DNA from: Epithemia pelagica
Taxonomy: Eukaryota > Protista > Bacillariophyta
NCBI GenBank assembly: GCA_946965045.2
Contig: OX337240.1
Location: forward strand, 1,364,001-1,428,000
Direction of reading: 5' to 3'
Length of the DNA: 64,000 bases
A program made the position numbers and the translations under genes. The notes beneath the pieces are model-generated. The model was not told the DNA's origin and did no database searches. It worked only from the letters and a program-made list of their open reading frames with translations. Positions 1 to 64,000 of the stretch are shown piece after piece (positions within the stretch are counted from its first letter, which is position 1; every line of letters starts with the position of its first letter).

Positions 1-512
1 TTCAACCCTTTCGGTAGGTTTCGTGCGGCTTTCAGTGGCTGGAGGCTGGAGGCAATATGTGTTTTGGTCGTTTGGAGAGAAAGTAATGTCAAACGTGGGT
101 TTGGCGTCAAGGATAATGCCGAGCAACGTTGATGGACAATGCTAAGATTGCACTGGTGTCGCTGAATTATTTCCTTTGGGAGTTTCAGTGTTGTTGTCTT
201 CTCTCTTATACACAAATTCGCCCTCATATTCGATCTTGTATCATTGAATCCACAGAAAAGACTCATGGAAGTCCGGAAGATGAATTGCGAATGGTGGGAG
301 ATTTGGGAAACATTGTTGTAACAGAATCAGGAGATTCTCAAGTGGAGTTGACAGATTCTGTCATTACGTTGCTGGGACCCCATTCAATCATCGGGCGGTC
401 TATTGTTATTTTCGCAGGCGAAGACGATCAAGGGAGAGGGGGACACGAGAACTCGTTGCAGACCGGTAATGCTGGGCCTCGAATTGCCGCTGGAGTAGTT
501 GGACTTGCGTAG
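1..512 (+). CDS. SOD1: Cu/Zn superoxide dismutase-like protein, 3' part (5'-truncated by the window), with degenerate metal ligands
   Basis: Exon 1-13 (FNPF), GT-AG intron 14-255, exon 256-512. Spliced sequence reads FNPFEKTHGSPEDELRMVGDLGN...SIIGRSIVIFAGEDDQGRGG..SLQTGNAGPRIAAGVVG, the SOD1 C-terminal signature. Confidence 0.85.
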
Positions 513-791
513 ATGAAGGTATACTTTACCCCTAGATGATCTTGATCCTATCGTTTGAGTTTCAACACTTTTACCTTTTAATATGCTACTGAGTACCCAA
601 TCAACACTGCTGTCTGAGATTTCTTCATTAAATGTGTCTACCTGAGAAAAGCTACATTCAAATTGAATTCTGACATGCAAGTCCATGCGTCTAAGGAGGC
701 CGTAGCTTTGGAGGACGAGTATATAATCAATATAATGGCATTTCACTGCTCACAAACCTCCGTCGAGGCGAGGCCATTGAACCTTCGCGTG

Positions 792-2237
792 CTACAACAG
801 CTTAGTTACAACACCCGTTCCTACTGTCATTCCTCCTTCACGTAAATTGAAGCGCAGTCCGGGTTCTAGAGCCAGCGGGAAGATGATCTCAGCAGTGATT
901 GTTGTGTTGTCGCCAGGCATGACCATCTCGGTGCCTTCTTTAAGCGTGATGGCCCCATTGACATCGGCTGTTCGGAAAAAGAACTGCGGTTTGTAGTTAC
1001 TCATGAAAGGCGTGTGACGACCACCCTCGTCTTGTTTGAGGCAATAAATTTCGGCTTCGAACTTTGTGGTCGTCTTGGCATAGCCTGGAGCGGCCAACAC
1101 TTGTCCCCTAGTCACATCATCACGCTTCAAACTTCGAAGCAATGCACCAATATTGTCACCTGCTTGGCCTTGGTCCAACAACTTTTTGAACATTTCCACA
1201 CCAGTGCAGGTTGTTTTCTGGTCTTTGCCCATACCAAGGACTTCCAGTTCATCACCAACTTTAACAATACCTTGTTCCACTCGACCAGTGACTACCGTTC
1301 CACGACCGGGAATCGAGAATGTATCTTCAATCGGCATCAAAAATGGCTTATCAAGATCACGAACGGGTTCTGGAATGTGTTCATCCACCGCATTCATGAG
1401 TTCCATCACTTTGTCGGCACCAATTTCTGGATCTCTACTTTCGGCAGCAGCCAACGCAGAACCCCGAATAATCGGAATATTGTCCGCATCAAAATCATAG
1501 AACTCCAAAAGCTCGCGAATTTCCATTTCTACCAATTCCAAAAGTTCCTCATCGTCTACCATGTCGCACTTGTTGAGGAAAACAACCAAATTCGGAATGC
1601 CCACTTGTTTTGCCAGCAAAATGTGTTCACGAGTTTGTGGCATGGGACCGTCAGTGGCGGCGACTACCAAGATTCCACCATCCATTTGCGCAGCGCCTGT
1701 AATCATGTTCTTCACGTAATCAGCATGCCCTGGACTGTTGACGGGAAAGGCAAGCAACATCGTAATATCGTGAGAAGGACCATGCAATGGTTATGGAACT
1801 AGCAAGTGGGTCATCAAGCGTGACAAACAAGACTTATGCCATCAGAATCTCGCGCGAGAGACGTACCAATCAATGTGACCATAATGTCTAGTGTCGGTTT
1901 CGTATTCAATATGACTTGTGTTGATGGTAATTTTACGAGCTTTCTCCTCTGGCGCCTTGTCGATGTCTTCATAAGTCATGGCTTTGGAATAGCCCTTTTC
2001 AGCCAGAACAATGGAAATCGCTTGCGTCAAGGTTGTCTTTCCGTGATCGACATGGCCAATGGTACCAATATTCACGTGGGGTTTGTCGCGGACAAAGGTG
2101 GACGAAGCTCGCAAGAGAGTTGATGCCCATGAGGACATACGGCCATTGGTGGCCCACGTAGCTCCACGACGAGCGCTGTGCTGTGAAAGGAACGAACTTC
2201 CTGCCTGCCGCAGTAAGAGCAATCCAGAAGATGACAT
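792..2237 (-). CDS. TUFM: Mitochondrial elongation factor Tu
   Basis: Exons 2237-1867 and 1734-792, with an intron splitting GHID-C-PGHADY. Motifs [13 protein letters not shown] and [10 protein letters not shown]. Arg/Ser-rich N-terminal presequence. Confidence 0.97.
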
Positions 2238-2569
2238 GGTTGGGGTTTGGAGTTGTAGGACAGATTTGCTGCAACCACTGGCTTCGATGGTCTCTGTCTC
2301 GCTCAGGATCTTCTCGTGGCTCAGAACAATTGACAAAGATCCACAAACAGCGACTGACAACTGACAAACGTTCTTAAAGATTCTGAGTATACGTCTTTGT
2401 TGTACATGATGGCTACTGAATGTCCTATTGTCGTCTCCCTCTATTACCCGTTTACCGCCTTACTAAAATAAGGATCCGTAGGACTGGTACATTTTCTACG
2501 TTCCACGGTCTCTGGCTCATCCACTTGGTCACCTCATTCTCACATTTCACGACAAATTTGTAAATCATC

Positions 2570-3445
2570 ATGGTAAGGCGCCTGAGGAACTCAAGACACC
2601 GATCCGATGCCTCCTGGCAGAACTAGTTACTCACAGTCTCTGATTTGTTGTTCGTATAGGCGAAGAAGACATCAAAGAAGGACGATCCGCCGAAGAAGGC
2701 TGCCAAGTCCACTCCGGATCCATTGTTCCCGGCTCGTCCGCGCAACTTCAATATTGGTGGTGATATCCGACCGGCCGGAAGGGATTTGTCTCGATTTGTC
2801 AAGTGGCCCCGGTATGTGAGACTTCAACGACAACGTGCTGTATTGTACCAACGCTTGAAGGTGCCTCCTTCCATTAACCAGTTCACCAAGACCATTAACC
2901 GCAACGAGGCTCAGACTGTCTTTACTTTGTTGAACAAGTACCGTGCCCCTACCAAAGCGGCCAAGAAGCAGAGAGTCAAGGAGGCTGCTGCAGCTGCCGC
3001 CGAAGGAAAGGACGCGCCTGCCAAAGAACCTCACATGCTCAAGTTCGGTCTCAAACACATTACCTATTTGGTGGAGCAAAAGAAAGCTTCGCTTGTATTG
3101 ATTGCGAATGATGTTGATCCCATTGAGCTTGTAATCTGGCTTCCTGCGCTCTGCAGAAGAATGAAAGTTCCCTTTATGATTGTGAAGGACAAGGCCCGTC
3201 TCGGAGCTCTGTGCAGCATGAAGACAGCAGCTGCCGTTGCCCTCACAACCGTGTCCAAGGAAGATCAATCTCAACTGGAATTGTTGCAAGGACTTGCAAT
3301 GGAAAAGTACAATGACAACCCTGATTTGATTCGTAAATGGGGTGGTGGTATCATGGGACTGAAGACACAAGCCAAATTGGACAAGCGTGCAAAGGACTTG
3401 GCTGCTGAGGAGGCCAAGAAACTGGCAACTCTTGGAAGAGCGTAA
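2570..3445 (+). CDS. RPL7A: 60S ribosomal protein L7a (eL8)
   Basis: ATG 2570-2572, intron 2573-2659, exon 2660-3445. Motifs KWPRYVRLQRQRAVLYQRLKVPPSINQF, IANDVDPIELV and KWGGGIMGLK. Confidence 0.97.
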
Positions 3446-3890
3446 GATGGACCATTAATGGAATTTATTATGTTTCGACCGTTGAAGCACTTTGTTGCAG
3501 AGGTCATACTCTTATCTTGTGTGTCAGATGTGTGCATGACCCTGGCTGGTGCTGGGCGCAGGCTTCAAACCTGTGGGGGCTTGGCGGCCCAGTTGTTCGA
3601 TTCAACCTTGCGCACGTTGTATGATTGGATTTCTGGAATGGTTAGTGTCAGTAGGGTCGGATTTAGGCTTTACTTAGGCATTGAAACTACTGGTTTCAAC
3701 AAATGGTTTGATTAATGGGCCATGGACAATCAATTTAGTTAGGAGAGATTGACTTTTGCTCGGGTCCCGATTACCGTCGACTCAACCGTTTCCCGACGGG
3801 CTGGCATTGGCATCGTGCTGTCCTTCCAGTCCGGACTTATCAGAATAGCCATTAGCACAGTTAGCAGCAAACCCACCATTCGCTTCACGG

Positions 3891-5096
3891 ATGACCATGG
3901 CACTGCAAGAACAAGCATGGTATTCGAGGCTTGTCGTTTTGGACGAAACAGCGCAATGGAATTTCGAGGACTGGCCTCCTCTTGAGGGAGGATGGCGTCG
4001 CTTTCATGCTGCGGTCGTACTAAATCATCCCGGCACGGAGGACAACCACAACAAGAGACAAACGGTTTTCGTGTTGGGCGGACATCAGACAGATCAAGGC
4101 TATGTCAATTCCGTTCTGTCATTAAATCTGGCAGACCCAGACAGGCAGTGGCGAGAAGGGCCACCCATGAATCAGAGTCGTCGAGGACATGCCGCTGTTG
4201 TGTGCAATGGCGGCGTCTACGTAATGGGAGGGATGACCAGATATAGTTCGGATTGCATAGAACGAATTGATGCCAACGAATTGGTACAATCATCATTAAC
4301 AACAACCGCCGCACATGAGAGTCATTGGACGACATTGCCATGTTGCTTATCAACTCAACGATTTGGGTGTTGTGCTGTTGCGATTCACAACCGATACATT
4401 TTAGTAATGGGTGGCTATGACCGTGGTCGAAGGTTGTCGTCGGTGGATATTATGGATACCCTCAACGACACTGTCATTGCAGGACTGTCCATGACTGTTC
4501 CTCGATCATACTGTGCCAGTGCGGTTATTGGTCGCCGCATCTTTGTCGTTGGCGGCCACAACGGTGACGACGATCTTGACTCGGTGGAGTATTTGGACTA
4601 TGCAACACCCTGTCACAATGATAATTCAATAAAGGAGACTGGTTCGACATTCATTTCTTTCTCGTCCACTTGGATCGCGCATTCTGAGTTGGTGCTTTCC
4701 AATGCACGAAGGTCTTGTGCAGGGGTTGCCGTGGGATCTGGTCTGGTGATGGCGGGAGGACACAGTCGAACTGTGGGAGTCTTGGATGTGCACCGCAACC
4801 GCATGTGGAATCTCCCACCATCTGATAATGGCTCTACTATGGTGAATCACCGCCATGGCTCTACTATGGTGCCTGTTGCCAACCAAATTGCCGTGATTGG
4901 TGGATTTCAGAACCCTAACTGTGCGACATTACCACTACTGGACAAGAATTCGTGGTGTTTTCGTCGACTCTGTGATCGGCTTCCAAACGGTTGGTATAAC
5001 GCCACCGGAACATCCTCTAATACCCCCTCCACTCGGGCTTCTGATTCAACGACGGCGAAAACGCACAGTGGTGATAAAGAAAAGGATGAAACTTGA
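3891..5096 (+). CDS. Kelch-repeat beta-propeller protein
   Basis: 401-aa ORF with repeated Kelch signatures (FVLGG, YVMGG, LVMGGY, FVVGGH, VIGGF) and R-x-x-x-A/C-A/C-V strands. Confidence 0.85.
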   Translation: MTMALQEQAWYSRLVVLDETAQWNFEDWPPLEGGWRRFHAAVVLNHPGTEDNHNKRQTVFVLGGHQTDQGYVNSVLSLNLADPDRQWREGPPMNQSRRGHAAVVCNGGVYVMGGMTRYSSDCIERIDANELVQSSLTTTAAHESHWTTLPCCLSTQRFGCCAVAIHNRYILVMGGYDRGRRLSSVDIMDTLNDTVIAGLSMTVPRSYCASAVIGRRIFVVGGHNGDDDLDSVEYLDYATPCHNDNSIKETGSTFISFSSTWIAHSELVLSNARRSCAGVAVGSGLVMAGGHSRTVGVLDVHRNRMWNLPPSDNGSTMVNHRHGSTMVPVANQIAVIGGFQNPNCATLPLLDKNSWCFRRLCDRLPNGWYNATGTSSNTPSTRASDSTTAKTHSGDKEKDET

Positions 5097-5347
5097 AATG
5101 TGCAACATGTTTCATGTTTGTCCTGATATATGGGCGAAACTATTGACTTACTCCTATCATTTTGCTCTAGAGCAGTTCGCTTATTTTCTGTATGGGTTTG
5201 CTAGCGTTTGGGATATCAGATGATGGCGTAAACTTTCCGGCTGATCGAACATCCCGCAACACGCTAGAAAGCTTGGGTTTTGGTTCGCCAAGAATAGGAC
5301 AGCTGGTATCAATACAACAACTCTAATGTTTACGTTTGTCGTCAACT

Positions 5348-6112
5348 CTATGCCGCAGCTGCTGAACATCGGTATATCAGCGTGGCTGCTACGTGATCTT
5401 GGTCAATACTTGAGCATAGCAAGGAAACAGCTCGTTGAGTTTCTTCCACCTTCAAAACAAGGTCTTGGGATTGGAAGATCAAGCTCATTACGTTTAGAGT
5501 CAATGCCGTAAGCAGTATGCCAGACAGATCCTCCCCGTTTTCCAAAGAATCGTATGATGTTTTGGCCATTTTCAACGATTTAAGAGATCTCTTCAAGTGT
5601 CGACTTGTCTTTTCCTTTGGACTCTCGAGAGAAAGAAGAAATGCAGCCAGGCCGTGGTTGTACAGAATAATGCCAAATTGCTTGGTAATTTCGTGTGGCT
5701 CGGATTCGTCACATGATGGAGCACCGATTCTTATTGGGAACGCAATGGTCGAACTGGGGCCGTATCGAACAGCACCCCGGAGTCTATCTACATCGTCATC
5801 GTCAATGGGATCAGCTTCAAGGTGACCCAGAAATGTTTGACGCACTTTCAGCGCACGAGCGTACCGACTAGAAGCCACTTGGAATATATTATCTAGGGAT
5901 TTGCCACATCTCGGCTTGGAATCGGGAACAAATGCAAGTTGCATCATTGTCAAGCTGTCACACAAAGTGGTCATTGCAACACCATTACATCCTCGTTGTA
6001 TCAAAGTAGCTGCCATGTTATTCAACGCCAACGCTGCTCTATATTCATGATTGGGATTTGTCGACATGGTAATAGAAAGGGATGAGGAATACCATGTATT
6101 AGCCATTGGCAC
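5348..6112 (-). CDS. Hypothetical helical (TPR-like) protein of a diatom-expanded family
   Basis: 254-aa ORF with AALALNNMAATLIQRG and ILYNHGLAAFL helix pairs. Family assignment is from pattern memory only. Confidence 0.6.
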   Translation of the reverse strand: MPMANTWYSSSLSITMSTNPNHEYRAALALNNMAATLIQRGCNGVAMTTLCDSLTMMQLAFVPDSKPRCGKSLDNIFQVASSRYARALKVRQTFLGHLEADPIDDDDVDRLRGAVRYGPSSTIAFPIRIGAPSCDESEPHEITKQFGIILYNHGLAAFLLSLESPKEKTSRHLKRSLKSLKMAKTSYDSLENGEDLSGILLTALTLNVMSLIFQSQDLVLKVEETQRAVSLLCSSIDQDHVAATLIYRCSAAAA

Positions 6113-7759
6113 TTTGTCGGTTCGGCTTTATGACGAAGAAAAGAGGTTGGATCTGTCGAAAGTCAAAAGATGAGTGTTTGTTGAGTCAGACTTCGTCATC
6201 CGCAACGTGTTGTGCGTCTTACACCAGAAAAGCCCTTTGTGTCTGACGACTTCTGACGAGCTGCTTTTCGCTTTGCGCCTCTTTTCGCAGCCACACAACT
6301 TTTGTTTTTACTTTTTACCACGTTTGTTTTAACGAGTACGAGTACGAGTACACTCCGGGAGTTACTACTTGTAGTAGACACCAGACGTACGAGTATTCGG
6401 AACCAACGAGACCGCTATCGCGTATATCGCATAGTCTTACCAACTTCGAATCGAAAAAATACATATATATCCCTACAGTAAAATTGTTGAAAATACAAGC
6501 CCAATCAATTCTCATACAATTTTGGTCTTGATTTGTCATTCTGGGGGCTGGTCTTGGTCTGGTTCCTGACCAATACCGGCACTCCTCTTCAAACCAGCAC
6601 TTCAGCCTACGGTATAGGTATAGGTATAGGTATAGGCTTTTCTTGAGAGAAAGATGGTTATGAAGGCGGAGGAGATCATGGTAATGAATGAAATGTAAGG
6701 AAGGCAGGCAATCTGGACTATCCAGAATCTCGTTGAACATGTTGTTCAAGGACGCTATCGATCCATACTCTATTACCATTGAGGGCCAGTGAATGTACAA
6801 CTACCCCATTCTTGCGACAAGCCTCGTTGCACGAGAGATGCCAATCATTGTTCGATCAGAAACTCAACAAGAAAGTTTGTTTACGCAGGTCTCTGTGCCA
6901 TCTGCTGGGAATCCAATCAAAGGAAGATGACATTTTGTACTCCTAGAAAAGAGAAAAACACTTTCATCGTTGTATTGGAGATTGAAGATGGTCACTTGAA
7001 TTAAAAATCCATAACCTAGAAATTCTCGTTATGTGTTCTTACTTGTTTGTCGTATTTCATTGTCCACCGAAATAATTGTCCAACGATGCAGCTATTCTCT
7101 CAAAAAAAAGGTACAATCTATTTTAACGCTGCCGCGCGGACCCGCTATTGTAGGGTGCCGTCGACCGACGCGCCCGGCCTAGAAAACTAGGCGAGGACTA
7201 ACAGTACTTGGGGGGGTAAGAAATCACGGGAAAGAGGCAGACCGAAGTATAACAGGTCGCCATGTGTTGATGCAGCTATTCTCTCAGGCAAAACGCTTGT
7301 TTGTTGCGTTCGCGTTTTGTGTCTACACTAATTTGTGGGGAGAGGAAAAAGGGTCGACGCGCGCGATGGTTTTTGTATCACTAGTCCCGTAATCCATAGG
7401 GACAGAGCGGGCCGAGTTTGAATCGAGAAGACAAGACAGATATCAGTCTTACGGAATGATTGACGTTTTATACTTCGCACAAAAGAGATGCATGCGCAGT
7501 CTTTTACAACATCCGTTATATTCGCCAGCGTGGCCAGGTCTCTAAAGTCACGCATAAACACACAAAAAGACATTTAACGTCTAGAACGCACGAAGGTGGA
7601 GTATTTTCGTTAAGTACTCGTAGGTCCCATTGAACCCAACGGAAAAATCAGAAAATATCAAGATCAAGACTAAAGGTGTTTAAGAAGGCAAGCAGCGCGT
7701 AGAATCGTTGCTACGACTCAAGATGGTTTTAATTTTGCACGTTTTTGAGAGAAAACTAC

Positions 7760-8577
7760 TTAACGCCATACGTAAGGAACGGGTTTTAAGGGTAACGGAG
7801 TAGAAAATAAACTACTCCCATAAAAAATATGGGATCAGTGCTTTGACTCCCATAAACTACTCCCATCTTAACACGGTTTGAAAACTCCCAGTTTTAATTT
7901 CGAGTACAAATTTATTCATAGTGAGAATTTTTTGTCATTTTAGTCGCTTTTCTCGAACTTGAGCGGCCATCCGCGATGACCATGAGAGACAATGAGGGCG
8001 GACAATGAAAATGGCATGGATCATCTTCCAATGATGCCAAACCAGGTCAGAATGGATGAAGGAAAGTCAATTGATCAAGACAGATGGTATGTGGAGGCGA
8101 AAGTTGACCAAGGAAAGGTTCAATGTGTCGAAAAAGGGTCAATGCTGTGAAGCAGGCAAAAACATGGTCTGAGAGAGGGAATTGCCGAATGCTCAACAGA
8201 GGTGCTGTCAAATCACAAATAAAGACAAAGTCCTATAGTTCATATTATTTTACACCAGAATGGAAGGTCTTGACATTTGCTGTTGGATATTGAGTGTGTG
8301 CGTACTGCTCAAAGTTGGGCCATGGTCGATGGGATGAGAAAATCACAAAAATCATCCGAGTTTTGATACACGAAACGACTGTTATAATTTCAAAATCAGT
8401 GTAGACTATGATATATGAAAATGTTCAAAATTCCACAAACTATTAGAATTACAAGTGAAAAAGACAATGACGTCTATATTCCAATTAGTAGATGTCGTCA
8501 AAGTTATGGGAGGAGTGTATATACTGCTCGAATTTATGGGATCAGTATATATACTGCTCCCTTACGTATGGCGTTAA
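7760..8577. mobile_element. Non-autonomous DNA transposon (piggyBac-like MITE), copy 1
   Basis: TTAA at 7760-7763 and 8574-8577 flank an 810-bp body with 14-bp perfect TIRs CGCCATACGTAAGG. Subterminal CTCCCATAA/TTATGGGA repeats. Near-identical copy at 41717-42534. Confidence 0.9.
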
Positions 8578-9060
8578 GAATTCGTTAGGCAGTCACATAG
8601 GGCAATACTAGCGTCCGCTCATAAACGAATCACTCGCGCATGCAGATTCGCGCAATCCGATATCCGATATCCGACATCCGACGGCGCAGCCACTGACTGT
8701 CGTTCCCCATTCCCCACCGTCACCGTAGGTAGTCGCCAAAGAAGAGAAACAGCCCTCAGCACGAATATTGTTGTTGGAGCGCAACCCCTGTCCGACGAAA
8801 AGTCAATCCATTTCATTTTCTTGTTTCTGGAATAGACGAAACCAGTTCCATTACAACAATCGTGTCCATTGCTAACAGCATTTCCATCAAAGTCGTGGAT
8901 CCACAATCAATATCTAACTGAAAACCATTTCATTGGCCATATTCCGTCATTGAGGAAGTCAACTCGCCACACCGACGAAACAGAAAAACGAACATCATTC
9001 AAATCCACAGGCTGGGTCAGAGCATTTCATATTACTTTGTTCAATCCAAAATTTAAAGAC

Positions 9061-9810
9061 ATGGCAGATGTCCGAATGTGTAGTTCACCAGAACGGTAAG
9101 GCAGGGATCAAGATTCCGAGTGTCTCTCGATTAACCGGTACATCCTGACATACTTTTCCTCTACCTCTTTTTCCAGAAGAACAACTGAGACTGATGATGG
9201 AAATTCTTTCAACCAAGACACCCATCTACTCTCTACACCAGCTCACAGCAAAAGCCAGTCAGGAAAGCTGACTCCCAATCATTCCTTGGTCGGTTCCTCG
9301 AAATTAGTTCGTAAGTTTTTGTCAACCACTGATAGACACCGCTTATTGAAATCTGGTGCCAAACGCCATGAGTCTCCATACACAACACCCATAAAGATGC
9401 CTGGATCATCTGGAGTTTCACCGAACCAATTCCTTTTTGAATCAACGTCGATGCAGCAGACACAAATTAGACGAAACGTAACAGATGAAGAGGAGGAAGA
9501 AGCAACCATTGGAGCCAGTGGGTCGCAATCAACTGCTGCTTCGACGCCTGGCAGTTTAGAAGAGGAAAACACAGTTAGCCCGCCTTTGATGCGCTACGTA
9601 CAGGGGCGTGAAGATTGCATAAACCCTGTTAGTCGTATTCTATGGGAGAAAACAGTGGAGGAAGAGAATATTCCCGTTGATGCGGAGGATGCCTCCTTTT
9701 CGTGTTTTCGGGTCGTGTCCCCTCTCTCTCTTGATGTTTCCAAACCAACAGCTTCTTCCTCAACATTGCTGGCACGACCAATGGCTGTCCGACCAATGCT
9801 TTTGGCATGA
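9061..9810 (+). CDS. Hypothetical low-complexity protein (about 222 aa)
   Basis: ATG 9061, exon to 9095, GTAAG donor, pyrimidine-rich CAG acceptor at 9176. Exon 9177-9810 joins in frame with ORF 9286-9810. No domain recognised. Confidence 0.55.
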
Positions 9811-10592
9811 GCAATTGTCTTCGCAGTGCTGCCAAACCTACCACAACTATGATTTGCATGTGCCCTCCACTGGGAATCATTTGCTCGCTACATAATCATA
9901 AGGGGGCATTGGTTAAGGATGGCCATGTATCTGCCTTGCGTCTCTGGGTATCTCCTGATGCTTTAAAACTTGATTGTTAATTTCTTCTTTCAAATACTAT
10001 TTGAAAGTTTCTTCTTCTGTTGTAAGGAGCGGACAGCTACTGTTATAGCAGTTTTCGGTAAGGCATGGGACATCTTCTCAGCCTTACGTCTCGCTTTATG
10101 AATTGCTTGCCGATGCATCTTTTCCAATTTACGCCCAGTTTACGCCATGGTCCATGGTGTAAAAGCGTCGGTCAAGGGTCAGGTCGCACGCGAGCTACAC
10201 GTTAACTATGAACAAAACAGTACCTGAGCTAACACGAACGGGAACGGGAACGCCTCTCATCAAACACGACAAACTGGCGACTGGTTTCGACACCAGAAAC
10301 AGAACTTGTGGAAAAAGTCAACGGTACTTTCGTTTCTGCAACTGCGTTCCATTGCCGCATCAAAGCCTTGTTGTCTGCCCTAGGAGCCTGGCCCATTACC
10401 TTCAGCTTTTGCCGCGAAGTGTTTGATCTTTAGAATAGGAGTAAGTGTGATTGATTTCGATCGTCGAGGGGAGAAAGGAAGCTTCATATCGAGAAGTCCG
10501 GAATCGGAATCAGCACACAAGATGGGCATCTTAAGTCGTGCTCCGTTGTCTCACCACCAATGCTCATTTCTTGGTGCTACAGAGCTTTGAAC

Positions 10593-11365
10593 ATGAATTG
10601 GTTCAAGAAAGAGACTCCGAAAGAAGCAGCCATGAAGGCCAAGCGAGAGGCAAGAAAAGAAGTCAGGGTATGTTTTATTTCACTTGCGCATTGCCACCGT
10701 GACTTTGATTGATCATCGGATCTTAACGTTGTGTTACTGTTGATCAATTCCTATTTGGATGTTTCTCTGTACAGGCCAATCAACGTGATATGGACCGCGA
10801 AATGCGGGAGCTTGATCGTCAGGAGAAACAGATAACTATGGAATTAAAACAGCGAGCAAAGGCAGCCAATTCTTCGAGTGATCCAACGCTAAAAACTCTG
10901 GCAAAGCAATTGGTTCAAGTACGGCAACAACGTACAAAGTTACATAGTGCCAAGGCACAAATTGGTGCCATGGGAATGCACGCACAAGTCACCGCCAGCC
11001 AAGTGGCCGCCGTGCAGGCTATTGGATCAGTCACGGAATCAATGAAAACCGCCAATAAACAAATGGACATGAAACAAACAATGAAAATAATGACAGATTT
11101 TCAGAAAGAGAATGAGCGTTTGACTGTGAAGGAAGAAATGATGGATGATGTTCTCATGGATGCCTTCGATACGGAAGGTGTAGAAGAAGAGGCTGACCAG
11201 GTTACCAACCAAGTCTTGGCTGAGTTGGGTGTGGAACTAGATCAACAAATGGTGGGTCTCGACGCCCCGAAAACAAAGTTGGAAACTACGGAAACACCGG
11301 TGGCCGAAAAAGATGCGCTCGAAGACGCGTTGCCCGACTTGAGAGCACGTCTTAACGCGTTGTAG
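10593..11365 (+). CDS. CHMP2: ESCRT-III subunit CHMP2/Vps2 (Snf7 family)
   Basis: Exons 10593-10667 and 10775-11365. Motifs REMRELDRQEKQI, LAKQLVQVRQQ, EEEADQVTNQVLAELG and the C-terminal MIM1 LRARLNAL. Confidence 0.92.
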
Positions 11366-11738
11366 TTGTACCGTTGCCCGTATCACTTGAAGGCTTCCTT
11401 GGTGGTGTAAAAGCCCAACCTTTGTTGATACCTAGAGACGCAAGCAATACACCACTTTGCCGTATGCGTCCATTGCCAAAACGCTCAGTTGTCGATACAG
11501 GCGGAAATTACCAATTGTTTCCATTGCCAAAAGTTGTACTCCTACTTAGTTACCCAATCTTGCTGACAATGTTTCTCATTTTAGACAAAACATCACCTTC
11601 GTGAGAGCTTCGCTTTCCTTTACCACTATAAGTTCGGAAGGGATTCCCTGGTCTAAGTACATTAGCTGTCATAATGTGGAGAAGACAATCCATTTCCAAT
11701 ACCACCATAGTTTCCGCTTATATTATATCTCAGATCAT

Positions 11739-12059
11739 CTAATTTCGTCGGGCTCCGAATCGAGGAGGAGGAGTACGAACTTTACGTCCTTGACGTGATC
11801 GGACACGCACAATACGTTGATGTACAGCAGCTTCCACGCAGTAATACATTTTCAAGTACAATTTCGGAAGTTGATAATCTTGGTAAGCACTGGCCTCTTT
11901 GATATCACGCAAGGACGAGGCATCGACAATATTGCGCACAATGAAACGCTTAATGGCCTTGTCCTTGGGAATGGCTTTTCCGGTTGATACACATCGTACG
12001 CGGTTCACATGGCCACGGCCACTCTTATTTCGGCCGTGAGCACGACGCTTGACAGTCAT
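11739..12059 (-). CDS. RPS26: 40S ribosomal protein S26 (eS26)
   Basis: [18 protein letters not shown]...[15 protein letters not shown]...[25 protein letters not shown]. Confidence 0.98.
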
Positions 12060-12809
12060 ATTTAATGTTTATTGATCGAACTGAAACAAACAGAGCAAAC
12101 CTGCGAGTCCAAAACCTGATAAAATGTGAAAAACACGATCAGTCAAAGTTAGAAATGTGATCCAGGCGTCTTCTTTCACCAACAAAGAGCGAACACTTCT
12201 TGCAAATTGTATTACGAGTATCAAAGGACAGACAGTCTACAATCTCAAACTGCATCGCATTTATGGTAAAATGAACTCCCATCCGTAACACACTCTGTCG
12301 ATATCGCTCGCACTCGACATTGTTTCTTTCGAACATACCAGAAAAGAAAGTATTTTGATCACCTCCTCAAGCCAAGCCGGCAACGAATAGACAATAGACA
12401 TGGATGGAAAAACGGTGCCCCAAAACTCTAGTACGAGCGGTAAGTGGTTCGAAAATTTTGTCACGCAATATTTCAGCGACCGATTGATGCCGAAGGCATT
12501 GATCACGGCGACAAAAAAACGAAAAGATGCGGCATCTCGGAGCAAATCAACACCTTGCGTCGTTGTGACAAAGAATGAAAAATCTTATGGGTTGTACGAG
12601 GTGTGCTCAGAAGCTGGAGCAGCAGTGTCTACTTACCCACAGCACCTCCTAGCTATATGGCCGATGCTCTTGGAAGCTACTCCTTTGCACATGCACACGT
12701 GATAAGTAACCCCAAGAAATGCACTACTTGCCAAGATCTGAACTCCATGGTTTGTCCGTCCCGAAATCTGATGACTTTCAATGTTCTTCAAGTGAGATCG
12801 AAGTACTGG

Positions 12810-13690
12810 TCGCATTTCGCATGGCTAGCAACTAGCAACCCCACTCTTGCTTCGCAGTTCGAAACGACCGGCGATTCAGAAATTTTGACTCCCACCATTG
12901 CAACCAATCAACAACCAGCAGCAGATCCGGTCACCATGGTCACAAAAATATGTTTTCTCCCAAATAGCAACCCACGGACGCGTAGTGACCAACGCATGGC
13001 TAGTATCCCTAATCTTGCCACGCAGACCACCGACCGGCGATTTAGAAATTTTGACTCCCACCATTGCAACCAATCAACAACCAACAGCAGATCCGATCAC
13101 CATGGTCACAAAAATATGTTTTCTCCCGAATATCAATCGATCTGTTCCCTTGGAAGTGTAGTGACCAACGCATGGCTAGTATCCCTAATCTTGCCACGCA
13201 GACCATCGGCGATTCAGATATTTTGACTCCCACCTTTGCAACCAATCAACAACCAGCAGCAAATCCGGTCACCATGGTCACAAAAATATGTTTTCTCCCA
13301 AATAGCAACCCACGGACGCGTAGTGACCAACGCATGGCTAGTATCCCTAATCTTGCCACGCAGACCACCGACCGGCGATTTAGAAATTTTGACTCCCACC
13401 ATTGCAACCAATCAACAACCAACAGCAGATCCGATCACCATGGTCACAAAAATATGTTTTCTCCCGAATATCAATCGATCTGTTCCCTTGGAAGTGTAGT
13501 GACCAACGCATGGCTAGTATCCCTAATCTTGCCACGCAGACCATCGGCGATTCAGATATTTTGACTCCCACCTTTGCAACCAATCAACAACCAGCAGCAA
13601 ATCCGATTACCATGCTCACAATAACATGTTTTATGTTTTCTCCCGAATATCAATCGATCTGTTCCCATGGGAACGGAGTGACCAACCAGA
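12810..13690. repeat. Tandem array of about 5 monomers alternating 162/176 bp (338-bp higher-order unit)
   Basis: The GTGACCAAC monomer start recurs at 12985, 13161, 13323, 13499 and 13678. ORF-track translations recur at a +338 offset. Confidence 0.92.
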
Positions 13691-14281
13691 TGCGAACACG
13701 CACGTTTTTCTCCGATCCACCAACGTCTATTTGGCATGACAGCGACACCCATGTCGTGGTTGGACTCGTACGACCTTCTTCTCTGTTCGATAAGGTCAAG
13801 CCTCTGTGGTACCATCGACGTACGATTGTGATCTCCTTGAGACTCGCAGGGACCTCCGGGATTATCGCTGTCCAACCAAAATCGTTCTTCAGCTCCACGA
13901 CACACGTTCAAAAACATGGTAACAAGCAGCCTTGTGCTCCCACAAGGGACACTTCGTAGAGCTACAAGTCTATGGAGCGGGATCAGAAAGTACCTCTTCC
14001 CTACGTCGTCTTTTCAATTTCAAAACAGATCGTAAAAGGCCCATCAACCAACCAAAATCATTCTCAGTTGCTGATAACTTTTTATTGACCAACCATGTAA
14101 AGAGTTTCGATGAAATCTCTGAAACATGAACCCGCGGGTGGTTACAAGAATGTTCATTTGAGACAAGAGCCACGTCAGTGGTCATCAAAATCCGAAATCC
14201 TTCGTCAGTTTGGTGCTCCATCTTCTCATAATTTCCAATCGAGCAAAACGATCAAGCAAGTTTCTACCTCAGTCTACGATT

Positions 14282-15309
14282 ATGTTGTCATTCTCTCTTT
14301 CATTCCTCTCTGTCTTTGCGTTGACCGTTGTCAACAGTGTCTCTGCCACGGCAGCAACATGGAAGGCTTACTCGGTAGCCGCTTGTCGTGGTGTTGATTT
14401 TAACACCCTTTCCTCCGCGGAACAAGAAAACTTTGCTGCAGCCATACAGACTTCGTTCAACCGAGTCCACGGACCCAACGAAGTCCTTTGGGACACGAAA
14501 TGGGACGCTGTGATTCCGGATGCGTTCCCAGGTTATTCTGAGACGCGCTTGGGTTGGCCTGAAGGGTAAGACTTTCTCCCCACCTCCTGTGCTTACATGA
14601 CACGAAGAAGCATCGTCTTACCCTTGTTGATATTTTTTGTTATCTTTCTTGACGATACAGCGGTGGATCAAATTCCCATCTTGAATGTCACTTATGCCCG
14701 GATGACGACGACAACTTTGACGACACCCTTCCCCTTTCTTTTTCACAAACATTCAAGCCGGATCTCGTTGAATGGGCGGCAGATCTCACCACGGAACTCC
14801 AGAGTAGCGGCCTAACTGGTTTGCAGGAGGCCACCGCTTGCTCTGTCAAAATCGACTTTACGCGAGTTGCAATGGTGGACACGGCTGTTCGTGTGCAGTG
14901 CCAGAACGTTGACTGGGATGTTCTGACGACATCGGAGCAGCAGTTTGCGGCTTCCCAGATGCAAAACTCCTTCAATAACGTCCATTCTGTTGATGAAGAC
15001 ATGATGCGACTCCAAAACATGAAGAGTGTTCCGGAAGTTGGAAAAGTCAACTCTTTGATTGACGTGTTGATTGGTTTTGCGTGGCCTTCGAAATATGGTT
15101 ATTTTACTGGAAGCTTCTCGGCCGACGTTGATGCCAAGGTAGATGTACCAGCTGCGACGCTACGACGCACCAACACCAAAGATGTGATGGCGTTTAATCT
15201 TTGGGAAACCGAATTTGAAAAGCTTCTTCACAGGGGACCCTTTTCTGCTCTTTCTCGTGCCGCCGACTGTCGCATTGAAATGAAAGTTGTGGACAGCAAC
15301 ATGGATTGA
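14282..15309 (+). CDS. Secreted protein of unknown function with an internally duplicated Cys-containing domain (about 310 aa)
   Basis: Exons 14282-14565 and 14661-15309 join in frame. Signal peptide MLSFSLSFLSVFALTVVNSVSA. Repeat pair CRGVDFNTLSSAEQENFAAAIQTSFNRVH / CQNVDWDVLTTSEQQFAASQMQNSFNNVH. Confidence 0.75.
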
Positions 15310-15988
15310 GAATCGCTGCGGGCAGAGAACATTGGTTCGCAATCTGTTGGGGTCGATTGCAAAGCTGTGTTCTGGGGTAAGTTTGATTGGATTGGGGAAT
15401 GGATAGGTTATAGGTTAGCAAAAGGAGATCAGAAGCGTTAATATATTAGACTCCTATAAGCATAATAAAAGAGGTTCTCTGTGGCGTTTCTAGATAGACG
15501 GGAGGATAGTCAACCCTACCTAGTACTTTCTCGTTTTCGCTGTGAAAGCCATGTCCACGTTACGCTGGTCGCTAAAGCACAAGTTCTTTTTCTCATTTGG
15601 ATGTGGCAAAAATTAAGAAGGACACGACAACGACACCATCTTTCAAGTATTTATTAGAAATTCTAACACTAAAATGTATGTCCAAGATCTTATTCACCAT
15701 GTTGATAAATGTGTTTCCTTCCTACTAGCCAGATGATTGCCCCCACCTCCCCAAGGTACACACGGGATGACCGTATCTGCGGGGGGAGTACATAAAAATG
15801 ATTAAAGCACAATGAAACAAACGAAACTGTGTGTGTGCGGTTGACATGTAGCTGCGATCTTTCTTCTGATTCATCTTTCTCGCGGTCCTGCATTAATCCT
15901 TATGAAATCCATACATAGGTCGAATGTCTATTCAACGATGTCCCTGTGTGTAATCCATGGATATGTGTCATCGTATTTCTCTCTTTCT

Positions 15989-17842
15989 CTAGGACAGTTC
16001 GTAGGTCACAGCTCCGCCATCCAGGTCATCCTCATCCAATGCCAGGGACGTTGTGGTGGCATTTTGCGATGACACGGGCATGTATTCAGCAACAACACTC
16101 TGAATTTGCTGTCGCATAAAGGCATTTTGGCGTCTGTATTGGACGTATCCAAATCCAGCAAAGACAACCATCAGAATGACCAACGCCACGACGAAGGTAG
16201 ATAAGGCCACACTGCCATTTTCGGTATCGATACCGAGAACCCCCGTATTTTGGTATGCACAAGAACCACGTTCTACGCATGTCTTTTCGTCGTGACAAGT
16301 GGAACATTCATGACAAATTGGTGGTTCTGATCCAGATGCAAAGCCGGCGCAGATTGCTTTGAACGTTGTATCAAAACTTAAGAAACCTCGAATCACAGCT
16401 TGGTTGACCACAAGAGAAGGGATAATAACAACTCCGGAAGCCTGTTGGTCAGCCAATTCCTTATCCAAAAGTACATTCTTAACATCTTCCGTGGTGCCAC
16501 CAGATTTTTTCATACAGTCATCGACTTTCGTCTTGTCTACTCCCGCTAATTCCATGGCCCGCTGCACACAGTCTTCGTCGCTAAAGACCTTGCCTCCAGA
16601 CGCAAAGGATCCACTATCACAGAGTTCGGTAAAGTGCTTGACATATTCCCACCAAGGCAATCCAATTCCATTGTCCTTGCCATACAAATTCCATACACAA
16701 ATTCGACGCAATGCTTCTTTCACCACTTCTTGCCCAGTGGCACCACTGTTGAGATCCAATTCAACGGAACAATATCGACCATGGTTGGTACACAAATCCA
16801 AACACAAGTCTGTTCCATCGTCACCATGACATCCAGCATATTCACCATCGTAAATGTACATGTGCGGCGTGAAGGAAGCATGATCTTGCAAGGCTTGAAC
16901 AGCACTAAAAAAATCTTCTTGCAATTCCCTTGTTACGTCATCTGCCGGAGATGTCCACAAATCGTACTCCACACGACTATCCGGTGCTGGAACCGAGAAA
17001 GACATTTGGACCCGGACATGCTCTCCTTTCAGTAAAGCCTTTCTGATCGGAACGGCATCTTCCTTGAACAAGAGAAAAGAGGGAATCGAGACATCTGATC
17101 CGCTGCCGTCGTCGGCCATAATAGGCCTGACAAAGTCGGGAAACACAGAAAAAGAAGAGTTAGACTCCAACCTGGAACGACCAATACAATATACCAAAGA
17201 ACAGTCGTTGCGAAGACCTACTCTTGAGATTCACAATAGGGCATTCCATTCGGACCTTGGTTATCTTCGTCTTCGGTGCACACCTCTCGACCACAGATAC
17301 AAACGTCGTCTGCAATTAAGACGGCTGACGCACCGGCCTTTTGTGCATTACGCACTTTTTGCACAAAGGAACAATCACCTCGGTCTATCATCATAATAAA
17401 GGGCGAAACCCAATTGGCCGTATCGAGCTGCTCCGCATTGAAATCGCACAAAGTAGTTTTGGCATAATACAAGGGTTGTTGAATCGATCCACCGTAGGGT
17501 GGGATGCCAAACATTGCATCTCGGTGATCGTATCCACCGGCCTTGTTCAACGATTGTGGAAGCTGCGAAGAAATTCAAAACAGAACAAGTTCAGACAAAG
17601 AGCAACAATAGTGAAAAAGAAACATTCTCCGATCGATCTTCTGCCGTCCCATCCAAAACACAAAGCGGAGAGGACGAAGTAACATGCACTCCCACCAACG
17701 ATACAACAACAACAAACACCCACGAATGACCTTTCCTTCCTATGCTTACCAACACATTGAATCTACTAGTTAACGCATCGGATCGACAAGAGTGTGGAGC
17801 CAGCAAGGCAAGCAGGACACATGCAACGAACGACGATTTCAT
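15989..17842 (-). CDS. VSR: Vacuolar sorting receptor (BP-80/VSR-like)
   Basis: Exons 17842-17750, 17562-17222 and 17126-15989. Signal peptide, PA domain (DRGDCSFVQKVRNAQKAGASAVLIAD), MADDGSG, VEYDLW, C-terminal TM helix and cytosolic YMP motif. Confidence 0.92.
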
Positions 17843-18392
17843 GTTCGTATTGGTCTTGTGGCTGTAGAATATCTTCTTGTCGAAGGAAACAACAATGAAA
17901 TGATCTTTCGTCTTGGACAGTGAGATCTGAATATTGTATCCAAGGTCCAAGTCCAAGGTCACTTTCTCCACGCGCAAAAGTGGACCGTTCCACTTTTCAG
18001 AGGGGGAGTGGGTCCACCGACCCCCTGACTCGTTCACGCAGAAAACCCGGTGAGAAGTGTGAGGGTTGATTTGGTCTTGGTCGTGGGGCAGCTCTACTAC
18101 TGGAGAAACCCAACGCACGCATACTATGTATTCGAGTAGAGAAGCCCGTATTGACACGCGCACAGAAACAGTTCGGGGTCGGGGTCCACGTCTGCCGTAA
18201 TCGCGACCGAATCTTTCGTCGTGCAACACGCGAAAATTTGGATCCTTTGGGCTTGCCCCATTATCTGTACGATTTTCTCATCACTTTTCTTGGACCTACC
18301 TTACCAACCGATCTGTGATACCTGGTCTGCTGTTCCTATTGCGGAAAGACTTCGAGCCTTTTTACCAAAGTAGCTGACGGAAAAGTGCACCG

Positions 18393-20095
18393 ATGTTCAA
18401 GGTCCAGATGAAGCAACAACTACGGTGCTGGTCATCGTCCTTTCACAAGGTCATTTTTCCCGTGGGTCAAACACGGTCGTTTCAGAGTCTCGGCAGCAAA
18501 ATCAACAACAATGGCCTAAAATCTTGCCAACAAGTCTCTGTTCAGGCAAAGTGGTTGAGCACATCAGCATCCGCTGGCGGTGGTGCGACCGACCCCCTCA
18601 AAGATCATATGCAAGCAATGAAACTTGCCGCCAGTATTGAGCCAATCCCCTTCACCAAAGATATTCCCATTACGCCCCTCAACGATTCCGTTCAAGGGGC
18701 CCAGCTTGCACACAAAAAGGTTACGATTGTGGGATGCGGACAAGTGGGAATGGCGATTGGCTATGCTATTTTGAATCAAACCACGGCAGGAACAATAGCC
18801 TTGGTTGACATGAATGAAGACAAGCTCATGGGAGAAGCCAAGGATTTGCAACAGGGATCGGGCTTTCACGAGAATGTTCGAATCGTTGCCGGATCGACCT
18901 ACGACGTCTCTGCGCAATCTCATTTGGTCATTGTCACAGCCGGAGCAGCACAGAAACCTGGAGAATCGCGTCTCAGCCTTGTGGAACGCAATTCCAAAAT
19001 TATGCAAGGCATCATTCCTCAAGTATTGGCGCATTCGCCCGACGCTGCCATTTGCATTGTCTCCAACCCGTACGTTTGTTTTGTGCTGTTGGTTTTGATT
19101 TAAGTCAACGCGTTGATTCCAATGAAAGGAGTATGCGAAAGGAATGTGCCATCTCTCATTGATCTTCATCTTTTTTCTCTCATTCACCGTCTTTTTCCCA
19201 TCGTCTTTTTTCTCTCGGACACGGTTCTCTAGATGTGACATTATGACGGCCGTGGCAGCACGAGCAGCGGGGCCCAATGTTCCTGCTGGTCGTATCTTTG
19301 GAAGTGGTACCTGTTTGGACTCGTCGAGATTACAATCTCTCTTGGCTCAAAAACTCGATATTGATGCACAATCCGTATCCGGCTACGTCGTGGGGGAACA
19401 TGGAGATTCTAGTGTTGCCTTGTGGAGTTCGGTACGTGTCATGGGTCTGATACATGTGAGTCGACATGTCCCTATCGTAAACTTACAGCAACCAACATGT
19501 TTGGATGCTTTTGTCATGTTCTCTTTGTGTAAACGATAATGATCCACTTGTGGGATGCAGGTACGAGTCGGTGGTGTGCCCATGTTAAAAGAAGGTGAGG
19601 AACCAAGTCCGGTTCATCATGCAATGCATCGAGCCGTCATTGATTCCGCCTACGATGTCATTCAACGCAAAGGATACACCAATTGGGCAGTTGGTTTGAC
19701 AGGAGCGTATATCGGCAAAGCCGTCTTGTACGATCAACGCAAGATCATGTAAGTCATGCCTCTACCTCATCGTTGTGCTGTCCGCTGGCTCCATGGAGTC
19801 ACAAGAGGTGTCGAAGTCAATACGACAGCCTCTCTTTCTTCATGTTTACTCACGCGAGTCGCCTCTGTCTCTCGGCATCTTTGTCATTCCTCAAAATATC
19901 TGTTCCTGCAGGACGGTCTCCACTTGTGTTCGTGGTATTCACGGTGTGGAAGAAGATGTCTTTTTGTCCATGCCATGCAGTCTGGGGGCCCATGGTGTTC
20001 GACGGGTGGTGAACCTTCCCATGACACCCACAGAAGTGGAAGCCTTTCAGAAGGCCGCCCAAACCATTTGGAAGGTACAAAAGGATATTTGGTAA
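18393..20095 (+). CDS. LDH: L-lactate dehydrogenase with a long N-terminal presequence
   Basis: Exons 18393-19069, 19233-19431, 19561-19748 and 19912-20095. Motifs GCGQVG, TAGAAQKPGESRL (Gln specificity residue), VSNPCD and GEHGDS. The last codons overlap a GTAAG, so a further intron is possible. Confidence 0.92.
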
Positions 20096-20104
20096 GCATC
20101 CATC

Positions 20105-20265
20105 GTCACTTTCTATCGCAAGTAATACCTCTAATTACTAGGTAGATAGAGAGAGACTGTATCGCGTGGGAAGATTATGTGGGTATGTCACTTTCTGTTG
20201 CAAGTAATACCTCTAATTACTAGGTAGAGAGACACTGTATCGCTTGGAAAGATTACGTGGGTATC
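20105..20265. repeat. Imperfect tandem duplication (about 82 bp x2) in the LDH 3' region
   Basis: GTCACTTTCT..GCAAGTAATACCTCTAATTACTAGGTAGA...AAGATTA.GTGGGTAT starts at both 20105 and 20187. Confidence 0.85.
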
Positions 20266-20477
20266 AGGACCTTGCCATTGGTTTCGCAGCTCGTAACAGT
20301 AGTTTAACTCGCCACAAGTAGAGAACATTCATGTTCCATTACAGATAACACCATCTGCCTCCAACAGGGGCTGATGAGATCAATGAGAGTTCCACACGTG
20401 CAAAGATCAAGTAACTCTCTTGATTAGGTAGACCGTGGAGAAATGTCCGTGGCATGCTTCGTCCATTTGGTTTCTCT

Positions 20478-21864
20478 CTAGTTCCTCTGCGTCGTTTGAT
20501 GGGCGGTTGTGCTGTTACCACCACCAATGGGACTGTGCTCAGCTACAGCGGCGACAGAAACCAACGTTTTCTGAGGAAGCACCAGGCCAGTCAATTGTTT
20601 TCCATAGACAGCGCCCGTATCCAATCCAATCGCTTTGGGACACAGTTGCAATCCTCGTCGTGCATCATGTCCAAAAATTACAGAATAGGGACCATCCCAT
20701 ACCGACGCCCATGGCACACAGGAGGGGCCAGGCTTGCCTTCCTCCTTGTCACAGGATTCCCACTTTTGTTCCATGCTTGGGTCATCAACCACTGGGAGCA
20801 ACCGTGCGAATGACGGTCATGGTCGAAATAGTTTGATCTTCCAATGGGACACCAGGTATGAGTCCTGCATGGACAATGAGCGTATCGTCTCTCTTTGCAT
20901 CATCCTGGTCCGCACGCTTGTCGTTCCCGTCCGTACCCGGATCAAAAAATGAATGGGGGATACAAATTGTATATGGCAAATCCGCCATCCACTGCACGTC
21001 CTCATCGGTCAGTCGCTTAGGCTCGTTGTCCCCCTTCTCCTCTTCCCCCGATTCCTTTTGTTGTTGCTTCTCATCACTTGTTGTATGTTGCTTGTCCTCA
21101 AATTTGGAACGTATCCATTGATAGGTTGCCTTGTCTCGTCGCTTGGGGTCACCCAGAGCGGCCAACAGGGCACTATTGTCATGATTGCCTCGGACGGAGA
21201 ACCATCCCGGTGTGGTTCGAACATGACGAATCACGGCCACGGACTGAGGTCCCTTGTTGCACAAATCTCCCACCAAAATGACAAACTCAAAGGGTCGTCC
21301 TTGATTGTGTTGCTGTATTGCTAATTCGTGCAGCATCAAGAGCTCGTCCAAACAACCATGGACATCGCCCACCACCAAAATGCCATGAGCTTCTCCTCCA
21401 GGTTGATGATGTGGATAGGCCCTTTTGTCGTTTTGATTGTCGGACCGTGAAAGAACGACGTGCATTTGCGGAGGCTTGGGGAGACGTCCATGGGTTTGAT
21501 AGTACCGGTCGACCTTTGTGTTGTAGGAACGGCGAGATGATGGATCCCTCGGAATCGCGAAATTACTTTTTTCACTCACAGCGATTGATCCAGAGGCGGC
21601 TTCCAAGGAGGTTCTGGATATCATTGAAAAACTGTCCCATCCTGGTTGCTGAGACAAGGGAAGGCTGGGATTGAATAGCGGTCCATGTTGTGGTGTTTGC
21701 TGGTGTGGACGAAAGAAGCTGGCCAAAAAAGGATATGCATTCTGTTTGACGCCCAAGGATTCCACGCCATGCTGAAGCTGCCCATGAATCACCAAACACG
21801 TCAAGGCAGTTGTCACTGCCGTTGCAGCAGCGGCAACCATTGGAGCATGGCGATTGGTCTTCAT
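20478..21864 (-). CDS. Metallophosphoesterase, ApaH/PrpE-like (diadenosine tetraphosphatase family), with an apparent frameshift near 20800
   Basis: GDVHG, GDLCNKGP, RGNHD and HAG lie in ORF 20785-21942. IFGHDARRGLQ and GLDTGAVYG lie in the overlapping ORF 20478-20801 in another frame. Confidence 0.85.
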
Positions 21865-22138
21865 GGACAGAAAACACAGGAAGACAAAAGTGATGGTGGA
21901 GCGATGACTGAGTTTGGTAGTCGCGTATAAAATGCATGACACGGCATGCTGGCGCGTTTCTACTTATTATACTTCCGAGTTCCGAGACACACTTATTGTT
22001 GCGCGCACCTTGTTTATTGTTTGTCTCATTTTTGTCAAGAGCCAACTGCCCAAACCATCACATCCAACGCGCACTTGGTGTCTTGTTGGTTTTGTTGTAA
22101 AACAAAGAGCACTGAAGAAAGACACAAGGTAAACGACC

Positions 22139-23509
22139 ATGTTGGGTGTCCCTTTCTTACAACACCTTGTTGTCTTTTCGACATGCTGGGGAACATTCGC
22201 AACGTCGCAAGCCACGAACGATCAAAAACATCGTCTGGTGGAATGGCTTCGGTCCCATGATGGGATATTCAGCGACAAGATTTCCTTTGATCCACCTCCT
22301 GCAAGTGCCGGGGACTCGAAAGCCGGCGGACTGTATGCCACTCAACCCATTCCAAAAGGCGAACGGCTCATGTTCATCCCACGCACCTGTTTGTTCAAGC
22401 CTCGCCGAGATTCAAGAGACAGATCCGTTTGTGGTACCGTCAAACGACTTGCGGACGAATACCTGGCCGGAGAGGATCAGTCGGACATGTGGCCCTACCT
22501 TCAATACGTGTTCGAATCGTTTCCGCATGACCACCTTCCATCGGCGTGGTCCAGAAATGCGCAAACGCTTTTCGCCAACATTGTGGGCATTGACATGCAC
22601 GAGCCAAACAGAATTGGGCGCTTTGAGTCCTGTCCACAGTACTATGAACGCAATTATCCCGAATACAATCGGTTGTTGGATACGGCGCGCAGAATTGTAG
22701 ATTCCAGAGGGTGGGACGAAGTGCTTGTCCCAGTGTTTGATATGGGCAACCATCGAAATGGATATTGGCATAACATGGATCAGTTGCATGACTCGAGAAC
22801 TTCCAAAGACTTTGAGATTGTTGCCCTTCGAGACATTGAAGCAGGGGAGCAGCTTTACTTGTCGTATAATCAGTGTCCAGACCACACGTGTGTTGGAGAA
22901 GAATATACTTTTATTACTCCCGACCTTTTCCGCGTTTACGGGTTTGTCGAACAATACCCTCAGCGCTGGAGATTTCACATTGGGGATGGAGACGATGATT
23001 ATCTTCTGTTTGAGCTTGATCAAGCCGCATCTTCTCTTACAAAGGCGGAATCGCAAGGTTTCAAGGTTACCTGGCTTAAAGGAGACACAGATTTTCAAAA
23101 CAAGTATCAAATTGAATGGATGCAGGTTCACCTGAAACGACTAGAAGGGATGAAAGACTTTGTGTTGTATGAGGCAAGGTACCTAAAGCCTCACGAAGGA
23201 GCATCCATCGTCTCATACTACGAAGCTCTTTCGAATGCCCTGAGACAGGCGATTGCTTCGGGCACACAGGGCAATGACCCATTGGACGGGTACAGCGATG
23301 GGTCATCCTCATCGCAAAACTTCTTGTCTCTGAGTACGCCTTATGACGAAAGCGAACTTAGCCGAAGCCTTCCTGTGGGAGGCAAACGGCATGGGGGGAA
23401 TGAAATGATGTACATTTTGGTGTTGCTTCCAGTTGCAGCAGCTGTCTATGGATTGAAAAAATACAGATTCATGTTCATGGGGAATCAAGACAAAAGTCAC
23501 GACACCTAG
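22139..23509 (+). CDS. Secretory-pathway SET-domain (Rubisco-LSMT-like) methyltransferase with a C-terminal TM helix
   Basis: N-terminal signal peptide. GLYATQPIPKGERLMFIP, LVPVFDMGNH and ALRDIEAGEQLYLSY motifs. Hydrophobic helix YILVLLPVAAAVYGL near the C-terminus. Confidence 0.88.
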   Translation: MLGVPFLQHLVVFSTCWGTFATSQATNDQKHRLVEWLRSHDGIFSDKISFDPPPASAGDSKAGGLYATQPIPKGERLMFIPRTCLFKPRRDSRDRSVCGTVKRLADEYLAGEDQSDMWPYLQYVFESFPHDHLPSAWSRNAQTLFANIVGIDMHEPNRIGRFESCPQYYERNYPEYNRLLDTARRIVDSRGWDEVLVPVFDMGNHRNGYWHNMDQLHDSRTSKDFEIVALRDIEAGEQLYLSYNQCPDHTCVGEEYTFITPDLFRVYGFVEQYPQRWRFHIGDGDDDYLLFELDQAASSLTKAESQGFKVTWLKGDTDFQNKYQIEWMQVHLKRLEGMKDFVLYEARYLKPHEGASIVSYYEALSNALRQAIASGTQGNDPLDGYSDGSSSSQNFLSLSTPYDESELSRSLPVGGKRHGGNEMMYILVLLPVAAAVYGLKKYRFMFMGNQDKSHDT

Positions 23510-24451
23510 ATAGCTAGAGCGAATTACCCCTCCTCTACTAGTAGAGGCATCAAATGAATCAAATCATTGTTCAAGTTCTACTTTCTCACCAATGTCATGA
23601 ATTTCTCGTAGAAGTATTAGAGGGATGAGCCTACCTAAGAATTGTTTTTAGAATGACGGCGTCATTTGAGGGAAGAGAAGGAGGACATAGATGAGGATCC
23701 GCTGCCGTGAGGTGGTGGAAAGTGGAAATGGTCAGTAGTTAGCATAGTTTATAGGAATGGAGATGCATGACTCATATGCGACTATATATACCTCTCGCTG
23801 GGGAGTATATAGATATGTTCCTTCCTGATTATGATAACCGCAGTATCTCATTATCGTTGGATTTTACCAACAACAGCAAACCCGATGCTCGTTGGATCGG
23901 GTCAAGAGAGAAATTGCCGTTAGTGTCGTAGTAGGAGAACAGGTCCAAGGAAATGTCCGCATGCCATTCAACCGTACGGTGCCTTTGTCAATGTCAGATG
24001 CCATACCAATGTGTTGTGGCTCAAGTCACTCTTGTGGTCCATGGTTGTTCAAGAGGATCGACCGCTCACGTTGGGACAGTCCGTTTCAGTATGTGTGTTG
24101 ATTGACAAGGATATGGACAACACCATGGAAGTTTCCACTCTGAGTGCGGAACTGGATGCCGCCGTTGATCCGACCGCGACAACGACGAGCCGAAGTCTAG
24201 AGAAACGGAGATGAGTGTCCATCTATCCTTTCGTTCACATGAAAATTCTAGCAACGAGAACGAGAGATGACTGAATCTCGGAGATTCGGTCGCGACAAAA
24301 AATGGCAAGAAAATCGTTGCAATGTCAAACCTTACAAGAACTCATACTCCTGCAACGTCGAGAAGATGGCCATAAAGGATATCCGACCTGCCGAAAGATC
24401 AACCAATGTGCAAGTTTGCCTTAAATTTTACGCTTTGGACCATCATGCACA

Positions 24452-25648
24452 ATGCTTGGCAAGTTGGTGGCCATGGCGCTTTTTCTTCCCGCAACAACAA
24501 GCTTCGATCCACAGCATTTGATGAACTGCATCGAATCTAACAATGGCTTTGTTAGTGAGAAAATTTCCTTTCGAAAGAGCGACCCTTCCAAGTCGGATGT
24601 TGCGATTCAGGCCGTCAAACGAATCGCATTTGGTGAAACTCTCATGCTCATCCCTAGTCCCTGCTTGTTCAAGTCGAATACAGGAGATTCCCAGTATTTC
24701 GTCAACCGCCTCGAGCATGATAGAGATCAACGAGGAAAGGATCGGTCCAAAGTTTGGCGTTACGTCGAATATGTCCTGGAGTACTTTACTCATCATGATC
24801 ATCTTCCTGATGAGAGGTCGAAAACCGCAAAAATGCTTTGGGAAAACCTACCGGACAAACACACCCACCTGTCTGACAAGTTTGGTAGCTTCCAGCCATG
24901 CGACGAATTCTACAAGCCAAACGATGACAGACACAACAAGATACTAGATGCTGCATCCCGAATGGCAGATTCCAGAAGGTGGTGGAACGAGACATTGATA
25001 CCAGTGTTCAACATGGAAAGCCACTATAGTGAGAGGTGGAATAACTTGAATGGCGTTGAGATTTATGCACTCCGTGACATTCAAGCCGGTGAGCAACTTT
25101 ACTTGTCTTCTCACAAGAGTCAGATTCCTTATCCATATTCTTCTGAGGGAGAAGTCCACTCGGCTGGCACTTTTGATCTAATTAGCGTCCATGACTTTGT
25201 TACAGCAGAGAATGATCAAAAGATCCGAGTTGCCAAATTGCCAAAAGACAAAGAATGGACGAAGAAGGTACATGTGAACTGTTTGAGACATGAGTACCAG
25301 CGACAAATAGAAGCGATCAAAGACTATATGATGCGACAGACACTGTACTGGGAGGCTCAGGAGAAGGAAGCAATACTTTCATGTTTACAGTCCCGTGCCA
25401 GCACTCTTCGTCAGGTTATTGCATACGAGGAAGCAACTGATGCAACGACGTACCATGATCACAAGGCAGAACCTGGAATCTTGGTTGATTGGGGCTTTCG
25501 AAAGCTTCACACTGCGGGCACCAACGATTACCGGAGCCTGGAAGCAAAATTGGCTTTGGCTTCAAGTCTATACGCGTTCTGTCTTTTCACGGCCCTCTTC
25601 GCTTTGATCAAACATGGCTTCATGAAACGCAAGTCTCGTACATACTGA
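24452..25648 (+). CDS. Divergent tandem paralog of the secretory SET protein
   Basis: Signal peptide, IQAVKRIAFGETLMLIP, LIPVFNMESH, ALRDIQAGEQLYLS and a C-terminal TM helix. Collinear with 22139-23509. Confidence 0.8.
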   Translation: MLGKLVAMALFLPATTSFDPQHLMNCIESNNGFVSEKISFRKSDPSKSDVAIQAVKRIAFGETLMLIPSPCLFKSNTGDSQYFVNRLEHDRDQRGKDRSKVWRYVEYVLEYFTHHDHLPDERSKTAKMLWENLPDKHTHLSDKFGSFQPCDEFYKPNDDRHNKILDAASRMADSRRWWNETLIPVFNMESHYSERWNNLNGVEIYALRDIQAGEQLYLSSHKSQIPYPYSSEGEVHSAGTFDLISVHDFVTAENDQKIRVAKLPKDKEWTKKVHVNCLRHEYQRQIEAIKDYMMRQTLYWEAQEKEAILSCLQSRASTLRQVIAYEEATDATTYHDHKAEPGILVDWGFRKLHTAGTNDYRSLEAKLALASSLYAFCLFTALFALIKHGFMKRKSRTY

Positions 25649-25751
25649 TGAAAGATGCCACAACGCAACTTCTTCACCACCTTGTGGGTAGCTGAACAGA
25701 GCTCATTTCGGAGGACAGCCCATGTTAATCGAAAACTACATGAACTTTGCT

Positions 25752-26164
25752 TTTATGGTTTCGGGCAGAGAAACGAGCGAAAGTCACGGCAAAGGAACTA
25801 AGACTGATGGGTCCATAGCAGAAAATGGTAGAGTGTTAATATATTATTATTAACCTTGTTGATGATATAAGAGTACATCGCATTTGGCAGTCGTCTTGCG
25901 CAAGGTTCGGAGAGAATATGTGAAGAAACTTTCCTCTCTCGGTTGATCAATTCGTCAATAGCTGTCTTCAAGCTCAAATGATTGGTGGCCTCTGCGAAAA
26001 AGAATCCGGTCGGTGGGCCCCTTCCGTCCTTCCTCTTTCTCGGTTTGGTCGGCGTGACTATAGTAACAATGGCTGTTTTTTTGTTGATGCGTTTATGGAT
26101 TTTCTTGAACATCCCAGCTGTTCCTGATGTGGTAGTACAACACTTTGTGGTATGATTTGTGAAA
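25752..26164. repeat. Direct repeat, copy 1 (about 412 bp), of 28826-29237
   Basis: Hand alignment shows about 18 differences (about 95% identity). Confidence 0.92.
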
Positions 26165-26512
26165 AGGAAGAAAGGCTGCAACCAAAGCACACAGGCAGAT
26201 GCATCATGATGTTATGGAGCCCAACACCAACAATTGGAGATGTTGTTGGTTTTTGGATCAGGTTGGTGCGCACAAGAATCAAGCACGTCGTAAGTATCAG
26301 GCACCAGATGAAGAGCGTCCGAGGAATCAAGTTTCAGACCATTACTTTATTGCTAGGAAGGGAGGAACAGATAGGCCGCGCCGCTGAACGAAAGAAAAAA
26401 ATTGAAGGGTTGCGTCATACTTGTGACTCGGTGTTTCCTGATTATTTCGCCCAATGTCTCTCGATGTGGGCCAACCTCGCCAACTGGATTGAAAATAGGA
26501 GCTTGCCGTCGA

Positions 26513-26788
26513 CTAACCATCCTGGTTTGTGGTGGTATGGGAACTCCGACTCCGTTCCTCTAAAGATCCTGAATCCGAGGCCGTGGGTGGATTGGTGTCA
26601 TCTCGTTCCCTTCTTCGTTTGGCAATCGGGATACTACACAAAGGACACGTATTCTTTCGGACGCACCAAGTCTTGAGGCAATCCTTGTGGGCATGCACAC
26701 AGGCCAAATCACCTACGATATCGCCCTCCTCCAATGGCACAAAGCAAATCGTACAAGATGGTACATTGACTGAAGCGTCGTCCTCCAT
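26513..26788 (-). pseudogene. RING-H2 finger gene fragment
   Basis: CTICF...LACVHAHKDCLKTW...CPLC, one residue short between the His ligands. In-frame stop 15 codons upstream of the ATG. Confidence 0.55.
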
Positions 26789-27203
26789 TTCCGCTTGGTC
26801 TTCGCCTGTTTGTTGGGACCCCGTCTCAAAACATCATCAATTCCGGGCACGTAGCGCTTGGTTCTGAATACGTACAGGATAGGGAAGCAAACCTTGGGCT
26901 CTCCGTCGTTGCTGTCGTAGGTACTCTTCCGTTCTACACATCCATTGGGCTTGTGCGACTATGTTCTGCTCGAATCAATATCTTTGCCACTTCGAGTTCC
27001 GACGTATTTGGCTGGGGCTTTCCCAAAATCAAAATTTAAGGTAATCGTCCAGTGCTGCTGACCAGCAAGTACCACCCGTCTCGCAAACGAAAGGAGGACT
27101 GTCATTTTTCTCAGATTCATACAATTCTTGATGTCGAATTGGGGCATGCTCTTTCCGAAAAATGTGCAGAAGACGAAGAAAATTTTGAAATAGATCTACT
27201 CCA

Positions 27204-28346
27204 CTACATGATTGCACAACTGTCTTGGACCTGATCCGTAAAAGCCGCCACACACCCAACCACCGCCGCCGTTGGTGATCCTTGGAGTCGTGACTGAATC
27301 TTTGCGGCAGCATTTTCTTCTGCTGCTTCGACATATTCAACCATTTTTTCGCAGCAAAATCGAATGTTGCGAAGCGAGGACGCACTCTGGATACAATTCA
27401 TGACATGAATGTCCACGTCTTCTTCCGACAAACCTTGTTGACGGAGCGCCTGCTTTAGTCTTTCTTCGTACTTTCCCTTGACAATCGTTTCTTTGTCATT
27501 TGTATTCCACAGGATTCCCCGCCAATCACTAAAAGGACGGCCGTCAGACAGCTCAATCGTTGTGGAACGCGCCAAGGCTGACTTGGTGCCTCCATTTATT
27601 TTGTGAAGTGCTCGAGCAAAAGCCTCGCTCTTCGTTCCTACGAAAGCCACAAAGCCATCTGATGAGTGTGCTTCTCCCGTTAGCGCATTGAAGAATCTAA
27701 AAGCGTCTCCCATTTCTTCGAACAGCTCTCCAGCGGTGTATTCTCTTTCCCAGGTAAAATCCGAGGGGTTAAACTCATCGATTACGAGGATGGGAAAATC
27801 AATCGTCTTTTCCCTGGCACCAACCACCGCATCAATCTCCAGTCGACACTTGTTGCTAGTCGCATTCAACGATGAAAATTCAGATCCAGGCGGACCACAA
27901 AGGCCATACTTGATTACCTCGGCAACTTCTTCTGGTGTAAATTCGAAATCTTGTGCATCCCCGAGGACGCGAAGTCTGATAGCTTCGTATAGACGCTGCC
28001 AGGAATTTGTTCCATTAATATTGATACAAAGGAAGCGACGTGGCTGCGCCGCCGACTGCGCTCTTGCAACGGCCTGCAATGCATACGACTTGCCGGTTCC
28101 TTCCTGATCATACACAATGGCAAGACCTCCTTCAGTGTACGTACAGAACCACATATAGTCTCTTCGTAAGCCTTCATAAGCAACCGAAGCAAGCACTTTT
28201 TGGTACTTATTAACTGGTCGATTGGCATCCCTTGTCACCCAATCTTGGAGATTCTTTTTGTTTTGCAGCAACACCTTTCGGCGGAGTCGTTTTGCAGCGG
28301 CTTCCGCACCTGCAGCCACCGCCTGGTCACCAACCTTTCTTGCCAT
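27204..28346 (-). CDS. P-loop NTPase (AAA-like) of unknown function
   Basis: 380-aa ORF with variant Walker A IVYDQEGTGKS and Walker B ILVIDE. Confidence 0.72.
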   Translation of the reverse strand: MARKVGDQAVAAGAEAAAKRLRRKVLLQNKKNLQDWVTRDANRPVNKYQKVLASVAYEGLRRDYMWFCTYTEGGLAIVYDQEGTGKSYALQAVARAQSAAQPRRFLCININGTNSWQRLYEAIRLRVLGDAQDFEFTPEEVAEVIKYGLCGPPGSEFSSLNATSNKCRLEIDAVVGAREKTIDFPILVIDEFNPSDFTWEREYTAGELFEEMGDAFRFFNALTGEAHSSDGFVAFVGTKSEAFARALHKINGGTKSALARSTTIELSDGRPFSDWRGILWNTNDKETIVKGKYEERLKQALRQQGLSEEDVDIHVMNCIQSASSLRNIRFCCEKMVEYVEAAEENAAAKIQSRLQGSPTAAVVGCVAAFTDQVQDSCAIM

Positions 28347-28825
28347 TGAGCCGAATTCTTCCTCCCCGCCCTTTCAAACATCTCTCTAGCTTTGCGCCTT
28401 GGAAAACAAGCGGGAAAAGTCTATTCTTTTCCAGCTGTATTGTAGCACCTAACCGATAGGGTAGCGGAGGGGTGAGTCATGCTCGTGAATGGGTAATGGT
28501 GCACTCATTCACCCCCAAGGCGCGACTAGTTGGATTTCTCGATTATGACAAAAACACCACGAGGGGCCCATCTTGCTGTGGTTGTAAGTTGTAACAACAA
28601 CCATGGACCCTTTCAATCCCCACCGACATGTCGCTCCTGTCTCTACTACCCCAAGGGACCCTTGTGGTGTCGAAATGGCAGACGCGGACCCTGTTATTGG
28701 TCGAAACACGGACTACCAATAACGTACAAATCCAACAAACAACAAACAACAACCAAACCGATGACACCCATCATCCAAACCCATTATGGATCCCTGTTGC
28801 CTCCCTTGAAGTGCCTGTCATTGTC

Positions 28826-29237
28826 TTTATGGTTTCGGGCAGAGAAACGAGCGAAAGTCACGGCAAAGAACCTCAGATTGATAGGTCCATAGCAGAAAAC
28901 GGTAGAGCGTTAATATATTATTATTAACCTTGTTGATGATATAAGAGTACATCGCATTTGGCAGTCGTCTTGCGCAAGGTTCAGAGAGAATATGTGAAGA
29001 AACTTTCCTCTCTCGGTTGATCAATTCGTCAATAGCTATCTTCAAGCTCAAATGATTGGTGGCCTCTGCGAGAAAGAATACGGTCGGTGGACCCCTTCCG
29101 CCCTTCCTCTTTCTCGGTTTGGTCGACGTGACTATAGTAACAATGGCTGTTTTTGGGTGATGCGTTTATGGATTTTCTTGAACATCCCAGCTGTTCCTGA
29201 TGTGGTAGTACAACACTTTGCGGTATGATTTGTGAAA
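28826..29237. repeat. Direct repeat, copy 2, abutting the aureochrome stop codon
   Basis: Matches 25752-26164 and ends 1 nt from the TAG at 29239-29241. Confidence 0.92.
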
Positions 29238-29238
29238 C

Positions 29239-30696
29239 CTACGATGGCAATTCTCTATCGTGTTCCGGATCACCCGGTTCTGGTCGAGCAACTTGAACAG
29301 CAACACTCATGTAGTTCACAATTTGATCATTCACGTCTCGAACTGCTGCAATGAACAAGCGATTCCAAAAAGGTGTACCGTCGGCCTTGTAGTTGATCAA
29401 TGTCACACCCACATCATCTCCGGCCGCCAGGGCATGGCGAATCTGATCAACCTTATCCGGGTCGGTGGCAGTACCTTGCAAGAAACGACAATTTCGGCCA
29501 ATCACCTGCTCACGCGAGTACCCAGTCAAGGTCAAAAAGTCTGGCGATACAAACACAATCGGGTTGTCTTCGAAACTAGGATCGGTGATGACAAAGGCGG
29601 TTTGTGATTTTTGAATGTTGCTCACCAAATCGAAATCTTCAGCAGCCAACTCGTTCTTGTCTGTGCCGCAAGCTTCCCACACATTTTCGGGAACCTTGTC
29701 AATCGCGTCACATTGGTCAAGAAGCGGCGTGGAGTCCTTCTCATCGATATTGTTTCGCACCATGGCTTTTAGTTCAGCATTCGCTCTTTGTAGTTCAAGC
29801 AACTCTTCTTGAAGGTCGCTCATGTGGTTCTTTTTCCGATCACGCGTCTTTTTGGCCAAGACGCGATTTCGTTCTCGACGCCGTTCCGCTTGTTCCTGAG
29901 TCATGCTGGTTTGCCGTCGGCGATTTTTGGCACGAGCCGCAAACGCTGCTTCAATGAACTGTGCACGGTCTAACATGGGCATACCAGCAGCCATTGCGTG
30001 AAACGGATTGGGGAGGATTGCAACTTGTTGTTGCTGTTGTTGTTGTTGTTGTTGCTGCTGCTGCTGTGTTTGTTGTGGCTGCGCCATACCTTCAGTGTTC
30101 ATCATGGGAGCGGGTGTAGCGTAGATAAATCCCTGCTGTTGAGGATCATCAAGAAGCATTGAATTGGAGGGGACCGCTCCTGGAACAGCGGAAGCCATGG
30201 CCATAAACGATGCTGGCCACGCAGCAGCAGCAGCAGCAGCAGTATTTGCAGCAGTGGCTGGTTGCGCCACAGCTGGAGTCAGCTCCGGTGGTGCCTCGCC
30301 CATTAAACCTTGCTGCGGCTGCGAACTTTCGATGTTTGGAGAGACCACTGGTGGAGGCATATCTTCGGCTTCCAGGGGTTCGCCTTCTCCAGACAGCTCC
30401 GGAGAGGTCTCGCCCACTGTATCTCTCAAGAACCGGTTTTCATCATCCGCACTGAATCTAACGACCGGGCATCCATGTGAGACTTTCCAACACACCAAAC
30501 ATAAAGTGCACTAAGAGACAAAGAACTTGTCTTACCCCAATCCGCTGTCATCTCCAAGGGTTCCCACATTGGCTCCTCCAGCTTCGAAGAACGCTTCGGC
30601 CAGAACATCGACATCGACATCGTCATCCACGTTTCCGGGCCAGAGCTCCCCTGGTGGTGGCCCACCGCTGTCAAGCGCAAGAAGAGGGTCATCCAT
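29239..30696 (-). CDS. AUREO: Aureochrome (bZIP + LOV blue-light transcription factor), most like class 2
   Basis: Exons 30696-30536 and 30451-29239. bZIP RRERNRVLAKKTRDRKK. LOV FVITDP..DNPIVF..GRNCRFLQG..NYKADGTPFWN. Poly-Q tract. Class assignment is from memory of the family. Confidence 0.93.
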
Positions 30697-32272
30697 GAAC
30701 GACATGGTCCTAAGAAGTACACAGCAATGAATCAGTAGCTCAATTCACAAAAACAAGAGGCTGTTAGAGGTTTGTCCCAACAAGGGTGGATCCCAGATCC
30801 CAGATGGCAAGCAGACAGTCTTTTGCGAGATTTGTACGGTGGATTCTACGTTCAAGCACAATCGCTCTGCATTTGTAAAGAGAAAAGATGTCGGTTGCTT
30901 TATGTTGTAACATTGTGTCGGATGATGTATGGGTACGATGTCGTTTTGTATCGGTGAAAGTGTAGTGTCCGCTGGAACGTTCGGTTGATGCCAGTTTCTG
31001 CTCATGTCTTACCCCATCATGATGCTACACAACGATCGATAGTCAATGTCGTACCTCGAAGCAAGTCATCTGTGATCCAGAAACCCTCCAGTACCGGAAA
31101 GAAACGAAAAGAGAAGTTGAATGCTGCTTTGCTTCCAAAGAACAGTTACATCATCATCCTTTCATCCAACCACAACTTTGCATTCTGAAGCCCGAGATAT
31201 TCGGAATTCGTGAGACGAGATCTACCATCGACCATGGAATATGGTGAACGAGAACACGATATTATGTTGTGTCATCTTAACTCTTTTCTTGAAACTGAAT
31301 GGAGAAGTGTAACCTTGCTTGTGCATCGCACGATATGGGTCTGTACATAGCAAGAGCGCAAAGGATGGCAAAGGATAAACCGTAAAACCTCATGGATGCT
31401 GGCCCATCAAGTCAGTTCATGAGCGTAGGATGTTTCTTTCGGGCAGACTCTATGTCAACAAACAAATCAGGTGTTGCTTTAACTACATGTCGGAAAAAGG
31501 ACATTCAGTAGTCAAAAGTTGCTTAGACAAGAATACACGTTTAGTACCAAATGACAAAACCCTAAAAAATGACATTTTTTTTCTACACATTAAGGTTTCT
31601 AAAAATTCAATCGTTGTTGTCGGCCATTCTCGACCGATTCGTGAGCACCATGGGTCAGGTAAGGCCTCTAAACTCCCAACAATAGTGTTCTTAGAAAGTC
31701 TGTAGCTCCATGTTTGAGTTGGTTGTGGTTGTGGCATCCAAAAAAGAGCCAGAGCAGAAGGCAAATTTTGGTGAGATTCGTGTCATTTTGTGTCATCGAC
31801 ATCTTCTGCCATACCACTCACCATTTCCGTACTTACTTGTGTTGAATCGTAACCCTGGGATTGTTGGTGAATCACAGTGTACTTACTCGGACCTTCTTGA
31901 ACAGATCTTGTTGGTATGGCAAGCATGTTTGACTGCGGCAGTCGGCAGCCGCATCGTTCCATTTCGTGGAACGGATGCGGTCACCACCATCATGTAGTAT
32001 CCATGCCCACCACTTGTCTACCAAGGCCAAACACCGTCCTGATAAGAAGCAGCGTCCAAACAGAGGCAATGACAATAACAACAACGACAACATGTCTATG
32101 ACCAGAATATCCAGCATGACTCAACAGGAAACCAACAGTGCCATTCAAGAGGGTTTTAAAGCCAAACAGGTCCATCTCAAAGCTCGAAACAGAAACAACA
32201 ACCAAACAGGTCCATCTCAAAGCTCGAAACAGAAACAACAAAAAGAAGAACAAAGAGAATTGGCAGTATCGA

Positions 32273-32907
32273 ATGCACTTTATCGACCAAACTCGAATAC
32301 GAGTTGCTGGAGGGACCGGGGGGAGAGGATGTTTGTCCCATCAAGTGGCTCGAAAGAGACGAATGCATCCCGATGGTGGACATGGTGGTTCCGGTGGCTC
32401 GGTGATATTGGTAGCTGACAGTAAATTGTCGTCCTTGCGCATGAGAATCAAACACTATACCGCACCCACTGGAAACGCTGGCACATCCAAAAAGCAAAGA
32501 GGAAGATGTGGTCGAAAGCTCTTGTCCGAGTTCCCTGTGGTGTGATGGTGAAACGAGTGCTTAAAATGGATGAGGAATGGGACGAGACAACCAAGCAAGT
32601 GGCGGGTTACACACCCGAGATTGATATGGGATATCTTACCAAGGGTGGATCCACCTTTATGTCGGATGATGAAGAAGCAGCAGCGGCGGCGGCCGTACGA
32701 GCGGAACAACAAAAACAACAACAACAACAACAACAAGAGGATGATGCAGAATTTAACAAGGATCTCAATGTGTATTCTGAAAAAGATCTCGAGGCCATTA
32801 GTTCAATGTGCTGCAGTGGTAGAGGATGCCAGTCATTGTCCAGTGGCTCTTTGTCGGGCTCTGATGGCAAGACAACTTATCACCATTCAAAAGTCGATGT
32901 TCACTAG
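32273..32907 (+). pseudogene. obg: Obg/CgtA-family GTPase N-terminal fragment (frameshifted, no G domain)
   Basis: FIDQTRIRVAGGTGGRGC..PDGGHGGSGGSVILVAD..HYTAPTGNAG, then a frameshift near 32516 to LVRVPCG. No P-loop follows. Confidence 0.8.
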
Positions 32908-32964
32908 ATTAATTTAAACACAACCAAGTTCAAATTTGTACTAACAATTCAAATTACGCAAAGG

Positions 32965-34075
32965 CTAAACCTCTCCATTGTCGCGTCGTTCGGCCGCAGT
33001 ACCAATGTAAACGGTATCCTCTTGGAATCGGGTCAGTTTCTGGTGAATCCAGGCAAAGAACCACGACGAGTAACAGATACCTGTCCACTCGACCAGCAAA
33101 CAAAACCGAATAATCATGGTCGACAAGGGATTGGCCAGAAATACCATGGGGAAGGAACTGGCCAAGACACGCCAGCTCAAGGATGCGACAATGGTGGATA
33201 AGAAAGCCCCCAATACTCCTGTATCAAAAGGGCTTGCAATCCATCGCCGACCCCAAACAGATTCTCATTGGTCTCATCCTTGAGTTCTACGGTAATGATT
33301 CGAGCAATGACAAACATGACAACGGTTTGAAAGATTTGTCGTCCGACCAAAAAGGCTTGAAGATTGGCACTCGATTCCTTGAAAATCAAGTCACAATTGT
33401 ACTTGGCGGACGTGTGTCGTTCAATCTCTTGAGCGGGAAGATGTGCCACGGCGAAAAAGGCAATCTGCAACCCTTCCATAATACCGGTGATACCAATGAG
33501 AGTAAAGGGCACAATCACAGATACCACCGGCGGAACGCACTCCCACATGGTTGTGCTGTTTTGAAACAATGCCGTTGGGATTCTCTTGAGATTCAATCGG
33601 CTTGCCAGAGACGCGAGCAAAGAATATTTGTGAGCAAGACGCACATGAGATCCAGATACTGGCGTCCCACAATGAATCGCTCTAGATTATCTCCTTTGTT
33701 AGCCAGGGAAGTGATCTTGTGTGTCCGGGGATGAGTCTTGCGGTACACCAACTTGTTAATGGGCTTTAGACCCACCATGCAGTTCAATCCACCTTCCATC
33801 ATGGTCAGCCAAAGAATCAAACCCCAGAAAACAATATAGGCCAAAATGGGATGGACGTTTTTCTCTCTGGTTGCCGTCGTTTGTTTGGTAAAAATAGCAG
33901 CCGACACCACGACAACGCTAAATAGCGTCAGTGCCAGCAACAAGATGTGTTTCAGGGCGGTCACTGGGTGAGCTTTCCACCACTGCGTCGTCTCTTGCTT
34001 CGAGGGACGAGGATTTGTGGCCTCTTCTTCGTCACTGCCATCGTCGCTGAAGGGGCAAATTTTGATTGCCCCCAA
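32965..34075 (-). pseudogene. SIT: Silicon transporter (SIT) remnant with two internal deletions and frameshifts
   Basis: Across four frames: WLTMMEGG..VGLKP..THP..KGDNLERFIVGRQ; SGKPIESQE; TTMWECVP..EGLQIAFFAVA..LVGRQ; TGVLGAFLSTIVASLSW..FLANP..EDTVYIGTAAER. Confidence 0.88.
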
Positions 34076-34789
34076 ACAAGTTTTTTTTTGGAAAAAATTT
34101 AGAACCTAAATTTTCCATGTCATTTTATGAAAATGACGCATTTTGTCATTTGGTACTAAACGTGTACCGAAAAGACCTGATGGTGGGTATCATCCCCAAA
34201 CGCCAGTGTGCGGAGCCTCTTTGAAAACTTGTCGTTTCTCCTCACAGAAGGACCATGACCTCATCTCCAGAGACACAACGACATTTCTGATCAACTTTCA
34301 CTCTGGAACTTGCCGCCAATCTGATCCAAGACGTTCCGTCTCTTTGGCCACCTTGCAAAATGCCCTGGCTCCCTCGTCATAGCCTTGTTGGATCCTGGAA
34401 TGGTATTTCAGACCCCATTGTGAGTTCCAGCTCCACGTTTCTTCAAGCCTATACTATTGCAATGAAGCAGGTCAGTCTTTACCCTGAAATCAGCCTATGG
34501 TAGCGGGTACCGGTACCGACGCCAATGCCAATGCCATGGTCGAGGGTCACACCAGAACAAAGCGATTTGAAGTGCGGTCATAAGGACAGACGAACGGCTC
34601 ATAACCTCACTCATACGTCGCGTCTGTCGAGAGAGTCGAGAGTCGAGAAGATTCTTCGTGCTCGAGAAGGAAGGTAAAGATCGTTCCAAGAGAAGATCTG
34701 GTTTGGGAAATGGGAATCGTATCTTGCACGCCTGAGTCTATTACAGAGGTCCTCATAGATCGAGATTACTTTTCCCCTTTAAAAACAAG

Positions 34790-35410
34790 ATGAGTCCACC
34801 ACTTCCTTATTCTCAGTTGGGCACCAGTCTGTCCCAGTCATCATCTCGTCGCAAGATCCAGATTGAATGTTTTCTGGACTTGGTGTGTCCGTTCTCGTGC
34901 AAAATGTTCAACACATTGTACGAGGGCGTGTTACCGGCATTCAAAGAGGACCCAGATGTCGAATTTGTTCTCCATCAAGTCATCCAACCGTGGCACCCGC
35001 AAGGTGTCATGGTACACGAGGCAGCTCTGGCATGCAAGCGTGTTGCCCCCGAAAAGTATGCTGATTTTGTTCATGCCTTATATGCTGCTTACACCAGCGG
35101 TCAATTCAAAGATGCCTCTGCATGGGACAAGACACGTTCGCAATTGCACGACGAGTGCTTGGCCTTGTTGCCCAGCGGTGTCAATACCGAAGCTGTCAAG
35201 GCGTTACTTGTACGAAGCGATTCGGGTTCGGGGAATGAGATCACCCAAGAGCTGAAATGGGCCTGTAAGATTCATCGAACAAGAGGCGTCCACGTGACGC
35301 CAACAGTTTTTATAAATGGCCTTGAGGCTGGTGCTGTCTCGAGTGGTTGGACGAAAGAGGAATGGCTCAAATTTTTGGAAAAGAAAGGGGAGGACTTGTT
35401 TCAGGTTTAG
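34790..35410 (+). CDS. DsbA-like thioredoxin-fold protein
   Basis: 206 aa with FLDLVCPFS, QPWHPQ and cis-Pro motif VTPTVFING. Confidence 0.8.
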   Translation: MSPPLPYSQLGTSLSQSSSRRKIQIECFLDLVCPFSCKMFNTLYEGVLPAFKEDPDVEFVLHQVIQPWHPQGVMVHEAALACKRVAPEKYADFVHALYAAYTSGQFKDASAWDKTRSQLHDECLALLPSGVNTEAVKALLVRSDSGSGNEITQELKWACKIHRTRGVHVTPTVFINGLEAGAVSSGWTKEEWLKFLEKKGEDLFQV

Positions 35411-35777
35411 ATACCGACTTCACAGTACGTGACTACGGCAAATGGGAACAACTTTCCTTCTGTCCACACTTCGATGATGATGGCAAATCTCTTTTGTCAC
35501 TTTCAGAAGCGATACCCAATACCCATGCAGGAACTTAGTGACAGAAACACACGCGAAGAAGCTTTTCCTCATGAGTACACATCCTAGAGACCGATCACTA
35601 ATAATCATTAACACAAATTTCATTCACAGTGTCCAAAGGGCTCAATGTTTTATCCAGTTGATGAGTATAGCAAGGGAGTTGCCATGGCAAAAACATTGGC
35701 CAAGATACATCTTAGAATACGTTCTTTACTGTGGACCATTTTCTTTCGCTCTTGAGGCAACGTCCTGCCATCCAGTA

Positions 35778-36734
35778 TCAGTTTCCCTTCTCGATATCAT
35801 TCAAAATCTCAAGGACGAATCGTTCTAAATACTGTCCAAGGAACTGGTATCCCTTCTCGGAAAAATGAAGGCCATCTCTGTACCACAATTCGGCATGGTC
35901 GTGGTCATATCCAAAGGGAAATTCTACAAACGTCGCCCGTGATTCTTCTTCGGCAAATGCTCTAAGCTTCTTATTCACCGAGTTGGCCATTTTGGCGGCT
36001 GAGGCAGATCGTGTTTGGTATAGCGACGATGGAATTTCCAACACAATGGTGCGAGGAACTGAATTCTGATAGCACAACTTATGCATCGTTACAATGTCCT
36101 GAGCAATGGCTTCTGCTCCAGCTTCTTTTCGTCGTCCTAAATCATTGGTACCTGCCAGAATAATGACCAAATCCAGTCGAGGAGACGACGGAGAAGACGG
36201 CCAGTTGCGAATGGACGTTCGTAAGCCACGCTCGGGGTGATTTTGTTCCTCCAAGAACTGTTTTGCGGTCCACCCTGGTTTACCGACGTGTTGCACTTGG
36301 ATTGGAGATGTTGATTGATGGGTATTGGAAGTAGCAGTGCCGTTTGTAAGCGTCTTGTCCAAGGTCTCCTGTAAATAGATTGCATATGGAAAGAACTGAG
36401 GTCCTGACATCCCGGCCGTCAAGGAATCCCCAAAACACAAGACGCCATGTCTCCGACGCGGTAACCCGACAGGGAGAGTCTTGTTTCGACTAGAACCTGA
36501 CGAGGACGAAGATTGCTTGGATCGGGCAAGAAGGTTTCCGTCATGCGTTGATTCTTCTCGTTTAATCGTAACGGCGGAGAGCGCGGCATAAAGCAATGCC
36601 AACAGGGCCACAGAATATGTCAAAAGTCGAGCACCACGAATGATTCCACCTGACGTCTCTTTCGAGCTACAAGAGGAAGCCTGGGAAACCATGACTCTGC
36701 GTAGTTCACAAAACGATGTCACTGAAATGTACAA
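35778..36734 (-). CDS. SGNH/GDSL hydrolase with an N-terminal membrane anchor
   Basis: Blocks FGDSLTAG, GKPG, LAGTND and DGLH. N-terminal TM LLTYSVALLALLYAALSAV. Confidence 0.88.
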   Translation of the reverse strand: MYISVTSFCELRRVMVSQASSCSSKETSGGIIRGARLLTYSVALLALLYAALSAVTIKREESTHDGNLLARSKQSSSSSGSSRNKTLPVGLPRRRHGVLCFGDSLTAGMSGPQFFPYAIYLQETLDKTLTNGTATSNTHQSTSPIQVQHVGKPGWTAKQFLEEQNHPERGLRTSIRNWPSSPSSPRLDLVIILAGTNDLGRRKEAGAEAIAQDIVTMHKLCYQNSVPRTIVLEIPSSLYQTRSASAAKMANSVNKKLRAFAEEESRATFVEFPFGYDHDHAELWYRDGLHFSEKGYQFLGQYLERFVLEILNDIEKGN

Positions 36735-37329
36735 AAAGGGAAATGAGGGTTCCTGTTATATTCAAAGAGTTTCTGTTCACCTCATCATGGTCAGGAAAAC
36801 ATGAAGGTCGGAGGGAAAGATTATGTGGGGGTAGTGTACTAGGCCTCTAGCTAAAGCTACGCATTGACTGTTGAAAGCGGAAAGACTAGCGTAGGCCAAG
36901 CCTTCCTCTAACCATGATGCGACTCTATCGCAATCGTTCGATACGAAGAAAGATTATGAGAAAAAGTTGTTTCGGCCTCCTATGAAGTGAAAAGAAGGTA
37001 TCAGAGTTTGAATTCACGCCGGCTTCAAACCGATCTTATTAGGAGTAGGAGTTTGCTGTTTCTCTAGGTAGAGTGGGACTTCTGGAAACAAGGAATGATT
37101 GATTCAGCACAAAAGTAGAGTACATTTCCTCTATACTTTTGTTCGCATCTTACTCTCAAGCACTGTCGCCAATCGTAACGCAGCGCAAACTAACAGTCGT
37201 ACAAATCTCACTCAATCAATGATATCCAGTAGTGAAGGGAATGTATCTTTTCCTTCGTTGTCCTTGTTTTAGCTGGGTTTCTAGATAGATCACCCCTCCA
37301 GAGCTACCGGCCAAAGCCGGCAGTTTGCC

Positions 37330-38523
37330 TTATTGGGCTTCGGGTTTTATGAAGGTTGCCGCAGTCACAATAGAATAGAAGATCCACAACAACCACACTG
37401 CATAAAACACGTTCAACAGTTTTTGAATTGCCTTGGTTGCCGGAGTCTGGTAATGTGCTTGTAGAGGAGTACTTCGTTCATTGCCAACTAGACCTCCCAG
37501 CAATACAGGAAAATCGGAGAGCACATGAAACACAGTAAGGAGAGAAGTCCAAATCCGCCTCCAGATCCGATCTAACGGTGGTGAAGTAGTTGACAGCACT
37601 TCCGACTCCAAAGAGAACAATGACTGCGACTTAGACTTTTCTTCGGAAAAAGGGCTACAACCAACAATCTTTGCGTTACCAAGAGAAATAGCTCTGGAGG
37701 TGGGTGCTTCGTTGCATGCTCCATTCGTTGCGCTATTTCTCAACGTAGGCATTTCCGCACCCATTAACTTCATTTGTTGATTCAACCTGTCTTGTTCCTG
37801 TCGGAAATGCGCCATTTGATTATATCTTGTTTGTATCTCTTCGCGTAAGGTAAATTCTAGAACTTCATAATTGGACTGAGATTCTTCTTGTGCAGCCTGA
37901 AGTTGCTGAACGGTGGCCCGAAGAACCTGATTCGACTCCTCAAGCTCTCTTTTCTCATCCAACGACTTTTGGAGCTCGGCTTCCACCTTGGACAATTCCT
38001 GACTGGACTGAATCTCGAGCGTATTGAAAAGCCGTTTGCTCTCTTCCAGTGACGTCTCATGCATGTCTAAGTTCGTCTGCAGTGTTTGGTTGGATGAAAG
38101 TAAGAATCGTCGGATCGTTTCCATTTCGTGCTTTTCTTCTTTGGATTTCCTGTAAAAGTCTTCAAGCTCCGTTATCACTTGTTGTGCCACGAGATTGGGT
38201 GTCAATGAGAACGACATGGTATATTGTCGGCGGCAAATGGGACAAGAACGCTCCCTTTGGGAAAAGAACTCTCGAATGCAGGCGTTGCAAAACGTGTGAC
38301 CACATCTCAGACTGCTTGGTTTCTTGAAGACATCGTGACAAATGACACAGACCAAACTTTGACAGACAGGTGGCTCTTGCGAGAAGAAATCACTGCAACT
38401 GCTGCTTGAGGTTCCACAGCTGCTGATCCCTCCACTGCTGTGGGCACTGTGATTCATAAAGTCGAGATCCTGCATGTTGCAAAGAAGGTATCGAATCTCT
38501 TTTGCTTTTCGTTGCAGCCGCAA
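37330..38523 (-). CDS. C3HC4 RING finger / coiled-coil protein with a C-terminal hydrophobic segment
   Basis: CVICHDVFKKPSSLRCGHTFCNAC..CPIC, followed by a long heptad region and VFYAVWLLWIFYSIVTAA. Start codon uncertain. Confidence 0.82.
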   Translation of the reverse strand: MRLQRKAKEIRYLLCNMQDLDFMNHSAHSSGGISSCGTSSSSCSDFFSQEPPVCQSLVCVICHDVFKKPSSLRCGHTFCNACIREFFSQRERSCPICRRQYTMSFSLTPNLVAQQVITELEDFYRKSKEEKHEMETIRRFLLSSNQTLQTNLDMHETSLEESKRLFNTLEIQSSQELSKVEAELQKSLDEKRELEESNQVLRATVQQLQAAQEESQSNYEVLEFTLREEIQTRYNQMAHFRQEQDRLNQQMKLMGAEMPTLRNSATNGACNEAPTSRAISLGNAKIVGCSPFSEEKSKSQSLFSLESEVLSTTSPPLDRIWRRIWTSLLTVFHVLSDFPVLLGGLVGNERSTPLQAHYQTPATKAIQKLLNVFYAVWLLWIFYSIVTAATFIKPEAQ

Positions 38524-39063
38524 GAGAGTTTTAGATCAAGTGTTCGTTGGAACACACTGAAGTTTTATTGATCGACACAGCGATGTGTGGGTTGTTGTGG
38601 GTTTGTGCGTGTTCGGCTTTTGTGTTTTGAGAGCGTGAGGTTCGTGAGCAAAGAAAGCATGGAATCCACGACATATTCCCGCGACAGAATCTATAAATGG
38701 AGAATCGAAGATTCTCTTTGGTGTCGTCCCGTGCAGTTCTGACTTCTGACATCTCGTTCGCTATGATCGATCCGGGAATGATACACTCATGGGACCAAGC
38801 ACTACCCGCGACCCAGCGATATGGACGGCATAGACTATGAATGGATGAAGCTCGCTCTAGAGTTGAGTCAAGCAGAAACAGAATCACTATCTTCTTTATA
38901 AATTTAATCTAGATTGGCAGTCTATGAATATCTTCTAAATCGAACTCGTTTCCCCCATGAGGTCTTCGTAGCCTTTTGTCTGTGGACGATTACTGTCGTC
39001 CGCACACCGACGAATCGCGTGTATCAAAGTCTTGCGGCCATGGCAACCATGGTGGATCACGAT

Positions 39064-40958
39064 CTAATACCACATTCGCAAAGGCGACAACCACCACGGT
39101 TGTTTGCTCTTGCTTGAACCATGAGGAAGTCGCTGATTCCATGTAGTAAGAGGAACAATTACCGAGTTCCACAATCCTTCCATACCCAGGCTCGAGTACA
39201 GACATCCGGCCAGAATCAAAGAGCCTCCCACCGCGGCATCCACTCCAAATTGCTCTCCAATCAGTAGCGCCGCAAAGCCGGCTCCCCACAATGGTTCTGT
39301 GGACAAGAGGAGCGTGGTCTCAGACGCTGATAGCGTCTGGAGTGCACGCGTTTCCATATAAACGGACAAGGCGGTCGAAGCAATGCCCGTCCAGGCAATC
39401 ATAGCCATGAGCGATGGATCCAGCAACCAAACTTGCAACTGGCTCCATTCCCAAACTCCACTGCCACCTTCTGCTACTGCACTGTAAATGGCAGAGCCAA
39501 ACGCAACGGCCAAGAGTTGAGCAGCCGTGCATCGGCTGGCTTCGTTTGGGTACTTGTGCATCGTTTCTGTATGAAACCAGAAGAACAAAAAGATGACAAG
39601 GCAGTTGAGATAGGTGAGTCAGGAACAAATGGTTTCCGTGGTCCAGTGTCTTTTACTTTCAGATAATACTTACGTTCCATGCGCCAAAAGCCCATTCCAA
39701 ACGCAAAGGGTTGAAGCATACTGGCCCAGTCACCATAGGACCATGACGGCGCCACAGCCCAATCATTGGCCGATGTCCCAAACTCGAGAAACGCGACACC
39801 CACCATCGCCATGATGGCTCCCATCCATTCTCGTCCCTTGAGTTTTCGACCGGCAATAAAGTCGAGAAAGGGAACCACCACGACAGCCAAACTACACAAG
39901 AATGCCGATTGACTGGCCAATGTAGTTTCCAATCCGACTGCCTGTGCAATGTATCCAATGGAACACAACAGACCCACTTCGAATCCTCCCACGAAAGATC
40001 CCCACGCCGCCGATGGAGTGCTGCTCGTAGCAACTTGAGAATCGGATTTCGTCTCGTCGGTTGGTCGTTCCTCCTTGGAGGGTGCAAAGAGCCAGGGCGA
40101 CGTGGCCAGAGCTGCCAATCCAAAACGCAGGGTGCTCGAGACGCCGACTGGTAAGGTCGTTTCCTGGCCCATGAGCTTGACCAAAGAAAAATTGGTTCCG
40201 TACAAGGCCGCCGCACCAATCAGCAAGAGACGGGCTACCATAATTGCTCGAGCCTCGGTTTCCTGATGTTCTAGCTGCTCCGACGCAACCGCCAGAGAAG
40301 CTTGATCCTGTGTCGAATCACGTGAAGAGAATGACGAATCTTGGGGTACAGCATGCCAGGAAATGTCGTCCATTGCATATTGAGTGGCATGAGCTTGTCG
40401 TGAGGTGGTCGAGGCCTTGATTCCATGTCGTTTACCCAATAATTCACCAGCTCCCGAAAACGGCGAGGGAAGCACTTGATGGGTTGGATGATGGTAGTCT
40501 TGAGAAAAGTCCAACTCTTGAAGAATGTACTCATTGTGAATGTTTCTCCTTGCCGACAAAGTCGTCCTTTGATTGTAGAGCCCTGGTCCAGTGTGTACGT
40601 TAGACATTTCGGAAGACGCAACAGCCGTGGCGGACAAGGTAGTGCTATTCGAGTGACGACTTGATGTACCTTGATAGTGATGGTGATGGTCTTGTGCCAT
40701 GTGTAACGTCGGTGTATTATGAGGGTGTATCCGTCTTTCGACAAAGGGAGAAGGCCCATGAAAGGATAAAGATTTCCTGGTTGGTTGGCCAAACGAGCTC
40801 AACGGTCCTGGTCGTGAGTGACCCACAAACCCATCGACGTGATGGCCAAAAAGACTACCGAGCCATAGGATCGCCCACAAACTCTGAGTGACCAGCGAGA
40901 AGAATCGTACAAGCGTTGAAGTGGAGAAGCCGCTGCAACTCCTGCTTTCGACCATCAT
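39064..40958 (-). CDS. EamA/DMT-family transporter, probably plastid-targeted
   Basis: Exons 40958-39674 and 39566-39064 join in frame. Motifs AALYGTNFSLVK, LRFGLAA, QAVGLETTLASQSAFL and ETTLLLSTEPLWGA. Signal peptide ends VDG|FV. Confidence 0.88.
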
Positions 40959-41716
40959 GGTTTTGCTTCGTGAAACAGTTTTACCACGCTCGAATCTTGG
41001 AAATCGTGCTCTCTATACTCCGTCTATTGAAATGTGTGTTGATTCCTTCGGTTGGAAATGGATCGACGATAGATTGATGGCTCCTTGGTTGTCAACCACA
41101 ACCAGCGATTATTTTATGAAGGTTGCAGACACGGAAGCGTCGTCTCCAGCGTTCTCTCACCGGTGTCTCTCTGTGTGGCCAGGGCGAAGGATCGTGTCGT
41201 TGGTTGGGGGATTCATGATGGCCCCACAATCGTGGATCGCAGATGCAACCAAAATATACAACTTAACGTTGGGATTTGAGAATGTGGTCAATTTTATCAT
41301 AATGTATATAGGAAGATCTCGCTGAAGATTCCATTGTGGCGGTCGCGCTGTCGGGTGAAAAGCCTACGTGGTCGCGAGCCCATATGCTCTCCGTGGAACG
41401 TGAGTACCGCAAAAGATCGAAGAAGCAGGTGCAGTTGCACCTCCAGGACTGAGGCTGTGGCTGACAACTGACACCAATGTCAAAAGTTCAAGCGTTCCAC
41501 CTGCCGTGTCGGCAAAAAGACACACACCAAGATCCGCGACCGGTGGACTTTGGCGGCTACCATCTACCACCACATCTACCCCTCAACCATTTCTTCCTCT
41601 TACCATAACTACTCTACTAGCATATCAGGATTGTCTTTTGTCTTCGACAAGACAAAAAAACTCGAAGATTTCTAAACAAGATGAAACCGATAGCAGGTTT
41701 CCATCTAGCCCAGACA

Positions 41717-42534
41717 TTAACGCCATACGTAAGGAACGGGTTTTAAGGGTAACGGAGTAGAAAATAAACTACTCCCATAAAAAATATGGGATCAGTGCTT
41801 TGACTCCCATAAACTACTCCCATCTTAACACGGTTTGAAAACTCCCAGTTTTAATTTCGAGTACAAATTTATTCATAGTGAGAATTTTTTGTCATTTTAG
41901 TCGCTTTTCTCGAACTTGAGCGGCCATCCTCGATGACCATGAGAGACAATGAGGGCGGACAATGAAAATGGCATGGATCATCTTCCAATGATGCCAAACC
42001 AGGTCAGAATGGATGAAGGAAAGTCAATTGATCAAGACAGATGGTATGTGGAGGCGAAAGTTGACCAAGGAAAGGTTCAATGTGTCGAAAAAGGGTCAAT
42101 GCTGTGAAGCAGGCAAAAACATGGTCTGAGAGAGGGAATTGCCGAATGCTCAACAGAGGTGCTGTCAAATCACAAATAAAGACAAAGTCCTATAGTTCAT
42201 ATTATTTTACACCAGAATGGAAGGTCTTGACATTTGCTGTTGGATATTGAGTGTGTGCGTACTGCTCAAAGTTGGGCCATGGTCGATGGGATGAGAAAAT
42301 CACAAAAATCATCCAAGTTTTGATACACGAAACGACTGTTATAATTTCAAAATCAGTGTAGACTATGATATATGAAAATGTTCAAAATTCCACAAACTAT
42401 TAGAATTACAAGTGAAAAAGACAATGGCGTCTATATTCCAATTAGTAGATGTCTTCAAAGTTATGGGAGGAGTGTATATACTGCTCGAATTTATGGGATC
42501 AGTATATATACTGCTCCCTTACGTATGGCGTTAA
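41717..42534. mobile_element. piggyBac-like MITE, copy 2 (same orientation as copy 1)
   Basis: TTAA at 41717-41720 and 42531-42534, 810-bp body, same TIRs. I saw only 4 substitutions against copy 1. Confidence 0.9.
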
Positions 42535-42979
42535 TGAGTTTTGCGTGGTTTTTGACGTCTTGACAAGTCCTTATAATACTGGATCTTTCTTCACCAGAGA
42601 CGTTCGACGTCGAGTCTTCCGTACCGTGGTAAATCATAGGAGTAGCTCATTATGAGTTCTTGCAAAACCTTCCATAGACCCAAGACCAGGCGGTCTAACA
42701 TTGACGAATCGTGCAATTCCCCAGTTTCCTACAATGCATACATGAAAGAGAAGTACAGAGCTCAGTAGAGATACTATAAGCAAGAAATTTTTTGCATTAT
42801 CGGTACTTTAACAGAAAGTGATCACATGAAAGGAACCATAGTGAACCAACAACTAATTATACAACAGGCCATCAAATTATTCCATTCGTACCACATAACG
42901 AGAGAGTACAAGCATATATGTTCACCAAGAATAACATGGTGGTGAGGAGTGCACGTATGATATTGCTCTCATGGACATG

Positions 42980-43975
42980 TTAAAGAAAGTCATCATCGTC
43001 GTCCATGTCTTGGTCGGACTCGGTGGAGAACGACGGCTGGCTTTCTTCTTCCACTAGAATCGCGTCGTTGTAGGTCTCTTCTTCCGATGGTACTGGAAAC
43101 ACATCTGACCTCGACCTTCCTTCACCGTTCGACCTACTCCTACGCGTCGAAACATGTTCCTCTCGTAGCTTTGGAATGATTGTTACAGCCAGTCGGTTTT
43201 CCTCCCACTCTTGTACCACCGATTTGGCGTGTTCGGACAGCGTCGGAAATGGCGCCAAGTAGTACATGGCGTACTCAGCCATGTCCAGGAGAGAATGTTG
43301 ACTGTGCAAGAACGCATGAAACGGCCAAACATAATCAGGGTGCGGTTGGTTTGCATCGAGGTCTGAACATACCACTTTGAACCAATCAGCCAACCCAACT
43401 TGGAGAGCCAAATTCTGGACCGTCTGTTTGGACGTCTCGAAACCAGGGTAAAAGTGTGGATTGGAGTCCACTTCACTTCCAGTCGAGGAAGAAGTGGAGT
43501 TTAGAATATAGAGGGCAAAACAAAGCTTTGCCACTTCTGACGACGAACTGAACGCGGAACGATAAAATGGTGTTTCTTGGTATGGTTCGTCCAGTGGCCA
43601 GAACAAATCGACAAACTTCTGGAATATAGTCCGCCTCTCCTCCTGGCTGTCTACTTCCCAGATTGTGGATTGCTTCCGGGTGGGATCTTGTTGAGTTCGT
43701 GGACCATGAATGTGGTTTGCAGCCTCAAATGCATACCGTTCTTCCATTAGTTCGACCGCCTTTCGAACAGCAATCCGAAGGTTTTCGGGGTATCCGCGAG
43801 AATCTCTTAGTTCGACGTAGAACTCGTCCAAGTGTTTTCTCTGTCGTGCTAGTTCTCGTTCCTTTCTTTGCTGTTGGTTCTGAATATGAAAGACTTTTTG
43901 AAACCAGTTTGAGCTGGTCGGCTCCTCACGAACCACCACCAAAGAGGGATTTGCCACCGACATTGTCCACAACAA
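42980..43975 (-). CDS. Hypothetical protein (331 aa)
   Basis: Long ORF with protein-like composition and an acidic tail. No domain recognised. Confidence 0.6.
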   Translation of the reverse strand: MLWTMSVANPSLVVVREEPTSSNWFQKVFHIQNQQQRKERELARQRKHLDEFYVELRDSRGYPENLRIAVRKAVELMEERYAFEAANHIHGPRTQQDPTRKQSTIWEVDSQEERRTIFQKFVDLFWPLDEPYQETPFYRSAFSSSSEVAKLCFALYILNSTSSSTGSEVDSNPHFYPGFETSKQTVQNLALQVGLADWFKVVCSDLDANQPHPDYVWPFHAFLHSQHSLLDMAEYAMYYLAPFPTLSEHAKSVVQEWEENRLAVTIIPKLREEHVSTRRSRSNGEGRSRSDVFPVPSEEETYNDAILVEEESQPSFSTESDQDMDDDDDFL

Positions 43976-44548
43976 TGCTCGTGAAGATCAGCGGTCTTGT
44001 TTTTCAATGATACGTTTCAACTAGGTAGTGATCGGCTTCTCATGTACGTCTTTTTGAAATATGTGTGATTGTGGTGATGGTGATGGCGGGCATCTTGCTC
44101 ATAATTTCCTTGTTCACGTGATCTCTTCTCACTTTTCAATAGAAGCAAGACACATGTCACCGCCAAACCGGAGAACTCGAACTGGAAGTGATCCGCGAAA
44201 AATCTAAATTTGGTCACAATGCTCGCCAAAAGAAATGAATTGCCCCACATGACCAAGACCAAATAAGGTCATAAACGCGACTCGTCACACCCGGAAAATG
44301 TCACTTAGGTCTAAATGTATAGCTAAATATATAGATGAATGTGAGCTCGCTCGATATCCCGCCAAATATACGTGCTCCTTGTTAGGCCCATTACATAACC
44401 GTTTGGAATTGGGAGGAGCGTCGTACCCGCTTCAGAGCACACGCCGACCCCTCCGTTTCCTCTTCTTCGCGTCACGCACACATATTCCATGACGGACATC
44501 AACAGGAAGACACAACAACACCATCATCAGTAGCCATTCCCAGAAACA

Positions 44549-47500
44549 ATGGACCGGCCTTATCTTCCAACAATAGGTGGGGGCAAGCCTCAGTCAGATG
44601 AAGAATCAAGTGAAGTTGACGGACATTTGGGAGGGATGGACGAAGAGTCTCAGGAACAGGTTGCTCTAACTCCACGAGAGTGTGATTCTTCCTCGATGGA
44701 ACGGTTCAACCAACGTAGCACCTCTTACTTGGCCTTCTTTCGATCTCCGGCGAAAGTATCGAGGACTGTCACCTCGTTCATCCATAGGCAGAATTCAGGA
44801 CGGTTCGGTGGTACTCAGCACCCACATGGAATTGCGAGAGATCCCATTGGACCACGGCATGACGACGAAAGCGAGGCATCTAAGGAAAATGACTCGTCTG
44901 CCATTAGCAGCAGTGATGGGGAAATGCATGGAATAGGCTTGCAATATTCATCGACTCAGTCCCAATCAACGGCGTCGTCCTTGGCCCCGCGCCTATCTAT
45001 GACGGCAGTTGTTCCGCCTGGTGTTCCACCACAGCTCGCTCAACTACAAGTCGATCACAGCTCGCGTTCTGGACGAATGTCCTTAGGGGCTGAAACGAGA
45101 AGAGCGACGGTTTCTCCTCGAACACCGGATTCTGTGGCATCTAGAATGAGCAATGCCAGCCGCTTGTTCGGTGAATCGTTGTTGAGCGGCATGGGAAACG
45201 AAGACAGCAATGGTGTTGTCAACCATCGTGAAAGTTCTCAAAAAAGGGTAAGGGGAGGTGTTGTTGCCTCCATAGATGCCCTTCGTAAGCGTTCCTCAAC
45301 GGATCACGGTAGTTTGACCCTTCCGACGAGCCATCAGAATGAATGGAGGCAATATCCCAGTCAAAACAAATTTGTTAGACGAGAATGGCTCGAAAGATTC
45401 GATTCCTATATTCAAACAGCGCAGAAACATGTCAAAGATTTGATTCAAAAACGAGAAAGCGTGCCGCTATCACCCCACAGTCGGAACCTTCTCAATTTAG
45501 AGTATTTAAAGGTGCAGCATCTAGAGAAAATGGATGCCCTGATGCCTCAAATTGAAGAAGAAGACGAAGATGACCAACCTATCTATGATTTCTGCCTAGT
45601 TCTTACCCCGCAAGAAGTGTATGCTTTCTGGGCCGCAATACTGGACTTTCGAGAAGAACTTCTAGGGAAAGACGTTGTTGAAATTATGGAAGAAAACTGG
45701 AAGTCAGGTGCCTTCAACGGCTCACGGGCCAACTTGGAAAACTCTCCCGGAACTCCGCATAGCATGGGGAGGCCCCTCAGCACGAAGAGCCTCAAAGAGG
45801 AAGAGGTAACTTCGAACATGTCCACACCACGTCAAAGACGATCTCCGCTTGTCGTGCGGAACACGAATTCGGAGAAACATGAAAAGTCATCCGATCGCCG
45901 ACCTCCTCCACAGCGCGGAATATCCACTACTTCGTTCGCTCCCAGTCTTATCACACCAGCCGCACGAAGTTCGAAGCTCCCTTTTACATCCCCTGGTATC
46001 TACAGTACAGCAGATTCCACCAAAATATCGATCAAGAGTCGGCAATCTCTCTTCGACCGCGCAGTAGGCTCTGATCTTCATTCAGGTTGCCCACCAATTG
46101 CTTCTCAAGATAGCGACAATCAAGGTGGCGGTGAAGATTTGGGAAATCTTTATAGCAGCAATATTCGTCGGAAATGGGGCAAATCTCAACCAAGAATTGC
46201 TTCCCAGGAGAGTGACGTAGAAGCTGCTGTGACGGTTCCCGGCGCCATGTCGCCCGCTACAATGATTCGCTCTGTCACCCGAGGTACAGCCGTGGTACGT
46301 CGTCCCCCTATCTCGCAATTCTCAGAAACGAAAAATCCACGATCGGTCAATGACCCGCATGAAATTCACCTAGAAGACATTCCCAATCATGTCATCCCTC
46401 GAGGAATTGCGGCAAGGACCAACGGTATGCTTGTTTTTCTGAGTGCTTTGCGCCGAGGAATTGTTCTTCGGCGACACCGTCCCGGACACGAGGCTATGTA
46501 TTGCACCCTTTTCAGTACAGATGGAGGCGACACCATTCAGTACAAATGGGTCGATCATACCACTGCAATGAAGGCATTTGCGGACCAACGACAGCGTCAC
46601 AGCAGAGACAATGACTTTTCTCATCCAATCCCATGGGTTCAAATGCCGTCCCATGAACCTCGAACGGGAAGAAAAGGAAGTTTCCGCACAGCTGATATTG
46701 TTGTTGTGCATCCTGCGAGACACCCAGATCCTCGTTCGCCAGAGGGAGACCATGGCTCTGTTACTCTTCGAAAATCGCGTTCAGACTACTTTGAGGAACG
46801 AACTTTTTCTCTTGTTTGTAGAGCCCGTGCTACCGGTTCTCTGGACGAACTTGAGGCAAAGTGGTACAAAAACGTAGGAAATGAGTCGCAATTTCGTTAT
46901 CTTGATTTTGAGACGGCTACCGAAGGGGAATACTGGCTCGTTTTCCGAGGTCTACTCTTGTTGCATCGTGATGCCGCTGTCGGTCGTTTCGCTGACCAAA
47001 GGGCCGCAGGAATTGGATCCAGCTACTGTCGCAACACTGAGGGACATCAAGATGGAGAGAACCAATACAAGCTTCACGTGGACGAATTTCTAGAGCCTGT
47101 AACTGCAGGGTTTATGGAAAGACTGGTTGTAAATTGGCGAGGTCTAGACCAAAGATACATGGTGGGCGATAGGGCATCCGATGCAGTACCTCCACCATCC
47201 GATTATTTCCTGGGTTTCAAGTCTCCCGGAACGTCGATTTGGAGCCGTCTTCGATACGCTGGTTTTAAAACCCAACGCGTGTATGCAATTGATAACAATC
47301 GCGTGGTCCTTAAGATTGCGTGTCCGAGTTATCGTCTGATGGATGTAGCAGAAGTGCTACGTCTCAAGGTGAAGACATGTGACGGGAAATCTTTTGCGCC
47401 TTTTCGACAAGATATGATTGATTACTTCAAGCCGCTGAACGATCCACTTGAACAAGGTGGCTCCGCTCCTGGAATTGGAGAGTTTCAGTTTTCTTCTGCT

Positions 47501-49758
47501 GATCGACAAAACATAATTGACTTCATTATTCGTTCGCGAATCCGTGATTCGGGAGCAGAGTTGGGAGAGGCTACAGTCAAGCGTGCCTCCGGCTTGGATA
47601 GCTTGGGCCGTATGATCCAGGCCCGCGTTCCATTGCACATGAAGGGAAAGCTTGATGTTCTTTTTCAAGCGTGGTGCTACTATTGGAAGAGTGAACATTG
47701 GACGGGTGGAAGAGATGGAAAATCTCTCACGCATGAACCACACGACATCGAGGAGCGTGATTCATTCACCATGGCATCGAGCGGTGATTCTGACGAACAG
47801 CCGTCCCAATTTACACAGAAAAAGGTGCAAAAGGAAAACGAGATACCCTCCTTGTACAAGCGATTCTGCCACGGTGCCTTCTACCAGCCCCTCACTTCAA
47901 TCGAAGAATATTTTGGGGAAAAGGTAGCGTTTTATTTTGCCTGGCTCCAACATACCGCATCGCACTTGGTATTCTTGACGGCCGTTGGCTTGGTGGTATT
48001 CTTGGCCCAGGTCTCGTCAGGGAACTGGGACACTCCGCTTCGCCCATATTTCTCAGTTTGTGTTATGATATGGACGTTCATCGTCCTTGTAAATTGGCGA
48101 AAACGAGCCAACTTTCTAGCTCATCAATGGGGTACGATGAACTATAAAGAGCAGGAAACGACACGGCCTCAGTTCCATGGCGAATACGTGAAAGACGAGA
48201 TCACAGGGGAAGACATTCTTCACTATCCCAAGTGGAAGCGCTGGCTGAAGTATTGTATTTCCTTTCCAATTACCCTTCTCTTCACTTTTGGCACCCTTTT
48301 TGTCATTCTTTGGGTTCACGCAAACCGTGACATGCAGTTGGCTCGCTACCTGAACGAGAAAAGCTCAAGTGAACAAGCCTTCAACCTTGAGTTTGGAATT
48401 TCCGCGCTGGGGCAAACTAAACCTGTTGTTGAGCTGGAACTAACGCGCGAGCTTCTTTTTGATCCCACCTTCTGGTTTCTATTGATCGGCATGCCAGCTA
48501 TGCTTGGGTTGTGTCTCCCTTTGCTCAATTTCATTCTCATGAGAATCTCAGTGGTAAGAATCATTTGTTGTAGTTCATTTGGGTCCTGAAGCCGTTGTCT
48601 TACTCTTGTTCCTTTGCCTGACAGCTCTTGAACAATTTCGAGAACTACCGGACAGTCTCAGAATATCGCACCCATTTGATCATCAAAGTTTTCTCTTTTC
48701 GCTTCGTCTCTCATTTTGCAGTCGCATACTACTACTGCTTTGTGTCTGTCGGGTCAACACAAGCCATTGAGAATGGTTTTCTGCGGGTGGCAGCTGCTGT
48801 CTTGGTGTATACGACAGTCGCAAGATGGTGGGAGAACTTCTTGCACGTTGTCTTTCCTATGTTGATCCGAAAAATTAAGATGCATAACTTTGGGTCAAAA
48901 CTCGGTGAGCAATTGCGGGAAATTGAACTGGAAGAAGAGGCCATCATGAGATTGACTGCAAGTAATGGAATGACGCCTGAATTAAAGAAGCGGTATATTG
49001 CCGTTGTAAACAGACGTTTGCTTCTTGACCAAGCACAAGATGACGTTTGGAATGAGCTGATGCTACCACCCCATGACAGCTTTCCAGAATACATCCAAGC
49101 CGTCATCCAGTTCACCTTCGTGTCTTGTTTCAGTGTCGTATTGCCAATCACTCCTTTAATTTGTCTGGTAAATTATCTTATCAGTATGCGTCTGGACGCG
49201 TACAAGCTATGCAAAGGAAGAAGACGTCCTCTTGCTGAAAAAACTGGTGGCATCGGCGTCTGGGAGCATCTGTTGCATATTGTGGCGGTTATATCTGTTC
49301 TGACAAACTGCTGGCTAATCGGATTCACAAGCGAACAGTTCATCTGGATCGGAGATAAGGTTGGCCAAGTCGCTTTGTTTGCGATTGTCGTTTGCTGGGA
49401 GCATCTTATGCTCCTTATCAAATACATCATGCAAACAACCATTTCGCCGCTTCACAAATCAGTCAGAGATGCCATCAAACGAGAACAGTTTGATCTTGAC
49501 GAACAAAGAAACAAATCAATGCGTAAACGAGGTCGTCGTTCGCAGTATCATCGACATTCGTCGGGACACGACGGCGTCTCCAATCTCTCTCGGTATGGTT
49601 CCAACAGTGACGACGAATCTGATGCAGCATCTTCAACATGTACATCTGTTCAGTCCGAATCTGTTTACCACGTTTCGCAACTCCCCGTTAGTTCGACCTT
49701 GACCCCAGTTTTTGCAAGCCATGGATCAGACGACGATCATCTTCTCTACAGCGCATAG
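44549..49758 (+). CDS. Anoctamin/TMEM16-family channel or scramblase with a very long N-terminus containing a PH-like domain (about 1712 aa)
   Basis: Exons 44549-48553 and 48625-49758. Motifs IEEYFGEKVAFYFAWL, WKRRANFLAHQWG, ENYRT, EYIQAVIQF, RLDAYKL and IGVWEHLL. Confidence 0.9.
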
Positions 49759-49892
49759 TCAAGTGACGGGTCAACGTTCAACAGGTTAGATCCTGCTACG
49801 CGTGACAAACAGAATTCGTGGAGTTATATGTATCGCCAGTACGGCTTCCTCACCCGACTATTGCCCGTTAACCATAAAAATGATAAACTAGT

Positions 49893-52800
49893 TTACTCCA
49901 GTGTGCTGTACTTCGCGATGTTGGAGGGAGTGATCCTTCGTCTACGGTAGAAGAGAACGTATGCCATTTCCGATACAACCTGCCGTGGGGGAATTGGATC
50001 CACTAGCTCGTCATCGAACTGAAGCCAAAGGGGTTCGGCAGATTCAGCGACAGCACGGGATGACAGTGCGGCCGATTCTTTTCCTTGGTTCGTTTCAGCC
50101 GCTTTAGCCCTCCCTCCAAGCCTCCATCCTGTTGTAGTGTCGGTGCCCTCAGTCTCAAGCAGTGTCGTGCCAAGCCCATTGAAGTCATACGCAACTTCTT
50201 CTCGTCCATCTTTTCCGCATGCAGTTGCCTTGCAAGTTGCCACATAGTGTCCGCCAGTCATACTACCATAGTGATTCATAACGGCAATCAAGTCATACAC
50301 ATGTGAGTCAGATGATTCCTCCTGTATAACGGGAGACTGGTTGTGACACCACTCGCTCAGATCTAACCCTGTCAAAGGAAAATTGACTTTCGTTGTTATC
50401 TTCTCTCTCCAGCGCGCAGACATGTTAAATCTCTTGATGTGAAACGTCAGTAGATCCGGAAGGCGCCAAAGATTCATGTGCTGACGACCCTCACGGAAAT
50501 CTTTACATCGAGGGCATCGCCAATTGTCATCCATAGATAAATTCTGAGACTTGCAAAACTCAGTAAGGCAAACTCCTAGGTCAATTCCTGAGCTACCAGG
50601 ACGAGTTCTCTTCGCTCTTTCCTTTCCAGCCTTCTGAGATTTCCGAAGTGTTTCAAGACCACTCTCTTCAACTTCCAGAGGAAGTGGCACGTAGAGTATT
50701 GAATCACGGCCACCAGACGAATTGCTGGGTTTCTTCTCGATTGACGAGTGATCTCGCCAATGGAGAATGATAATTTGCCTCGCGTTCAAGAAGTTCCCAA
50801 TTGTTCGAACCAATGAGAAAGGAAATATTTCCTCTTCGACTTCGTGGTTGTTTGCGTTTTGATGGGCGGCTTCAATGCCCGCCACACGGAGTTCAAATGG
50901 AAGACGATGCAAAAGCGCATTCACTTTCTTTATTAGAGAAACTGATACGTTGGTAACGTCAAAGCCTGGATTCCTGAACGGCTGCGCTTTTTCGCCGTCA
51001 GTGTTGCTATTCTTTTGCGAGAGACCCAGCCCGATTTTGATGTATTCTCGGTCGCAGTCGATTAACAAATCAATCAGTTCTGAGATCGCTGCTTGTGTCT
51101 TCTCATAGAGACGAGCAGCCTTATTCTCTCGGTCCATCGACGCAGGATCGTCCAGGTCAATGGGAGAGCTCCAATCAGAGTTGTACTGAAGGAAGCGTGA
51201 TGCTTGCGCCAAAATTTGAGCTCCTGCGCGAGCGTTACTCCATTCACTGTAACATTGTACATAGAATGGCTGTCCAAACAGGGCATACTGTCCAGATTCC
51301 CGGTTTGTATATCTATGATGAACAAGAAAATCAGTTGGCTTCATCTTCGGTATTGCATGAGAATACAGTGGTCGCACCCTGCCTTCATCGAAATGTTCCA
51401 TGGTGTAAGTTTCATCCCATTTCTTGGCGAAGTTGTCAAAATGAACCACCACTTCCCGTGAAACTGAAGTATGAGGTTCACCTGTTTCCTGTTCGTCGCC
51501 GGCTTCAACCTCAACTTCTTCTTCGTTCACCTCATGGTCCAAAATTTCCACAACGCTACCTTGATACCAATTGCCTCTTTTGTCCTTAGCGTCTACTCGC
51601 AGACCAAGCTTGAGGTCCGCTTCATTCCGGGGCCAGAGACTTCGCGATAGGGCCTTGGCCAAGGCCAAGGGATCACTATCCACGAGACGACACTCCTTTT
51701 CGTCCCCATACGATTCCAGATATCTTCTGATGAGCTTTTCTACTGTTGGCGAGGGCATCAGTTCGCTGTCTTGGGCATCGACAGGGCCGGCCTCTTCGTC
51801 TTCGTCAGCGGTATCCTCAAGCATCTCCTGTGGTGGATTGGAAGGGTTTCCGTTTGGTTTTAATGTCCTGGGTCTTAGAGTACTTTCAAATGCGACGATC
51901 AGTGTTGGTGCCGCCACATCTTCATGAGCTGCCTTTTTCCTCGCCAAGTGACTACAGGGGCCTTCTTTCTCCGTCAAAGGAACAATCCTGGTCTGCGAAC
52001 GAACCACTGAGTGTTCGCCTACATCATTGTTCACAACAACTGCTTCCGCACGACACAAACGAAGTCGAACACCAGGGATGCCGCACGCCTTCTGAATCCG
52101 TTGTCGGAGATCGCTTGAATCAGCCAGTCTGGACATGGCGATCACGTATTGTTCAGCGACGAACGTATCCGAAGGTGGTCCTGTCGAGGATCCAGATGAT
52201 TTCGAGTGCCTATTGCGATTGAAGCGGGTGCTCCTCTTTTCTCCCTTGCGTGGTTTGTTGAGAGTCCAAGGAGTATTAACCGCCGTTGCCCTTCGAATAA
52301 CCAGACACTGGAAAATCACATCTGCGACAGTGGGAACCGGAATAGATATAAGATTGAAAGGATCAAAATTTCGGCTCGAATACTTGCATACCGGGCATGT
52401 AACCGTGTTAAGTACTTGTCCCATTGCCACGTCCGCCATGATAGAATTGTTCCGTCTCAGAAAACGGCGCCATGCTTCATCACCCACTCTTGATAAATCC
52501 GTCTTCGCAACCCAATCATCTTCAACAGCTTCAACGTACGGCTTCTTTCGTACTCTATTACTATCTTCGTGAAGCACGTCCATCATGTAGTTAAGAAACT
52601 CTTGAGCGTCTTGCTGATCCCCGGCCGAAAACTGCGAATTGATGTGGCCAAGCTTTTGTCGGAAGTTCTTGGGCATTTTCTCACCTGTCTTGGCGCTCCA
52701 CATGGCACGTAGAAGCTCGGCAAACTCTTCCAGCAGCCGTCCACCAGTTCCTAGAGGGTTGTCCTTGTTTAAATCACCAGTGGACTTGTACTGTGCATTC

Positions 52801-55800
52801 AACAAATAAGATCGAAGTAGGGGTAGATAGCTGATGCATTGGACAGCGGAGTTCACGTAGCACGTGTTCCCCAGATTAGTCAGCCCACACGCCCCAAAAC
52901 CAGGATAGGAACATAACCTCATGTTTTCTCCGTTGTTGTTGCTTTCAACAGAACTTGTTTTCTTCACCGTTACAGGTCCCTTATTCTTGCTCGGAGACAT
53001 CGCGGTGGGTGAGTCAGCTTCGTTGGTGCTGTTTGTTCCACCGTTGGTCTTTGAGCTGTCTGAGCCGTGGTCTTGCTGGTCCGCTTCATTTGTGAACCGA
53101 CCAGCTTTGGCTAAACGGTCGGATTCCACATCAATCCATTCAACATGCCCATGCTCCTTAAAGTCGACCTTCACCTTTTTGCGCGCTCGAACATCAGACG
53201 ACTTGTATTTGTCGTACTCATCATTTTCATCATCCGTGTCTTCATCGATAATGTCCACTTCAAGAATCTGCACCAAATACCACCGCCCGGTGGAGTCCAT
53301 CGCATCAACATCCAACCCTACAAGCTTTGTCGGTTTAATCATAACATTGCCTTCTTTGTCAAGTCCCTGCATGAGATAGCGAAATTCTGTATCTTCCTCA
53401 GCCAATCGACGCACGCGCCCTGCCTTAGCGGCCGCTTCACGTGGAAACATTAACTTGCCGGCCTTGCTCATAACCGAGAACTCAAACATAACTTGGTCTC
53501 CATCGGCAAGTCCACTGCTCTCGACCGTGGCATTGTCTGTGTAGGTTCGCCAATTTGCTTTGATTTCTTCCAAAGCGGTGGGTGACAGCTCACCTTCTTC
53601 TTGCGAGACAAGTGTGCCATGTCGATTCTTGCACAACAAATTCCATGGTCCATATCTCGGGACAGGTTCTTGTTTCCCACCAGACCCATTTGGTTCCACC
53701 TTTTTCCAGAGTCGTCCCATGCCACGTCCATCCGAATCATATGGCTTGTAGACTTGCAACGAGAAGCGGACAACAATTTCTCCAAAGAATCGCCACAAGG
53801 GTTGGTCAGGTAAGGCCATGACACGAATAGTGATGGTACCCGCATCCCCTCGACGGTACGGTTGCAATGGGTCACAAAGTGAGCAATGAATGATCCAAGG
53901 ACGAACCGCCACATTTAACTTGAAATCAGCCACTTGGCTGGAATTCTTGGTATCATTCTTGTTCTCTCCATTCTCTGTCGACTCGTCTGCATCAAGTTTG
54001 CTACTGTCATTGCCGTTGTTGTAGTAGCTACTCGATGGTGGTAGGACCATGCGTGGGAGAGGTGGTCCTCCTCCATAAATTTCATACAATACATCCCAGA
54101 CACCAGGTGGTAACAGGAGATATTCGGGTGGGGAAGTGGATTGCTCCAGTTCTTCTTTCATGGGTTCGTACGATCCCAATGAACCTGGAATGTTGGTATC
54201 CGTATTCTTCTCCAAAAGTGTCTCGGTGGACATATCGCCTGGTCGTAACAAGGTCTGTCGACGTTTCCCAGCTACTCCAAATCCTGTGTAGGCAACCCAT
54301 TGATTCCACCACTGACGATCGACACAGTACAAGACGCCATATCCTGTACCTCCACAACCATCAATGCCACCCAATCCACCCCACACCGACGACGATAAGA
54401 CACGTCGATGTCGGTCGGCTAACAAGGCATCTCGTTTCAAAACACCTCCATTACTCACACCATTGCTCTTGTTGTCCGTCTTTAGTTTTTCATGCCAGAC
54501 GGAATGCCATTCCTTCCATTTGGCTTGCACTAAATCACGTTCCATAGAGAAGCTGGGCAACACACCTGATCCAAACAATCGATAAAAGCAGGCATCCAAT
54601 GCCACGTCGTCCAATTCACGATCGGCCCAGGCCTTGAATTCTTCCAGAGTCCACATGGACGAGGAGGACGCGGATGACGACGCTATATCTTCCAGTACTT
54701 TGCTCGCCGCCGTTGCCAAATCGACATCCTCATAATCCGCATCACTCTTGTTGTTGTTGTTATTGGCGTATTCAAAGAGTTGCAAAAATCTCATGACTTC
54801 GGAAGGAGGAACAATGGCTTCGGGCGCCGCCATGCCCGATCCTTCCTCAATATTGACTGCACCATGACTGCTGTTGTTCAAGCCATTGCCATTCGAATTG
54901 TTGGCATTCGCTGCCGGGTCACTGAATTGATTGCTCATTCGTTTGATAAAGCTTCCACCCTGTCGTCGACCAGGAGAGGGCGACCGTGGTTGTCGAGGCT
55001 GTGATGACGACGACGATGCTTGCGGTGCTTGCGCTTGCAATAATTGTGGTGGAAGTTGAGGCGACGAGGACGAATCGTCCGCTTCGGAGGAATCTTCCCG
55101 AACCCACAAGAGTCGTTGAATCAAATTCCATACAGCATTGGAAGGTACGGCAATGGGTGTTCGTGATTGACTGCGAGCAAAGGAGGGAATGGAAATCGGT
55201 TCTCGTTCCGAAGAGGACGACTTGGATTTTGCTTTGCTTTTTGCCCTCTTTTCGTCTTCGGATAGACTCGCGTCGTCGTCGGTATTGTTGGTGTGATTGG
55301 GAGTATCCTCCTTGGAGTCGTCTTTGACTGGTTTCTCCTGCACGGGCAAAAAGGCGGTTCCAAAGTAATGATAATGCGTCAAGGAGGCCAAGGAAACGAC
55401 ATGTTCATGCCCGACTTCCAACAACCAAGTGGGAACCCCTCCGGCCGGATGAGCCTCCAAAAAGTCTCTCAAAACGGACGATGGCACGCAGAGGTAAAAG
55501 AGTAATTGCAATCGTTGCGTCCGCGATCCTCGCAAGGCCAAGGCCATGAGAAAGACCACATTTTGCAATTGGACACCGGCCGGTAAGACGGGTGGTTCTG
55601 TCACATCCGGAACAATACTGGGTTTGGGCATGGGCCAAAGCGAAGATGTTGTTGTTGTTGATGATGATGATGATGGTTGTTGTTGTTTGGCGGAATGATT
55701 GACGTCCATATCCATATTGGCTGCCTTGGCGGTTTGTCCAGCCACACTGGCGACTCGAGACCACAGTGTTTCTGATAAATACAAGAGCAAGGTATAGACA

Positions 55801-56852
55801 TTGTCCAAGACATTCACGTCCGGTGTCAATTGTTGAGGGGATGTGTTTGGTTGCGAGGGCGACGACCGGCCACCCGCATTGGTATTATTGTTGTTGTTGT
55901 TATTGGTGGACGTTGTCGTTGTGGAGTGCATGCCGCTGCTGTGGGGGACCAGTTTCCACAATTTGGAAATGACATGAAGCGACAACAAATGTTGTTGTTG
56001 TGCCAATTGGAAGGCTTCTGCTTCGGCCTTGGCTGTGGCCGATGTGGAGGAAAAGACTCGACTGACAAATTTGTTATTGGAAGGTGTGACCGTACTCGAG
56101 GTTTCCATTTGTTTCAACAGGGTTCGTAACCGTCGTTGGACAAAGGTGACTTCGGTAGCGGACAATCGATTGGTGAGTCGACTTCGTAACATGTCCAAGC
56201 ACGACGGTACATCGGCTGGATCCAACAAATGCATGGATTGTGTTTGCCACAAGAACGTCCATTGTTGTTCGACCGAAAGTGCCGTGCCATTTCGTTTGTT
56301 GGCGTTATTAGTCGTATTGTTGTTGAGCGTGGCAATGGCGGCCAAGGCTTGGGAGGCATCTCCTTGCGACCAAGAATCTTCGCGGACACGCGTGGCCGGC
56401 GCATGACTATTGCTGGCCGTGGCAGTCCCTCCTTCCAGATTGGAAGGATGCGATCCATTCATGGAGCTACTACCACCACCACGACTCTTTTTGGATCGCA
56501 TCCGACCCAACCGTGACGACGCTTCATTGGACGATGCCGCTGCAGCCGCTGTGGCACCGGATTTTTGCGGCGAGGAGGGTGTTGAAGTGCTAATGGTGGG
56601 TGGCGAGGAGGAGGAGGAGGGTCCCTGCGGCTTGGCGGTGGTTGTAGAAGCAGCAGCAGCAGCACCCGTGGCAGCAGGAGCTGCCGATTGGCTTGGTGGT
56701 CGTGGTGGCGCAGAGGATTGTGGCACAGTATTGGTCGACGATTTGACCATTGTGGGTTGTGAATGGACTGGATATGAGGAGGGAGACGGAGGCATTCCAT
56801 CTCCACTCGTCATGGGATCCATGACGGCCATTTTGGAATTGGCGCAACCCAT
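49893..56852 (-). CDS. Large ubiquitin C-terminal hydrolase (USP32/USP4-like, DUSP + UCH), 2319 aa
   Basis: Cys box GLTNLGNTCYVNSAVQC, QQDAQEF, His box NHYGSMTGGHY. DUSP-like YCVDRQWWNQW..PGDMST..YLLLPPGVW..IYGGGP. N-terminus MGCANS. Confidence 0.93.
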   Translation of the reverse strand: MGCANSKMAVMDPMTSGDGMPPSPSSYPVHSQPTMVKSSTNTVPQSSAPPRPPSQSAAPAATGAAAAASTTTAKPQGPSSSSSPPTISTSTPSSPQKSGATAAAAASSNEASSRLGRMRSKKSRGGGSSSMNGSHPSNLEGGTATASNSHAPATRVREDSWSQGDASQALAAIATLNNNTTNNANKRNGTALSVEQQWTFLWQTQSMHLLDPADVPSCLDMLRSRLTNRLSATEVTFVQRRLRTLLKQMETSSTVTPSNNKFVSRVFSSTSATAKAEAEAFQLAQQQHLLSLHVISKLWKLVPHSSGMHSTTTTSTNNNNNNNTNAGGRSSPSQPNTSPQQLTPDVNVLDNVYTLLLYLSETLWSRVASVAGQTAKAANMDMDVNHSAKQQQPSSSSSTTTTSSLWPMPKPSIVPDVTEPPVLPAGVQLQNVVFLMALALRGSRTQRLQLLFYLCVPSSVLRDFLEAHPAGGVPTWLLEVGHEHVVSLASLTHYHYFGTAFLPVQEKPVKDDSKEDTPNHTNNTDDDASLSEDEKRAKSKAKSKSSSSEREPISIPSFARSQSRTPIAVPSNAVWNLIQRLLWVREDSSEADDSSSSPQLPPQLLQAQAPQASSSSSQPRQPRSPSPGRRQGGSFIKRMSNQFSDPAANANNSNGNGLNNSSHGAVNIEEGSGMAAPEAIVPPSEVMRFLQLFEYANNNNNKSDADYEDVDLATAASKVLEDIASSSASSSSMWTLEEFKAWADRELDDVALDACFYRLFGSGVLPSFSMERDLVQAKWKEWHSVWHEKLKTDNKSNGVSNGGVLKRDALLADRHRRVLSSSVWGGLGGIDGCGGTGYGVLYCVDRQWWNQWVAYTGFGVAGKRRQTLLRPGDMSTETLLEKNTDTNIPGSLGSYEPMKEELEQSTSPPEYLLLPPGVWDVLYEIYGGGPPLPRMVLPPSSSYYNNGNDSSKLDADESTENGENKNDTKNSSQVADFKLNVAVRPWIIHCSLCDPLQPYRRGDAGTITIRVMALPDQPLWRFFGEIVVRFSLQVYKPYDSDGRGMGRLWKKVEPNGSGGKQEPVPRYGPWNLLCKNRHGTLVSQEEGELSPTALEEIKANWRTYTDNATVESSGLADGDQVMFEFSVMSKAGKLMFPREAAAKAGRVRRLAEEDTEFRYLMQGLDKEGNVMIKPTKLVGLDVDAMDSTGRWYLVQILEVDIIDEDTDDENDEYDKYKSSDVRARKKVKVDFKEHGHVEWIDVESDRLAKAGRFTNEADQQDHGSDSSKTNGGTNSTNEADSPTAMSPSKNKGPVTVKKTSSVESNNNGENMRLCSYPGFGACGLTNLGNTCYVNSAVQCISYLPLLRSYLLNAQYKSTGDLNKDNPLGTGGRLLEEFAELLRAMWSAKTGEKMPKNFRQKLGHINSQFSAGDQQDAQEFLNYMMDVLHEDSNRVRKKPYVEAVEDDWVAKTDLSRVGDEAWRRFLRRNNSIMADVAMGQVLNTVTCPVCKYSSRNFDPFNLISIPVPTVADVIFQCLVIRRATAVNTPWTLNKPRKGEKRSTRFNRNRHSKSSGSSTGPPSDTFVAEQYVIAMSRLADSSDLRQRIQKACGIPGVRLRLCRAEAVVVNNDVGEHSVVRSQTRIVPLTEKEGPCSHLARKKAAHEDVAAPTLIVAFESTLRPRTLKPNGNPSNPPQEMLEDTADEDEEAGPVDAQDSELMPSPTVEKLIRRYLESYGDEKECRLVDSDPLALAKALSRSLWPRNEADLKLGLRVDAKDKRGNWYQGSVVEILDHEVNEEEVEVEAGDEQETGEPHTSVSREVVVHFDNFAKKWDETYTMEHFDEGRVRPLYSHAIPKMKPTDFLVHHRYTNRESGQYALFGQPFYVQCYSEWSNARAGAQILAQASRFLQYNSDWSSPIDLDDPASMDRENKAARLYEKTQAAISELIDLLIDCDREYIKIGLGLSQKNSNTDGEKAQPFRNPGFDVTNVSVSLIKKVNALLHRLPFELRVAGIEAAHQNANNHEVEEEIFPFSLVRTIGNFLNARQIIILHWRDHSSIEKKPSNSSGGRDSILYVPLPLEVEESGLETLRKSQKAGKERAKRTRPGSSGIDLGVCLTEFCKSQNLSMDDNWRCPRCKDFREGRQHMNLWRLPDLLTFHIKRFNMSARWREKITTKVNFPLTGLDLSEWCHNQSPVIQEESSDSHVYDLIAVMNHYGSMTGGHYVATCKATACGKDGREEVAYDFNGLGTTLLETEGTDTTTGWRLGGRAKAAETNQGKESAALSSRAVAESAEPLWLQFDDELVDPIPPRQVVSEMAYVLFYRRRRITPSNIAKYSTLE

Positions 56853-58678
56853 GGTGTGTATAAATTATGCGCGGCTCGTTCCAACCAGGAACAACACACG
56901 TGTGTGCTCACTCCAGAAGCCACTCTTCCAAAAGCTGTCTGTCTTGGATGGTCAATTGGTAGATGTCTGGTACTGCCGTCTTGCTGCCAATGTGCACTTT
57001 TTTGTTGGCACACCAAGAAAATTCAATCAACACAACCCTTTTTAAGGAATGAGGAAAGGCTGCCAATTTAGTGCTGAACTGCCCTTTACGGACTTTCCCA
57101 GTTGGTGTGTGCGCTGACAGGATCTGTCTTTGTGACACGCAAGAACCAACCTGTTTCGATCGCACTGGATGTACCACCAACGTGCCAAACGCAGTGGAAT
57201 CTGTAGTGTGCTGGGTTCCAATTTCCAATGGGCTCTCCAACCACTGGATCCTGGTTGCTCTTTTCAGTGTCGATTCTCGTGTGGACGACGAAGCGATCCG
57301 TTCCCCGATAGAGAGAGAGAGAGACGGACCGCGACAGAGAGACGCCAAGGCTCTCGATGATCTACAGAGAGACCTCGAGGAAAGACAAAACAGACTCTCG
57401 AAAGAGAGATTGAGGAGGGAGATTGAGAGAATGAAGAGATGCCGCTAAGTGCCACCAACACACACAAAGCGACCATGATGGTGCTCCGAAAATTCTTCAG
57501 CGTTCTGACTCTGTAAAAGAAATATTAGAAATCAATGTTTAAAAGCATGTTCTCGCTGAGGTGTCTTCATTTTCAGGAACTCCCAAGCGTGACATAGAGA
57601 GAGGGATCGTACAACCCCAATCTCCTAATGCTTTAGGAAAGGGTCGGGGGCCATTTTTGGCCACGAGCCGGATCTACTAAATCTTTGCACAATTCCCGGG
57701 AAGCCGTTGGACGATGGGTTTTCCAAGATCCGGCAATTGTGATCCAACCGATGAGTTGTCTCTGCAAACTGAGGGGACATGCGGGGGGAGTCGTAACTCT
57801 ATGTCCTCCGGGACATCCAAAACTACCCCAGCAAAACTAAAGAGACAATGGCATGGATCATCCACACAAGTTCGACTATACTGGTTGTTGGTATAAAAGT
57901 TCAGGGACGACCAACCAAAACAAAGATGGTTGCGTAAACCGCGTCCACAACAACAGCTCCTTCCACAAAAAGGAAAGCTTTGTACTTGGTGGATGTTCCA
58001 AGTCGGTCGGGTATAGACAAGCGTTCCGTCCTTCGGAATTATCGCATCTCCTCTACGAACGACCAATGTGGCGTGGACGACAACGCTACCATAAGCCAAT
58101 TGTCCACTTTTGTACCTTGCATATGGGACTGGAATCCTGCGTCGTGCTCATTGATATGCCATTGCCAAATATCTCACGCGACCACATGTAGTCCTTTGTT
58201 GGTAAATCTCTCATGGATCTTCGTCTCACGTTCTTTCTTTCCTGTTGGGGGTCATTCTTGTATATTCGTCCCTTTTCAGACTTTTCTAGGTCAACAGTTT
58301 TCTATTTCTATGGCAACACCCCGCCCCCGTTTGCCGCAGAACAGTTGCTTCCACTCTTGGTGGAACCTGTATTGCATTTGAGGGATCGTTGATCGTTGCT
58401 CCCGGCAATTCCCACCAAGAACCTCTGTACGCAAAACGACCCGGGAATCCAGAGCCAATTGCGATTGGAAGAACACAAGGCGTATTATGAAAAGCCCCAA
58501 GGACAGATCCAAAAGGTTCTCGTTTGGAACCACCAGCTGAATGTACAAGAGTTTATTCGGAATGGATCCATGATGATACCTTCCATTGTCCTTGCGCGTC
58601 ATGGTCCTGTCAAGGTGATTGCATACACTTTCGGGAGTCACCGGGTGGGAGACGGTGTTTTCCCATGACAGCGCTGTG

Positions 58679-59482
58679 TTAAATTTCAATTCGTGTCTTG
58701 ACAAGAGACAAGGGAGTCGATTTGATGGATTCCAATTCTTCCAAGAGTTGTTCATCACTCATATCGGAGCAGTCGTCAAAGGGCGTGTCGGCCAGTATGA
58801 GTGCTACCGTTTGCGAATGGTCACGATACGGGGACAAGTCACATTCAATCGTGGTGGCGGTGAGGGAGGAGAATCCTCGCAAGGCCATAATGGCCTGTGC
58901 CTCATCAATTTTGCCCCGTAAACTCTCTTCTTGAGCGAGCAAATAGTCAACGGCCCTGCCCAATTTCACATGCTTGGCTTGCATTCGTTTGACTTTGCGC
59001 ATGGACAAGACGGCACCAATCGAGTTTTGACAGGCCAAGCGCGCCTTGGATCGATCCAAATGGACGCTAATGTCTTTGCTCACCGTTTCCTGTCGAATAC
59101 GTTGGGTAGAGATGCATTGTCGAATGATGGAGGCAAGTTGTTGTGCTTCCACTTCCATTTTCTCAATCCTGTCGTCTTCGGGCAAGAGTCGAGACGAATG
59201 AGAACTCGTGTCCGAGTCGTCGTCATTCTCATCGTCGTGGTCAATCTTGAGCGCCGATGTGGACATGACCGAAGCCAAGGGGCGTAGTTTCGCCATGCGT
59301 CGTAATTTGACACTGTTGCCGCCTTGGGTAAAGCTGCGTCGTGGTTTGGGAGACTTGCCGGATCGACCTCCTCCGAGACTGAGCAAACCGGTGGATCGGA
59401 CCGACGTATCGGTCAGGGAGGAATCATCGCTCAAATGGCCGTGTACATTGCCGTTGCCGTAGCGTTTGTTGATTGCAAGCAT
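58679..59482 (-). CDS. Hypothetical coiled-coil protein with weak Snf7/ESCRT-III resemblance
   Basis: 267-aa ORF with QNSIGAVLSMRKVKRM and C-terminal SDEQLLEELES. Confidence 0.55.
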   Translation of the reverse strand: MLAINKRYGNGNVHGHLSDDSSLTDTSVRSTGLLSLGGGRSGKSPKPRRSFTQGGNSVKLRRMAKLRPLASVMSTSALKIDHDDENDDDSDTSSHSSRLLPEDDRIEKMEVEAQQLASIIRQCISTQRIRQETVSKDISVHLDRSKARLACQNSIGAVLSMRKVKRMQAKHVKLGRAVDYLLAQEESLRGKIDEAQAIMALRGFSSLTATTIECDLSPYRDHSQTVALILADTPFDDCSDMSDEQLLEELESIKSTPLSLVKTRIEI

Positions 59483-60405
59483 GATTACGACAACAACAAA
59501 ATTTGGTAGAGAGTAAATACAGAGAGTTTAAGATATGTACTTTGTTTTGGTAGCTTGGTTTGTGACGAGAGCTTCAGTCCATCGATTCCTCTTTCGATCT
59601 AAAGTTCGAAATCACCTCGACAAAGTCTCCTTGTCTTTTTTGTCACACCGATGACTATTGGAAGAGTTAGGCCCTACCAGATATGGATTCATCACTCATA
59701 ACTTTCACTGACCATCGAAATCGACGGACCTAATAATCGATGGTTTTGATGTTGAGGGGCAGGGACTATGGGGGCAATCATCCAAATATATCAATACTGG
59801 TTGGGATGCTCCCCCCGCCGGTAACGTCCCCCACTGTGTCACAATTGCCTTCCTGTGGTTCATACTGGCAGAGAACGGCATTATGACCCTGTGACATTTA
59901 TAATTGGGGGAAGGAAGCATTCACTTATTAGTTGAAAGACATTGGTTTTTTGATGGGACATCTAAAGCGATCGGGGCTCAGGTAACCCTCTTTTCATCCC
60001 AAATCTGAAAAACAATGAAGACAATCAACTGTTCACTGTCCAAACGTCTCGTTCTCATATCCTTTACAGAAGTAGTTTCGTAGAAGTACTCGTGTGCGTC
60101 TGTTCCTTTGGATACTGCGTAGTGTAGTTTCCTCTTAAATGTAGATCTGATGGATGATGATACACTCAAAGCACAGGCGACCGAGACGCCAACCTCATTG
60201 GACCCTCTCTGCCTCACAAGTGCAATCATGAAGAAGCCGGAAGTTCCCCTTCTTCCGGTTCTCGGACCAACTCAAAACAGGAGACTGTCGATTCTGACCA
60301 AACTTGCACTTTGGCACTGCAACAATGAAAAAGATAATGGATGCTTTCTTCAAGACGCCTTCCATCCAAACTGCCGAGTAGATTGACGTTGTTTTACCTG
60401 CATTC

Positions 60406-61637
60406 TTATTCGTGAAAGGACGGGAGTTTGGCTTCCAACATGCCTCCTGGTCCATTGTGAAAGGACCACGGGATACCCACCATGGAAGGAGGTGCCCAAA
60501 GCGGTGGATACCAAAAATGGTACACAATGGTACAGATGGAACCTCCCAGCAGTAATCCGGCAACGACATCGGCCGGATGATGCCAATAGTCGGCCACACG
60601 ACTCGCTGCCACAAACAATACCCAACTCCAGGGAAGCAAACAAATGAGCAATCCCAGTATTCGTTGTTTCATGTTCTTGTGGCCGTTTTTCGATTGACCA
60701 CTGTTGTTGTTACTGTTCAGTGAGAAGGCAGACGGTGCTATCGGGGACGATTTCAGGAGTTTTCCCAAGAGGTACCAAACCAGAAACGTCATTCCACAAC
60801 ACGCCAAGCTGGAATGGCCCGACGGAAAGGTGAGGTTGGCCTCCGCAATTTGGGCCATTGAGGCCGTACAGGCTCGTTTTTCCATATCAAATTGACAGAG
60901 TGCATAGAAGTTGGGCCTTCGTTGTTGCATGTATAATTTCAGAAGATGGGTCGCCGCCTCGGAGAGACCAACGGCAGAACTCAAACCGCAAATACCCGAG
61001 TGCAGATCGTACCATCTATGGATCATGGAAGAATGCTTGCTGAACCAACCCACCACAACTACAATACAAAGGGGAACCCAGATCGAAGTCAGAATTAACA
61101 AGGAAGCTGTGTCCGTTTGTTACGTGTCGCCGACACAACAGGAGACGAGTATGTGAGATAATCACGTTAGGTCAATAGAGTTTGGATATTCACAAGCTTT
61201 TGCTTTTGAAATCGCTTACATGGAATGGTGGGTGGATCAATCAGAGGTCGATTGTGTACGCCATCCAAAATCACATCCCCCGCTTTTGTGGTCTGATAGG
61301 GCACAACCTTGTGCGCAATCTGAGATAGGGAACCTTGAATGAGATCTCGGGGATAGTTCCATCCAATATATGCTACACTCATGGCACAAATTGCTTGTAC
61401 AAGAAGTTGTTTGCGGTGATTGCTCATGGTTGAGAATCCACTGGTCGAATTGTTACAGGAGTCACTGGAGGAACTTGCAGCAGTGCTGCTACTTCTCGAA
61501 GGAGTCTCCGCCATAATGTTACTGCTGCTATCCTTACCAACCGGCGCCAGCGAGGAACTCGAATGCGGGGGATCCATTCGAGACGCAAAACAAGTTCCGA
61601 TTCGTCTGATGCATTCGACGAGGGAATGAGGCCGCAA
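60406..61637 (-). CDS. PAP2-family lipid phosphate phosphatase
   Basis: Exons 61637-61220 and 61106-60406. Motifs K-x6-RP (KLYMQQRRP), PSGH and SRVADYWHHPAD. Start codon uncertain. Confidence 0.9.
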
Positions 61638-62033
61638 AAATGGAGTCGTAGCCCCCAGCGGGGTTGAGTCATTAGGATTAGTGATTCGATGAGATTATGC
61701 ATCTCCTATTCACGACACATGTGCGACCTCACTTTTCACCCCTGCTTGGGAGTATTGTAGAGGGAGTCGCACTAAAACATCATCCACATGCTATGGGCCC
61801 TTTTCATATCCGATTATAGAGTTTTTTGATTGATACGAATAAGAGTATCTACAAACAGTAACGATAAACCCATAATGAAGATACCCACAACAAATGAATG
61901 GTTTCTAAGCTATCTCATAAGAATAACTATAGGAAATCGCTTTTGTTGATGATTTGTTGGAAATGGTATAAACTAAAACACGATACAATACGGGAAACCA
62001 ACTGAAAGCGCCAGCTTGCTGATCATATTTCTT

Positions 62034-63038
62034 CTATTGTTGTTTTTGTTGTGATTGTGGTTGAAATAGTCCCACTCGATCCGCGAGGTAGAGAGAGCAT
62101 GTGAGACTGGCAAAATGACTCAGCAAAATATTGGTATTGGCCTGTACAATCAAGACATCCAAGGGTTGGACGAATCCTACTGGCGTGGTGGCTCCGGCAG
62201 CCGCCCCATAGACATTTCCAAAGGTACTTCCCGCCGTCAAAACCTTGAGCGCCAAGGATCCGACAATCTCTTCCGCCGCGAGCAGTGTCAAAAACAAACC
62301 CACCAAGTTCAAACTGACTTGAACCCGAATCGCACGTCGTAACAGTTCACCCGGTGTGGCAGGAAGAAAGGGGGATTTTTGTCCCTGTCGCGAATTGGGT
62401 GGTCTTTGTTGCTGCCTTTGTTCTTGTGCAGAAGAAGTTTGGGGTGGAACCACCGACTTGTCCCGAAGCAATCGACGAGAGAGTCTCGTTCCGTTGCCCC
62501 ATGTCCACAAAATCGACAGAAAGGAAACCGTCAAACCCAGTGCCGACAAGAAAAACGAAGGTGGATTGCCCGCTCGATTGGCTTTGGTAGCATTCGACGC
62601 AAACAAGAGAATTGTACAGCTAATCACCGTCAATATCGTTTGCGCCCACCATGAAAACCAAGATGTCCGTTTCAGCATTCGGCTCGCCTCTTGAACCAAT
62701 GGATTGACGTTGTTGTTGCCCACACGAGGAGGGACGTTGTTACCGATACTTTCGTGTAATCGCACCAAAGCTCTGGAATCGTTTGTCGTACGCTTCCTCG
62801 CCGTCAGAGACCTCGGAAATGAATATTTCTGCGAACATGAACTAGAGAAAAGGTTCCGCCGAGAACCTGAGAAATGTTTGATGCTTACGATCCCAGGTTC
62901 GAATGGAGATTTCCCATTCACTGAGGAGTGATCGGATCTGCTTGTTGTCCTTTGAGATAGGTGAAAAGATGCAACAAAATTCATGCCGCTCAAGAGCAGA
63001 AGTGCTGCATAAGCGAAACTCCGATTCATGGCTCTCAT
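62034..63038 (-). CDS. Plastid-targeted membrane protein, DUF3611-like
   Basis: Signal peptide ending VAS|FH. SWWAQTILTVIS, NLVGLFLTLLAAE and LDVLIVQANTN resemble the cyanobacterial/plant DUF3611 family. Confidence 0.72.
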   Translation of the reverse strand: MRAMNRSFAYAALLLLSGMNFVASFHLSQRTTSRSDHSSVNGKSPFEPGIVSIKHFSGSRRNLFSSSCSQKYSFPRSLTARKRTTNDSRALVRLHESIGNNVPPRVGNNNVNPLVQEASRMLKRTSWFSWWAQTILTVISCTILLFASNATKANRAGNPPSFFLSALGLTVSFLSILWTWGNGTRLSRRLLRDKSVVPPQTSSAQEQRQQQRPPNSRQGQKSPFLPATPGELLRRAIRVQVSLNLVGLFLTLLAAEEIVGSLALKVLTAGSTFGNVYGAAAGATTPVGFVQPLDVLIVQANTNILLSHFASLTCSLYLADRVGLFQPQSQQKQQ

Positions 63039-63411
63039 TCTTGTCTGCTTGCCGTCGATGTGATCTGCTCTCTTTCGATCGTCTCTGATACTTATGTCTG
63101 TAGCAAAGGAGAAAGGAGTATAGCTCGTCGCCGACTCTTCTCTATGTTTGTGTCGGCGTCTTGAATCTTGTGCCCGTACACCTCCGTCGATGCAATGGCA
63201 TACATAATATCCGCGACCACTATTTTTGATTTTTGTAATCCATCACCATAAAGCCGATGACCACAAGAAACAACTGCTTCGATATGATCATGTAGCTTAT
63301 TAATCTTAGAACGGTAATGTAGAAGAGCTCATGTTCCTGAAACTATACAGTCACAATTATGGTTGTATTCAAAATCATAGTCAACATGTAAGTCCTGGCC
63401 TATTCGAACAC

Positions 63412-64000
63412 CTACTTGGTGACCTCTTCGATTTTCTTTTCCACCTTCTTCATGAAACCTTCGGCATCAAAATCTTGTACCATGTCTTTCAAGTTGGAGA
63501 TGCTATTCATGATACCTTCCGTGTCGGGCAGAGTCGCGGAATCATCGCTACCCTTGAAGGACAACTTGAGGTTTTCCAATTTGGCCGCGCCTTCACTGTT
63601 CAACTGAAAGCGTACAAAAGTGTCGGATTCTTCCAATTCGTAGACCGAGTTGAAGGCAAAGTATCCGGCAGCAAGGATTGGGAGGAAGATGTTGGGGTGG
63701 AAGAACATGCTGTTTTCGACAATGGGATGTCCAGTCAAGGCTTCCCACATGGCAAAGTAGGTAATGGCCAACATGGCACTACGTCCATGACTCACTTCCA
63801 CTTCTCGCAATCCCTTGCGCGAGTAGGCATCATCACCAATCGAGTTGTACAGATTCAGAGGATCAAAGCCATAGTCACCAGCCACACCCCACTTCCACAC
63901 GTCGGCCATGTCCTTGTTGTGCATGCGACCGGATGGTGTGTTGCTCACTTGGCGGAAACAAGTCTTGTACTCCAAGAATCCAATGGCACCGAAAATGGCA
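63412..64000 (-). CDS. Light-harvesting-complex-like (chlorophyll-binding motif) protein, 5' end outside the window
   Basis: GDYGFDPLNL and LREVEVSHGRSAMLA (ExxHxRxAM LHC motif). The frame is open to the window edge. Confidence 0.82.
   Translation of the reverse strand, partial: AIFGAIGFLEYKTCFRQVSNTPSGRMHNKDMADVWKWGVAGDYGFDPLNLYNSIGDDAYSRKGLREVEVSHGRSAMLAITYFAMWEALTGHPIVENSMFFHPNIFLPILAAGYFAFNSVYELEESDTFVRFQLNSEGAAKLENLKLSFKGSDDSATLPDTEGIMNSISNLKDMVQDFDAEGFMKKVEKKIEEVTK

Follow-up and report, generated by a model that had tools for sequence, protein, structure and literature searches.

A low-copy Pack-type transposon with captured Obg and silicon-transporter fragments in the diatom Epithemia pelagica

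The element described here spans positions 31534-34166 (2633 nt) of a 64,000-nt stretch of Epithemia pelagica contig OX337240.1, referred to below as the window. It lies between an aureochrome gene and a thioredoxin-like gene. It is a Pack-type, non-autonomous TIR transposon belonging to a low-copy diatom family of cut-and-paste elements, and it is highly probable that it represents a mobile, transposase-less TIR element with captured gene fragments. An earlier note, based on the window alone, had suggested a Pack-type transposon carrying pieces of a silicon transporter (SIT) and of Obg; paired terminal cores, cargo variation and intact relatives elsewhere all supported this view. Two further copies, designated L003 and L005, were identified in the assembly; the three loci are unlinked and their flanking sequences unrelated.

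Structure of the element

The following features were delineated (window coordinates, strand, description):

31534-31559, plus: left TIR, 26 nt, beginning with the TA (31534-31535) that is regarded as the putative target duplication; a break in the DNA unitigs falls at 31563
31534-31876, plus: left core, 343 bp, composed of the TIR and the subterminal region; its three AATGAC/GTCATT motifs lie at 31550, 31568 and 31782
31880-32798, plus: captured fragment of the Obg locus, 919 bp, running from the upstream region through the N-terminal extension into the start of the Obg-fold domain
32162-32241, plus: perfect tandem duplication of 40 bp inside the Obg fragment, single-copy in the parent gene L006 and also found in L003
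32273-32545, plus: truncated Obg reading frame, a 91-codon Obg-fold stub with its ATG at 32273
32298-33671, no strand: stretch replaced in L003, taking in the remaining Obg sequence, the filler of 176 bp and the larger part of the SIT remnant
32799-32974, no strand: filler, 176 bp, separating the Obg and SIT fragments
32975-34050, minus: captured SIT remnant, 1076 bp, equivalent to nt 125-1529 of a SIT coding sequence 1701 nt long
34051-34094, no strand: filler, 44 bp, with a small hairpin GGGGCAA / TTGCCCC (34052-34072); found in L003, absent from L005
34095-34166, minus: right core, 72 bp; it holds the right TIR at 34141-34166, which has its outer TA at 34165-34166, and three AATGAC/GTCATT motifs (34119, 34132, 34145)

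The perfect 26-bp TIRs with terminal TA that had been noticed at the outset were confirmed: the arms are 100 % complementary, lie 2581 nt apart and form a unique pair in the 64 kb. Their 24-nt core occurred at two sites only, with none expected from 100 shuffles. The inverted repeat of the window copy ends at the TA (31533 is A and 34167 is C), while a gapped alignment of the left and right ends continues for ~70 nt past the 26 nt. Both cores are common to all three copies, the left one displaying 97.2 % identity with L003 and 93.3 % with L005. The unitig break at 31563 is expected at a genomic repeat; within the right core, DNA unitigs break at 34138. At ~31648-31667, the left core displays a Kozak-like ATG followed by a splice-donor-like GTAAG.

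Repeated subterminal AAATGAC motifs had also been reported. Over the whole window this motif was not enriched (17 observed versus 15.5 expected), but clustering in the termini was evident: six of the 54 AATGAC/GTCATT sites of the window lie inside the 339 nt of both termini, where 0.29 were expected (Poisson P ~6e-7). These terminal sites were kept in the sister copies.

As initially proposed, no transposase was encountered. The Pfam scan of the nine element ORFs yielded no transposase hit, and all 2633 nt were assigned to cores, cargo or short filler. The 176-bp filler had no match in L004 and L006 (the SIT and Obg genes described below), in the other copies or in the rest of the window.

Origin and decay of the cargo

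The interior had been described as a mosaic of unrelated broken genes on both strands. This holds for Obg on the plus strand and SIT on the minus strand, but the third piece proved to be part of the Obg locus: the separate gene suspected at 31880-32260 was rejected, as blastn to L006 identified this segment as the upstream and N-terminal part of the same locus.

The Obg segment starts 3 nt after the left core and matches positions 4564-5416 of L006 (blastn), an intact Obg gene on another contig. With gaps not counted, identity is 91.7 % upstream and 97.4 % in the coding part. The fragment covers positions 1-89 of 155 of Pfam GTP1_OBG and lacks the GTPase domain, the missing MMR_HSR1 part being carried by L006. 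Compared with the parent gene, one base is absent between 32521 and 32522 on both haplotypes, which shifts the frame.

The SIT remnant is spread over three frames, matching Pfam Silic_transp positions 3-120, 243-360 and 365-441 of 513. It lacks the first 124 and the last 172 nt of the coding sequence and displays two internal deletions of 241 bp and 82 bp, with junctions near 33628-33631 and 33575 and microhomologies of 4-5 bp and 1 bp, as well as one further 1-nt indel causing a frameshift. Homology to the full-length gene stops at 34050, leaving 45 nt to the right core and 91 nt to the TIR, which corrects the previous placement of this end at ~5 bp from the right terminus.

Tracing the cargo to its parents led to the intact L006 for Obg, while for SIT it reached only L004, a full-length 566-aa gene located 210 kb from the element (blastn matches at 6125-6547, 6789-6845 and 6928-7529). 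L004 was downgraded as direct donor because its dN/dS against the remnant is 0.16-0.30; it is probably a paralogue of the donor. Comparison of the SIT piece in the window copy with that in L003 gave a dN/dS of 0.91 (eight differences only), and judging from these sequences the SIT pieces in the element copies are evolving neutrally. Public gene calls include three Silic_transp-positive ORFs inside the element on each of the two haplotigs, and one more in the sister copy; naive SIT gene counts in this genome would therefore be inflated.

Sister copies and cargo exchange

The copies measure 2138-2633 bp and their paired cores are 2.1-2.6 kb apart at the three loci. All three are bounded by TA, and similarity between them stops at this terminal TA each time. 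Different cargo between the same TIRs, which had been set beforehand as a check, was encountered in both sister copies.

In L003 (ctg1351l, element at 7892-10408), window positions 31534-32297 (764 bp, 97.2 % identity) and 33672-34166 (495 bp, 97.0 %) are shared, and the middle consists of a 1256-bp dihydroxyacetone-kinase (Dak1/Dak2) fragment covering Dak1 positions 236-313 and Dak2 positions 2-131. Of the Obg domain, L003 has kept the first codons (FIDQ), and its SIT piece extends no further than the position corresponding to 33672; the window arrangement is therefore the older one. The Dak donor was not found; the best relative, P0177 (75 % amino acid identity), was rejected as donor since it derives from a different assembly (ERZ25042306).

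L005 (ctg1261l, element at 7825-9962) shares only 31534-31876 (93.3 %) and 34095-34166 (91.5 %) with the window copy. Its 1.7-kb interior is unrelated to that of the window copy, and the Pfam scan recognised no gene fragment in it; host-gene cargo was thus established for two of the three copies. An ORF with a hAT dimerisation domain, at L005 7417-7647, sits outside the element.

Affiliation of the element

Pack-TYPE elements are a group found in plants and are recognised by packFinder as non-singleton TIR pairs 300-15,000 bp apart, with a target site duplication, no transposase and a host-gene interior (Gisby & Catoni 2022, PMC8903248). In the present element, the TIR spacing lies within this range and the outer end of each arm is TA; L003, L005 and further read variants make it a non-singleton, and host coding genes are represented by Obg (against L006), SIT (against L004) and Dak (in L003). 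Like the plant Pack-MULE, Pack-CACTA and Pack-Mariner elements, this non-autonomous TIR element measures a few kb, is devoid of transposase and is present in more than one copy; it combines pieces of several unlinked host genes placed on both strands, displays common termini with varied cargo and has at least one captured piece transcribed (here, in one RNA-like run). It differs from them in its host, a diatom (stramenopile), in its low copy number (about 5-6 loci by unitig depth) and in a sister copy that preserves an internal cargo replacement. No description of Pack-type or other gene-capturing DNA transposons in diatoms was found in the literature, the one report encountered being a Phaeodactylum MULE paper whose own element is stated not to be a Pack-MULE.

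Assignment to MITEs was rejected on both length (2138-2633 bp versus under ~800 bp) and number (~5-6 loci versus high copy number). hAT, MULE, PIF/Harbinger and piggyBac were likewise rejected, as none of the three copies displayed 8-bp, 9-10-bp, TWA or TTAA duplications. No longer target duplication (3, 4 or 8-10 bp) was detected at the flanks of the three copies, and the terminal TA, present in all of them, also forms part of the inverted repeat. The element resembles Tc1/mariner, including Stowaway-like MITEs and Pack-Mariner, in having TA at both ends of all three copies within a roughly palindromic (G/A)-TA-C context, short TIRs and an internally repeated, binding-site-like motif, although at 2.1-2.6 kb it is far larger than the MITE derivatives of that superfamily. 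The CACTA/Mirage group is characterised by CAC-type termini and 2-3-bp duplications, and the termini of the present element, which begin with CACG after the TA, also fit this group. Insertion at TA with TA duplication by a Tc1/mariner-like transposase is the most likely mode, with about an even chance of being correct. No autonomous copy or transposase was found, either by protein-level searches or by a scan of the large ORFs that neighbour L003 and L005. Given a divergence of 3-7 % between copies, the family may be extinct.

Proposed route of cargo acquisition

Transposase would be supplied in trans, with the repeated AATGAC motifs as its likely binding sites. An ancestral element would have gained the Obg and SIT pieces and then transposed, yielding the window and L003 copies, which are 97 % identical. 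The L003 lineage would subsequently have lost 1.37 kb of its interior and been refilled with the Dak fragment, leaving stumps of the older cargo on both sides.

For the collection of cargo, abortive gap repair with template switching after excision, which leaves filler DNA, appears to be the most likely route, at a level of confidence that stands midway between doubt and acceptance. It is favoured because internal replacement with both termini intact is its expected product. In maize, Ac/Ds and Mu elements are known to undergo internal deletions with filler DNA through abortive gap repair. The present case resembles these in that the termini are kept, the gap is filled with DNA from elsewhere and junction microhomologies are short (4-5 bp and 1 bp in the SIT remnant); it differs in that the filler is a coding gene piece of more than 1 kb, and template switching is deduced from architecture only.

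The same type of element could also have obtained its cargo by the two-element route of Arabidopsis Pack-CACTA, in which two related elements inserted near each other undergo aberrant excision by their outer ends and the chromosomal DNA between them becomes the interior of a hybrid element. According to the account of Catoni et al. (2019, PMC6379663) given in PMC13317346, this is the only mechanism recorded in real time for Pack-type capture. The first gain of an uninterrupted stretch, for example the Obg segment of 919 bp, could be explained in this way. The two-element route accounts less well for cargo made of two unlinked gene pieces placed tail to tail with filler, does not predict an internal swap leaving older cargo on both sides as in L003, and no tandem element pair was seen at the Obg or SIT loci; it is possible but rather unlikely.

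Apparent transcription of the captured Obg piece

A unitig of run X4 displayed no difference to the element over 32247-32659, where the parent gene differs by 10 substitutions and one indel. The library type of X4 is unstated; it was read as RNA because the neighbouring gene is represented there without its 78-nt CT..AC intron. The k-mer depth of the Obg-piece unitig (457) was similar to that of neighbouring genes, the unitigs being without strand. Coverage was absent over most of the left core and across the right TIR, and no parent-type Obg contig was found in X4. On the evidence of this one RNA-like run with strandless unitigs, promoter activity seems to have survived in the captured Obg upstream region, with a putative internal start near 32140-32250. 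An antisense or small-RNA role, as envisaged earlier, received no support: exact matches in X4 were confined to the Obg piece, and the SIT remnant was absent.

Such transcription raises the question of co-option, in which the promoter-bearing Obg stub would have become a new functional gene or a regulator, with selection maintaining the insertion. The exactly matching unitig with a depth like that of its neighbours, the lack of a parent-type contig in X4, the occurrence of the insertion on both haplotypes and in all three DNA runs, and the 97.4 % identity still shared by the Obg coding part with its parent all agree with this reading. Against it, the Obg frame is broken by a 1-nt deletion on both haplotypes, most of the Obg piece was lost in L003 and the SIT pieces appear to evolve neutrally; moreover, the depth of strandless unitigs is a poor guide to expression. 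Co-option is accordingly regarded as very unlikely.

Reads, haplotypes and copy number

Both flank-to-TIR junctions were crossed by unitigs of three DNA runs. The unitig loose ends located precisely at 31534 and 34167 continue into L003 flanking sequence, and those at 32297 and 33672 correspond to the L003 swap junctions; the loose end behind 32297 (GTGTAGC...) was considered as an intron of the Obg parent and rejected, being one of these junctions. At least four further sequence variants were present over 31583-31626 in the DNA runs, and the summed unitig depth of the left core in run X1 was ~4.5x the flank depth. Unitig depth suggests a low-copy family of about 5-6 loci.

The element was found on both haplotypes, with nine differences over element and flanks, and the insertion was present in all three DNA runs. 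A second contig with the same SIT ORF (L002) was rejected as a new locus, as it is the allelic haplotig. No joint skipping the element was detected in the four public runs, and no allelic contig for the genes flanking L003 or L005 was present in the collection searched. Reconstructed empty sites (for the window locus, ...GACAAGAA-TA-CCGAAAAG...) matched nothing else in the fetched loci, and exact-pattern scans of the metagenome collection with the TIR and a conserved left-core 27-mer gave no match.

Pseudogene debris is common in gene-poor intergenic DNA, but that independent MITE ends or a chance pair merely surround a resident pseudogene cluster, nothing having moved as a unit, is extremely improbable: the cores are paired at three unlinked loci with similarity ending at the terminal TA, over 1.2 kb of cargo is common to two of the loci, the chance expectation for the TIRs is zero, an intact Obg gene lies on another contig and a full-length SIT gene 210 kb away, and the independent unitigs argue against misassembly of L003 and L005. 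The two outcomes that would have undone the Pack-type reading, solo MITE halves and Obg and SIT pieces resident without the TIRs, are thereby not supported.

Significance for diatom gene evolution

In plants, Pack-type elements are held to speed gene evolution by copying, fusing and moving gene fragments. The diatom case extends Pack-type behaviour to stramenopile algae, with a cargo swap preserved and a captured promoter seemingly firing, and makes this family a tractable case for how cargo is collected. It is doubtful, though conceivable, that the family is still mobilisable by a TA-targeting, mariner-like transposase of the same genome and thus constitutes a working system for gene-fragment shuffling in a diatom. 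If so, promoter-bearing pieces of host genes would repeatedly be copied into new chromosomal contexts and expressed as truncated proteins or RNAs, here an Obg-fold stub beside an aureochrome gene, and some of these truncated products could act on their parent genes.

Element ends and family members

The element was delimited by a perfect 26-nt terminal inverted repeat (TIR) at 31534-31559 and 34141-34166. The 24-nt core of this repeat had no further occurrence in the 64-kb window, and none was expected by chance. Both arms displayed TA at their outer end, where complementarity ended precisely, and beyond these 26 nt a gapped alignment of the ends continued for ~70 nt. Of the AAATGAC subterminal repeats proposed in the earlier note, a shorter form held: the heptamer was not enriched across the whole window, whereas six of the 54 AATGAC/GTCATT sites in the window lay in the 339 nt that make up the two termini (0.29 expected). 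These terminal sites were kept in the sister copies.

Gene calls available for the public assembly (ENA ERZ21939226) yielded three further loci. L002 is the allelic haplotig, with flanking genes and element identical in kind and nine differences across the element and 600 nt of flank. The sister copy L003 (7892-10408, 2517 bp), on another contig, displayed the same termini with one mismatch in one arm, between AGTAGG-rich flanks unrelated to those of the window copy. The sister copy L005 (7825-9962, 2138 bp), on a third contig, matched the window copy only over its outermost 343 bp on the left (93.3 %) and 72 bp on the right (91.5 %), and the same A-to-T change was present in both its arms; its 1.7-kb interior was unrelated to the window copy and held no recognisable gene. 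Comparison of the three copies set the limits of the family cores (31534-31876 and 34095-34166). Similarity between copies stopped at the terminal TA, and interiors differed from copy to copy. The family is non-autonomous and bounded by TIRs, and its insertions occupy at least three unlinked sites. All three copies displayed TA at both ends, in the context (G/A)-TA-C, and none was flanked by a target duplication of 3, 4 or 8-10 bp.

Several other features were encountered in the copies and their surroundings. The left core of all three displayed, at 31648-31667, a Kozak-like CACCATGG followed by CAG/GTAAGG, which could be the first mini-exon of a gene of a putative autonomous element. L005 harbored a nested small TIR element (8354-9199, ~845 bp) with termini CTAGTGTCTATTCTACCCGG and repeated GTCCTCATATGAGGAC motifs, and a separate 80-nt palindrome (9620-9700). 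A hAT C-terminal dimerisation domain was matched in an ORF (7417-7647, Pfam E 4e-16) lying 180 bp beyond the left end of the L005 element; this ORF is probably a decayed hAT copy adjoining the insertion. Sister-copy flanks (L003 7742-7891 and 10409-10560; L005 9963-10000) were rich in short repeats of the TACTCC / TACTCGTAC type, and a CTAGCTAGAGG motif was found on both sides of L003; these repeats may be a common host repeat or reflect a target preference.

Captured host genes

Pfam and DNA matches, together with the TIR, bore out the description of a TIR-bounded, TA-ended element carrying a broken Obg GTPase gene (+) and a broken silicon transporter (SIT) gene (-). On the + strand, positions 1-89 of 155 of GTP1_OBG, the Obg N-terminal domain, were matched. 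A representative-protein search found a 297-aa ORF (88 % identity) that is part of L006, an intact Obg gene of another contig that includes the MMR_HSR1 GTPase part. Since 31880-32798 corresponded at the DNA level to 4564-5416 of L006, running from the upstream region through the N-terminal extension into the initial part of the Obg fold, the supposed third gene piece is the Obg upstream region and falls within the Obg capture. Relative to L006, the element's Obg copy displayed the following differences:

32162-32241: 40-bp tandem duplication, element-specific
CAA repeat: expanded in the element
Between 32521 and 32522: one base missing, frame shifted

Silic_transp was matched on the - strand in three reading frames (positions 3-120, 243-360 and 365-441 of 513). 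The remnant (32975-34050) lacked both ends of the coding sequence and aligned in three blocks, at 92-96 % identity, to L004, a full-length SIT gene of 566 aa that lies on the element's own contig at a distance of 210 kb. Two internal deletions, of 241 bp and 82 bp, displayed junction microhomologies of 4-5 bp and 1 bp, respectively. As dN/dS between remnant and L004 was 0.16-0.30, L004 is probably not the donor itself but a paralogue of it. Between the SIT pieces of the window copy and L003 the ratio was 0.91, based on eight differences only, which indicates that captured pieces decay neutrally after capture.

Besides the captured pieces, the element consisted of the two cores and two filler segments (176 bp and 44 bp). 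No ORF of the element matched a transposase, and no space was left inside for one.

Cargo exchange and mechanism

L003 and the window copy had 31534-32297 and 33672-34166 in common (97 %). In place of the 1374 bp between these segments, L003 carried 1256 bp coding for the terminal part of Dak1 and the greater part of Dak2 of a dihydroxyacetone kinase (Dak). L003 retained the first Obg-domain codons together with a SIT piece that broke off at the position matching 33672, past which both the window copy and L004 continued; the window arrangement therefore appears to be the older, and the Dak piece a later internal replacement. With L003 and L005, different cargo was thus encountered between the same TIRs. 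The donor of the Dak piece was not found, its best relative being in another assembly. Loci L008 and L009 of assembly ERZ25042306, probably from a related diatom species, harbored a Dak gene with 75 % protein identity to the cargo.

In the three DNA sequencing runs, unitigs ran from flank into TIR at both ends of the window copy and broke ~30 nt inside each, as a repeat would predict. Loose ends exactly at 31534 and 34167 led into the L003 flanks, and those at 32297 and 33672 coincided with its replacement junctions, so that L003 was supported in separate data. At least four further sequence variants, some L005-like, covered 31583-31626. Summed depth of the left core was ~4.5 times that of the flanks, from which five or six loci are estimated. 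No empty allele was seen, and no joint in the run unitigs skipped the element.

The element would be moved by a transposase supplied in trans, with the TIR and the AATGAC repeats as its recognition sites, and would insert at TA with TA duplication. Such insertion points to Tc1/mariner; TA/CACG-type termini with a 2-bp duplication are also compatible with the CACTA/Mirage group. Most instructive for cargo collection is the exchange in L003, where an internal stretch appears to have been lost and refilled from elsewhere, although the two termini and remnants of the earlier cargo were retained. This architecture matches the trace expected when gap repair after excision is interrupted and switches template, which is the most likely route of cargo collection. 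Capture between two neighbouring elements, as in Arabidopsis Pack-CACTA (PMC6379663, to the extent summarised in PMC13317346), does not predict an internal replacement that keeps termini and older stumps, such as that of L003.

Transcription and neighbouring genes

A fourth run, X4, was read as RNA because it skipped a 78-nt CT..AC intron (30458-30535) in a neighbouring aureochrome-like gene and yielded only 39 Mb of contigs of very uneven depth. Two genes flanked the element:

29239-31483, -: aureochrome-like gene (bZIP plus PAS/LOV; Pfam PAS_9, bZIP_2), X4 contig running upstream to 31483
34215-35600, +: Thioredoxin_4/DsbA-like gene (ORF 34790-35410), X4 RNA-like contig beginning at 34215

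As these contigs ended ~50 nt outside each element end, the two expressed genes were formerly separated by a short divergent promoter region, which the element now occupies. Within it, X4 depth was 0 over 31618-31791, ~24 over 31792-32139 and 3.7 across the right TIR (34054-34227). A unitig of depth 457 matched 32247-32659 without differences, while the parent Obg gene differed there by ten substitutions and one indel; by sequence, this RNA originates from the element and not from the parent. Judged from these unstranded unitigs, the captured Obg upstream region appears to have remained a working promoter. Over the SIT region X4 displayed contigs of a diverged paralogue only, and the suggested antisense or small-RNA role has so far found no support.

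Relation to known elements and SIT gene counts

The Pack-type interpretation was upheld by paired TIRs, further copies, lack of transposase and a host-gene interior. Together with size, these are five of the criteria of Gisby and Catoni for Pack-TYPE elements (PMC8903248); TA at both ends is consistent with a putative target duplication, which is a further criterion. In that paper such elements are treated as a plant group and are reported from rice and maize across several TIR superfamilies; those of the Mariner class almost all display TA duplications (PMC8903248). Full-text literature searches turned up no description of TIR elements that capture genes in a diatom, and the sole diatom paper found naming Pack-MULEs states that its own element is not one; on these searches the element belongs to a known type, in a host lineage not reported for it before.

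In the public gene calls the remnants of SIT appear as individual proteins positive for Silic_transp (L001 6001-7111, L002 8001-9111, L003 8001-8435). Domain-based counts of SIT genes would come out too high in this genome.
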